From: Callorhinchus milii
Taxonomy: Eukaryota
Reading direction: 5' to 3'
Assembly (NCBI RefSeq): GCF_018977255.1
Contig: NW_024704742.1
Location: 138,696,001-138,760,000, forward strand
DNA length: 64,000 bases
Numbering within the stretch: position 1 is the stretch's first letter; every line of letters begins with the position of its first letter. A program made the translations under genes and the position numbers. Under the pieces are notes generated by a model. It was not told the origin of the DNA. It did not search any database and saw nothing but the letters and a program-made list of their open reading frames with translations. Positions 1 to 64,000 of this stretch are shown here, piece after piece.

Positions 1-145
1 TCACTTAACCCCTCCCCCTTTACTAATTTTTATGATGCACTCCAGGATGTTATCTTATTTGAAGGATGCTTTATAAATGCAAGGGTGTGGAATTCATTAT
101 CACAAAAAACTATTGAGGTTGAAGTCAAAGGAAATTGGATATGTA

Positions 146-500
146 GTAATAATCCTTGCATTTGATATAGCGCCTTATCATGTCTCCAAGCGCTTCACAG
201 AATATATTGTAAAGTGAATTGACTATTTTGTGGTCGAAACACAGCAGCCAATCGCACACAACAGTGTCCCACTAACAGTCATTGATTGAGTTACCAAATT
301 ATTATTGTTTTTTTAAGCGATTATTATCCCCGGAAAAGTGATCTGCTAATTGACTAACAACTGGCTTCCTATTTACTGCTGGGTAAACAGAGGTGTGTGG
401 AGTAAGGAAACTTGCCTAAGGTTTCACCCTGCCTGGGAATTGAACCCAGGTCCTCTCGCTTGCAAGGTAAGTGCTCCAACCATTGAGCTACAAGACTCCA
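146..500 (-). mobile_element. tRNA(Ala-like)-derived SINE, long subfamily
   Basis: A/B-box head, conserved body, ..TATATCAAATGCAAGG(ATT)n tail; similar copies at ~2125-2490(-), 4720-5085(-), 27840-28120(-), 29855-30185(-), 31005-31365(+), 33508-33787(+), 49945-50300(+), 56202-56480(+). Confidence 0.85.
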
Positions 501-959
501 CTTGAACAATGTAAGTGAACAATAAAAAACACGAGAGAGTCTTAAAAGTGTCATCAATAATAAAGGGGAATTTAAGGTAATGGTGCAAAAGCATTATGGC
601 CTTCTGTGCTGAAATTTTCTTGACATCCTTCAACTAAATGACCAATTTCTTTGGAAATTTCTGGCCAGGACACGAGGAGCATCTCCTTTTTCTTTTCCAA
701 TTGTTTCAAAGAATCTTTATCTTAACATTCACCTGAAGAACAACAGGCATATGGGTCCTTTGTTTAACATTTCACCCAAAGGATTACGTTCCCCTCAGCA
801 CTAAGGGAATGAGAGTTGCTGAGGCACTTGAACCCACAAACTCCTGACCCAGAGTGGGGAGCAATACATTGGAATAGAGAGCAAGATGCTGAAGGTGCTG
901 AGATGGAGGGTCTCTATTCCAGCAAGAAAGATCAGAACTCACTCTATTACAAATACAGT

Positions 960-1340
960 ATTACAACACAATACATTTACACAGCGCCTTTCACTTCAGG
1001 AGGACATCCCAAGGTACTAGACAACCAGTAATTTGGACCCGAGCTGGGGGTTGGGATCAGCAGGGGTGGAGGTTAGGGAGGGTGGAGGTCAGGGCGGGTA
1101 GGGGCGCTCGAAGAGGAGGGTCTTGAGATGTGCCTTGAAGAAGGCAAGGGAGGGGGTGAGGCGAAAGGACTGTGGGATGGAGTTCCAGCGGGTGGGGGCA
1201 GAGAGTTGAAGGCCCGACTGCCGATGGTTGGGCGGGCAGGACGGGGAACGAGGAGCAGGATGGAGCCTGCTGAGCGAAGCGAACGGACAGCTCAATATGG
1301 AGTTTATCAGGTTACAGAGGTAGGAAGCAGCAAGACCGTG
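960..1340 (-). mobile_element. L2 LINE 3' fragment
   Basis: AP..WNSIPQS...FKAHLKTLLF C-terminus and (TTG)-type tail. Confidence 0.8.
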
Positions 1341-2514
1341 AGAGAGGCCGTATTAGAGAGATTGTGAAATACACTTGGAGCTCATATTCACTTTTGACTT
1401 TCACAATACATCTGTCATCTTTACTTGAAAAAAAATGAGAGGATAGGAAACCATACATCACACTACTCACACAACTCTTAAAACACTTTTTCAGCAAAGA
1501 GCTGCATAATTGCTTCTTGAATTTGTGGTTCAATCCCTCCTTCAGTCTTGACATAATGCTTGGGGCTAAATAAACCTCAGTTGTGTTCCTGCTATTGATT
1601 GTGATCATCTAAAAACTGGAAGACCGTTTCAGTCTATTGGTACCTTCTGAAGCAGAGCTGAAACACACCCCTCTAGAAAACAAATATTTTTTAAAAATTA
1701 TATTATTAAACAAATATCGAGTAGTAAATCTATGGAACAGGCTTCCTAGAGGTAATATAATTCTTATTTTTTTTAACAATATAATCATTCCTAAGGAGCC
1801 TGGTCTCCCAAATTGTTGTTGTTCAGTGCCTTGGTAATCCAATTTGCTCAAACTATTGTTTTAAATAAATTTGTCTGTTAACTTCTTTTGTTGATAACCC
1901 CATGTTTATGGTTAAGATAAAGATTTAAAATTTGCAGAAATCTATAAAACAGCCTTAAATTCACTCTTAATTTAGAAGCCGGCTTTCTAACTTTTTGGAG
2001 ATGAACAGAAAATTGGTTTCCTGAATAAGCAAGGCTGAATTTAAAACCGTTTCCCCAAATTCTACAATAACAACTTGCATTTATATATCGCCTTTCTGCA
2101 TCTCAGAGTGCTTACCATTTTCTAATAATAATAATCCTTGCAATTGATATAGAGTCTTTGAGACGTCTCAGAGTGCTTCACCGAATATACTGTGAACTGA
2201 ATTGACTGTATATATTGTGGGCGAAAAGCGGCAGCCAATTGCGCACAGCAGCATCCCACAAACAGTCGTGGATTGAGTGACCAAATTATTTATTTATTGT
2301 TTTGAAGGGATTATTACCCCCGAAAGCAATCCTCCAATCAACTAACAACAGGGTTCCTTTCTATTTACAGCTTATTCCGCAGGCCTGTGGAGTAAGGAAA
2401 CTTGCCTAACGTTTCGCTCTGCCCGGGAATCAAACCCAGGTCCTCTTGTTTGCGAGGTGTGTGCTCTAACCGATTTACAGAACTCCACTTAGAATGGAGC
2501 ATCCAATTCTAACC

Positions 2515-4190
2515 CTGAATACAACAACAACAAGATTACATTTGTATAGCGCCTTTCATGTCGGGAGGACGTCCCAAGGCGCTGGACAGTATACAGCCTT
2601 TCAGACCCGAGCTGGGGTTGGGGGGGGAAGGGAGGACAGGGGAAGGGGGGTGGCCGATGACATGGTCGAAGAGGAGGGTCTTGAGGTGGGGCTTGAAGGA
2701 GGCTAAGGGTGGGGGGAGGCAGAGTGACTGGGGGATAGAATTCCAGAGGTTGGGGGCAGGGTGGCTGAAGGCTCTCCTGCCAATAGTGGGGCGGATGGGT
2801 CGGGGGATGTGGCGCAGGCCAGAGCCGGCTGAGCGGATGGAGCGGGCAGGTTGGTAGGGGATTAGGAGGTCACTGAGGTAGGGTGGGGCGAGGCCATAGA
2901 GGCCTTTGTATGTGAGGACCAGGATCTTGAACTGGATCCTCTGAAGGATAGAGAGCCAGTGGAGTTGGGCGAGAGTGGGCGAGATGGGGTCACGGAGTTT
3001 GGTGCTGGAGAGGATACAGGCTGCAGAGTTCTGGATTATCTTCAGCCTGTGGAGGGAGGAGTTGGGAAGGCCGACACGCAGGGGGTTTGCATAGTCGAGC
3101 CTGGAGGTGATGAGGGAATGAACAAGAGTTTCAGCGGCCTGAGGGGTGAGGTAGTGGCGGATTCGGGCGATGTTATGGAAGTGAGGGAAGGCAGAGCGGG
3201 TCATGGCTTGAATGTGGGGAGAAAAGATAGTTGAGGGTCGAACAAGACACTTAGGTTCCTGACTGGCTGGTTGTTGTAGTGTGCAACCATGGAGGTTGAT
3301 GTTGCCAGAGCCTGAGGTGCTGAGGGCCAATCAGGAGGGCCTCAGTCTTGTTCACATTCAACTGTAGGAAATTTGCCCTTATCCAGGACTTGATGTCTGA
3401 CAGCAGTCTGTCAGGACCGGGGTGGGTCTGGAGTTGAGGGTGGGGGCAGACAGGCAGTCTGTCAGCGCAGCAGTGGTCCTGGAGTTGAGGGTGGGGGCAG
3501 ACAGGCAGTTTGTCAGCACAGCAGTGGTCCTGGAGTTGAGGGTGGGGGCAGAAAGATAGAGTTGGGTGTCATCCGCATACATGTGGAAGTTGACCCCATG
3601 TCTGCGGATGATGTCAAGGACAGAGCCCTGGGGGACGCCAGGTGTGGCAGTGCGGGGCCTGGAGGAGAAACCGTTAGAGGCAACGAAGTGGAGATGGTGA
3701 GAGAGATAGGAATCAAACCAGACAAGGGTAGGTCCGTGAAGATTAAGTAAAGAGGAGAGGCGGTGTATGAGGATGGAGTGGTCGACAGTGTCGAAGGCGG
3801 CAGAGAGGTCGAGGAGGACAAGGAGGCAGAGGGAGCCCGGATCACAGATGTTCAGAATGTCATTAGTGACTGTGACCAGGGCTGTTTCTGTGCTGTGGGC
3901 AGCGCGGAAGCCGGATTGGTGGGGTTCAAGGAGGGAATGGCGAGAGAGAAAGGAGCGGAGCTGGGACGCGACGACTCGTTCCAGGACTTGGAGAGGATTG
4001 GGAGGTTAGAGATGGGCCGACAGCTGGAGAGGGGGGATGGGTCCAGGGAAGTATTTTCAGGATGGGGGTGATGACGGCTGTTTTTAGGGCGGTGGGAACT
4101 GAACCGGTGGACAGGGAGAGGTTGATGACATCGGACAGGAGAGGGGCCAGAAGGTGGAGCTGGGAGACAAGGAGAGAGGTGGGGATGGGA
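2515..4190 (-). mobile_element. L2 LINE, 5'-truncated and decayed ORF2 (RT)
   Basis: YADDTQLYL, SRLDYAN, RIQFKIL, LKTLLF motifs; (TTG)n tail; three 51-bp in-frame repeats at ~3400-3555. Confidence 0.9.
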
Positions 4191-7100
4191 ATACAGCTAG
4201 CTAGTCAGCACATGTTGCCGTTTCATTTCTCTGACAAGTGGTGGGGTTGTGGGTTCAAGTAGAGTTCAGCCTAGAAATAACGTCATAACAGAGAATTTAT
4301 CCACATTTCAGGGATTATACTGACACGACCGTTCACTTCACAGACACTGAGTAATAAAGCTCAGGAGATCACTTGTACTGTATGTATAGATAAAGCCTGT
4401 AGCACCAATTAAAGCATTAAAACATACAGCACCAATATCACACCTTCATTGCACATTAGTGGCAGCTGGTTGCACTTAAATTCCCTGTTAGCACTCAACT
4501 GATACTTCCTGTGCTTTTGATTAACGCGATTCAATAGCTGGCAAAGGGAAGGGCTTCTGCGTCAATGAGAATCAATAAAAAGGTATTGCCTACCTCTCTA
4601 AAGCCACAGAAGGCCATTCAGTGCATGATTTTGTGTTGTATTATAGAAAATAGTAAATGCTTGCATTTGATATAGTGCTTTTAAGTCATAATAATGCTTA
4701 CTCTTGATATAGCGCCTTATCATAATAATAATCCTTGCATTTGATATAGCGCTTTTCATGTCTTCTAGACGTCTCAAAGCTCTTCACAATATGCTGTAAA
4801 GTGAATTGACTATATTTTATGGGCAAAACGCACCAGCCAATTGTGCACAGCAGTATTCCACAATTAGATGTGGATTGAGTGACCAAATTATTATTATTAA
4901 AACATTTTTTGAGGAATTATTGCCCCTAGAAAAGTGATCCGCCAATCCACTAACAACTGGGTTCCTACTTACTGCTAGGTAAACAGAGGCATGTGGAGTA
5001 AGGAAACATGCCTACCCTGTCCTGGAATCGAAGCCAGGGCCTCTTTGCTTGCAAGGCAAGTGTTCTAACCACTAAGCTACAGGGATCAATAAAGAGGTAA
5101 TGTCTCTCCCTATCTTAGGTGTACTCCACATGCCTAATAATAATCCCTCCAAAACAAAACAATAATAAATTGGTCATTTTCAATCTACGACTGTTTGTGG
5201 GACATTGCTGTGCCAATTGGCTGCCGCGTTCGCCCACAAATATACAGTCAATTCACTTTACAGTGTGTTCTGTGAAGCGCTTTGGGACCTCCTCCCGACG
5301 TGAAAAGCACTATATCAAATGCAAGGATTATTATTATTATTAAGGTCACAGAAGGCCATTCGCTCTTCCAAGAACAAAAAATAATAAATCCTTGCATATT
5401 TTTTACATTGGGAAAACATCTCAAAGAACTCAACAGGATTTATTGTAAAGTGTATTGACTGTATTTTGTAGGCGAAGCCTTCCATCCCAATTACAAATCC
5501 ATGCTCTTTCCTATTCCCTCTAATACCCTTCACACAAAGGGTAGTGAAAACCTGGACTCTCTCCCCCAAAAGACTGTGGATGCTGGATCCATTCACATTA
5601 TATAATATTATTTTCAAGCCTGAGGTAGATATATTTTTTATTAGGTAAGGGTATCAATGGATATGGGGTAAAGGCAGGTAATTGGAATTGAGGTACAGAT
5701 CAGTCATGATCTAATAGAATGGCGGAAAAAGCTTGAAGGGCTGGATGCTCTCCTCCTGTTTCTAAGTTCCTTTGTGTTCACCCAATTTAAAAAAAATGCT
5801 GCAATCAATTCTGTTCTAAGAACATAAGAATTTGCTAGACGAAGGAAGATCAAAGTCCATCAAGTTCACCTTCCACCATCCTGGCAGTCACTTGACATGT
5901 GTCCCAAACTATATACAGTATCCCAAGATATTATTTTTTAGCAGAAATCTATCTAATTTGTTCTTCAAACAAATTATATTTTCTGCTTCCACTGTCTCCC
6001 TAGGGAGTCTGCTCCATATGCTTACTACTCAAACTACGACGAGTAGTGACAACGAGCAAGTCATTTCACTCCTTGAGAAAGCTCTAGGAGAAGTTTATCT
6101 GAACCTCTCCTTTCACTTCCCTACTCATAATCGTCCCCACTTGTACTGTAATCCCTGAGCAGCGAAGAGAGTTTTCACAATTAAGCCAATCAAACCCTTT
6201 AATTATCTTAAACACCTCACTCATATCCGGCCTGCTCCACATCCCCCACACCACCTCCCCCCCACAATTCAGCCTCTCTATCCCCACCCTTTGGAACTCC
6301 ATCCCACAGGCCCTTTCCCTCGCCTCCTTCAAGGTAAGTCTCAAATCCCTCCTATTCGACCGCGCCTTCGGTCATCCTCCCACCCTTATCCTCCCTGTTC
6401 TCCACCCCTCCTGATTCCAACCCTCTGCTTGGGTCCAAATCTTGTCAAGCACCTTGGGACATCCTCTCGACGTGAAAGGAGCTATAAAAATTTAATTTGT
6501 TGTTTGTTTGTTGTTGTTAACATTATCTGCTCAAAAGGGGGGATTACTAACCTCTCCAGCCTCTATTTATAGATTTTTTAAACAAAATATAGAAGATTAC
6601 ACTTTCATTAAAAAATTCCCATGACAGGAAAGAATGTAACACTTTAATAACCTGTTCCTCTTGTGGGGGTGGGGGTTCCTTACGGCGCTGCCCTCAAGAC
6701 TTTGCTGCCCTTTAAAGGGCGCAATTACAATGTGGTCTTGTCTCCCGTCTTGCCGCTTCCCCTGTGTGGGAGGTGGAGGGGGGGGGGTGGTCACAGACAG
6801 GTTTATAAAAACATTTGTTGGATGCTCTTTAATTAGTGTGAACGTTCTGTGTTCACTATATACATGGATACGTGCATCCCATATACCCTTTAGGGCACTC
6901 TTGGTGACCATGGCTGATGCCACAGTGTTTACAACGATTACAGCCGAAAACATTGCGACACAAAACACACAATGTAATACAAAACAGCCCAGCCCCCTTT
7001 ATAGCAGCCTCCATTGAAGTGGGGACACTGAGGTGTTCCCGCCCAGAGGTTCTGTTGCCTGTATCTACAGAGAGAAGTTACACGGATGCCATCTCTGCCA

Positions 7101-7194
7101 GCCTTTATCTAAAGGGCGGCAAGACATTAATTCATTTTCTACTGCTCCCCACTTTATGGGGACATACAGATATTGGTTACATAGCAAGCTGTAC

Positions 7195-7950
7195 ATTCGG
7201 TGGCAGATGAAATTCAATGGGGAGAAATGTAAAGTACTTCACATAGGGATAAAAAATCCTGGAAGGGACTATTATTTGAATGTAAGGAAAATAATATGTA
7301 TGGAAAATGAAAAAGACCAGGAGGTCTTGATCGACAATAAACAGAAGCTCTCCCAACAAGAGCAGTACTAAAGCAAACCCAGATGTTGGGATGTATCAAA
7401 AGATCAATAGCTGAAATAGTGGGGTAATCCTGCCACTGGATAAATTGGTGAGATCATACTGTGTGCAGTTCTGGTCGCCGCAGTACAAAAAGGATATTGG
7501 AGAAATCAAGAAGATACAGAGGAGGGCAACCAAAATGATTGAGGGACTGGACTATGAGGAGCGACTTAGTAAGTTGGGCGTGTTCACGCTGGGAAAGAGC
7601 AGATTGAGAGGCGACATGATTGCTGTCTAAGATTCTAAAGGGGCCAAACAATCTGGATCATGACTGTCTGTTTCAACTTGTCCAGAATAGTAATACCAGA
7701 GGCCACGGCCTGCGATTGAAGGGGGGAATTCAGAACAAATCTATGCAAACACTATTTCAATGAGCGAATAGGGAACCTGTGGAACAGGCTCCCGAGGGAG
7801 ACGGCTGAAGCAGGACATGTTGATTCTTTCAAACAGATTAGATAGTTTTCTTTTAGGAAATAACATGATGGGAAATAGTCCGTAGGGAGTTCAGGACATA
7901 TGCGCATGCGACCACCATAAAGGTGGTCTTTTTTCATCTAACATTTCTTA
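7195..7950 (+). mobile_element. CR1 LINE 3' fragment
   Basis: [43 protein letters not shown] motifs. Confidence 0.88.
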
Positions 7951-8620
7951 CATTCTTATGTACAATGACATTACATACACACAATTATTGCATAAATTTA
8001 CATTTGTGGGGATGCTCTTACAGTACCCGGCAAGCGCCCCCTGATGCCTCCCTCCATGGACTGAGACTGTGCCGCATGGGGATGTGACACTGATGTGAGG
8101 GTGTCCAGCGATGAGGCCCCATCTGGCCACTGCCATGGCTGAACCGAGCTTCAGCGTGTCCCTCAAGAGCAGACCTTGGAGTGCACAAGGTTGTAGCAGA
8201 CTATCTCCAACATGTTGTCTCGCCAGGAAACCATCAGGTTTTGGGAGTCAAGTTATCATTAAAATTTGTCCAGAATCCTGCCCTTAACCACGCTTCCTGG
8301 GATTTTAATTACTTCCTGAGTAAAGAAACACTTTCTGGTAACTGCCCTGAATTTAGCCTTTGTAACTCTAAACCTGCGTCCTCATGTTCTGCCGTCTTTG
8401 GTCATATTTTGCCCATAGTCAATCCACTTTACAGTATATTCTGTGAAGCGCTTTGAGACGTCGCGAAGATGTGATAAGGCTCTATTTCAAATGCAAGGAT
8501 TATTATGATATTATTCTGAGTTTTCTCAATTACATTTAAAAATTTATATATCTCTATATGGTTCCCTCTCTGATTTTTCCTGTTTTTTGGTCAGCCTCCA
8601 GCAGTACCGCAACTCACACT

Positions 8621-9361
8621 TGTAGGATTTCTATATTTAATGTGTTATATAATATCTCAAATTATATTTGCCATGTTCATATATATTTGAGACATATGAT
8701 CAATCTCATATAGGAGGGTGCTGGTTGTGACTAGCTTGACGAAAATCCTTTCTCAAGGAAGAGAAACAAGACTGTTTATAAACAACAAACTATTTTCATT
8801 CCTTATCAGTCATTTTCTCATGGAAAATGGTCTGCAGCTGGAGAGAGCTATGCTGCATTTGTTTTTACAAAGGAACCATATTGCAAAAGACAATAGGTGA
8901 AAGGTCAACTAATCAATGATATAAACAGAGATTGATTTGAAAGAGAAACAGAAGGAAGAAATTGGGACTTGGAGTCTTGAACCATATTCTAGCTTCTAAA
9001 GAAGGAAGATCAAAACTACGATTTAAACAACTCTAAACGTACAATAATACCAGGATACTTTTGGGTGATATCAAACTGGAAACCGTACAACAATACAAAA
9101 AATACCTTTTGAGGACTTATATTTGGATTCAAATGGGACATTAAATTGTACATTGCTCTTCTATCTCTCCCGCAGCATTTGGTTTGGTCAACTTAAATCG
9201 TTGTAAACTGCAGTATACGTGATACATAAGCATAATTGAATGTATTCTTTTAATTACTTATAACCATTATTAATTTGAATTAATAAACATTGATTAATTG
9301 TACAACATTGGTGTCAGTCCTTACTTCACTGCAGGGTCACAAATTTAACTTAACCCTTACA
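8621..9361 (+). mobile_element. Solo LTR-like element with 4-bp TSD
   Basis: TGTAGG...CTTACA termini, CACT duplicated on both sides, AATAAA at ~9282; related copies within 16499-21246. Confidence 0.8.
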
Positions 9362-9774
9362 CACTCTTGGGTCCCCAAGCCTTGGCTCTTGCCAACCTGC
9401 ACCTAATACTCTCCGGAAAAGCAAGATACGTCTCTCCAGGGAGGGAGTGCACATTCCATTCCAACAATCTATATCTGGAATTTCCATGTGTAGGTGGGAT
9501 TTCAAGGAATTCTCAGTTTGGTTTGGAGACTCTTAAGCACAGTGATAGCTTTCCACGTCAGACACGTGGCTGACCAAAAAAATATTTAGTTAGCCGGATG
9601 TCTGAGATATGCAAGAACCCCATCACCATACATATGAGTGTGCAAACCAGACTGAGATTTCTATGCATCCCAGCTATACAGGGTATAGCTTGTGTCTCGA
9701 ATGAAATGCAGAGTCTCTTTAACCAGAAGAAGCGTCTATTTATCTAATCCCAGAGAGTATTGGGTGCACCTTAG

Positions 9775-10660
9775 CAACAACAACAAAATAATATTTGTAT
9801 AGTGCTTTTCACATAGGAAGGATGTCTCGAGGCGCAGGACAGAATTTCGGACCCGAGATAGGGATCGGGGTCGGGGAGGGTGGAGGGCAGGGTGAAGCAG
9901 GGTGATCGAAAGCAAAGTCGAAGGAGGGTCTTTAGATGGATCTTGAATGAGGCAAAGGAGGGGGCGAGGCAGAGGGACTGTGGGATAGAATTCCAGAGGG
10001 TGGGGCAGAGTGGCAGAATGCTCACACGCCAATAGTGGGGCGAGTGAGGCGGGGGACGTGAAGCATGCTGGAGCCTGCTGAGCGGAAGGAGCAAGCAGGA
10101 TGGTAGGGGGTTAGGAGGTCACAGAGGTAGGGGGGAGCAAGACCATGGAGGGCTTTGAAGATGAGGACCAGGATCTTGAACTATATCCTCTGTGCGATGG
10201 GAAACCAGTGGAGTCAGACGAGGAAGGGGGTGATAGTGTCATAGAGCCTAGTGCGGGAGAGGACACGGGCTGCAGTGTTCTGGATGATCTGCAGCCTATG
10301 GAGGGAGGAGCTAGGGAGGTCGACAAGCAAGGAGTTTGCATAGTCGAGCCTCAATGAAATGAAAGCATGCATGAGGGTTTCGGTGGCCTGCAGTGTGAGA
10401 CAGTTGTGGAGCCACGCGATATTGCAGAGGTGAGCGAAGACAGAGTGGGTCATGAGGTAGATGTGCTGTCAGCGCCTGAGGTGAGGAGGCACTGATGGGA
10501 GCCAATCAGGTGAGCCTCGGTCTTGTTGACATCCAACTGAAGAAATTTAGCTCTCATCCAGGACTTGATGTCCGACAGACATTCAGTCAGGACAGCAGTG
10601 GTCCTGGAGTCAAGGGTAGAGGCAGGGAGGTAAAGTTGCGTGTCATCTGCATACATGTGA
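9775..10660 (-). mobile_element. L2 LINE 3' fragment
   Basis: YADDTQLYL and RLDYANSLL motifs, (TTG)n tail. Confidence 0.88.
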
Positions 10661-11726
10661 GCTTTAGCTCTTGCTAAAGCTCCCCAAGTGTGCGTGTTAG
10701 GGTACTGCTGGGGTGTAATAAAAATAATCCTTGTATTTGCTATAGCGACTTAACACCTCTTCGAGATGTCTCAAAGTGCTTCATAGAATATATTGTAAAG
10801 TGAATTGACTGTCTACTTTGTGGGCGAAACATGGCAGCCAGTTGCGCACAGCAGTGTCCAACAAACAATTGTCGATTGAAGTGACCGATTCTTTTTTCAA
10901 CTAATTATTCCCTCCAAAAACAAAAAAAAACAATAATAAATTGGGCATTTTCAATCTACGACTGTTTGTGGGACATTGCTGTGCGCAATTGGCTGCCGCG
11001 TTCGCCCACAAATATACAGTCAATTCACTTTACAGTGTATTCTGTGAAGCGCTTTGGGACGTCCTCCCGACGTGAAAAGCGCTATATCAAATGCAAGGAT
11101 TATTATTATTATTATTATTACCCCCAGAAATCAATCCGCCAATCGACTAACAACTGGGTTGCTACGTACTGCTAGGTAAACAGTGGGGTGTGCGGTAAGG
11201 AAATTTGCTCAACATTGCGGGAATCGAACCCAGGTCTCTTGCTTGCGAGGCGAGTGCTCTAACCACTGAGCTAATATAGCATAATTTACAATATAATACT
11301 ATTTATATTTGTATACAGCCTTTCATGTCAGCAAGCAAAGTGTTTGATACTGCTGGTTTGCCACTGAAAGCACTGTCTGGCAAGTTTCACCCTGAATGTT
11401 AGATTAGGCTTTGACTTGCAGGATATACAGGAACTGAGTGGGAAGACAATCTGTCCCTCCAAGTCCTGTTTGGTTATCAGTGCCTGGGAATTCTGCGGAC
11501 CTACCAGTCTCAGAAACTGTACGAGAGACCATCACAGAGGGTGGGTTCAATTCCAACATTCCAGTGCTAAGATTTCACCTTGAAGCCAGTTCAGCCCTTG
11601 GTTACCTCCTCAGCACTAGTTGCTAATCCAAGTCCTCATGTAAGCAGCCTTGGCAAATAGAAATGCCTGTGTGAAGCTCCCTGAGCGTCCAGGGTGCTCA
11701 GCGACAGGTGAATGTAGGCAAGAGCC

Positions 11727-13333
11727 CTCCCTCCCTGAGACAGCTTCCCGTGTTGGCCACAGATAAAAATAATACTACTTTCATTTGACCTGATAGAGGT
11801 CTTTAAAATTATGAAAGGTTTTGATAGGGTAGACATAAGGGAAGATGTTTCCACTTGTGGGGGAGACCAAAACCAGGGGCCATCAATATAAAATAGTCAC
11901 AAATAGATCAAATAGGGAAGTTAGAAGAAATTTCTTCACACACAGAGTAGTGGGAATGTGGAACATGCTGCCACAAGGAGTTGTTGAGGCAAATAGCATA
12001 AATGTATTTAAGGGAAAGCTCGAGAAGTACATGAGGGAGAATGGGATAGAAGGTTCTGCTGATAGGCTTAGTTGAGGAAGGACAGGAGGAGGCTCATGTG
12101 GAACATAAACAGCGGCATAGACCAGTTGGGCCGAATGGCCTGTTTCTGTGCTGTATATTCTAATGTATTCTATGTATTCTAATGTATAATCATGTCTTTG
12201 AGACGTCTCAAAGCCCTTGACAGAATATACTGTAAATTGAGTTGACTGAATATGCTGTAACAGTATATTCTGTGAAGTGTTTTGAGACGTCCAATTGTGT
12301 CCCACAAACAATCATGGTTTGTGTGACCACATTATTATTATTATTATTTTTGAAGGGATTATTATCCCCAGAAAAGCGATCCACCAGTCGACTAAACAGG
12401 ATGAGTTCAAGTTATTGTTAATATTCACTCACAAAACACAGTCACTACACTTTACAGTATATCCTGTGAAGCGCTTTGAGACGTCTCGACCACGTGATAA
12501 GGCCCTGTGTCAAATACAACGATCATTGTCTCCCTCCCTGAGACAGCTTCCCGTGTTGGCCACAGATAAAAATAATACTACTTTCATTTGACCTGATAGA
12601 GGTCTTTAAAATTATGAAAGGTTTTGATAGGGTAGACATAAGGGAAGATGTTTCCACTTGTGGGGGAGACCAAAACCAGGGGCCATCAATATAAAATAGT
12701 CACAAATAGATCAAATAGGGAAGTTAGAAGAAATTTCTTCACACACAGAGTAGTGGGAATGTGGAACATGCTGCCACAAGGAGTTGTTGAGGCAAATAGC
12801 ATAAATGTATTTAAGGGAAAGCTCGAGAAGTACATGAGGGAGAATGGGATAGAAGGTTCTGCTGATAGGCTTAGTTGAGGAAGGACAGGAGGAGGCTCAT
12901 GTGGAACATAAACAGCGGCATAGACCAGTTGGGCCGAATGGCCTGTTTCTGTGCTGTATATTCTAATGTATTCTATGTATTCTAATGTATAATCATGTCT
13001 TTGAGACGTCTCAAAGCCCTTGACAGAATATACTGTAAATTGAGTTGACTGAATATGCTGTAACAGTATATTCTGTGAAGTGTTTTGAGACGTCCAATTG
13101 TGTCCCACAAACAATCATGGTTTGTGTGACCACATTATTATTATTATTATTTTTTGAAGGGATTATTATCCCCAGAAAAGCGATCCACCAGTCGACTAAA
13201 CAGGATGAGTTCAAGTTATTGTTAATATTCACTCACAAAACACAGTCACTACACTTTACAGTATATCCTGTGAAGCGCTTTGAGACGTCTCGACCACGTG
13301 ATAAGGCCCTGTGTCAAATACAACGATCATTGT
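11727..13333. repeat. Tandem duplication, 803/804-bp unit (11727-12529, 12530-13333) containing a CR1 3' end and SINE pieces
   Basis: Identical ORFs at an 803-bp offset; the only difference I noticed is one extra T in a T-run. Confidence 0.95.
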
Positions 13334-13379
13334 TGTATTATAAAGTTATTTCAACACATGTTTAATGAACCCACCTCAT

Positions 13380-14130
13380 TGCTTGTTGCTGGACTTGGCG
13401 TGGGCCGAAGGCAGCCTCTCCGCTGTGGCTGAGAGCCATGAAGGAGGATGGTCGGTGACATGAATCCCTGGGCAGCTCTTTGACGTTTGGTAGTGACGGG
13501 CGCCATTATACCAATGTGGGGTCTCACAGCCACAGCGCTAACGGCCAACGCCACCGCACGTGCAGCACAGACACCACGTGACCCTTTGAATCCGGCCGCC
13601 ACCATCATCTCATCGGCAGCCGCTCTCCTACCGAGTGACGGGGAGGGCGGGATAACGAATCCTTCTGTCCCAGCAATGATTCTCCAGAACACGAACCACA
13701 TTTTAAAAATATATCTGCGTGAAGGAATATTCTGTGTCGTTTTTACTTGGCGCAATATGGATTCCTCGATGTGTCTGCCTCCCCCACCAGTCCCGGGCTG
13801 TGGTACGCTCCGCCACTGCGCGAGCTGCAGTGGCTTTAGGCGGGAAGCCGGCGCCTGGTGGAGCATGCGCAGTGAGCGCGGGGCGTCCGCCAGCGGCGTC
13901 GTGAGAGGAACTGTGGAGAATATTTACTGAATGTTAAACTGCGAAGGTACTCACCAGAGGTTTACAGTCTGGGGAGTATTTACCGGAGGTGTTCAAGTCT
14001 GGGGAGTATTTACCGGAGGTGTTGTTGAGCTTTTAGGGAGTATTCACCTGAGCTGGAAAGATTATTTTCCCGCGGTGTAATTCGGGTGTAGGGAGAATTT
14101 ATTTGAGTTTAGTTAAGTTGAAAGACGGCT
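13380..14130. promoter_or_regulatory. CCDC152: CpG island / CCDC152 promoter; probable non-coding exon 1 ending at ~13946
   Basis: CpG-dense island in CpG-poor DNA; NRF1-like GCATGCGCA at ~13863; candidate donor GAAG|GTAC at 13946/7; first coding exon ~270 bp downstream. Confidence 0.7.
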
Positions 14131-14214
14131 TTCCTACGGTGGAGATATGTTTATAAGTTGAAAGCATATTAATAATTTCCAGAGTTTGTAAAATCTAGAA
14201 GCAAAACAAGAAAA

Positions 14215-14280
14215 ATGAGGAAGGTGGCACATGCGGCAAACCTGGATAAGCTGGTTGAGAATTTTGCTGTACTGGAACAG
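14215..14280 (+). CDS. CCDC152: CCDC152 coding exon 1 (MRKVAHAANLDKLVENFAVLEQ)
   Basis: Resembles recalled vertebrate CCDC152 N-terminus (NLDKL..F..E); donor CAG|GTAAGA, phase 0. Confidence 0.88.
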
Positions 14281-15959
14281 GTAAGAAACAGAGGGAAACC
14301 AGGGATCCCAATGCCCTTCAGTGCATCTCAAGTTATAAATATGGAACTACTGTTTGAACATACGAACCTAAGAATTTACTCGGAAGAGAAGACCAAGGTC
14401 CATCCACATCACCTTCCATCATCCTGGCAGTTGCATGACATTCGTTTCCCAAACTATATATTATATCCCAAGATATTAGTTGAACCTGCTAATTATAAGC
14501 GTGACCTATTCCCGGATATTGGGCATTCTTTTGTGCTTTGTTTATAACACAGCTGCTGAGACATTAGACCCAGATAACCATGTTATAATGAGATAATGTA
14601 GTTTGTATTACACAGGCTGTTCATCAAATGTCAAATAGTATGCAGACTTGATCACTTATGGTCCCAGGAGTGGAATATCATTGCATGTGGGGGGCAGCCA
14701 GACACGTAGAAACCAATCACTTTTATTGGTCTATGCCTCAGTACTGGCTAACTATTGGAGAACTGTAAAGTCATGTAAATTGTACTGGTGAGCATTTAAA
14801 GAGTGTGTCAGGTGACATCACTCTGGAATTTTCTTTTATTTTGGATTTCAACATATGTGCATGAAATAAAATAAGTATTTTGTAAACAAGATAGCCTGTG
14901 TGTTTAAGACAAAATAAATGCATAGTCTGGTTTATTGTATGAAATTCTGTACATTGTCCTGTGCCTTGGGATGTCCTCCCGACGTGAAGAGCTCTATACA
15001 AATATAATCTTCTTGTTATTGTTGATTATTTTGTACAATATTGTACATTAGCTTGCTATAATGGAAGATTGTAAAAATAGTAATCATTGCATTTGAAACA
15101 TAGAATTACAGAAATTTATAGCATAGAGGAGGCCATTTACTACAACAACAACTTGGATTTATATAGCCCCCTCCACGCTGGACAGCACATTTAGTTCATC
15201 ATGGCTGTAAAATCCTTTCATTTTCCTGCCTTTTCCCATATCCTTGTAGCTGACTAATTTTAAAGGTATTTATCTAGTTTCCTTTTGAAAGCCAATATAG
15301 ATTCTGCTTCAACCTCCACTTCCAGCAGAGCATTCCTTATCCTAACTACTGTACTCTTTGGGTGAAAAATAAATCGCCTAGCCTCCTCATTTGCTTGTTT
15401 AGCACATTGGAATATCCTCCTGATATGAATAAATGTAATATAAGTTTGTACGGTATTGTTTACTAACTATCTTAAGTTGATTCCCTTTCGTCACTGACTC
15501 ACTGACCCAAGCAATGGAAATAATTTCTCACTATTGACTATAAATATTGAAAAAATATCTCTACTGGTAATATTTCCACTGAGCTCTTATATATACCAAT
15601 AATTGGGCTCTTATCTATAGCTCCAGTACACTTGCTTGGAGACATGCACTGTAATATGTCCACTGTAGTTTTGCCCACAAAATATTCAGTCAATTCACTT
15701 TACACTAGTGAATCTGTGAAGCCCTTTGAGACGACTCGAAGACTTGAAAAGCGCTCTATCAAATGCCAGGATTGTTATTATAAGGAAGGAAGGAACTCAC
15801 ATTTGTATAGCACTTCTCACATTGGAACGTCCCAAGGTACTAGACAGTCAGAGTTTTGGACTCGAGCTGTGGATTGGGATTGGGGAGGGTAGAGGGCAGG
15901 GGGGGAAGCAGGGTGATCAAAAGCATGGTCGAAGAGGAGGTTCTTGAAATATAACAAAT

Positions 15960-16498
15960 ATCTATCCACCTCAGTCTTGAATCTTGAGTGTTGTTTGACT
16001 CTCAACTGTCCTTTCTACCCTACATTCGTGCCATGGCCCACTCACTCTGCCTTTCCCCACCTCCGCAATATCGCCCGACTCTGCCACTGCCTCACCCCTC
16101 AGGCTGCCGAGACCCTCATTCACCATTCATCACATCGAGGCTCGATTACGCCAACTCCATGATTGTCGACCTTCCCAACTTTTCTCTCCATAAGCTGCAG
16201 CTCATCCAGAACTCTGCAGCTTGTGTCCTCTCCCACACCAAGCTCAATGATCCCATCAACCCCACCCTCGCCAGGCTCCGCTGACTCCCAATCCCACAGT
16301 GGATAGAGTTCAAAATCCTCATCCTATCCTTCAAGTCCCTCCACAGCCTTTCCCTTTCCTACCTCTGTGATCTATTAACCCTATATCAATCTATTCTCTC
16401 CCTTCGCTGAGCAGGAACTCCATGCCCACCTCCCGGCACACCCCACCATTGGTGGTCGGGCCTTCAGCCTCTCTGTCTCCACCCTTTGGAACTCCATC
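15960..16498 (+). mobile_element. L2 3' fragment interrupted by an LTR-like insertion (resumes 21247-21455)
   Basis: SRLDYANS, IQNSAA motifs; GGAACTCCATC|..|CATCCACAATCCC continuity across the insertion. Confidence 0.82.
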
Positions 16499-19400
16499 TG
16501 TAAGGGTTAATTCAAATTTGTGACCCCGCGGTGAAGTCAAGGTTGGCACAAATGTTGAACAAAAATATAGATGTTTATTAATTCAGATTAGTAATAGTTA
16601 TAAGGAATTAAAAGAATACATTTCAATAATGCTTAGGTGTCAACGCATAGTTCACAACGATTTAAGTTGACCTAACAAAATGCTGCGGAAGAGACAGAGT
16701 AGTAATGTCCAATTTAAGGTCCATTTTAATATGTCCTTCTTAATCCAAATATATATACACCCAAAGGTATCCAAGTATTGTTGTATGTTTCTAAATTCGA
16801 TCACCCAAAAGTATCCAGGTATTATTGTATGTTCAATTCGATCATTTGAAAGTATCCATGTATCATGGCACGTCCAATTCTGTTAATGGCACATCCAATT
16901 CAATCCCGTTCCTTTGATTAATTCTTCTGATTTTCTTCAAATCGATCTCCATATATACAGTTTGTTAGGTGACCTTCCACCTATTGTCTTTTGCAAGATG
17001 GTTCCTTTGTAAAAAAACACAATATATGAGAATACGTTGAGAATACTTGAACACGTTTTAAGTTGTGAAAAAGATGTTAGTATAGGATTTAGCGTAAGCT
17101 AGTAGCAATCAAAAAAGCAAGGAAACAAAGTGAAGGCTGTCTTTAAATGTTCATGTAATTTATGTGTTTAAAAAAGAGGACCATGATGGGTCTGACTTTG
17201 CTCTGGACGCAAAGTCTAGCCAGATCCCATCCATGTTCCATAAGTTTCGGATTAGTTTAAAGTACTGGACCATAGTAGATCTGACTTTGCTCTGGACGCG
17301 GAGTATAAGCCAGATCCTACCCACGTTCCATATGTACTGAATAATAGTAAGGTAAAAGATAAACAAAATGAGCAATAGTTAAAGAATATGAGGGTCTGCA
17401 TAGAATTACAGGTAAGACTAAATAATTTGAGACGTGATGCGAGCGTGAAATGACAGGGTAGAATGAACATTGATAGATGTAGGAGAGAAATTCCATAATT
17501 TTCCAATCAATAATGACAAATACATTCACATTTTAGTAGTTTTTAATTGTTATAAATGTTATAGTGTCAATTATCTTAATATTTCTTGATTTATTCTGAT
17601 TCATTTTGTGTATTCCAGTATTTAATCAAAGTGATGTTTATACAAATTATATATGGATACATGTATTGGTAATTTTATAGATGATATTTTGAAAGAAAAG
17701 AAGTGTGCCCATAAAACAAGGCAACACCCACTCAAGTAATATTTTATTTTTGTGGTAATACAATTTATGTATAACCTTGCTAATTTATTTTATTTATAGA
17801 TTTATTAATAATGGTTTATGGTAATTGTTGGATTATGTGTTGGATAAAAAAACTGATGTAAAAAAACTGATGTAAAACAGTTAAGAATCATAAAAATGTT
17901 AAAATAGGTTGGAGGTCGAATGCGGTGAGAGAGATGGAGGAGAATAGTACTGATTTTACATTAATTATGGAAATAAAACTGGGTTTATATTTGTAACCTT
18001 AACGCAGTTTAGGACGGACAGTAGGATTCTGCAATTAATGTGTTAAATAATATCTCAAATTATATTTTCGAAGTTTCTATACATTTGAAACATATAGAAT
18101 TATACAGCACAGAAGGAGGCCATTCGGCCCATCGTGTCTGTGCCAGCTCTTTGAAAAAAGCCAAATCCAAATCAATCCCACTTCCCCGCGCTCTCCCCAT
18201 AGCCCTGCAAACTTATCCTCTTCAAATAATTATCTACTTCTTTCTTAAAAATTGTTATTGAATCGGCTTCACAGAAGCGTACAGCACAAAAAGAGGCCAT
18301 TCGGCCCATTGAGTCTGTGCGGCTCTGTGAATAGAGCAATGTAATGTCAATCCCACTCCCCAGACCTTTCCCCATAACCTGCAAACCCGTCCTCCTCAAA
18401 TACCCGTCCACCGCGTTTTTAAAAGTAGTTATCAAATCGGCCTGAACCGCCCTTTCAGGCGATGCGTTCCAGATTCGAACAACTCGCTGCGTGAAGAAAT
18501 TTCTACTCACCTCCCCTCGGCTTCTTTTAGAGACTATTTTAAATCTGTGACCTCGAGTCACCGACACTCCCACCAGTGGGAACAGTTATTCCCTTTCTAA
18601 CCCATCAAATCCCCTCATGATTTTGAAGACCTCTATTAGGTCCTCGTAACCTTCTCTGCTCCAATGAGAATAATCCCGGCCTCTCTCGCCTTTCCTCATC
18701 ATCACGGTCCCTCATTCCTGGTCCCATCCTCGTAAATCTCCTCTGTACCCTTTCCAATGCCTTAACGTCCTTCCTACAGTGTGGGGCCCAGAACTGGGGC
18801 CGTATTCTAACTGAGGCCTAACCAGTGTTTATATGGGTTAATCATAACCTCCTGACTCTTGTACTCTATGCCCCTATTTATAAAGCCGAGTATCCCATAT
18901 GCCTTTTACAGCCTTATCTCCCTGTCCTGCCACCTCCAAGGATTCAGTTACCTGCCCCCCCAGGTCTCTCTGTTCCTTCACCCCCCCTTAAGATTGTATT
19001 ACCGCCTATATTGCGTCCCCTCATTCTTTTTACCAAAATGCATTATTTCGCATTTCCCCACATTGAAACTCATCTGCCATGTGTCGCCCATTTTACCATC
19101 TGTCTATGTCTTCCTGCAGTCGGCTCCTATCCTTCTCACTGTTTAGCCCCTCCCTAACTTTGTGCCGTTCGCAAACTTGGAAATGGTACTTGCTATACCC
19201 AAGTCCAGGTCATTTATGTATATTAAGAAGAGCAGTGGTCCTAATACCGATCCCTGGGGGACACCACTGTACACTTCCCTCCAGTCAGAAAAGCAGCCGT
19301 TCACCACAACTCTCTGCTTTCTGTCTCCCAGTGAGTTCTGGATCCGCTGCCACTGTCCCTTTTATACCGTGGACTTCTATCTTTCTTACAAGTCTTTCAT

Positions 19401-21246
19401 GTGGCACTTTGTCAAATGCCTTTTGAAAGTCCATATAAACTACATCAACTGCACTCCCTTTATCCCCTCTCCGTTACCTCATCGAAAAATTCTATTAGAT
19501 TTGCCTTTAACAAATCCATGTTGGCTGTCCCTAATTAACCCATATTCTTCTAAGTGAAGATTTATTCTGTCCCGGATTATAGTCTCCAGGAGTTTCCCCA
19601 CTACTGATGTCAGGCTGACTGGCCTGGAGTTCCCAGGTTTGTCCTTCTGTCCCTTTTTGTACAGAGGAGTAACATTGGCCACTCTCCAGTCCTCGGGCAC
19701 CACTCCTGTGTCCAACGAAGATTGAAAAATTGTAGCCAAAGCCTCCGCTATTTGTACCTGTGCCTCCCATAGTAACCTCGGCTGCATCCCGTCCGGACCG
19801 GGAGACTTATCACCTTCAGCGCAGTCAACCTTTTCAGTACTTCCTCTCTGTTTATACTTATCCTATCCATTTCCTCTGCCCTCTCCTCCGATACTGTGGA
19901 ATTTGGTGCATCCACTTCTTTTGTGAAGACCGATGCAAAATACTCATTCAGTACATCAGCTGTGCCCTCTGCCTCCACAATAAGATCTCCCCCTTGGTCC
20001 TTAATTGGCCCCACCCTACCTTTGACTAGTCTTTTTCTTGATATGTTTGTAAAATATTTTAGAATCCCCTTTAATGTTACCCGCTAACCTTTTCTCGTAT
20101 AATCTTTTTGCCGCTCTTATTTCCTTTTTCAAACTCTTCTGCACTTCCTATATTCTATTTGGTTGTCTTCTGTATCTTGGGTTTGACATTTGTCATACGC
20201 CTCCTTTTTCTGCTTTATTCTAGATACAATTACCTTCATCATCCAGGGAGGTTTGGAAGCCCTACTTTTCCCTGTTGTGGGAATGTATTTATTCTGTCCC
20301 CGAGCTATCTCATCCTTGAAGACTTCCCACTGCTCTTTCGTTGTTTTACCTGCCAATCTTTCTTTCCAGCCGTCTTGTCTAGGTCCCTCACTTAGCCTCT
20401 TCCAGTTGAGTATCTTCACCCTTGATTGCTCCTTGTCCCTTTCCATAAGAACTCTAAACCTAATGATGTTGTTTTATTCCTTATTACATTGCTATTCGTC
20501 TCTCCCAGCTTTCTGTGTAACTTATCTGTCCTCTCTGATGCTACATCCTGATTCCCTTCCCCCCTCGAAATTAGTTTAAACCTCCCTGTGAGGACATTGG
20601 TCCCAGTCCTGTTCAGGTGTAACCCATAATGAATCTCATATGAGGGGAGCGGGTTGTGACTATTTTAGATTCTTTCTCAAGGAGCGGAAACAAAAGACTG
20701 TTTATAAACAATAAACTTTTCAGTCCTTATCAGTAATTTTTTCATGGAAATTTGGTCTGTAACTATAAGAGAGAAGAAAGAATTGAAGGAAACGATTAAA
20801 GAAGAAACATTAAAATGGACATTGGAGATTGCTACCCTGTCTCTTCCGCAGCATTTGGTTAGGTCAACTTAAATCGTTGTAAACTATGCATCGATATGTA
20901 AGTATTATTGTAATGTATTAATTTAATTACTTATAACTATTACTAATCTGAATGAATAAACATCTATATTTTTGTACAACATTTGTGTCAGTCCTTAGTT
21001 CTCTACAGGATCACAAATTTAAATTAACCTTTACAAAAGGGTTAAAAGGGAAAATGACTGATAAGGAATGAATACAGTTTGTTGTTTATAATCAGTCTTG
21101 CTTATCCTCCGTGAGAAAGGATCTTCTTCGAAGCTAATCACAATCAGGTCCCCTCCATATGAGATTGATCATATGTTTCAAATACAAACAAATATCGCAA
21201 ATATAATTTGAGATATAATTTAACACATTAATTACAGAATCCCACA
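16499..21246 (-). mobile_element. LTR-like composite with 4-bp TSD CATC, carrying nested insertions
   Basis: Ends are reverse-complement matches to the ends of the 8621-9361 element; CATC at 16495-16498 and 21247-21250. Confidence 0.75.
18095..20625 (-). mobile_element. CR1 LINE fragments (ORF2 RT, decayed)
   Basis: [51 protein letters not shown]; splits a + LTR-like copy (18021-18094 / ~20630-21035). Confidence 0.9.
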
Positions 21247-24200
21247 CATCCACAATCCCTTTGCCTCGCTCCCTCCCTTGCCTCCTTCAACGCACGTCTC
21301 AAGACCCTCCTCCTTGACCGTGCCTTCGGCCACCCTTCTATCCATCCAGCCCTACACCATTCTTGATTCCCCCCCCCACCCCCCACCTGACTATCCAGCG
21401 CCTTGGGATGTCTACCCGATGTGAAAGGAGCTTATACAATGCAATTTTGTATTGTATTGAGTCACTGTCTTCCTCTGTAAAGCCACAGTTTCTGCATTTG
21501 TCAGCTGGGTTTGTGCTCCTTGAGTTCTCTGCCTGCAAGTCTATATCTTTTCTGTATCTCAACTATTGCAATAGCCTGCTTGTCAGGTACATCAAGTTCC
21601 TGGAGTTTGTGTATTGTTAGTTTCTCTGATTGCACTCTCTCTTTTAGAGTTTTTTGAAAATGTATCCAGCAGGTTAGATAGGGGGGAACCAGTAGATGTA
21701 GTATATTTAGATTTTAAAAAGGCATTTGACAAAGTGCCACACAAAAGGCTATTGCACAAGGTTCAGGCCCATGGGATTAATGGGAAAAAGGAATACACAT
21801 TAGGATTAGTCACATTAGTTCTGTTGAGTCCTGTAGTATATTCGTTAGAGCACTTGCCTCGCAAGCGATTCCTTCTCAACATGCCTCCGTTTACCTAGCA
21901 GTAAATAGGAACCCGGTTATTAGTCGATTGGCAGATTGATTTTCCGGAGTTATCATCCCTTCCAAAAAAATCTGAATAATAATAATAATTTGGTCACTCA
22001 ATCCATGACTGTTTGTGAGAAACTGCTGTACGCAATTGGATGCCATGTTTTGCCCACAAAATATACAGTCAATTCACAAAGTGCTTTGAGATATCTCCAA
22101 GATGTGATAAGGCACTATTTCAAATGCAAGGATTATTATTATTTTCCTGCTTGTCTACTAGGTGACCGCTTTAAACTCTGATGTTGGATTGTTTGGTGTC
22201 CTCTACTTTTGTAATATATATTGGCATGGAATATTACATACTCCATGGATGGGATAGAACTTGCCAAAGTGGGAGGATGACCAAAGGCCCAGTCGAAGGG
22301 GAAGGTCTTGAGAGGTGGGAGAGGGGGTGGGGCACTCTCAGTAGTAGCATTGCTGGGCCTACACCAGATGGCCCTTGTTCAACTAGATGTCAGGGTGGCT
22401 TGATTGGAAGCATTTAATCTAATCAGTGTTTTCTCAATGTGCTTTGGAGTCCCATAACGTAAAGGATAGCTCTCTCGCCTCGCAAGCGAGAGGATCTGGG
22501 TTTGATTCCCAGGCAGGGCGAATGTTGGGCAAGTTTTAATAATAAAATTAAATAATAGTAATAAATGAGTTTCTCCCGGTGTCATGGCCAATGATCCCCT
22601 AGATAAAATTGATTGAGTCTTGGTACAAGCCTTGAAGGAGGCAAGGGAGTGAGCAAGGTGAAGGACCTGTGGGATGGAGTTCCAAAAGGTGGGGGCAGAG
22701 AGGCTGAAGGCCTGGCCGCTGATGGTGGGGCAGGCAAGGTGGGGGAAGTGGAGCAGTTTGTATGGACACATTTAATTAGCAATATACAAAACATTCTGAT
22801 TGATTTGGTACCTCTTAGTGGTTAGAGCGCTCACCTCGCAAGGGAGAGAACCTTTATGTGATTCCCAAACAGGGCAAAACCTTAGGCAAGTTTTGTTACT
22901 CCACACACGTCTCCTACCTAACAGCAGATAGGAAACTGGTTGTTAGTCGATTGGCAGATCGCTTTTCAACAACAACAAGATTCCATTTATAGAGCGCCTT
23001 TCACGTCGGGAGGTAGTAATCCCTTTAAAAAATATATATTAAAAAAAAAGTGGTCACTCAATACATGAGTGCTTGTGGGACACTGCTGCCTTGTTTTGTC
23101 CACAAAATAAGCATCAATTCATTTTACAGTATATTTTACAGTATAGCATGGATGTATTCAAGGAAAAGCTAGCTAGGTATGTGCGGGAGAAAGGAATAGA
23201 AGGTTATGCTTGAAGCTTAGTTGAGGAAGTGCAGGAGAAGGCTCATGTGAAGCATAAACACCGGCAAAGAATGGGTGAGCCAAATGGCCTGTTTCTGTGC
23301 TGTATTCTGATGTATATTCTATGAAGCGGTTTGAGACGTCTTGAATACATGATAAGGTGCTATATCTAATGCAAGGATTTTTATTATTATCATGAGGTTC
23401 TTTGTATTTCATTCTTGACAAAGTAAATCTTTTGTAGATTCGTTTGGCTGAGCAAGCCAACAATTCTTTCTCATATATGATTACAGTCTGTGGGTAACTA
23501 TCTGCGGCAAATGTATTTTATTTTTGTCGGACATTTGGTTTTAAGTAGTTTGGAAGTAGATTATTTAGCTTGTGGAACTTTATTTACTTTAGCATATATT
23601 GAGAAATACTTTCTTAGAGCAACAGTACTCTAGCTGTCAGGTTTTGCTACCACCAGAGATTTGGCACTGAAAAAACACAATTTGAATGCATTAATAATAA
23701 TAATCCTCACATTTGATCAAAGAATCATAGAATTATACAACACAGAAGGAGGTCATTCGTGTGTCTTTTAAAAGAGCTATCCAAATCAAGTCCACTCCCC
23801 CGCTCTCTCCCCATAAAACCTGCAAACTGCCCCAAATAATTATCTGCTTCTCTCTTTAAAGTTGTGATCGAATCGGCTTCCACCACCCTTTCAGGCATTG
23901 CATTCCAGATCCCAACAACTCGCTGTGTGAAAATATTTCTTCTCACCCCCCACCTCTGTTTCTTTTAACAACTGTTTTAAATCGGTGTCCTCGGGTTACC
24001 GACCCATCCGTTAGTGGAAATAGTTTCTTCATGTTCACCCTATCGAATCAACCCCATAATTTTGAAAACTTCTATTAAGTCTCCTCTGAACCATCTGCTC
24101 CAAGGAGAATAATCCCAGTTTCTCTAGCTTCTCCTGTTAACTGAAGGCCCTCATTCCTGGTACCATCCTGGTAAATCTCCTTTGCACCTTTGATCTAGTG

Positions 24201-24631
24201 CCTTATCACATTGTTGAGACGTATCAAAGCGCTTCACAGGATATACTGTAAAATGTAGTTACTGTATAGTGGGGAAAACGCAGCAGCTAATCATTCACAG
24301 TGATCCCCCAATCAATTAACAACTGGGTTTCTACTTACCACTAGGTAAATAGAGGCGTGTGGAGTAAGGATACTTGCTCAACGTTTCACCTGTTCGGGAG
24401 TCAAAGCCAGGTCTTCTCGCTTATGGGGCGAGTGCTCTAACAACTACCCTACAGGAATCCAATTTAGCTACCAGAGTTTTGATCCTTTTTTTTCCCCATC
24501 ACAATATATGCCAGCTCACAGTTTATATCAGAAAATTTAGACACAAAAAAGAACCTTTTATAGGTTTGATTGCAGTAAGCTCTTGATACTTACCCCAATG
24601 CTTTGACAACCTTTTTCTTTACACTTCTCAG

Positions 24632-24737
24632 AAAATAGCTAAAACTCAGGGGTGGACCAATCTATTGGACATTCAGCTGGAGGAAACAAAACGCCTGCTG
24701 AAACTAGCACAAACTAAGGAAAGCTGTATGAAGGAAG
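24632..24737 (+). CDS. CCDC152: CCDC152 coding exon 2 (KIAKTQGWTNLLDIQLEETKRLLKLAQTKESCMKE)
   Basis: Pyrimidine tract + CAG acceptor, AAG|GTAAG donor, LDIQLE motif, 106 nt keeps frame. Confidence 0.92.
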
Positions 24738-25289
24738 GTAAGAAGAAGTTTACAATACAAGTAGTATTTGGTATATTAAAAGCGTTATTTGAATTGTGAC
24801 TTGAAGAAAGATTTTAAATAGATAATAATAGTTTAGTCACTCAATCCATGACTGTTTGTGGGGACACTGCTGTGCACAATTGACTGCTGCTATTTGCCCA
24901 CAAAATATACAGTCAATTCACTTTACAGTATATTCTATGAAGCGCTTTGAGCATCTCAAAGACATGATAAGGCGCGAAATGGGGAAAGGGTAGTTAAATA
25001 GAACTGAAAGGATTGTTCTTGAGGGAGTTGGATCTGATAGGATAGACAGAAGGGCATTCATCTGTGCTGTAAATTTCTATCGTTCTAGAGTAGAATATTT
25101 TGTGAATTGAATGCAAGATACACTGGCGAGACAATATGACCCATAAATCTGGATTTTCTGCACAAACAGAAAAAAAATTACTTGTGCTATGAAACCTCAT
25201 GTTTGGCAGAGTTAAAGAAATGTTGGATATTTCACATACTGTAGCAGTGACTGTTGTGCAAAATAAATAACTTTTATTGGATTAGGCTA

Positions 25290-26445
25290 ACACAACAATA
25301 ACAACAACAGTAAAATTATATTTGTTTAGTGTCTTTCACGTCGGGAAGACGTACCAAGGCGCTGGACAGACAGAGTTTCGGACCCAAGCAGGGGGTCGGG
25401 ATTGGCAAGGGGGAGGGGAAGCAGGGAGATCGAAAGCATGGTCAAAGAGGAGGGTCTTGAGATGGGTCTTGAAGGAGGCAAGGGAGGGGGCAAGGTGGAG
25501 GGACTGTGGGATGGAGTTCCAGAGGGTGAGGGAAGAGTGTTAGAAGGCCCACCCATCAATAGTGAGGCGAGCGAGTCGGGTGATGTGAAGCAGGCTGGAG
25601 CTCGCTGAGCAGAGGGACCGAGCAGGATGGTAAGGGGTTAGGCGGTGGCAGAGGTCAGGGGGAGCAAGACCATGGAGGGCTTTGAAGGTGAGGACCAGGA
25701 TCTTGAACTATATACTCTTGTGTGATGGGAAGCCATGGCCATGATGGGGATGATAGGGTTACGGAGCCTGGTGCAGGAGAAGACATGGGCTGCGGAGTTC
25801 TGGATGATCTGCAGCCTGTGGAGGGAGGAGTTGGGAGGCCAACATGCAAGAAGTTTGCATAATTGAGTCTCGATGTAATTAAAGCGTGTATGAGGTTCTC
25901 GGGGGCTGCGGTGTGAGACAGTGGCGGAGCCGGGTGATGTTGCAGAGGTGGGGAAGGCAGAGTGGAACATGGCCCAGATGTGGGGTAGAAAGGATAGTTG
26001 AGGGTCAAACCAGACCCCAAGGTTCGGGACTGGCGCAGTGAGGGGGAGTGAGCCCCAGGGATGGTGATGCTGTCAGGGCCTGAGGTGTGGAGGCGCTGAC
26101 GGGAGCCAATCAGGAGCCTCGGTCTCGTTGACGTTCAACTGTAGAAAGTTTGCTCTCATCCAGGACTTGACGTCTGACAGACATTCTGTCAGGACAGCAG
26201 TGGGTCCTGGAGTCAAGGGGGGGGGCAGAGAGGGAGAGTTGGGGGTCATCCACATACATGTGGGAGTTGACCCCGTGTCTGTGGATGATATCACCAAGAG
26301 GGAGCATATAGATTGAAGAGGAGGGGACCAAGGACAGAGCTCTTGAGGAACACCGCACGAGACGGTGCGGGGATTGGAGGAGAAACCATTTGTGGAGATG
26401 AAGTGGAGGGGGTGTGAGAGGTACGATCTGAACCAGTCAAACACA
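25290..26445 (-). mobile_element. L2 LINE 3' fragment
   Basis: WFRSYLS, GVPQ, SRLNYAN motifs and (TTG)n tail. Confidence 0.88.
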
Positions 26446-26614
26446 TGTTGCTCTTAGTACCTGTACAGATATTACTCTGTTTTCTGGGTCTGTTGCTTTT
26501 AAAAAAATTTTGCTGCTTGGTGCTACCTTCTGAGTTTTCTCCTGAAATTTCTCATGGTTTCAGCCTTAAGACAAAGATTCAATGTGGTGTCTTGTAGTTT
26601 AGTGATTAGTGATT

Positions 26615-27155
26615 TAGTGATTATCACTCCCACCCTCGCTCGTCTCCACTGGCTCCCCATCCCCCAGAGGATTGATTTCAAGATCCTCATCCTCACCTAC
26701 AAGGCCATTCACGGCCTTGCTCCCCCTACCTCTCCAACCTACTATCCCCCTACCTACCTGCCCGTACCCTCCGTTCCTCTGGCTCCGGTCTGCTCCACGT
26801 CCCCCGCCCCAATCGCCCTACCATTGGTGGTCGGGCCTTCAGCCTCTCAGCCCCGAGGCTCTGGAACTCTATCCTCCAGTGCCTTCGCCGCTTCCTCCCT
26901 CTCCTCCTTCAAGGCCGGTCTCAAAACCTTTCTCTTTGACCGTGCCTTCAGCTCCCCTCTCGACTCTCTTCCCCCTTCTCGCCCCCTCCCTTCCCTCCCC
27001 TCACCCTGACCATTTCCCCCCTCCTCGCTCCCTCCCCTCCCCTCACCCTGACCATTTCCCCCCTGCTCGGGTCATGACCCAACTGTGCAGCGCCTTGGGA
27101 CATCCTCCTGACGTGAAAGGCGCTTTATAAATGGAATCTTGTTGTTGTTCTTGTT
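26615..27155 (+). mobile_element. L2 3' end, CpG-intact subfamily with two 46-bp 3'-UTR units
   Basis: LHWLPIPQRIDFKIL..LKTFLF; tail nearly identical to the 56650-57300 copy. Confidence 0.88.
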
Positions 27156-28148
27156 GTAGAGCACCCGCCTCGCAAGTGAGAGGACCCGGGTTTGATTCCC
27201 AGGCAGAGCAAAATGTTAGGGAAGTTTCCTTACTCCACATAACTCTTTACCTAGCAATAAATAGGAACCTGGTTGTTCATCAATTGGTGGATCGCTTTTC
27301 CATGGGTAATAATCCCTTAAAAAAAATGTAGTCACTGTCAAATCCTGTGAAGTTCTTTGAGTTGTCTCAACAACAAGGTTCAATATCAAATACCAGGATT
27401 AATATTATCTTTAGGCATTTTTAATTAAACTTTTATATTTGAAAATGTAAAATTGGTGAGATTATTAATATTTTTCACCTCTTAAGGCTGAATCAGTGAA
27501 ACATAACCCAATTTGAGATTACCTGTTTCAAGCCAGTCTGTACTTAAACCCAAGGAGCTGATATTCCAAGCGGAAAAATAGAGATTAGACTTTTAAGAGG
27601 AATTCTTACAATTAGGAATGGTTCATACTGGTCAGTATCACACCTTCCATCATCAGCCTACTATCATCTTGAGAGTGATTACACGAACAAAAAATAAATT
27701 ACTTTTAAATGTACAGGTTGCAGTCACATGGAAGCTGCAGTTTCTGCTTTGAATCCGTTTGTCCAGGTCTGGGACTGATGATGCAGGCTTAGCTGTGAAA
27801 AGCAAGTTGGAATGCATGTAACATCATCTTAATGATAAACAATAATAATCCTGGTATTTGATATAACGTCTTATCACGTCTTAGAGAAACCCGGTAGCCA
27901 ATTGCGCACAGCAGTGTACAACAAACAGTTGTGGATTGAGTTACTATTACCCCCGGAAAAGTGATCCGCCAATCGACTAATAACCAGGTTCCTACTTACT
28001 ACTCGGTAACCAGAGGCGTGTGGAGTAAGGAAACTTGCCTAACGTTTTGCCCTGCCTGGGAATCAAACCCAGGTCCTCTTGCTTGCGAAGCGAGTGCTCT
28101 AACCAACACACTACAGAACTCTACAATCTGCAGGAGATTGACCGAGTG

Positions 28149-28478
28149 AATAATAATAATAATAATAATAATAATCCTTGCATTTGATATAGCGCTTTTC
28201 ACGTCGGGAGGACGTCCCAAAGCGCTTCACAGAACACACTGTAAAGTGAATTGACTGTATATTTGTGGGCGAACACGGCAGCCAATTGCGCACAGCAATG
28301 TCCCACAAACAGTCGTAGATTGAAAATGACCGATTTAATTATTGTTTTTTTTTTTTGGAGGGATTATTATTAGGCGTGTGGAGTAAGGAAACTTGCCCAA
28401 GGTTTCGCCCTGTCTGGAATTGAACTCAGGTCTCTCACTTGCAAAGCGAGTGCTCTAACCACTGAGCTACAGGACTCC
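28149..28478 (-). mobile_element. tRNA-derived SINE, short young subfamily, full length
   Basis: GGAGTCCTGTAGCTCAGTGGTTAGAGC head, GTTCAATTCC B box, (ATT)n tail; near-identical bodies at 5118-5342, 10905-11120, 33788-34140, 41963-42280. Confidence 0.9.
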
Positions 28479-29271
28479 ACAAGCTACAGAATCACTTGTA
28501 CTGTTTGAATTTCTGGGATTAATCTGCACAAAGAAGTTTTGTATGTCTGTCGGGATTGTTTCTGGCAAGGTAGAATGATGTTAATACATAAGAATACATT
28601 AGAATATACAGCACAGAAACAGGCCATTCGGCCCAGCTGGCCTATGCCGTTGTTTATGTTCCACATGAGCCTCCTCCTGTCCTTTCTCAACTAAGCCTTC
28701 AAGTAGAACCTTCTATCCCTTTCTCCCTCATGTACCTCTCGAGCTTTCCCTTAAATACATTTATGCTATTTGCCTCACAACTCCTTGTGGCAGCATGTTC
28801 CACATTCCCACTACTCTGTGTGAAGAAATTTCTTCTAACTTCCCTATTTGATCTATTTGTGACTAATTTTATATTGATGGCCCCTGGTTTTGGTCTCCCC
28901 CACAAGTGGAAACATCTTCCCTATGTCGAACCTAACAAAACCTTTCATCATTTTAAAGACCTCTGTCAGGTCACCCCTTACCCTCCTCTTTTCAAGAGAA
29001 GAGTCCAAGTATGTTCAGCCTTTCCTGATAGGTATAACCTTTCAGTTCTGGGATCATCCTTGTGACTTCCTTATTCCTTATTCCCAAAATATACCACCTC
29101 ACACTTTTCTTTATTGAAATGCATTTGCCATTTAAATGCCCACTCAGCAAGTTTATTAATGTCTTGCTGTAATTTGTTGCCCTCCTCCTCTGTATTAACT
29201 ACTCCCCCAATTTGGTGTAGTCCACAAATTTTGAAATTATTGAATGTTATATTTTCACATCTGCCTTTCAG

Positions 29272-29340
29272 AATGTACTATGCTGCACAGAATGATAGAA
29301 GGACTACAGAGCACCATCCAGAACCAATGTGACGTCAGAG
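29272..29340 (+). CDS. CCDC152: CCDC152 coding exon 3 (ECTMLHRMIEGLQSTIQNQCDVR)
   Basis: TTTCAG acceptor, GAG|GTAAAT donor, 69 nt phase 1-1; resembles human ECATLHNIIKGLQQTI. Confidence 0.92.
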
Positions 29341-30314
29341 GTAAATAAGTTTGAGCATCTTTGATCCAATAGATTCAAAAGGTGATAAAGAGAATGTGTT
29401 TTCTTTAATTTAAGGAATCTGCTTCCTCTTTCTGCTAAGCTTTCCCAGATGTCACAATTTCGCCCACAAAATATACAGTCAATTCACTTTACAATATATT
29501 CTGGGAAACACTCTGAGACGTCTCGAAGATGTGATCAGGCACTATATGAAATGCAAGGATTATTATAAATACACGGTTAATGACTAGGTAACTGCTGTTT
29601 GGGACTGGGATTTCCATTCAGATATCCCTAGTGAATTTCTGGTTCTAGCTTGCACTGCCGCAATATTCAGAAAAAAATGTAAATGAAAGTTTTGTGTTTT
29701 TCTATTTATGTTATAGGTAATTATTCACTATCAGCTTGCTAGTCTTATCATCACTGGCGAAGCTTTTTGCTGTTATACCACATGCTTTGGAACTCTCTTA
29801 AAATGCTTTTGCTTTGCGTCTTCTTTCCCCGACTTCAAAATCCTTTTTGATAATTATAATAATTTTTGCATTTGATATAGCGCCTTATCATGTCTTCGAG
29901 ATGTTTCAAAGTGCTTCACAGTATATGCTGTAAGTTAAATTGACTGTATTTTGTGGATGAATCGTGGCAGCCTATGGTGCACAGCAGCGTCTCACAATCA
30001 ATCGTGGATTGAGTGACAGCATTTTCTTTTTTTGAAGGGGTTATTACCCATGGAAAAACTATCTGCCAAAATCGACTAACAACCGGGTTCTTACTTACTG
30101 CGAGGTAAACAGGCGTGTGGTGTAAGGAAACTTGTCCAACGTTTCAGCCTGCCTGGGAATCAAATCGCTTGCGAGACGAGTGCTCAAGAAACAGTTGGTC
30201 AATTAGACTTTAGTGGTCTCTTCCACTTGTAGTGTTCTTTTGCTCTTTCACAATTATCTGGTGCAAAATATGCCACTTGCGCTCAAACTTCCTCAACTAT
30301 TCTTTCTAACCCAA

Positions 30315-31008
30315 ACCTGTGCCATGACCCACTCTGCCTTCTCCCACCTCCGCAACATCGCCCACAGGCCGCCGAAACACCACAGGACGCCGAAACCTTC
30401 ACACAGGCTTTCATTACATCGAGGCTTGACTATGCAAACTCCTTGCTTGTTGGCCTCCCTAGCTCCTCCCTCCATAGGCTGCAGATCATCCAGAACTAAC
30501 TCTGCAGTCCATGTCCTCTCCCGAACCAGGTGGCCCTATCACCCCCATCCTCGCCCAACTTCACTGGCTCCCCCTCACACAGAGGATACAGTTCAAGATC
30601 CTGGTCCTCACCGTCAAAGCGCTCCATGGTCTTGCTCCCCACTACCTCTGCGACCTCCTAACCCTTACCACCCTGCTCGCTTCCTCCGCTCAGCGGGCTC
30701 TGGCCTGCTTCATATCCCCCACCTCGCTCGTCCCATCATTGGTGGGTGGGCCTTCTGCCACTCTGCCCCCATCCTCTGGAACTCCATCCTGCAGTCCCTC
30801 TACCTTACCCCCTCCCTTACCTCTTTCAAGACCCGTCTCAAGACTCTCCTCTTCGACTGTGCTTTCAATCACCCTGCTTCCCCCCCCCCACCCCCGCCCT
30901 CTACCCTCCCCGACCCCCAGCTCGGGTCCAAAACTCTGACTGTCCAGCGCTTTGGGACGTCCTACTGACGTGAAAGGCGCTATACAAATGTAATGTTGTT
31001 GTTGTTGT
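30315..31008 (+). mobile_element. L2 LINE 3' fragment
   Basis: LHWLPLTQRIQFKIL, LKTLLF, (TTG)n tail. Confidence 0.87.
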
Positions 31009-31389
31009 AGTGGTAAGAGCACTCATCCCACAAGCGAGAGGAACTGGGTTTGATTCCCGGGAAGGGCAAAACATTGGATAAGTTTTCTTACGCCACATGC
31101 CTCTGTTTACTTAGCAGTAAGTAGAAATCCAGTTGCTTGTTGATTGGCGCATCGCTTTTCCAGGAGTAATAATCCCTTCAAAAAAAATAAAAAAATAAAA
31201 AATAATTATTTGGTCATTCAGTCGACGACTGTTTATGGGCCACTGTTGTGCGCAATTGGCTACTGCGTTTCGTCCACAGAATACACAGTCAATTCACTTT
31301 ACAGTACATTCTGTGAAGAGCTTTGAGACATCTAGAAGACGCTTTATCAAATGCAAAGATTATTATATATTATTCCAGTACAATTTTCC

Positions 31390-32420
31390 TGCTGTACACC
31401 ACTGTATACTGGAGGGAAGTATACAGCAGTGTACCCCAGGGCAACTATTAGGACAACTGCGCTTTTTAATCTATATAAATGACCTGGACCTGGGTATAGG
31501 GAGCACAATTTCCAATTTTGCAGATGGTACAAAGCGAGGAAACGTAATAAACAGTGAGGAGGATAGTAGCAGACTGCATGAAGTCTTAGACAGACTGGTA
31601 AAATGGGCAGACAATTGGCAGATGAAATTTAATGCGGAAAAATGCAAAGTGATGCATTTTGTGAGAAAGAATGAGGAGAGGCAATATAAGCTGATGGTAC
31701 AATCTTAAAGGGGGTGAAGGAACAGAGAGACCTGGGGGTCATATAAGTAAATCTTCGAAGGTCGCCGGACAGGTAGATACAGCTGTTTTTAAAAAAAAGC
31801 GTACAGGGTATTAGGCTTTATAAATAGGGGCATAGAATACAAAAGTCAGGAAGTTATGATGAACCTTTAGAAAACACTGCTTGAGCCTCAACTAGAGACT
31901 GTGGTTAGTTCTGGGCCCCACACTTTAGGAAGGATGTCAAGGCATTGGAGAGGGTGCAAAAGAGATTGACCAGGATGGCACCAGGAATGAGGAATTTCAG
32001 TTATGAGGAGAGGCAGAGAAGCGAGGATTGTTCTTGGAACAGAGAAGGTTAAGGGGAGATTTAATAGAGGTGTTCAAAATTATGAGGGGATTTGATAGAG
32101 TGAACAAGGAGAAACTGTTTCCATTAGCAGGTGGGTCAGTAACTAGATGACACAGATTTAAGATAGTTGTCAAAAGAACTAGAGGGGAGATGAGGAGAAT
32201 TTTTTTTCACACAGCGAGTTTTTTGTATCTGGAATGCATTGCCTGGAGCAGATTCAACAACAGCTTTCAAGAGAGGAGTGGATAGATATTTGGGGAGGAC
32301 AAATTTGCAAGGCTATGGAGACAGAGTGGGGAAGGGGGATTAAATTGGGCAGCTCTTTCAAAGAGCCGGCATGGACACGATGGGCTGAACGGCCTCCTTC
32401 TGTACATGATTCTATGATTC
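31390..32420 (+). mobile_element. CR1 LINE 3' fragment
   Basis: [29 protein letters not shown]; ends in (ATTCTATG)-type tail. Confidence 0.9.
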
Positions 32421-34528
32421 AATGCTGGTAAAAATGCATAGATCATTGTTTCTATTAGTCCTATAGTGCTATCTTCTGGAACCTGAGGATATTGCAGCTA
32501 CCCAGAATAGTCTGTTCACGAGCTATTGGCTATATCCTTGCTGGAGAAATCCTGCTTAGGATGTTTTGACATCTGTTGACCTTCTCTCAAACCCTCCTAT
32601 TACTGGCACCGGCACTCCCTGTTCTCCTTCCCAAATTGTAAACCTCAGTTTCCTGCTTTTCTCAGGCCAGTGAAGCTATTTTCTCTGGTTTGTAATGTCA
32701 ACCCCCTCCACCCTTTCTAATAAAGCGCCTATATTGTTTTCAATCCCTGTGTCTCAGGTCTTGTTAGGCGTGCTCGTTCAGAAGATACAAGCATTCTATG
32801 GATAGTGAATCTTGTATACTATGGACCTGTGTGTGTGAGGTGGCAGGGGTGGTACTGCGGAGTCAGGAAGGCAATGGAGGGACGGTTCTCATTGTATACC
32901 AGTAGCATCAGACACTTGGCCTGGCTCTGCTTGGGAAGGCGAGGGGAAGGTTTATTACATTGCGTTATTTGCGGGGCGGGGAGGTGATAAATGCACTGAT
33001 TCCTGAGCTGCTTGATGCCCCCAGACAGGCATTGGGACCTACATGAACGTGCAGGGGGAGTGGGGTAGTGGTACAATTGCCTCTGTCAACTCTCGACTTT
33101 AATCTGCTGTCTGGCCGACGGGTGGATAGGGCAGAGGTCTTTGGGAGCAAGGTTAGGGATTAGTGTAGCTTGGGGCACCGTATTTCAGGAGAGATATATG
33201 GGCCCTAGAAGGGGTGCAGTACAGATTCACTAAAATTATTATAGGCCTTAAGGGTTAAATTATGAAGACAAGTTGGATAAACTTGGTCTGTATTCCCTTG
33301 AGTTTAGAAGGTTGAGGGGTGATCTGTCCTGACTGTCCAGCACCTTGGGAAGTCCTCCCGACATGAAAAGCACTATACAAATGTAAATTGTTACGTAAAA
33401 TGTTAGGTAAGGGTATCAAGGGATAGAATCATACAGTCTTACAGCACAGAAGGAGGCCATTCAGCCCATCGTGCCTGTACTGGCTCTTTGAAAGAGCTAC
33501 CTATTTTAGTCCTGTAGCTCTGTGGTTAGAGCACTCACCTCGCAAGCAAGGGACCTGGGTTCGATTCCCGGCAGGGCGAAACCTTAGGTAAGTTTCCTTA
33601 CTCCACACGCCTGATAATAATCCCTCAAAAAGAATAATAAATTGATCATTTCAATCCATGACTGTTTGTGCGACACTGCTATTCGCAATTGGCTGCCATG
33701 TTTTGCCCACAAATATACAGTCAGTTCACTTTCCAGTATATTCTGTGAAGCGCTTTGAGAAGTCTAGAAGACGTGAAAAAGCGCTATAGTCCTGTAGCTC
33801 AGTGGTTAGAGCACTCGCTTTGCAAGTGAGAGACCTGAGTTCAATTCCAGGCAGAGGGCGAAACCTTGGGCAAGTTTCCTTACTCCACACGCCTAATAAT
33901 AATCCCTCCAAAACCAAAAACAATAATAAATTGGTCATTTTCAATCTACGACTGTTTGTGGGACATTGCTGTGCGCAATTGGCTGCCGCGTTCGCCCACA
34001 AATATACAGTCAATTCACTTTACAGTCTATTCTGTGAAGCGCTTTGGGACGTCCTCCCGACGTGAAAAGCGCTATATCAAATGCAAGGATTATTATTATT
34101 ATTATTATTATTATATCAAATGCAAGGATTATTATTATTACCAACTAGTCCCACTAGCCCACTCTTACCCCATAGCCCTGCAAATGTTTTCTTTTTAAGT
34201 ACATATCCAATTCCCTTATGAAAGCTATTATCAAATCTGCTTCCATCAGCCTTGTCTCCCCTCTGGTTCTTCTGCTGATTATCATAAATCTGTGTCTTCT
34301 GATTATGGGGAAGAAGCAGGAGAGGAGTAACGAATTCCAGTGTGGGAGTGACTTCCATTCCTGAGGCAACAAATTAACTGTAAATTGATAAGAACTTGAT
34401 GGAAACATTTATTTTAAATAGGAACTTTAATTTTGGCTTTGGTGTGAATTGTTTGTTTAAATAATGCTGCAATATGTATACTATTTCATGTTTGGAAAGA
34501 AACGTTTTCATAATATCTATCTTTACAG

Positions 34529-34593
34529 ATGAAAATGAACAATTTAAAAAATGCATCCAGGTGCTGGAACAGAAGATTCAAGTGGCAGAGGAG
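34529..34593 (+). CDS. CCDC152: CCDC152 coding exon 4 (DENEQFKKCIQVLEQKIQVAEE)
   Basis: TTTACAG acceptor, GAG|GTAGAA donor, ENEQ motif, 65 nt restores phase 0. Confidence 0.88.
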
Positions 34594-35049
34594 GTAGAAT
34601 TTTGTAGAGTGTAACTACATTTATACTCTGATAATTAGATCTATTGCTGTGTTGGACAAGTATTCTGGTACGCTACCCTGTGTGAAAGGCACTATATAAA
34701 TACAAATTGTTGTTGTTGTTGATAAAGAGACGGTGTTTCCTAATTGGAGAAGGTAACAAAAAAATGATTGCAGTGATTTGAATTGAAATCTGGGAGAATT
34801 AAGATGCAGGTTGACAACAGTCAAGCGTTAGTATCTCAGAGCTTCTTTGGGGGTACTGTTGGAGTTCAGCCAATTAAAACTATAACATTTACCACAATTG
34901 TGAATACTCTGGTTTTGTCCACAAAATATACAGTCAATTCACTTTACAGTATAACCTGTGAAGCGCTTTGAAGACCTGATACGGCGCTATATCAAATGCA
35001 AGGATTATTATAAATATTATTGTTAATTCTAAATTACTGCTGACCAATT

Positions 35050-38000
35050 GGAAACTGGTTGCATCCAGAGGGTATATAAAGGGGATAGGATAGCTGTGAG
35101 AGCCTTACTCGAGCAGAGAGCCCAGAGTGAGCTACGTCCGGAGTGAGGCGAGGCCAGAGTGAAAAGGAATTGGGTGAGAGTGGGAATTAGGTGCAGAGGG
35201 AGAAGTAGATGCAGGTTATATATCTGAGGGGAAGTAAGAGGAGATAGATAATGGCCTGGCAGGTGATGTGCGAGGAATGTGGTATGTGGGAGTTGATGGA
35301 AGGCAACCTGAGCCCAGGTGACTTCATCTGCAGCAAATGTCTGCAACTGAGCAAGATCCAACTTAGAATAGCTGAGCTGGAGTCTCAGGTGCAGATAACT
35401 GCGCTCCATCAGGGACAGTGAGAGGTTCCTGGACAGCATGGTGGAGGAGACCCTCACTACCCTAGGACTCAGTTATAGCAGTCCATCGCTGTATAGGAGC
35501 TATGAGAGAGGGGTACTGGAGCTATCGGGAGGTCAGAGTTCAAGAAAAGGACCACTCCCAGAGGAGCCCAACACACAGCCACCCTTCATTCATGCTAAAA
35601 GTGATTAGGTGACACTGCGACGGGGCAAGAAGAGGGCTTGTTCAAGGCAGAGCACCCCCAACAGAGTACCAGTCTCTAATTGGTACTCAACATTAGCTAT
35701 CGAGAGCGTAGAAGCCTCTTGTGAGGACAGCAGTGGACATTCTGTCTAACAGGACAAACGCATGGTTCACAAGGACAATACAGTTGTGACAGGGGATTCA
35801 ACAGTAAGAGGCACTGACAGGATCTTCTGTAATCAGAATCGTGAGGCTAGGATGGTTTGCTGCCTTCCTGGTGCAAGGGTAGTGGACTTCACAGAGCACA
35901 TGGACAAGATTCTTCGGGGGGAAGGAGAATATCCAAAAGTCGTGGTCCATTTGGGGACCCACAATATTGGTAAGAAGAGGGCTGAGATGCTCCAGGGCGA
36001 GTATCAAAAGGTGGGGAGCAACTCAAGTCCAGAACATCCAAGGTGGTGATCTCTGGGTTACTCCCGGTACCTCGGGCAACAAGGCACCATAATGAAAGGA
36101 TCAGGCGCATGAACGATTGGCTGGAGAAATGGTCCGGAAAAGAAGGTTTCCGTTTTCTGGGCAATTGGGACCACTACTGGGGGAGGTGGGGTCTTTACCT
36201 TGAGGATGGGCGGCACTTAAGCAAGGCAGGGGTGAGCTACCTTGCCAAGAGAATATCAAATGCTGCAGGGGCGGATTTAAACTGGTGTCGAGGGGGGATG
36301 GGTATCCAATGGATTAGAGATTAGAGGAAAACGACAAGTGGAAAGTGTAGGGCAGGTACAAACGGACAATTTCCTCAAATGCATGTACCTAAATGCACAT
36401 AGCTTAGGGAATAAGGTTGATGAGCTGCAGGTTCAATTGGCTGTAGGGGGTTACGATGTGGCGGCTGTAACCGCGACATGGCTCAGGACAGGAATGGGAG
36501 TTAAATATTCCAGGAAAAAATGTGTTCAGGAAGGATAGAGAAGGAAGAAAAGGAGGAGGAACGAGGCTCTGGAGGGCCCGACAACAGAATCCATCTGGTT
36601 AGAGTTAAGAAATAAGAAAGGAGTGGTTACACTGATGGGGGTTTACTATAGACCACCAGACAGCGGGAAGGAGATAGAGGAGCAGATCTGCAACCAGATC
36701 ACGGATAGATGTAGATAGGCGAACAGAGTTGTGATAATGGGGGATTTCAATTATCCCAATATAGACTGGCAAAATAGTAGCGCTAAGGGCAAGGCAGGAG
36801 AAAGATTCATAGACTGTGTACAGGAAAATTTTCTTGAGCAGTATGCTTCCAATCCTACGAGGAAGGAAGCATTGCTGGATTTAGTTCTGGGGAATGAAAT
36901 AGGTCAGGTTGAACAAATTTCGGTAGGGGAGCATCTAAGTAACAGTGACCACAATATTATTAGATTTAGATTACTCATGAACAGGGACAAAGTACAGTTA
37001 AGGGTGAAAATGCTTGACCGGAAAAGGGTTAATTTTGATGGGCTAAAAAGGGACCTAGAGTTGGTGGACTGGCAAGTAAGACGAGCAGGTAAAATGAGTA
37101 ATGGGAGATCTTCAAAGATATGATAGCTCAAGGTCTAAATAGATATATTCCCATAAAAAGGGAAATGTGCGAGAACCAAGCCGGCCTGGATGACCAGGGA
37201 TATTCCGTCTAGGATGAAAAAGAAGAAGATGGCGTACGACAATTGGAAGACGCAAGACACTGAGGATAGCAAAGCGCATTATAGAGAATGCAGGAGTGAT
37301 CTTAAAAGAGTGATAAGACAGGCTAAAAGATCGCATGAGAAGAGGTTAGCGGGTAACATAAAGGGGAATCCTAAAATATTTTACAAGCACATAAAGGAAA
37401 AAAGGTTAGTTAAAAGTAGGGTGGGGCCAATCAAAGGCAATGACGGCCATCTTGTTGTGGAGGCAGAGGGCGTATCTGATGTACTGAACGAGTACTTTGC
37501 ATCTGTCTTCACAATGGAAACGGGTGCCCCAAATGCCGCAGTATTGGATGACAGGGTAGAGGACATAGATCAGATTACTATAGACAGAGAGGAAGTTCTG
37601 AAAAGATTGACTGGGCTGAAAATTGATAAGTCACCAGGACCAGATGGGTTTCACCCAAGGTTGCTGTGGGAGATACGGGTTCAAATAGCGGAGGCTTTGG
37701 CCATTATATTTCAATCTTCATTGGACACAGGAGTGGTGCCAAGAGACTGGAGAGTGGCTAATGTTACCCCACTCTACAAAAAGGGGCAGAAAGACAAACC
37801 CGGAAATTACAGGCCAGTCAGCCTAACTTCGGTAATAGGAAAACTACTGGAGACCATAATCCGGGACAGAATAAATCTCTACTTAGAGGAACACGAGGTA
37901 ATTAGAGACGGCCAACATGGATTTGTTAAAGGCAAATCTTGCCTAACAAATCTAATAGAATTTTTTGAAGAGGTGACTGCGAGGGTTGATGAGGGAAATG

Positions 38001-38290
38001 CGGTGGATGTTATTTACATGGATTTCAAAAAGGCTTTTGACACAGTACCGCATAAGAGATTAATAAAAAAATTAGAGGCCCACGGTATTAAGGGGACAGT
38101 GGCAGTTTGGATTAGGAACTGACTGAGTGACAGAGAGCAGAGGGTGGTGGTTAATGGGTGTTTCTCGAAATGGAAGGAGGTGTACAGCGGTGTCCCCCAG
38201 GGATCGGTATTGGGACCACTGCTCTTTCTAATATATATTAATGATCTGGACTTGGGCATAGAGAGCACTATTTCCAAGTTTGCAGATCAG
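35050..38290 (+). mobile_element. CR1 LINE with 5' UTR, ORF1 (Cys-rich + SGNH esterase-like) and ORF2 (APE + RT); decayed and 3'-truncated; in a CCDC152 intron
   Basis: GDSTVRG..CCLPGARV..VVVHLGTHN (ORF1); YLNAHSL, MGDFNYP, LDLVL, SDHN (APE); KSPGPDG, YRPVSLTS, QHGF, YMDFKKAFDTVPH (RT); multiple stops and frameshifts. Confidence 0.93.
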
Positions 38291-39219
38291 AGAATCATAG
38301 AATCATAGAATGTTACGGCACAGAAGGAGGCCATTCGGCCCATCGAGTCTGTGCGGCTCTTTGACAGAGCAAGTCACTTTCACTAACCCCAATCACCAGC
38401 TTTCTCCCCATAACCCTGCAAACCCATCTTCCCCAGATACCTATCCAGTTCTCTCTTAAAAGCTGTTATCGAATCGGACTTCATTGCCCTTTTGGGCAGA
38501 TCATTCCAAATTCGAACTACTCGCTGAGTGAAAAAATTTCTTCTAACCTCCCCTCTGCTTGTTTTGGTAGATATCTTAAGACTGTGACCATGAGTCACAG
38601 ACACACCTACCAGCGGAAACAGCTTTTCCCTATCTTGCCTGTCGTGATCTTGAAGACCTCTATCAGGTCCCCGCGTAACCATCTCTGCTCTAATGGGAAA
38701 AGTGGGGGCAGTGGCAGGAGTCGTGGCAGAGGGAGAAGGCGGTGTGGATGGTCTGGGTGGGGTGGAAAGGGACATGGTGGGAGTGGGGAGGATGATTCAG
38801 GCAAGCGGATGTTTTCAATCTTTGAGGAGAAAAAGTCTAGGGCCTCTTTGCACTTGGCGTTTGATGAAAGGATAGAGGGGGCTTGAAGGAGTGCACAAAG
38901 AAGATGCACCCCCTCAAGCCCTCTCTATCTGTGAACAGAGCTCCCCCAGATGGACGGTGGAAAACAGAGTGTTTGGATTGTTGTTTGCCTCCAGCATGAC
39001 TTTGGAGTAGAAGTCAGCTGTGGGCTGTGAAAGGGAGAGCTGGTGGGCGTGGAGGTGCTCGAGCCACAGCTGGTGGTGAATTGTGAGGCTGGATTTCTGC
39101 CACCTACACTAGAGGGTCCGGGATTCTGTTTCTATGAGCCCAATAATATCAATGTGCTCATCCAGGATGAGGTTATGCATAGAGCATAGAGTTATATAAA
39201 TGCAAGTTGGTGTTGTTGA

Positions 39220-39632
39220 GTTCAGAATTTTCTTGTTCGCCTTCAAGCCCCTCCACGGCCTTGCTGCTTCCTACCTCTGTGACGGCTAATGCCCTATCAA
39301 GTTGTCCCCTCCTTCCACTCAGTTGGCTCCAGCCTGCTCCATGTCCCCCACCCAGCCCGCCCCACCATTGGCACTCGGGCCTTCAGCTTCTCTGCCCCCA
39401 CCCTTTGGAATTCCAACCCACAGTCCCTTCGCTTTGCTCCTTCCCTTCCACTTCAAGGCACGTCTCAAGACTCTCCTCTTTGACCACGCTTTCAGTCACC
39501 CTCCTACCCTGGCCTCTCTACCCTCCACACCTCCTGATCCCAACCTCCAGCTCAGGTCCAAATCCCTGACCATCCAGCGCCTTGGGACAGCCTCCCGACA
39601 TGAAAGGTCCTATACTTGTAATCTTGTTGTTG
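39220..39632 (+). mobile_element. L2 3' end abutting a CCDC152 splice acceptor
   Basis: APTLWNS..LKTLLF and TGTAATCTTGTTGTTG tail. Confidence 0.85.
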
Positions 39633-39641
39633 TGGTTAAAG

Positions 39642-39744
39642 GAGAAGAAAAGCTGTGTTGAGATGTTGGTGACAGAGATGAAAACAATGGAACAGAAACA
39701 CAAGGTAGAGCTTGCAGAAATTCAACAGGACATAAGCAGGAAAT
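39642..39744 (+). CDS. CCDC152: CCDC152 coding exon 5 (EKKSCVEMLVTEMKTMEQKHKVELAEIQQDISRK)
   Basis: LV.EMK..E and QD..RK motifs; AAAG acceptor, T|GTACGT donor; 103 nt. Confidence 0.87.
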
Positions 39745-39949
39745 GTACGTACAATAGAAATAAATAGATATTATCACTGTTAACATATTGGAAATGTCAG
39801 TGTATCAAACACAGCAAGCCAGTAATACGCCTATTGTCAAAGTATAGGGATAGTAAATGTCAGTGTATCTCAGAAAGCAGCTAGGAAACATAAATTGATC
39901 TAATTCTAGTATTTGGTATTAAAGATCCTATTGTATTCTTCGAAAAGAG

Positions 39950-40330
39950 GTTACTCCTTTTTGGGTTCAAGCCCCACTTGGAACTCATATTACCCTTTGG
40001 CACTCCGATTTAATGCTTTATTGTTGGAGGTGCCATTCTTCAGAAGAGGACTTTAACAAAGGCGCTATCTGTCTGTTCAAGTGGATGTTAAAGATCTCAT
40101 GCACTATTGGGGGAAAAAGGGAGTTTCTCCCAGTGTCATGGCCAACAGTCCCTGAAATAAAATTGGTCACTCACTCCATGGCTGTTTGTAGGACTTTGCT
40201 GTGTGCAAAGCTGCCATGTTCGCTCACAAAACACACAGTCACTGAACTTTGCAACATATCCTGTAAAGCGCTTGGAAATGTCCTCCGAACATGAAAGGCG
40301 ATATAGAAAATGTGAGGATTATTATTATAA
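39950..40330 (+). mobile_element. Deu-domain (SacSINE1/AmnSINE-like) SINE, old
   Basis: GGAGGTGCC..AGTGGATGTTAAAGATC..GCACTATT..GGAGTTTCTCCCAGTGTC.TGGCCAA core; similar copy at ~620-860(-). Confidence 0.65.
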
Positions 40331-40364
40331 GTTTTCTTTGCTGGCATTGAACTTTTACTTAAAA

Positions 40365-42880
40365 TCATAGAATCATACAGCTTAGAAAGAGGCCATTCGC
40401 CCATCGTGTCTGCGCCAGCTCCTAAAAGAGCTTCCAACTCAATCCACTTTCTCTCCATAGCCCAAATACCCATCTATTTCTCTCTTAAAAGTTGTTATTG
40501 AATCGGCTCCCACTGCCCTTTCAGGTAATGCATTCCAGATCCCAACACCTCGTTCGGTGAAAACATCTTTCCTAATCGCCCCTCTGTTTCTTTTAACAAC
40601 TATCTGAAATCGGTGTCCTCGGGTTACTGACCCACACAAGCGGAAATAGCTTTTCCCGGTTCAACCTATCAAATCCTCTCATGATCTTGAAAACCTCTAT
40701 TAAATCCCCTCTTAATCTTCTCTGCTCCGGGGAGAATAATCCTAGTTTTGCTAAACTCTCCTCATAACTAAGGTCATTCCTTCCTGGTACCATCGGGTAA
40801 ACCTCCTTTGCACCCTCTCCGATGCCCGAACATCTTTCCTAAAGTGCGGTGCCCAGAACTGAACGCAGTCTCCAACTGAGGCCTAACAGCATTTTATAAA
40901 TATTCAACATAACCTCCTGATTTTTGAATTCTATGCCCCTATTTATAAAGCCGAGTATCCCGGATGCTTTTTTAACAGCTTTATCTACCTGTCCGGCCAC
41001 CTTCAGAGATTTGCTGATGTGGACCCCCAGGTCTCTCTGTTCATTTGCCCCCTTTAAAGTTGTACCATCAGCTTATATTGCCTCTCATTCTTCCTACCAA
41101 AATGCAACACTTCGTATTTCTCCACATTAAACCTCATCTGCCACGTTTCTGCCCATTTTACCAATCTGTCTAAGTCCTCTTGGAGGCTGGTGCTATCCTC
41201 CTCACCATTAACTGATTTTTCCTAGTTTGCACATTTGGAAATTGTGCTCCGTATATCCAGGTCCAGATCATTAATATAGATCAGAAAGAGCAGTGGTCCC
41301 AATACCGACCCCAGAGGGACACCACTACACCCCTCCCTCCAGTCAGAAAGGCAACCGTTTACTACCACTCTCTGCTTTTTGACTCCTCACCAGTTTGCGA
41401 TGTCCTCCCGACATAAAAAGCGCTCTATAAATGTAATTTTGTTGTTGTTGTATTTGATTATCCTGTTTGATTTGATTGGACCTGACGTTTATCATAAGCC
41501 TCCTTTTTCTGTTTTATTTTAATCCCAATTTCCATAGTCATCCAGGCAGGTTTGACTGTCCTACCTTTCCCCTTTGTGGGAATGTATTTGTTCTGTCCCC
41601 AAACTGTCTCCTCCTTGAAGGCTTCCCATTGTTAGTTTGCTGTTTTACCTGCCAATCTTTCTTTTCAATCTATCTTGGCCAGGTCCCTTTTTAGCCTCTT
41701 CCAGTTGAGGGACTTTACCTTTGATTGATTGTTGTCCTTTTCCATAACTATTCTAAACCTAATGATATTGTGATCACTGTTATCCAGATGATTTCCTACT
41801 GAAATCTGCCCACTTAATTTCCCAGAATTAAATCCAGCTCTGCTTCCTTCCTCGTTGGGCTGGGAACATACTGATCCAGAAAGTTATCCTGCACACATTT
41901 CAGGAATTCCTCCCCCTCCTTGCCCTTTACACTGTTATTTTGCCAGTCTATGTTAGGATAATGGAGTCCTGTAGCTGAGTGGTTAGAGCACTCGCTTTGC
42001 AAGCGAGAGACCTGAGTTGAATTCCAGACAGGGCCAAACCTTGGGCAATTTTCCTTACTGCACACAGAGCCTAATAATAATCCCTCCAAAAAAAACACAA
42101 TAATAAATTGGTCATTTTCAATCCACGATTGTTTGTGGGACATTGCTGTGCGCAATTGGCTGCCGCGTTCGCCCACAAATATACAGTCAATTCACTTTAC
42201 AGTATATTCAGTGAAGCGCTTTGGGACGTCTAGAAGATGTGAAAAGCACTATATCAAATGCAAGGATTATTATTATTATTGTTATTATTATAATTGAATA
42301 ATTATAATAATAACAATAATAATAATTATTCACTACTCTGTTGGTTTTGCATCTCTCCGAAATCTGCTTGCAGATTTGCTCATCTATTTCCTTCCCACTA
42401 TTTGGAGGTCTATAGTAAATACCTAACAGAGTAACAGCTCCTTTTCTGTTCCTTAACTCTAACCAAATAGTTTCAGTTTTTGGACCCTCTAACACATCGT
42501 CCTTTTCCAGGACCGTGACCGTGTCCCTAATTAGTATTGCCAGCCCTCCTTTTTTCTCTTCCCTATCCCTCCTGAATAAGTTGTAGCCGGGAATATTCAG
42601 CTCCCATTCCTGTCCTTACTTGAGCCAAGTCTCTGTAATTGCCCCATGTGGCAACTTGAGCCGCAGCTCACCAAGCTTATTGATCACTCTCTGTTCATTT
42701 ACACACATGCACTCCAATACCAGCTTAATCCGCTCTACATTTCTCCCCCGTCTCTTTCCACTTTTTGCTGGACTATTCCTTGTTTCATTTCTATTTGTCT
42801 CTCCTTGTCCACTATGTAACTCGTTTCCCCTTCCTGATGCTACATTCTGATGCCCAACACCCCTCGAAATCTGTTCAAAC
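40365..42880 (-). mobile_element. CR1 LINE fragments with a nested SINE (41963-42330)
   Basis: RRLRGDLIEVFKIM, YYRPPNSG, FLKCVQDNFLDQYV motifs. Confidence 0.87.
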
Positions 42881-43100
42881 GCTGCCCCACAGCATTTGTT
42901 TCCTTATTGCAATTACTTCAGAGCTGAATGCTGATGATGCCATTTGCAATAGTTTGCTTATGGATACAGTACAATACTACATTTGTATAGAGTCTTTCAC
43001 GTCAGGAGGAAGTCCCAAGGCGCTGATATGTGGCTTTCTACAGGGTTGTACCTTCTAACACCTTTTAACTTGGAACTCCCCCTCCCCAAAAAATGAAGGT

Positions 43101-43465
43101 GGAGTCCTGTAGAGCAGTGGTTAGAGCACTCGCCTCACAAGGGAGAGGACCTGGGTTCAATTCCCGGCAGAGCAAAACGTTAGGCAAGTTTCCTTACTCC
43201 ATGCACCTGTTTATCTAGCAGTAAGTAGGAACCTTACTTAGTCGATTGGCGGATCGCTTTTCCAAGGGTAATAATCCCTTCAAAAAAAATAATAATTTGG
43301 TCACTCAGTGTATGACTGTTTGTGGGGACGCTGCTGTGAGCAATTGGCTCCTGCATTTTGCCCACAAAATATACAGTTAATTCACTTTACAGTATATTCT
43401 GTGAAGCGCTTTGAGACGTCTCGAAGATGTGGCAAGGCGCTATATCAAATGGAAGTATTATTGTT
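43101..43465 (+). mobile_element. tRNA-derived SINE, long subfamily, full length
   Basis: A/B boxes, central segment present, GAGACGTCTCGAAGATGTG tail. Confidence 0.88.
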
Positions 43466-43542
43466 GATGATCTACAACAATCCTTAATTGTCACATGCAC
43501 TCCACCTGTGTCGTGTTTATGTATGTTTTCACGATTTAACAG

Positions 43543-43670
43543 TTGAAATAAAGGAGACTGAGATCAATGGCATAATTGACAAAAAGCAAACAGAGATTTT
43601 GGAACTGAACAGACAGCTCCGTTTTCAGGAGAGGGAGAAACAGAGTGAGATCATCAAGCTACAGATGGAG
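43543..43670 (+). CDS. CCDC152: CCDC152 coding exon 6 (FEIKETEINGIIDKKQTEILELNRQLRFQEREKQSEIIKLQME)
   Basis: Strong similarity to recalled human ELNAKLRSQEKEKQNEIIKLQLE; AACAG acceptor, GAG|GTACTG donor. Confidence 0.95.
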
Positions 43671-43859
43671 GTACTGAAATGCAATGATCTCTAGAATGTT
43701 AATTCAGTCTTTCACTGTTAATGTTGCTGGTAGGTGATGTATTACAATTAGGTAACCACTGATCAGTCTGCAAAAAATAAGTTTTGGTACCCTGGAAAAT
43801 TCTTCAATCCTGTCTTAATTTTGAAGCCTTTGCAATTTTTTTTAGAACAACAATTAACA

Positions 43860-44840
43860 TGAAATCATAGAATCTCACAGCATAAAAGGAGGCCATTCAG
43901 CCCATTGTGCCTGTGCCGGCTCTGAAAGAGCTGCCAGCTAATCCCACTCTTACCCCAAAGCCCTGCACATTCTTCCTTTTCAAGTACCTTTCCAATTCCC
44001 TTTTAAAACCTACTACAGAAACTGCTTCCATCAGACTTTCAGGCAGTGTATTTCGGATCGTGACAACTCTCTGGATAAAAAAAAATTCTCCTCGTCTCCC
44101 CTTTGGTTGTTTTGCCAGTTATCTTAAATCTGTGTCCTCTGGTTACCAATACACATGCCAGAGTAAACTGTTTGTCCCTCTCTACTCTATCAAAACCATT
44201 CGCAATTTTGAACAACATTATTAAATCTCACCTTAACCTTCTCTGCTCTACAGAGAACAATCCCAGCCTCTCTAGTCTCTCCACATAACTAAAGTCCTTC
44301 ATCTCTGGTATCATTATTCTGATAAATCTCCGTTGGCTCCTCTCCAAGGTCCTACATCCTTTCTAAAGTGTGGTACCCAGAATTGAACACAATACTCCAG
44401 TTGAGGCCTAACCAGTGATTTATTGGGGTTTAGCATAATTTCCTTGCTTATGCCGCTATTAATAAATAATAATAATAAAGCCAACGATCCCGTATGCTTT
44501 TTTAACGATTTTATCAATTTGTCCTGCCACCTTCAAAGATTTATGTTTGTGAGCTCCTAGCTGTCTCTGCTCCTGCACCCCTTCAAAACTGTACTATTTA
44601 TCTTATATTGCCTCTCCTCATTCCTCCTCTCATAATGCATTACCTAACACTTCTCTGTATTGTCTCCATTTCACCAGTCTGTCTATGTCCTACTGTAGTC
44701 TGCTACCATCCCTCTCACTGTTTAGTACGTTCCCAAGTTTTGTGTCATGCAAACTTAATTATGCTCCTTATACCCAAGTCCAAGTCATTAATATATCAAA
44801 ATGAGCAGTGGTCCTAATACTGATTGCTGGGGGACACCGT
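43860..44840 (-). mobile_element. CR1 LINE 3' fragment
   Basis: LVRPQLEYCVQFWVPHFRKDV motif and CR1 3' tail. Confidence 0.87.
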
Positions 44841-45722
44841 ATACCGTATACCTTTCTCCAATTTCAAAAACAATGATTTACAGCGCAGAAGGAGGCCATT
44901 CGGCCCATCGTGCCTGTGCCAGCTCTTTGAAAGAGCTGCCAACTAGTCTCACTCCCCCGCTCTTACCCCAGAGCCTTGCAAATTTTACCTTTTTAAGTAT
45001 CTACAACAATTTGCATTTATATTTATATTATATTTGTGGATTGGTCACTCAATCCATGACTGTTTGTGGAACACTGCTTTGCGCAATTGGCTGCCCCATT
45101 TCGCCCATAAAATATACAGTCAATTCACTTTACAGTATATCCTGTGAAACGCTTTGAGATGTCTCAGACATGGTAAGGCGCTGTATCAAATGGAAGGATT
45201 ATTATTATTTATATAGCCTCCGTCACACGGGGTAACTTCCTGGAGCAGAGTCTGACACCGAGCCAGGGGGAGAGGGAGGGGGGAGGTGACCTTACTTAAG
45301 CATGATCAAAATGGAAGGTCTTTAGGCGGGATTTGAAGGTGGAGACAGAGTGGGAAAGGTAGAGGGATTAAGGGAGAAAGTTCCAGAGTACCTATTCTAA
45401 TTCCCTTTTGAAAGCTCATATCAAATCCACAGTAAATATGTCAGAAAATCTACCACAACAACAAGTTCACGTTACAGACCTTTTCACATCGGAAACTCAG
45501 TATTTTTCCAAGAACATCACTGTAAAATAGTCAATATAATGTTGTATAGGATATTATTTAATTGGGTGTAATAGACTTTTGACCAAGGATGGCCATTACA
45601 GCTACAATCAAACTGAAAATGGGTTTTCCCTATCTCTTGGCTATATCTATTTCAAGAGCATCTGCAAATTAGATAGAACCGTTAGATGAATACCTTTCAT
45701 AAGTATTGTGTCATTCATGCAG

Positions 45723-45812
45723 TTTAACTCCAAGCTGGTGCGAATCCAGAGCACGTCAGTGAAATCACCACACCAGGATTCCTCTGCACTGCCACAGAAT
45801 ATCTTCAAGAGG
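45723..45812 (+). CDS. CCDC152: CCDC152 coding exon 7 (FNSKLVRIQSTSVKSPHQDSSALPQNIFKR)
   Basis: TGCAG acceptor, AGG|GTGAGT donor; resembles human FDAKLARVQ...QDSTVLPQSIYRR. Confidence 0.94.
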
Positions 45813-47228
45813 GTGAGTCCACAAACGATACATCAGATCGAGTGTTGGTTTATTTAGATATAATGTTTTTTCTTTTGATGAACAGCAGAAATTGTTTTCA
45901 TTTAGATAAATTTCTCTCCTCTCTCTGTCAATTGCTTTCATATATTCTGTACATATTATCTATAAAAACTAAAATGGAGAGGAATAATCCAGAGGAATAA
46001 AAGTACTGATTTTCTTTGGTCTTTAAAGTTATAAAAAATATTCTAAATTTCCTGTATGTATAAAGTACAGAATAACAATAACTTGATGTGTCAAGAAAAC
46101 AGTGTGTCTGATGATGCTGGAACAATAACAATGACTTGCATTTATATAGTGCCCCTCACGCAGGGCAGAGTCCCAGAGCGCCTGACAATGGCAGAACACA
46201 ATGCCGAACAAGGGGAAGGCGCGGGGAGAGGTGACCGTAGGCACATCAAAGAGGAACAATAAGTTTACATTTATGTAGCTCCTTTCACATTGGAAGGATG
46301 TCCCAAGTGGTTAGATAATATTTTGCCCACAAAATATACAGTCAATTGACTTTACAATATATTCTGTGAAGCGTTTTGAGATGCTGACCAGGTTATATAC
46401 AGATTCGGTAAATCTCAGGGAAAGGCCGGGGAAGTTGAGGAGGTCAGAGCCGCAGGAGAGAAGACGTTGACGGGAGCCAAGGAATATGATTTCCGTCTTT
46501 CAACATTCAGCTGCAGGAATTTTGTGCTCATCCAGGCCCTGATGTCTGCAGGGGGAGAGGTAGATTTGGGTGTCATCCACGTGCATGTGGAAGTTCACCC
46601 CATGTCTACAGATGACTTTGGCGATTTTATTTTTGACACGTGCGGAAACCGTCACCATGCTTAAGAGTATCCAAACCAATCCCGAGAATTCCATGCATCC
46701 CACCAACACAAGGAAATTCCAAAGGTCGATTGTTGGAATGAAATGCGCTCTCTAGAGGGATGCATCCTGCTTATCTAATTCCGGAAAGTGTTCGGCGCAG
46801 ATTGTCAAGCGCCAATGCTTGGAGAGCACCAATTCTGTGTTAGGGAAACTGTTGGAGACTAACCAGCTAAAAATACATAGCTTGCCATTGATATCACTGT
46901 CTGGTAAACTTCCCCACTGCTTATCCAGCTAGGACTACCCTACCCATTGGGGCTTTGGCTTGCAGGGTTAACAGGAGCTGAGTGGGATGCCTCTCTGCCC
47001 CCTGTTACAGCTCTTTTCCATCATCAAATTTATAGCAAATATTGAGAATGTGCTTGATTTTAAGTTCTTTAGTTTCAGGCTCCAATATACTATCCAGCAT
47101 GAAGGATGCCATATAAATGAATGAAAGTTGTTGTCATTCTTTATCAGTTGCAAGCAAGTCTCTCAAGGCTTGGACTAGGGTGTAAGTCGCCTGTAGGGGA
47201 AATATTGGGGTGTTTCTATTTTTAACAG

Positions 47229-47351
47229 AAGCTGATGCACCTGCAAGAGGAGAAAAATCGAGAAATCTCAGCCCTTCGCCAGACCATCCAGGAGCTTGAA
47301 CAACAACTGAGTGGCAGCCAGGACAATCGTCTTAAGCGACGAAGATTTTAA
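47229..47351 (+). CDS. CCDC152: CCDC152 last coding exon (KLMHLQEEKNREISALRQTIQELEQQLSGSQDNRLKRRRF*)
   Basis: Characteristic LKRRRF C-terminus, TAA stop; spliced CDS totals 750 nt = 249 aa + stop. Confidence 0.95.
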   Translation, partial: KLMHLQEEKNREISALRQTIQELEQQLSGSQDNRLKRRRF

Positions 47352-47671
47352 CACAAAATTATTTTTGTTCAACTAAAAGAGGTGGTTGTGGCACTGCACT
47401 GTTCAGCTCCTTGGAGGCCACGTGTATATTTGTTGAATAAGTTAAAATGTAAGATGCACCACATAAAGATATTTAGATCACAGTTGCTGTTTGAAGGAAG
47501 TAAAATTCAGTGGAGTGGGTGACACTGAGTGTGGAGTTATTCAACATGATTGTCCAGCGCCTTGGGACGTCCTCCCGATGTGAAAGGCACTTTACAAGTG
47601 TAATTTAGTTGTTGTAGTGTTGGTTAAACAGACATCAAACAGGACTCCCACTGAATATTACAAATTGAATG

Positions 47672-47680
47672 TTTATTAAA
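47672..47680. terminator. Overlapping poly(A) signals: AATAAA on - (SELENOP) and ATTAAA on + (candidate for CCDC152)
   Basis: TTTATTAAA lies ~80 nt past SECIS2 on - and ~320 nt past the CCDC152 stop on +. Confidence 0.6.
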
Positions 47681-47754
47681 ACCTTCCTACAGAAGTGTTC
47701 TAGTATGTTACAAACGTTTAGAAAATCTGTCCCAACTTCTATTTTGGCAGCATT

Positions 47755-47820
47755 TATCATACAGAGATTCAGATTAACTAGGGTCAATGGATTTCCTAGT
47801 CACCATCATGGAGTATGATG
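47755..47820 (-). promoter_or_regulatory. SELENOP: SECIS element 2 (type 1-like) of the SELENOP 3' UTR
   Basis: Minus strand ATCATAC..ATGA-TGGTGACTAGG-AAA-TCCATTGAC-CCTAGTTAATC-TGA..GTATGAT: AUGA/GA core, ~11-nt upper helix, apical AAA, lower helix. Confidence 0.9.
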
Positions 47821-48477
47821 CCTGATTCCAAACAAACTGTAATAACCTTTCATCTTCATTCTGACATACCAGAAGCAAAACAAGAAGCAAATTAATAAGA
47901 ATAATCACTGCCTACTGGTTTCTGATTCATAAACTTTAAAAAAAAGCAGTGTTTTTTGATTGCTTAGTAATTTTAAGTAGAATGAAAATGCAGTTATTGG
48001 AAACACATTTTAGTATTAAACATGGTGATTTCACTGCCTTCACCTTCATTTCTATGGGAAAGGCTTTTGTCTTCTTGTTATTTTACTTCTACACCTCATC
48101 ACAGGTTAAACTGGATGTATTTCCCTGATTAAGTAAAACATATTTTCTCATTTAAAACATAGATATTTTTCTTGTGATGCCAATGGAGAGAAAAGTCACA
48201 GGAAGACAAAGTAAAGAAAGATTCCCTTTTTACAGCGGGGAAACCAAATTGATAGAGGCCAAAACATGTTAATGTAGGTGAAGCATAGGTCATGTAAAGG
48301 AAAACTTCAATTAACTGTTATTTTGTTGCTTTAAGATTGCAGCCAATGTTTAAGAATATAAGTTTTCTTTCAGAAAAAGTGTTTTGTAATGTTTGCTTTT
48401 GAAAGCTTATAAAACTCCCTGTTCGAAATATTTCCAGTTGTTCTCCATTTAGTCGATTAGCTTTCCCACTTCACTTT

Positions 48478-48575
48478 TTTTTCCATTTGTGTTTGCCTTA
48501 CATCAGACAGCAGCTCCTACTGGGTAGTTTGTGCTGAGGTCCTCACAAATGCAACCAGAATAGTTGGAAGAAAAG
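48478..48575 (-). promoter_or_regulatory. SELENOP: SECIS element 1 (type 2, GUGA core) of the SELENOP 3' UTR
   Basis: Minus strand TTTTCTTCCA..TTGCATTT-GTGA-GGACCTCAGCAC-AAA-CTAC-CCA-GTAG-GAGCTGCTGTC-TGA-TGTAAGGCAA..TGGAAAA: core, helix 2, AAA bulge, apical mini-stem; flanks resemble mammalian SELENOP SECIS1. Confidence 0.88.
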
Positions 48576-49060
48576 CAACAGTGGCAATAATTAATCCCGA
48601 ATTAACACTGAATGTCCATAATACTGTTAGGTAACATATTCTCCCTCGTGTTGTTAGATCAGGAATTGTAAAGCACTTTAAACCTGGGGAAGGGTTGCAA
48701 TTTGAAATGGGAAGTTCAATTCTGTATTTTGATGTAAAAGCCATTCATTGTTGTGGGTTAATTCTCAGATTTGCCATATTTATTAATTGCTGTTGGGACA
48801 TCTAAGGTCAAACTATAATCAAAGCATTTAATACGATAGCAGTCAGACAGACTGTACTTAAAAATACCGTAGATTTCTGTTTGTGTCTTATTCAAAGTAA
48901 TTACATTGTGAAATGTGAAGATTTTATGATTTTATATTTGGCTTCAAACTGTCATAAAAGAAAGCTGTTTCACATTGAAAATAAACGTTCCAAACCAAGT
49001 GCTTCCTATTCCTCCATTGGTCACAATCAAGTGTTAAAATGTCGGGCTTGTCTGTGTAAT

Positions 49061-49651
49061 TTAGCTCTGACTATTTTCTGGTCAACTGGCAGCAGAGAGC
49101 GAGCGTCACTGTCAAACCTCAGGAACGTTGCCTTCAGACTTTGGCTGCTGTCACCATCAGGATGATGGGAGGTGGGTTTTGCGGCACTGTCAGGTGACCA
49201 CATTGTGTGAGAGGTCGCTCCCAAACAGCTGACGTCAGTGTCAGGCTCAGCTGACTGGAGCTACCTCTGACCTCACTTCTGGTATACATTTGAATTTCAT
49301 TACTCTTCAAGGGCGTATCTGTAGACTATGCTGGTTCCGCTGTACTCTGGGGCTGTTGGCTGTTGGTCCATCACTTGTTCCTGCCATACTTTCCTCTCGA
49401 TGACCTGAGTTGTTGTGATGGTTCTTGTGATGACGTTGATGATGGCGGTGCTGCCGCCTTCGGTGGGGATCTTGCTCTTCGCCTGGCCCAGTCATGTTTA
49501 ACAGAAGTTGTGTATGTGTGTTGAGGCCACTATCAGGTTGAGCATCAGCCTTATTCACTGATTTAACTACTCCACGACGATGATTCTGTACTGTTTTGTC
49601 AGCAGTGTTTTCTTCTGTTGCACTTGTTGAGTTACATGCTTCAACATATTG
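49061..49651 (-). CDS. SELENOP: Selenoprotein P last coding exon: His/Arg-rich linker and Sec-rich C-terminal domain (10 UGA-Sec)
   Basis: CACAG acceptor; ...QIRP-U-RVMKFKCIPEVRSEVAPVS-U-A-U-H-U-RQLFGSDLSHNVVT-U-QCRKTHLPSS-U-W-U-QQPKSEGNVPEV-U-Q-U-RSLSAAS-U-PENSQS-TAA; in-frame TGA codons start at 49309, 49249, 49243, 49237, 49192, 49159, 49153, 49114, 49108, 49084. Confidence 0.95.
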
Positions 49652-50592
49652 CTGTGGGTATAAGCAAATGACATTTCAAACCCTTTCACATGCTTAATAA
49701 GCTTTTCACTGCATAAGCTTTTCAAAGCTTATTCTCTCTGATATTCAAAACCATAAAGGTAATGATTGTGATTTTTTTAAATAATGTTTATTTGCCCTGG
49801 ATTATGCCAATGTAAGATACCACAGTGGAGTCCAATAATGTAATAATAATAATTCTTGCATTTGATATAGCACCTAATCATGTTTTTGAGGCATCTCAAA
49901 ACGCTTCACAGAATATATTGCAAAGTGAATTGACTATATTTTTGTGTAGGGGTTAGTGCTCTCGCCTCGCAAGCGAGAGGACTTGGGTTCAATTCCCAGA
50001 CAGGGCAAAACGGTTCCTTACTCCACACACTTCTGTTTACCCAGCAAGTAAATAGGAACCCGGTTGTTAGTTGATTGTCGAATCGCTTTTCCGGGGGTAA
50101 TAATCCCTTTTAAAAATAAATAAATAATTTGGTCACTAAATCCACAACTGTTTGTGGGACTCTGCTGTGTGCAATTGGCTGCCACATTTCATCCATAGAT
50201 ATACAGTCAATTCACTTTACAGTGTATTCAGTGAAGCGTTTTGAGATATCTCAAAAACACGATAAGGCGCTATATCAAATGCAAGGATTATTATTATTTT
50301 CAAAGCTTAGTCTATCTGATGTACAAAACTATAAAGGTTAAGATTGTGATTTTTTTAAAAACACCCATTGTCCTAGTTTATGCCAATATAAAAGACCATT
50401 CTGAGGCAGACTTGTGCATTGGCCATTCGATTTATATTTGGACAGCCCGGTATTTGACTCAGGCTAAAGTATATAGAAACCATCACCATGCTTAAGAGTC
50501 TGCAATCCAAACCACTGAGTATTCCACACATAAATGTTCCAATTCACATCATTGAATAATATTAAACTTAAAACGTATTGATTGATTCTTAC

Positions 50593-50710
50593 CATTACAG
50601 AGCAGCCACTGCAGATATTTTGACAGTAAGTCATCCTAATTGCAGTCTCCACATATGGTAGGGTTAGTAAGGTGTAGGGCAGACCCAGGTGGTAGGTCAA
50701 ATGGCCACAT
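50593..50710 (-). CDS. SELENOP: Selenoprotein P coding exon 3 (CGHLTYHLGLPYTLLTLPYVETAIRMTYCQNICSGCSVM)
   Basis: Resembles human CGRLVYHLGLPFSFLTFPYVEEAI..YC...C..C; CACAG / GTAAGA splice sites, 118 nt. Confidence 0.97.
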
Positions 50711-51345
50711 CTGTGAAGAAGCCATGAACAACATGTAAAGTATGTTATTTTCACAGTCATAAGTTTTGTCAAACATAAATTTTCAGTACTGAAAGAAATT
50801 ATTCTGGTCAATACAATTGGCTGCTGGGTAAAATGTACAGTAAATTCACTTTAGAGTATATAAGAGCATAAGCATTTGCTAGGTGAAAGAAGACCAAGGT
50901 CCATCTAATTTGCCTTCCATCATCCTAGCAGTTGCTTGACATGCCATTGTCCCAAACTATATACGTATCCCAAGATATTATTTTCTATTCTCTGTGAAGC
51001 GCTTTGAGATGTCGCGCAGATGTGCTAAGGCTATATCAAAATCTCAAGACTCCTCTTTGACTGTGACTTCAGCCTCCCTCCCGTCACCATCAACACGCAC
51101 ACTCCACCCCTCTTGTTTCCATCCTCCAGCTTGGATGCAAACCCTTAACTGTCCAGTGCCTTGCATCGCCCTTCCGACATGAAACATGTTATACAAATAT
51201 AATTCAATGCACTCTGAGACACTACCTGTGTGAAGGGAGCTATATGAATCCAAGATGTTGTTTAATGAAACTTATGTTGAGGAAGAGGCACAATGTCAAG
51301 AGTTCTCATGTATCTCACAACAAATAACTGAGTGGAATTACATAC

Positions 51346-51558
51346 CTGTCATAGATCAGAAAGTCATCTGTAACCCCTTGTAAGAGCTTCCAGATATTAG
51401 GCTGATGAACATTCTGTTGATACACAGGAATATCCCTAGACACTAAATCAGTGAAATTCTGATACAGGTCACGTGAAAGCTTCTCTTGATGGTTTACTAT
51501 TAAGTAAGAGATGTTCACCAGGCCAGCATTTGTCAGATTTTTTCGCAGGCTATCCAAT
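51346..51558 (-). CDS. SELENOP: Selenoprotein P coding exon 2 (LDSLRKNL...NISYLIVNHQ...IPVYQQ...DDFLIYDR)
   Basis: Hallmark NISY.VVNHQ, IPVYQQ and DDFLIYDR motifs; TTTCAG / GTATGT splice sites, 213 nt. Confidence 0.97.
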
Positions 51559-52850
51559 CTGAAATTATAAACTGGGTTAAAGATCAGAGATAAAGATCCA
51601 ACTTTCAATATAATTAAGCATCTAGTTAAAGTAATGGTGGTTAAGATTAAGAACATAAGACAATAAGAATTTGCTGGCAAAAGAAGACTAAGGTCCATTT
51701 AGTTTGCCTTCCACCATCCTGGCAGTCATTTGACATGTCGTGGCCCAAACTATATACTAAATCCCAAGATATTATTTTCCCAGCAGAAATCTATCTCATT
51801 TGTTCTTAAAACAAACAACACTTTCTGCTTCCACTGTCTGTCTCCCTCGGGAACCTGTTCCATACGTTTACTACTCGCTCACTGAAGTAGTTTCGCAGAT
51901 TTGTTCTGAATTTACCCCCTTCAATCACAGACGGTGTCCTCTAGTCCTACTATTCAGTACAAGATAAAACAGCTTATCACGGTCTACATTACGTGGTCTA
52001 GTCCCTTTAGAATCTTAAAGACCATAATCAAATCACCCTTCAACCTTCTCTTCTCCAGTGTGAACACACCCAGTTTATCTAATCGTTCCTCATCATTTTT
52101 TTACAGTTTTTTGGTTAGTATACAAACTTAAAACCAACATGGATCTAAATGATGTACCATGCAACAATTTCAAATGGAATTTCTTAAGGAATTTGAATGA
52201 AGGGACCTTCTGATAACGCGCATGTATCACGTAAATTTGTGAGATACCCACAAGTCTCTGTAACCTGCCAATATTCTAAAGGTTAAATTAATTAGTATTT
52301 GTTTTGAGTTTGGGCCATCTATGTACGTCTCTGTAGTAGATGGGAGAATTTTGAGTTAGCAGTTGTCACTTGAGATTTGGTAGATGAATATATTTGATTT
52401 CTTTTTGGAAGCATATAATGGAAATGTCCCAAGGTTTGTGAATTGGCATGTCATTAAGCTTTCATAGGATATACTATAAAGCGTAGTGACTGTATTTTGA
52501 GGGTAAAAGGCGACAGCCAATTGCACACAGCAGTGTCCCACAAACAGTCTTAATACAATAATATAAATATACAATATAAAATCATATAAAATAATAAAAT
52601 ATACAATACGGTGTTATAAAAACTGACACAACAGGGTTACAATTTGTATTCCAACAATTATTAGATAATAATTTATTAAAAAAACTATAATAAACTTTAT
52701 ATAATAAAATATAATATAAAACCAACAACAAGAGAGACATGGTTACAATCTGCACTCCAATAATTAACTTAATATGATGTAAAACCAATATCAGAGACAA
52801 GATTACAGTTTATAACTGGTAAAAAGGACCTTATAGTTTTCACTTCTTAC

Positions 52851-53053
52851 CTGGGTGCCTGTTTTTGACATAACTGTCAGCTCGCTTGGAAAAGTACTAC
52901 CACTGTCACAGTACCCAGAGCGTTCTTCATTGGGTAATTCTCTCCAATCCTCCATTGTGGTGGCTTGGTACACTGTGTTCCGTTTACCTGACCCTCCACC
53001 CACCCCAGCAGGAGTAGGCAGAGAGTCAGAGCGAGACCCAGGCTGGTTGGCAT
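52851..53053 (-). CDS. SELENOP: Selenoprotein P coding exon 1: signal peptide and redox UxxC (UQLC) motif
   Basis: MPTSLGLALTLCLLLLGWVEGQVNGTQCTKPPQWRIGENYPMKNALGTVTVVVLFQAS-U-QLCQKQAP; TGA at 52879-52877 is codon 59, as in human; exon starts 53071 after TTTTAG; donor CAG|GTAAGA. Confidence 0.96.
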
Positions 53054-55921
53054 TAATGCCCAGGGCTTTGGCTAAAATAAGAAATAATAAACACAGTTTT
53101 CATAGATCTTATTTTGAACAATATTGCTATTACATCAAATGTCTTAAAATCATAGAATCTTACAGCCCAGAAGGAAACCGTTTGGCCCATCGTGCTCTTT
53201 GAAAGAGCTATTCTGCTCTTACCCCATAGCCTTGCACATTGTTCCTTTTTAAGTACATATCCAATTCCCTTTTGAAAGCTAGGTAATTAAAAAGAAAAGG
53301 AGGTGCCGGAGCCTGCTATTTTTTGGAATTGAAATAATAATAATAAAAGAAATTTAAAAATTTGGTCACTCAATCCACGATGGTTTGTGGGACACTGCTG
53401 TGTGCAATTGGCTGCCACGTTTCACCCACAAAATATACAGTCAATTCACTTTGCAGTATATTCTGTGAAGCACTTTGAGACGTCTCGAAGATGTAATTAG
53501 ACGCTATATCAAATGAAAGGATTATTATTATCTAGCACTGTTACTCTCCTTTTTGGGTTTTCTACAAATTGCTTTAGAAAGTAATTTTGGACGCACTCTA
53601 AAATTACAACCCCATTTTGTACCTCATTACTTTCCATGTCCTAATCAATCTTCAGATAGTTAAAGTCCCCAGTTATTATCACCTTGTTCTTACAGAGCAC
53701 ACCTTTCTAAGATGCCCTATAAATCCCATTTAAATATCTGAAGCCACATTTCAGATAATAAGATTACATCATATCCCTTATCCCAATTAAGATTTTAAGT
53801 TCAAAATCACCCATTTTATTCCACTATTTTGGTCAGCCACATGTGGAAACCCATCACCAAACTTAAGATTACCCAACCCAAACTGAGAATTCCATGCATC
53901 CCACCTACACATGAAAATTCCTGACATATTACAAGTTTAAAATTTTTTTTTTTCAATATTTCAAATATATTTTTAAAAAATTGGTCACTCAATCCATAAC
54001 TAGTTGTGGAACACTGCTGTGCGCAATTGGCAGCTGCATTTCGCTCACAAAATAAACAGTTCACTTTAAAGTAGATTCTGTGAAGGAATTTGAGACGTCT
54101 TGAAGAAGTGATAAAGCGCAATACCAAATGCAAGGATTATTTATTGATTTATTCCTCCACAAGGAGAGAGAGTGCACATTCTATTTCATGCACGGGGAAT
54201 TTCTATATTCAAGGATTATTATTACAATAAATGGAATGCTCATTCTCTCCCTGGAGGGACGTATCCTGCTTACCTAATTCTGGAGAGTATTAGGCGCAGA
54301 TTGCCAAGATCCAAGGCTTGGGAACCCCAGAGTGTGTGTTGGGGTAACTGCTGGAATACACCGCAACCCCTTCTTCCTTTTTCTTAAAATTATGGCTTTG
54401 AAATCCCAAATTTGTTGTTACCAACTATTCGTGTGGTTTTCCATTATAAAGATTTTGTGGCGAGACTGCTACTTCAAGCAATCAGTGTATATTAGACCAT
54501 TACAGTCAGAATAAACAAAAGCATCAGATCAAATTTACTATAGTGATAAGAAATTGTCACTAAAGAACATAAGAACATAAGAATTTGCTGGCAAAAGAGA
54601 CCAAGGTCCACCCAGTTCACCTTCCCCCATTGGCTGCTGCATTTTGCCCAGAAATATACAGTCACTTTACAGTATATTCTGTGAAGCGCTTTGAGACGTC
54701 TTGAAGACATAAGGCGCTATATCAAATGCAAGGATTATTATTATTATGGTAGTTGCTTGACATGTCATGTCCCAAACTGTATACTGTATCCTGAGATATT
54801 ATTTTCTAACAGAAATCTATCTCATTTGTTCTTGGGACTTGGGACTTCAGCGCCTTGGCACGTCCTTCTGACGTGAAAGGCGCTTTATAAATGGAATCTT
54901 GTTGTTGTTGTTGTTCTTGAAACAAACAACATTTTCTGCTTCCACCGTCTGTCTCCCGAGGGAACCTGTTCCATACGTTTACTACTCGCTCCCCGAAGTC
55001 GTGTTTCCGCAGATTTGTTCTGAATTTACCCCCTTTTAATCTCAGGCCGTGTTGTCTGGTTCTACTGTTCAGTACGAGATATAAAACAGCTTCTCGTGGT
55101 CTACATTATCTCGTCCCTTTAGAATCTTAAAGACCGTAATCAAATCACTCCTTAATCTTCTCTTCAATGTGAGTACACTGTTTACCTGATCGCTCCTCAT
55201 AGTCAAGTCCCTCCATCCCCTCAATCATTTTGGTTGCAGTGACCAGAACTGCACACAATATTCACAGTTCAGTCGCACCAGTGCTTTATAAAACTATTTG
55301 GGCTCAATGTTGCTCTTTTGCATCTGGTTTGCCTTACAACAATATTAATAATAATCCTTGCATTTGATATAGCACCTTATCACGTAGTTGAGATGTCTCA
55401 AAGCGCTTCACAGAATATACTGTAAAGTGTAATGACTGTGTATTTTGTGGATGATTATATTACTCACTGCTACCGAGCACAGTTGCGATAGCATACACCA
55501 CTTTTTCCAACAAGCTTTATATTACAGCAAGAATTATTTTAGCTAGTTACTCGGAGATTCAATTACATTTGAAAAAATGCAAAATTTATTTTAATTGATA
55601 AACAATTGATAAATAATTTTAAAAGCGGCTCATCGCATTCCAAGGTTAAATTGATGAGCCAAATCAACAAATACAGTAATTGTCAACAACTGAGTAATTA
55701 AAGATATTCTAAGTTTAAAAAATATATATTTTTCATATTTCATACTGCATAATTACAGCTACAAATACTGAATAATAAAAGAAAATTCCATATAAGCAAG
55801 GGAAACAATTTAGTTTACTATAATTTCAACAATATTTGCTATCATTCTTTGAAAATAGTTCTCTTGTTATTGAAGTTTCATGCAAATATTGTTAAAATGA
55901 TTTAATGAATGAAGTCCTTAC

Positions 55922-55972
55922 ATATTCTTCCTCATGTTTTCTGTTCTTATTCCTGCTCCTGTTTTCAGATCT
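55922..55972 (-). other. SELENOP: SELENOP 5'-UTR exon 1 (start approximate)
   Basis: Begins ~25-30 nt downstream of a TATAAATAG box and ends at donor AATAT|GTAAGG; vertebrate SELENOP has a non-coding first exon. Confidence 0.72.
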
Positions 55973-55994
55973 AACTAGCTCCGAGCTGCTCCCG

Positions 55995-56062
55995 CTATTT
56001 ATACCTCTCTTGTTTTTCAATCTCCTTTTTCACTGAAGATTTAGGTTAAAGTTCATGTTTGT
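55995..56062 (-). promoter_or_regulatory. SELENOP: SELENOP promoter: TATA box (55998-56003), HNF4-type DR1 (56043-56055), adjacent forkhead-type site (56056-56062)
   Basis: TATAAATAG on -; AGGTTA-A-AGTTCA immediately followed by TGTTTGT on +. Confidence 0.72.
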
Positions 56063-56649
56063 CAATCACATAGTCAAAAAAAACAGCAAGTAGTGCATGA
56101 CTTTAACTCATTTTCCAGTATCCTTTCCGTGGCAACAGAGACTCTATTTCAAATTCAAAAAATAGTAATAGTCAGCTGTTTACTGGTTTTATTTAGTTTA
56201 GTGGAGTCTTGTAGCTTAGTGGTTAGAGCACTTGCCTCGCAAGCGCGAGGACCTGGGTTTAATTCCCAGGCAGGGTGAAACATTAGGCAAGTTTCGTTAA
56301 TCCACACGCCTCTGTTAACCGAGCAATAAATAGGAACCCAATTGTTAGGCGATTGGCAGATCGCTTTTCTGGGGGTAATAATCCCTTAAGAAAATAACAA
56401 TTTGGTCACTCGATCCATGACTGTTTGTGGGACACTGCTGTTCGCAATTGGCTGCCAGATTTTGCCCCTCGAAATATAAGTTGGGAGGGCAATGGCAGCT
56501 GTGCGGATTCCCTCGATTTTGGACTGAGAGAAGTCCAGCATTTTCTCGCAGTGAGTCAGAGGAAAGAATCTGCGAGGCGTGTCGGGGAGGGCGGAGGAGC
56601 CGGTTAGTGGTGGAGAACAGGAGCCAGGGATTTCCCTTCACCTTTAGGA

Positions 56650-58350
56650 TTAACAACAACAACAACAGGATTCCATTTATAAAGCGCCTTTCACGTTAGG
56701 AGGACGTCCCAAGGCGCTGCACAGTTGGGTCAGGACCCGAGCAGGGGGGAAATGGTCAGGGTGAGGGGAGGGAAGGGAGGGAGCGAGGAGGGGGGAAATG
56801 GTCAGGGTGAGGGGAGGGAAGGGAGGGAGCGAGGAGGGGGGAAATGGTCAGGGTGAGGGGAGGGAAGGGAGGGAGCGAGGAGGGGGAAATGGTCAGGGTG
56901 AGAGGGGGGAAGGGAGGGAGCGAGGAGGGGGGAAATGGTCAGGGTGAGGGGAGGGAAGGGAGGGAGCGAGCAGGGGGGAAATGGTCAGGGTGAGGGGAGG
57001 GAAGGGAGGGAGCGAGGAGGGGGGAAATGGTCAGGGTGAGGGGAGGGAAGGGAGGGAGCGAGGAGGGGGAAATGGTCAGGGTGAGGGGAGGGAAGGGAGG
57101 GAGCGAGGAGGGGGGAAATGGTCAGGGTGAGGGGAGGGAAGGGAGGGAGCGAGGAGGGGGGAAATGGTCAGGGTGAGGGGAGGGATGGGAGGGAGCGAGA
57201 AGGGGGAAGAGAGTCGAGAGGGGAGCTGAAGGCTCGGTCAAAGAGAAAGGTTTTGAGACCGGCCTTGAAGGAGGAGAGGGAGGAAGCGGCGAAGGCACTG
57301 GGGATAGATAACCTGGAATAGAAGGATGATTTGGCTGAGGCGGGAGCGGAGCGGTAGTTTTGTCTGAGGAGGTGGAGCAGGAGGGGGTGAAGTGGAGGTT
57401 GAAGTCGCCCAGGATGATGAGGTGGTCAGAGCAGAGGCAGGGGGAAGCAAAGAGGGTGGAGATGTCAGGTGGGGGAGGATTTTGGGGGGCGGTACACTAG
57501 GAGGATTTTCAGAGAGAGGTGGGAGGGATGGCAGAGGGTAAGGTATTTGAGGGGAACAAGCCGGTGGAGTAGGGGGATAGGGCAAGTGATGCCCTGAATA
57601 TGAGGGACACACCACCACCACAACGATTGGGGCGGGGCATGGTGGCAGGTGTAGCCAGGTGGTGTGGTCTCAGTGAGGGGGAAGGTGTCACCTGGAGTGA
57701 TCCAGGACTCTGTTAGTGCCATAATGTCAATGTTCTCATTGAGGTTGAGTTCATTGATGGCCAGGGTCTTGTTGGAGATGGAGCGGACAGTTGGCAAGGG
57801 GATGTGTGGGATGGGAGGGGATAGTGGAATGGTTGGGAGGGAGGGTAGGGTTGCAGATGAGGGAGGAGAAGTTAGCCCCCAGGGTCTGGGTCTGGGGTGG
57901 CTTGCAGGGGTAGTGGGGAATGGGGCAGTTGGTGTGGCTGCTGCTGGACAGCCAGCATCGTGATGAGCGAAGGATTCCCAGGCTGGAGCAGAGGGAGGCA
58001 GTGGAAGGGGCAAACAGTGATAGGAGGCGGGGAGGGCGTAGAGAGAGCAGGACAGAGCAGGAGAGTTGCAGGGAAAGGGACATTTTGAGGGAGGGCCAGC
58101 TCGGGTTGGGGGCGGCAGCCAAGATGTGCACGCTGGGACGAGAGGTGGCGGGTTTAGAGAGACATTGTCAGCCTGCAGGAGGCTGTGGGGCTGTGAGGTG
58201 GTGCAGAGGTGGGAGGGCGCTCATTGTGGTTAGTAGGGGAAGGACAGGGAAAACAGGCAGACAGACAGACAGACAGAGGGTGGGAGGGAGGGAGACACTG
58301 GTACAGGCGGTCCTGTCCTGTCCTGTCCTGTCCTGTGCTGTGCTGTAGCT
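56650..58350 (-). mobile_element. Internally deleted L2: 5' region and APE start joined directly to the 3' end
   Basis: VRSISNK..DIMALTESWI..VYRPPK, LGDFN-like endonuclease motifs at 57.4-57.8 kb, then LKTFLF end and (TTG)n tail at 56652. Confidence 0.8.
56745..57200. repeat. 45-46 bp polypurine minisatellite, 10 copies, within the L2 3' UTR
   Basis: Unit GGGGGGAAATGGTCAGGGTGAGGGGAGGGAAGGGAGGGAGCGAGGA; AATGG recurs at 56751, 56797, 56843, 56888, 56934, 56980, 57026, 57071, 57117, 57163. Confidence 0.95.
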
Positions 58351-58369
58351 GCTAACGGGATTCAAACCT

Positions 58370-58448
58370 GGCGGGCGGAAGTGACGTCATGCAGAATGGT
58401 GGGAAAATCTGGAAGTCGAAAATGGCGGCTCCCCCTGACCAGGTAATG
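58370..58448 (+). promoter_or_regulatory. Housekeeping-type promoter / first exon of a divergent + strand gene
   Basis: GC box, ETS-CRE composite GCGGAAGTGACGTCA (58375-58389), YY1 AAAATGGCGGC (58419-58429), donor CAG|GTAATG (58442/3), CpG-rich downstream. Confidence 0.65.
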
Positions 58449-58769
58449 GCCAACGCTCGATCCCCGAGACCCCGACCCCAAGACACCCACCTCAGGGCCC
58501 ACGAGACCCCGGCCCAGCCTACAGATACCGGCCCCTGCCTTTGGCTAATGCCAGTCCCCAGGACCCCGACTCTGCTTCGAGCTATTGCCGGCCCCAATCC
58601 CCAAGATACCGTCCCTACCACTAGCTGTTGCCGGATCCTGACACCCGCTCTGGCTACTGCCGGTCCCCATCCCCGGGACCTCGAACCCCCACTGGCTAAA
58701 GCTGGTCCCGATCCCTGGGAGACCAGCCCTATGACTTCCTGCCTCTGCCTGACTTACCTTCCGTGAGTC

Positions 58770-60020
58770 TACCCTTGACTCCAGGACCCACTGCTGTCCT
58801 GACAGAATGTCTGTCAGACGTCAAGTCCCGGATGAGGGCAAACTTTCTACAGGTGAACGTCAACAAGACCGAGGCTCCTGATTGGCTCCCGTCAGCGCCT
58901 CCACACCTCAGGCCCTGACAGCATCACCATCCCTGGGGCTCACTCCCCCTCACTGCGCCAGTCCCGAACCTTGGGGTCTGGTTTGACCCTCAACTATACT
59001 TTCTCCCCCACATCTGCCCCATGACCCGCTCTGCCTCCCCCACCCCCGCAACATGGCCCGACTCCCCCACTGTCTCACACCACAGCCCCTGACACCCTCA
59101 CACACCCCTCCATTACAGTCAGACTCCACTATGCAAACTCCCTCCTTGTCGGCCCCCAACCCCTCCCTCCACAGACTGCAGATCATCCCGAACTAACTCT
59201 GCAGCCCGTGTCCTCTCCCCCACCCCATCACCCCCATCCTCACTCCCACCAGGCTCCCCGATCCCATCACCCCCATCCTCACTCCCACCAGGCTCTGTGA
59301 CCCTAACACCTCCATCCTCACCCCCACCAGGCTCCCCGACCCCATCACCCCCATCCTCACCCCCACCAGGCTCCCCAACCCCATCACCCCCATCCTCACC
59401 CCCACCAGGCTCCCCCACCCCATCACCCCCATCCTCACCCCCACCAGGCTCCCTGACCCCATCACCCCCAACCAGGCTCCCCGATCCCATCACCCCCATC
59501 CTCACACCCCAGGCTCCGTGACCCCCATCACCCCCATCCTCGCCCCACCAGGCTCTGTGACCCTATCACCCCCATCCTTGCCAACTCCACTGGCTTCCCG
59601 TCACACAGACGATACAATTCAAGATCCTGGTCCTCACATTCAAAGCCCTCCATGGTCTTGCACCCCCCGACCTCTGCCACCTCCTAACCCCCTACCATCC
59701 CGCTCGCTCCCTTTACTCAGCGGGCTCTGGCTTGCATCATGTTCCCCGCCTCACTCGCCCCACCATTGGTGGGTGGGCCTTCTGCCACTCTGCCCCTACC
59801 ATCTAGAACTTCATCCCATAGTCACTCCACCTCGCCCCTTACTTACCTCTTTCAAGACCCATTTCAAGACCCTCCTCTTTGACCGTGCTTCCGATCACCC
59901 TCCTTCCCCCATTGCCCACTGCCCCCCACCCTCCCCAATCCCAACCCCCAGCTCGGGTCCGAAATCCAGTGCCTTAGGACATCCTCCCGAAAGGTGCTAT
60001 ACAAATGTAATGTTCTTGTT
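58770..60020 (+). mobile_element. L2 3' fragment containing a 39-bp minisatellite (~59220-59580)
   Basis: L2 ORF2 remnants; unit CCCATCACCCCCATCCTCACCCCCACCAGGCTCCCCGAC derives from the L2 RTRL.DPITPIL coding segment. Confidence 0.85.
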
Positions 60021-60163
60021 GAAATATGCTGTGTAATTGTAACTTCTTGATGTTGTTGTTATACCGCCCTTCAAACCTGAGTTATTTCTCTGTCCTTTTT
60101 CACTCCATGACATCAAATGCTCAGTTGCGTTTTTCAGGCCGAGTACAAGGATTACTTGCACCT

Positions 60164-61185
60164 GGTGACCGACCTCCCCCGGTGACCGACCTCCCCCGGT
60201 GTCTGAACCGCCCCCGGTGACCGACCTCCCCCGGTGACCGACCTCCCCCGGTGTCTGAACCGCCCCCGGTGACCGACCTCCCCCGGTGACCGACCTCCCC
60301 CGGTGTCTGAACCGCCCCCGGTGTCTGAACCGCCCCCGGTGTCTGAACCGCCCCCGGTGACCGACCTCCCCCGGTGACCGACCTCCCCCGGTGTCTGAAC
60401 CGCCCCCGGTGACCGACCTCCCCCGGTGTCTGAACCGCCCCCGGTGTCTGAACCGCTCCCGGTGTCTGAACCGCCCCCGGTGACCGACCTCCCCCGGTGA
60501 CCGACCTCCCCCGGTGACCGACCTCCCCCGGTGACCGACCTCCCCCGGTGACCGACCTGCCCCCGGTGACCGACCTGCCCCCGGTGACCGACCGCCCCCG
60601 GTGACCGACCGCCCCCGGTGACCGACCGCCCCCGGTGACCGGCCGCCCCCGGCGACCGGCCGCCCCCGGCGACCGGCCGCCCCCGGCGACCGGCCGCCCC
60701 CGGCGACCGGCCGCCCCCGGCGACCGGCCGCCCCCGGCGACCGGCCGCCCCGGCGACCGGCCGCCCCCGGCGACCGGCCGCCCCCGGCGACCGGCCGCCC
60801 CCGGCGACGTCCCGCCCCCGGCGACTGTCCCGCCCCCGGCGACTGTCCCGCCCCCGGCGACCGTCCCGCCCCCGGCGACTGACCCGCCCCCGGCGACTGG
60901 CCCGCCCCCGGTGACTGGCCCGCCCCGGTGATTGACACGTCCCCGGTGTCTGAACCGCCACCGGTGACTGACCTGCCCCCGGTGACTGTCCCGCCCCCGG
61001 TGACAGCCCCGCCCCGTCCCCGGCGACTGACCCGCCCCCGCCCTTGGTGACTGACCACCCTGTCCCGGCGACTGACCCGCCCCCGCTCCTGGTGACAGAC
61101 CCCCCTGTCCCCGGCGACTGACCCGCCGCCGCCCCCGCTCCTGGTGACAGACCCCCCCTGTCCCCGGCGACTGACTCGCCCCCAG
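60164..61185. repeat. GC-rich 17/18-bp minisatellite
   Basis: Units GGTGACCGACCTCCCCC, GGTGTCTGAACCGCCCCC, GGCGACCGGCCGCCCCC, GGCGACTGTCCCGCCCCC. Confidence 0.95.
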
Positions 61186-62222
61186 TCACTGGCCTGCCTG
61201 CCCCCTCCTAGTCTTGCAATGAGCCCAGGCTGTCTGCTGTCATCACCAGTGCCTTGGAGTACTGCAGACCCACCTGCCTCAGGAACTGGACACAGAGGGT
61301 GGAATCGATTCTGATATTCCATTGCCAGACATGTCACCTTAGAACTAGGTCAGCTCCAAGGAGATCCGACTAGGAGCGTGAAAACAAAAATTAGGAAGAA
61401 TGTTTTTTCTCAGAACGTTATCAAGTTCAAGATCCTCACCCTCACCTTTAAACCCCTCTATGGTCTTGCCCCACCTCAGCTCTGTGACTCTCTCAAATCT
61501 TACAAATCCTCCACTTGATGAGCACTAGCCTACTTCACCCACTCCCTGCCACCCCGCCCCACTATCAGGCTGCCTCAGGTCCTAGCAAATCAGCTTATTT
61601 GTCCCCACTCTCTCAAACTCCATCTTGGAATCGCTATGCCTCGCCAGCTTCAAGGTCCATCTCAAGACTTTCCTCTTTGACCTTGCCTTTGACCCCAACT
61701 CGACTGCCCTTGGAATGTCCTCCCGATTTGAAAGGCACCATATAAATGCAAATTTTTGTTTGTTATTATCAGATGTGAAATGAATTGCCAGGAATTGGTA
61801 GTGGAGTAGAATTACTTGGAGATATTTAAAGGGGAATTAGATAAATGCATGCTCAGGAAAGGGATTGAAAGGTATGAGTGTGCTCTGGGTTGCTACCCTG
61901 CATGAGGGGTGCTTATATAAATGCAAGTTGTTGTTGAGAAAAAAGTGGGGAACTGAGAATAATGATAGATAATTCAATTGGAGGAGCAAATAATATGATC
62001 GGTTAAATGGCCTTCTTTGTGTTGTAGTTTGTATGTTTCCATATTGCCATCAATAAGCAATAAAGGAGATAATTTAGCATTAAAAAACTACATTTGTAGT
62101 GAGGGTTTCATGCAGTACATTTTGTAAATTTGGCTCTGTGTGCTTATAAATGATACTAGGTTCATTTTAATTATTTAAACTTAACTATGGTACTGTATAT
62201 CATTCACATCATAGTTGGCCAT

Positions 62223-62600
62223 GGAGTCCTGTAGCTCAGTGGTTAGAGCACTCCCTCGCATGCAAGAGGACCTGGGTTAAATTCCCGGAGAGGACAAAAA
62301 ATGTTGGGCAAGTTTCCTTGCTTCGCACGCCTCTGTTTACTTAGCGGTAAGTAGGAACCTGGTTGTTAGTTAATTGGCGAATCGCTTTTCCGGGGATAAT
62401 AATCCCTTAAAAAAATATTTGGTCACTCAATCCATGACTGTTTATGGAGCACTGCTGTGTGCAATTGGCTGTCATGTTTCGCCCACAAAATATACAGTCA
62501 ATTCACTTTACCGTATATTCTGTGAAGCGCTTTGAGACGCCTCGAAGATGTGATAAAGTGCTATATCAAATGCAACGATTATTATTATTATTATTACTAT
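62223..62600 (+). mobile_element. tRNA-derived SINE, long subfamily, full length
   Basis: GGAGTCCTGTAGCTCAGTGGTTAGAGC head to (ATT)n tail. Confidence 0.9.
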
Positions 62601-63499
62601 TATCATAGTTGGTTATAATTTACAAGATTACACAGCCCAGTGTGGTTAAGGTCCAATTTAATTATTTCATGTGCATAAAGAAAATTGCTTCTGAATTATT
62701 GTCATAGGGATATTTGACTAGAAATATTGAAATGAGTAGAACAATCCTGACCTCACTATATGGGAGTGCTCAAAACAGAGTAACCTTCAAGCTTTCACAA
62801 TATTGGCTTTGTATGGTTCTGTTGGGAAAGCAAATAAAAGTTGCTGAGTTGTTGTTTGGATCTGGCAGGAGGGGTCCAATATTTGAAGTTGAGCAACAGT
62901 TGTGCTGATTTGGACTTTGCTGCTTTGGGCTCCAGGCCAGCTCAGATCGGATTCAGTCGTCCTGCAATCTGTAACCTGGACCACTACCAGGTAAATATGT
63001 CAAATTGATGAGGCAACGTTTCTGCCATCAGCTAACACAGCCACTATTGATTGGGTTGTTTTTGTTCAAATTGGCTGTATTTTATTTGAAATGAAAGAAA
63101 CTAGGCAGGCGTCCAGGCACTGGTCCTTTTACTCTCCTGTCAAGAAACAATTTTAAATCAGATAAATAATTTTCCTTTGGTCAAACAGTAGAACAACAAC
63201 TTGCATTTTCTGGCAGCCTTCACGTGGGGTAGCCCTTGACAGTGGAGGAGTCTGATCCCAAGCCAGGGGGAGAGGGATTGGGGAGGTGACCATAAGCACA
63301 ATCAAAAAGGAAGGTTATTAGGTGGGATTTTAAAGTGGAGAGGGGAGGCGGCAAGGTGGAGGGATTGAGGGAGACAGTTTCAGAGAACCTACCTAATTCC
63401 CTTTTGAAAGGCTCCTGTTTGCTACAAAACAGTAGCAGTTTTCTTAGCGGTTCCACCATCAGAAACTTTGCTACTGCTACCAAGATTGCGGTTAGAAAT

Positions 63500-63880
63500 A
63501 ATAATCTTTGTATTTGATATTGCGCTTATAACACAAAAGTGTTTCACAGTTTAGTGCTGCCAAGTTTAGTGACTGTTGCCATTTTGCATAGCGTAAGGTC
63601 TATAAAAAGACATGAAATGAATGACCAATTTGTCTGGAAGATTAATGGCAAGGACCGACGAGAAATTTCTTTCTCTTTTCAAATAGTGTTGTGGGATCTT
63701 TAACATCCATCTGAGCAGACAGGCAGAGCCGTGGTTTAACATCTCCTCTGAGGATTGCACCTGTGACAATGCAGCGCTCCCCTGTGCTATGCCTGTGCTC
63801 AACCTATAGTGCTGACATGAGAATTGAACCCACAATCTTCTGACCCAAAAATGAGAGCATGCCTGACTGAGACAATGTGA
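63500..63880 (-). mobile_element. Deu-domain SINE, old
   Basis: Minus strand GAGATGTTAAACCACGG..CTGTCTGCTCAGATGGATGTTAAAGATCCCA..CACTATTTGAA resembles the recalled Deu-domain core; tRNA-like head GTGGGTTCAATTC. Confidence 0.68.
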
Positions 63881-64000
63881 CACTATTTTCTCATTCCCTC
63901 ATTCCTGTCATCACAAGGTCACAAGATTGGTCTGGATAAAGATAGCTCTGGGCCCATTTGATTTCATTCCTCCACAATTCCAGGCAGGGCGAAACCTTGG

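Follow-up and report, generated by a model that had tools for sequence, protein, structure and literature searches.

A spliced upstream open reading frame whose stop codon overlaps the SELENOP start codon in the elephant shark

Coupled termination-reinitiation at an overlapping stop and start codon is described for influenza B virus M1/BM2 and for caliciviruses, in which the overlap follows a long upstream ORF with a TURBS of 45-90 nt (PMC3035654, PMC10275272), and in BM2 ribosomes must translate across a TURBS of 45 nt that contains a UGGGA core (PMC3035654, PMC5972666). In the insect retrotransposon SART1, a UAAUG overlap links a long ORF1 to ORF2, and an RNA structure downstream is required (PMC5972666, PMC10275272). 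The polycistronic X/P mRNA of Borna disease virus (BDV) carries a short uORF that ends in a UGAUG pentamer on the downstream AUG, is regulated via DDX21 and P, and lowers basal expression, its function having been tested in BDV (PMC2766071). Among cellular mRNAs, the human SLAMF1 long isoform has four uORFs, the last of which (uORF4, 29 codons) shares 1 nt with the main start in UGAUG and comes with a TURBS-like UGGGA (PMC5972666). The vertebrate SELENOP1 mRNA is described as containing an Initiation Stem Loop (ISL), an SRE and two SECIS elements (PMC5727441). The text of PMC5727441 mentions neither a uORF, Kozak context, reinitiation nor shark, and in the open-licence literature searched we found no prior description of a SELENOP uORF.

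Here we describe a real, RNA-supported and apparently unreported stop-start uORF in the SELENOP gene of the elephant shark, Callorhinchus milii. Given that uORFs are common and that SLAMF1 already provides a cellular mRNA with a 1-nt overlap of stop and start, the kind is not new. The locus resembles vertebrate SELENOP1 (PMC5727441) in the arrangement of its exons, the promoter motifs, the start Met, the position of the first Sec (codon 59) and the Sec-rich tail, as well as in an ISL, here predicted, over the signal peptide and in two SECIS candidates; it departs from it in the leader. With influenza B virus and the caliciviruses it shares the UAAUG pentamer and the stop/start overlap, but its main AUG lies only 71 nt from the cap. 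The initial annotation had likened the overlap to that of BM2, a comparison that does not carry over to the mechanism: the main AUG can be reached by scanning, neither TGGGA nor GGGA occurs in the 71-nt leader (a single TGGG lies 9 nt before the AUG), and the uORF offers 30 nt before its stop, versus the ~45 nt or more of upstream translation associated with a TURBS. Without TGGGA and with 30 nt of uORF, C. milii SELENOP therefore falls outside the TURBS class. The likeness to SLAMF1 lies in the cellular mRNA and the 1-nt overlap; SELENOP differs in having one uORF only, of 10 codons, in the pentamer UAAUG, in the lack of UGGGA and in the presence of a hairpin downstream. BDV X/P has in common with it the short uORF and the pentamer, although the SELENOP uORF is known from sequence and RNA contigs, and SART1 the UAAUG and the downstream structure, although here the uORF has 10 codons and the hairpin predates it.

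The five-exon minus-strand gene at ~55975..47660 of the window, that is, the 64,000-nt stretch of DNA analyzed here, is Callorhinchus milii SELENOP (SELENOP1). Its parts are the following.
55922..55975, minus strand: exon 1, covered by RNA contigs to 55966, with the 5′ end placed near 55970-55975 from the TATA box
53072..55921, minus strand: intron 1, 2850 nt, GT-AG, interrupting uORF codon 5 (contig joint 53071/55922)
52851..53071, minus strand: exon 2, with 18 nt of leader, then the signal peptide and the start of SelP_N (translation, Pfam, contigs)
52877..52879, minus strand: first Sec UGA, codon 59 (translation)
51346..51558, minus strand: exon 3 (translation, Pfam, contigs)
50593..50710, minus strand: exon 4 (translation, Pfam, contigs)
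47660..49651, minus strand: exon 5, with a His-rich linker, 10 further UGA, the stop codon at 49063-49061 and the 3′ UTR (translation, Pfam)
48492..48555, minus strand: SECIS 1 candidate (Rfam RF00031, 27.8 bits, E 0.0074, below the gathering score of 35)
47758..47817, minus strand: SECIS 2 candidate (Rfam RF00031, 26.4 bits, E 0.017, below the gathering score of 35)

Joined, exons 2-5 yield 374 codons, among which UGA occurs in frame 11 times, beginning with codon 59; three of the four exon pieces match Pfam PF04592 (SelP_N) and the fourth matches PF04593 (SelP_C). The gene thus has the SELENOP hallmarks of SelP_N and SelP_C domains, a UxxC Sec near the N-terminus and a multi-Sec tail. In an alignment with the orthologues, the Met at 53053 falls on their M-W-x-x-L-G-L start. 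The translation is the same as the C. milii protein UniRef100_A0A4W3I011 (P0001) except at two places where that entry skips the first UGA and reads into intron 4, a match that identifies the species; a second public C. milii SELENOP protein (P0002) has a wrong N-terminus. The Sec-rich tail (49061-49651, minus strand) is short, with 10 UGA, and the protein ends at residue 374. The 3′ end of exon 5 is approximate, with a poly(A)-type hexamer at 47677. Both SECIS candidates span the full length of the RF00031 model, and none of the matches reaches the gathering score; SECIS 1 has GUGA where AUGA is usual before the core.

Contigs from 4 of 14 listed runs (X1 and X2 from study P1, X3 and X4 from study P2) were placed on positions 50500-56700 and treated as RNA because they skip introns at GT-AG ends. 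Introns 2 and 3 are skipped in this way in all four runs, and the exon 4-5 joint appears as a loose end of run X3. Such contigs do not give start sites or isoform levels, and depth was not used for ranking isoforms. Direct joining of exon 1 (55922) to exon 2 (53071) is supported by contigs in three of the four runs, from both studies. The donor and acceptor proposed in the initial annotation are in use, as the joint 53071/55922 is contained in contigs of X3 (shorter side 41 nt) and X4 (side 45 nt), both of which include the uATG with 27-31 nt 5′ of it, and a 9-nt loose end in X1 equals the final 9 nt of exon 1. In the X4 contig, exon 2 starts at letter 46, and therefore nothing intervenes between exons 1 and 2; the depth of its exon 1 bin, 7.83, equals 36 x 45/207. 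The initial annotation had named an extra UTR exon and a start site downstream of 55933 as findings that would speak against the uORF: there is no such exon in X1 or X4, and the transcripts extend at least 27-31 nt 5′ of the uATG. The donor reads TAT/GTAAGG after 55922 and the acceptor TTTTAG/CCAAAG at 53071, behind a strong pyrimidine tract. Two further acceptors, 53065 (which would give an 8-codon uORF with the overlap unchanged) and 53042 (which would skip the main ATG), were rejected, as both have weaker pyrimidine tracts and are absent among the joints listed. Neither exon 1 nor exon 2 has a variant listed in these contigs, which drop rare variants.

In the joined exons, the 10-codon spliced uORF MRKNIQSPGH, with its TAA sharing an A with the SELENOP ATG, is confirmed in sequence and in RNA contigs.
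55933..55935, minus strand: start codon of the uORF, with A at both -3 and +4, at a distance of ~32-41 nt from the cap
53051..53055, minus strand: TAATG, in which the uORF stop (53055-53053) overlaps the SELENOP start (53053-53051)
52953..52955, minus strand: next downstream AUG, out of frame, in a strong context (A at -3, G at +4), opening 37 codons

The contexts, too, are as initially annotated, with A at -3 of the uATG and a weak main ATG (T at -3, C at +4). Apart from the uATG at 55935, the leader contains no ATG ahead of the main one, and the uORF, which is out of frame with the main ORF, stops where it reaches the main AUG. An N-terminal extension starting at the uATG is ruled out by frame, the orthologous Met being the one at 53053. 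Two further AUGs, the in-frame Met42 (52930, weak context) and the out-of-frame one at 52955, lie 97-123 nt beyond the uORF stop; initiation at Met42 would yield a form without signal peptide that retains the first Sec. Judged by eye, nucleotides 1-21 of exon 2 bear a loose resemblance to the 21 nt that follow (53030-53071; shared CCAA..AGCC..TGGG), which hints at a small local duplication as a possible origin of the unusual start context.

Upstream of exon 1, three promoter motifs were recognized.
56043..56055, minus strand: putative HNF4-type direct repeat, with a similar motif in the corresponding position 5′ of the TATA box of gar, birds and mammals
56009..56017, minus strand: AAACAA, putatively FoxO-type, at the same pre-TATA position in gar, Xenopus, birds and mammals
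55997..56003, minus strand: TATA box TATAAAT, kept in orthologous promoters

Transcription starts 25-30 nt past a TATA box, and the start is therefore expected near 55970-55975, in agreement with the contigs reaching 55966, for a leader of ~63-72 nt. The match of the TATA box and promoter motifs to those of other vertebrates likewise places the start site 5′ of the uATG. The direct repeat at 56043..56055 is one that we take to be bound by an HNF4-type factor. For the Sepp1 promoter, HNF-4alpha and FoxO1a sites close together are described (PMC3725484).

One run departs from this picture. In X2, the joint to 55922 is absent among the joints listed and the exon 1 bin has zero depth, while the exon-2 contig (52851-53071) carries 30 extra unplaced upstream letters, which could be a filter artefact, a variant or another first exon; the missing cover of exon 1 in this run was not taken to mean that the exon is absent. 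Together with a single mammalian alignment record that has a different, uATG-bearing leader and with a CpG-type promoter ~2.4 kb upstream, this would fit an isoform switch, whereby the TATA/exon-1 transcript has the uORF and other tissues use a uORF-less first exon or a later start, so that the uORF would set translation in a tissue-specific manner. We consider such a switch very improbable, given that filtered records leave holes in the run data, that a 30-letter overhang is a normal contig overlap, and that X1, which belongs to study P1 as X2 does, contains the end of exon 1. In addition, the best upstream donor (58758) lies within a frame resembling a reverse transcriptase, presumably of a LINE.

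Chance expectation was modeled with 20,000 mononucleotide and dinucleotide shuffles of the A-rich 71-nt leader, in place of a genome-wide rate. A uATG arose in 73% (mononucleotide) to 93% (dinucleotide) of the shuffles and is therefore expected from composition, whereas 1.8-2.1% of them produced the exact pentamer overlap and 7-8% had a stop somewhere within -6..+4. For a single gene, the exact overlap is thus mildly improbable; in a genome-wide scan it is weak evidence. For comparison, the start regions of 61 of the 131 records in the supplement alignment of PMC5727441 were read by eye, the TATA box being visible in 42 of the 61. Within the visible part, none of 60 canonical bony-vertebrate leaders contains a uATG (in two rodent records an ATG touches the TATA box, 5′ of any start site, and the leader of one mammalian record is of another kind and does contain uATGs), and all 61 starts have a purine at -3, in contrast to the uORF and the T at -3 in C. 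milii. The lack of uATGs from these leaders, although composition gives 73-93%, suggests that uATGs matter in SELENOP. Four bony-vertebrate records have TGATG at the start and no uATG in the part of the leader shown; the string taatgtgg does not occur in the alignment file, and neither Callorhinchus nor Rhincodon is among the species aligned. The uORF and the weak main context are both absent from the bony vertebrates viewed and are not a general property of SELENOP, the elephant shark gene representing a natural variant of a leader that is otherwise uATG-free and has a strong start context. Protein searches for other chondrichthyan SELENOP N-termini returned C. milii alone (1 of 54 candidates; 1 of 2), the best 120 of 129 protein matches listed included no other named chondrichthyan, and a metagenome scan gave 597 pattern matches, of which 0 were confirmed.

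These comparisons cut both ways with respect to a near-neutral accident, namely, a drift-born uATG in an A-rich exon that is mostly skipped or offset by mRNA abundance, the overlap and the weak context being coincidental. The frequencies in the shuffles are compatible with an accident, as are the TGATG starts in four orthologues devoid of a uATG in the part shown, and the arrangement is seen in C. milii alone among the species compared. However, both the gain of the uATG and the loss of the purine at -3 run against a leader that appears constrained in the bony vertebrates viewed, and the uAUG has an A at -3. An accident seems unlikely, though it deserves serious consideration.

Two structural features lie at or near the start codon.
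53049..53060, strand not assigned: 12-bp palindrome, a weak 4-bp hairpin as RNA, probably incidental (sequence, folding)
52987..53030, minus strand: ISL, a predicted 20-bp hairpin with 6 G-U pairs, ~-35 kcal/mol (folding)

The perfect 12-bp palindrome noted in the initial annotation is present, but it covers the stop-start overlap and not, as had been stated, the splice junction. Perfect palindromes of this length number 24 in the window versus 9-18 in 5 shuffled windows, and the RNA hairpin (-3.3 kcal/mol) forms in the whole-leader fold but not in the exon-2 fold; being common in the window, weak and fold-dependent, the palindrome was rejected as a functional element. The ISL, which went unmentioned in that annotation, begins 24 nt into the CDS and is predicted to span +24 to +67, over the signal peptide, with z of -3.6 and -4.2 and none of 200 shuffles being as stable. 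The position of this predicted hairpin matches that of the ISL described in PMC5727441, where disruption of the mouse Selenop ISL is reported to halve in vitro translation and leave first-UGA recoding unaltered. The rescue of a weak AUG by a hairpin downstream of it works best over a distance of 12-18 nt; effects are still cited for +27 and +30, but not for +35 (PMC2001202). An ISL at +24 that aids the weak main AUG is plausible, if not optimal.

We favor, with a probability of roughly 0.55, a lineage-restricted repressive overlapping uORF, with SELENOP produced by leaky scanning; translation of the uORF, the leaky-scanning route, the size of the effect and any benefit are what we infer. Scanning 40S subunits would reach the uAUG first, in an adequate context and 32-41 nt from the cap, and some would initiate there, translate 10 codons and terminate atop the main AUG. 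With zero spacer, there would be no time to re-acquire the ternary complex, so that most such ribosomes would be recycled or run past. SELENOP would then come mainly from ribosomes that leak past the uAUG and choose the weak main AUG, a selection that the conserved ISL just downstream may assist, whereas those that pass the main AUG would meet the strong out-of-frame AUG at 52955 as a sink. The net outcome would be less initiation per mRNA than in bony vertebrates, and ribosome traffic before the first UGA (codon 59) may incidentally thin.

Among described systems, two reviews (one of them PMC5972666) present overlapping uORFs as repressors bypassed by leaky scanning and hold that a spacer is needed if reinitiation is to follow a short uORF; the 1-nt overlap in SLAMF1 is said to 'likely preclude' typical reinitiation (PMC5972666). 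In BDV X/P, removal of the uAUG of the UGAUG-overlap uORF markedly raised X, but most X is nonetheless attributed to reinitiation (PMC2766071), which counts against the leaky-scanning reading. In favor of repression, we count the uATG in RNA contigs, its being the sole uATG of the leader, the A at -3 and the stable predicted ISL; against it, we count the lack of a G at +4 of the uAUG, an ISL at +24, outside the 12-18 nt optimum, and X2, whose missing joint means that another leader may exist.

The ~2% chance of the overlap and the unusual weak context leave room for selected coupling. The uORF could supply the weak main AUG with ribosomes instead of acting solely as a repressor, by termination-reinitiation that is independent of a TURBS: after 10 codons, the 40S subunit would keep eIF3, the ISL would block its forward movement, and the subunit would move back by one base to re-initiate at the overlapping AUG. 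The exact UAAUG overlap with a 20-bp hairpin 24 nt downstream would suit such a scheme, as would the pairing of a strong uAUG and a weak main AUG, which none of the 61 starts viewed displays. SART1 offers a precedent for UAAUG with downstream structure and TURBS-type reinitiation tolerates a poor context (both PMC5972666), and BDV X is reportedly made mostly by reinitiation after a short UGAUG uORF (PMC2766071). Still, we regard this coupling as quite unlikely. The UGGGA motif is absent from the leader, the ISL is found in uORF-less orthologues and so evolved for something else (PMC5727441), scenario-1 reinitiation needs a spacer according to the reviews, and the overlap has no counterpart in the bony-vertebrate leaders viewed. 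A more specific proposal, which we advance as speculation and hold to be decidedly improbable, is that SELENOP of holocephalans, perhaps of all cartilaginous fish, uses hairpin-assisted, TURBS-less reinitiation, with the 10-codon uORF capturing ribosomes and the ISL holding the post-termination 40S on the weak AUG, so that the spacing of ribosomes is metered before the slow first Sec codon; if true, this would be a cellular coupling of the SART1 or BDV kind that tunes selenocysteine throughput.

Returning to the repressive uORF, the initial annotation had suggested that it limits ribosome loading ahead of the first UGA. In human cells, collisions at Sec codons limit selenoprotein yield; the tests described in the portion consulted varied elongation speed and dealt with selenoproteins other than SELENOP, and uORFs were not among their subjects (PMC12632765). 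Combined with the repression by overlapping uORFs set out in the reviews, this makes a loading limit in C. milii SELENOP a reasonable suggestion by analogy. Conversely, the finding that the mouse ISL raises initiation while first-UGA recoding is unaffected argues against a need to limit loading. The locus therefore poses the question whether lower ribosome loading gives better full-length multi-Sec output, as the collision model would have it (PMC12632765), and its 71-nt leader offers a compact system in which to ask whether a hairpin placed downstream can stand in for a TURBS.

In the surroundings of SELENOP, the GC-rich, promoter-like stretch at 58360-58450 on the plus strand, which contains an ATG (58422) and a donor (after 58442), is the probable first exon of a gene arranged head-to-head with SELENOP, ~2.4 kb from the SELENOP TATA box; a Pfam search on its candidate exon frames gave no match. 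Pfam searches on 14 other ORFs gave reverse-transcriptase matches in 3 and one weak ICEA match below the cut-off. GC-rich minisatellites lie upstream of SELENOP at 56738-57206 (46-bp x10), 59215-59578 (39-bp x6.6) and 60164-61183 (17-bp x48). The window also contains ten tRNA-like Rfam matches, including one at 56205-56278, at least some of which head a repeated intron-filling element; by our labeling, these are probably tRNA-derived SINEs.
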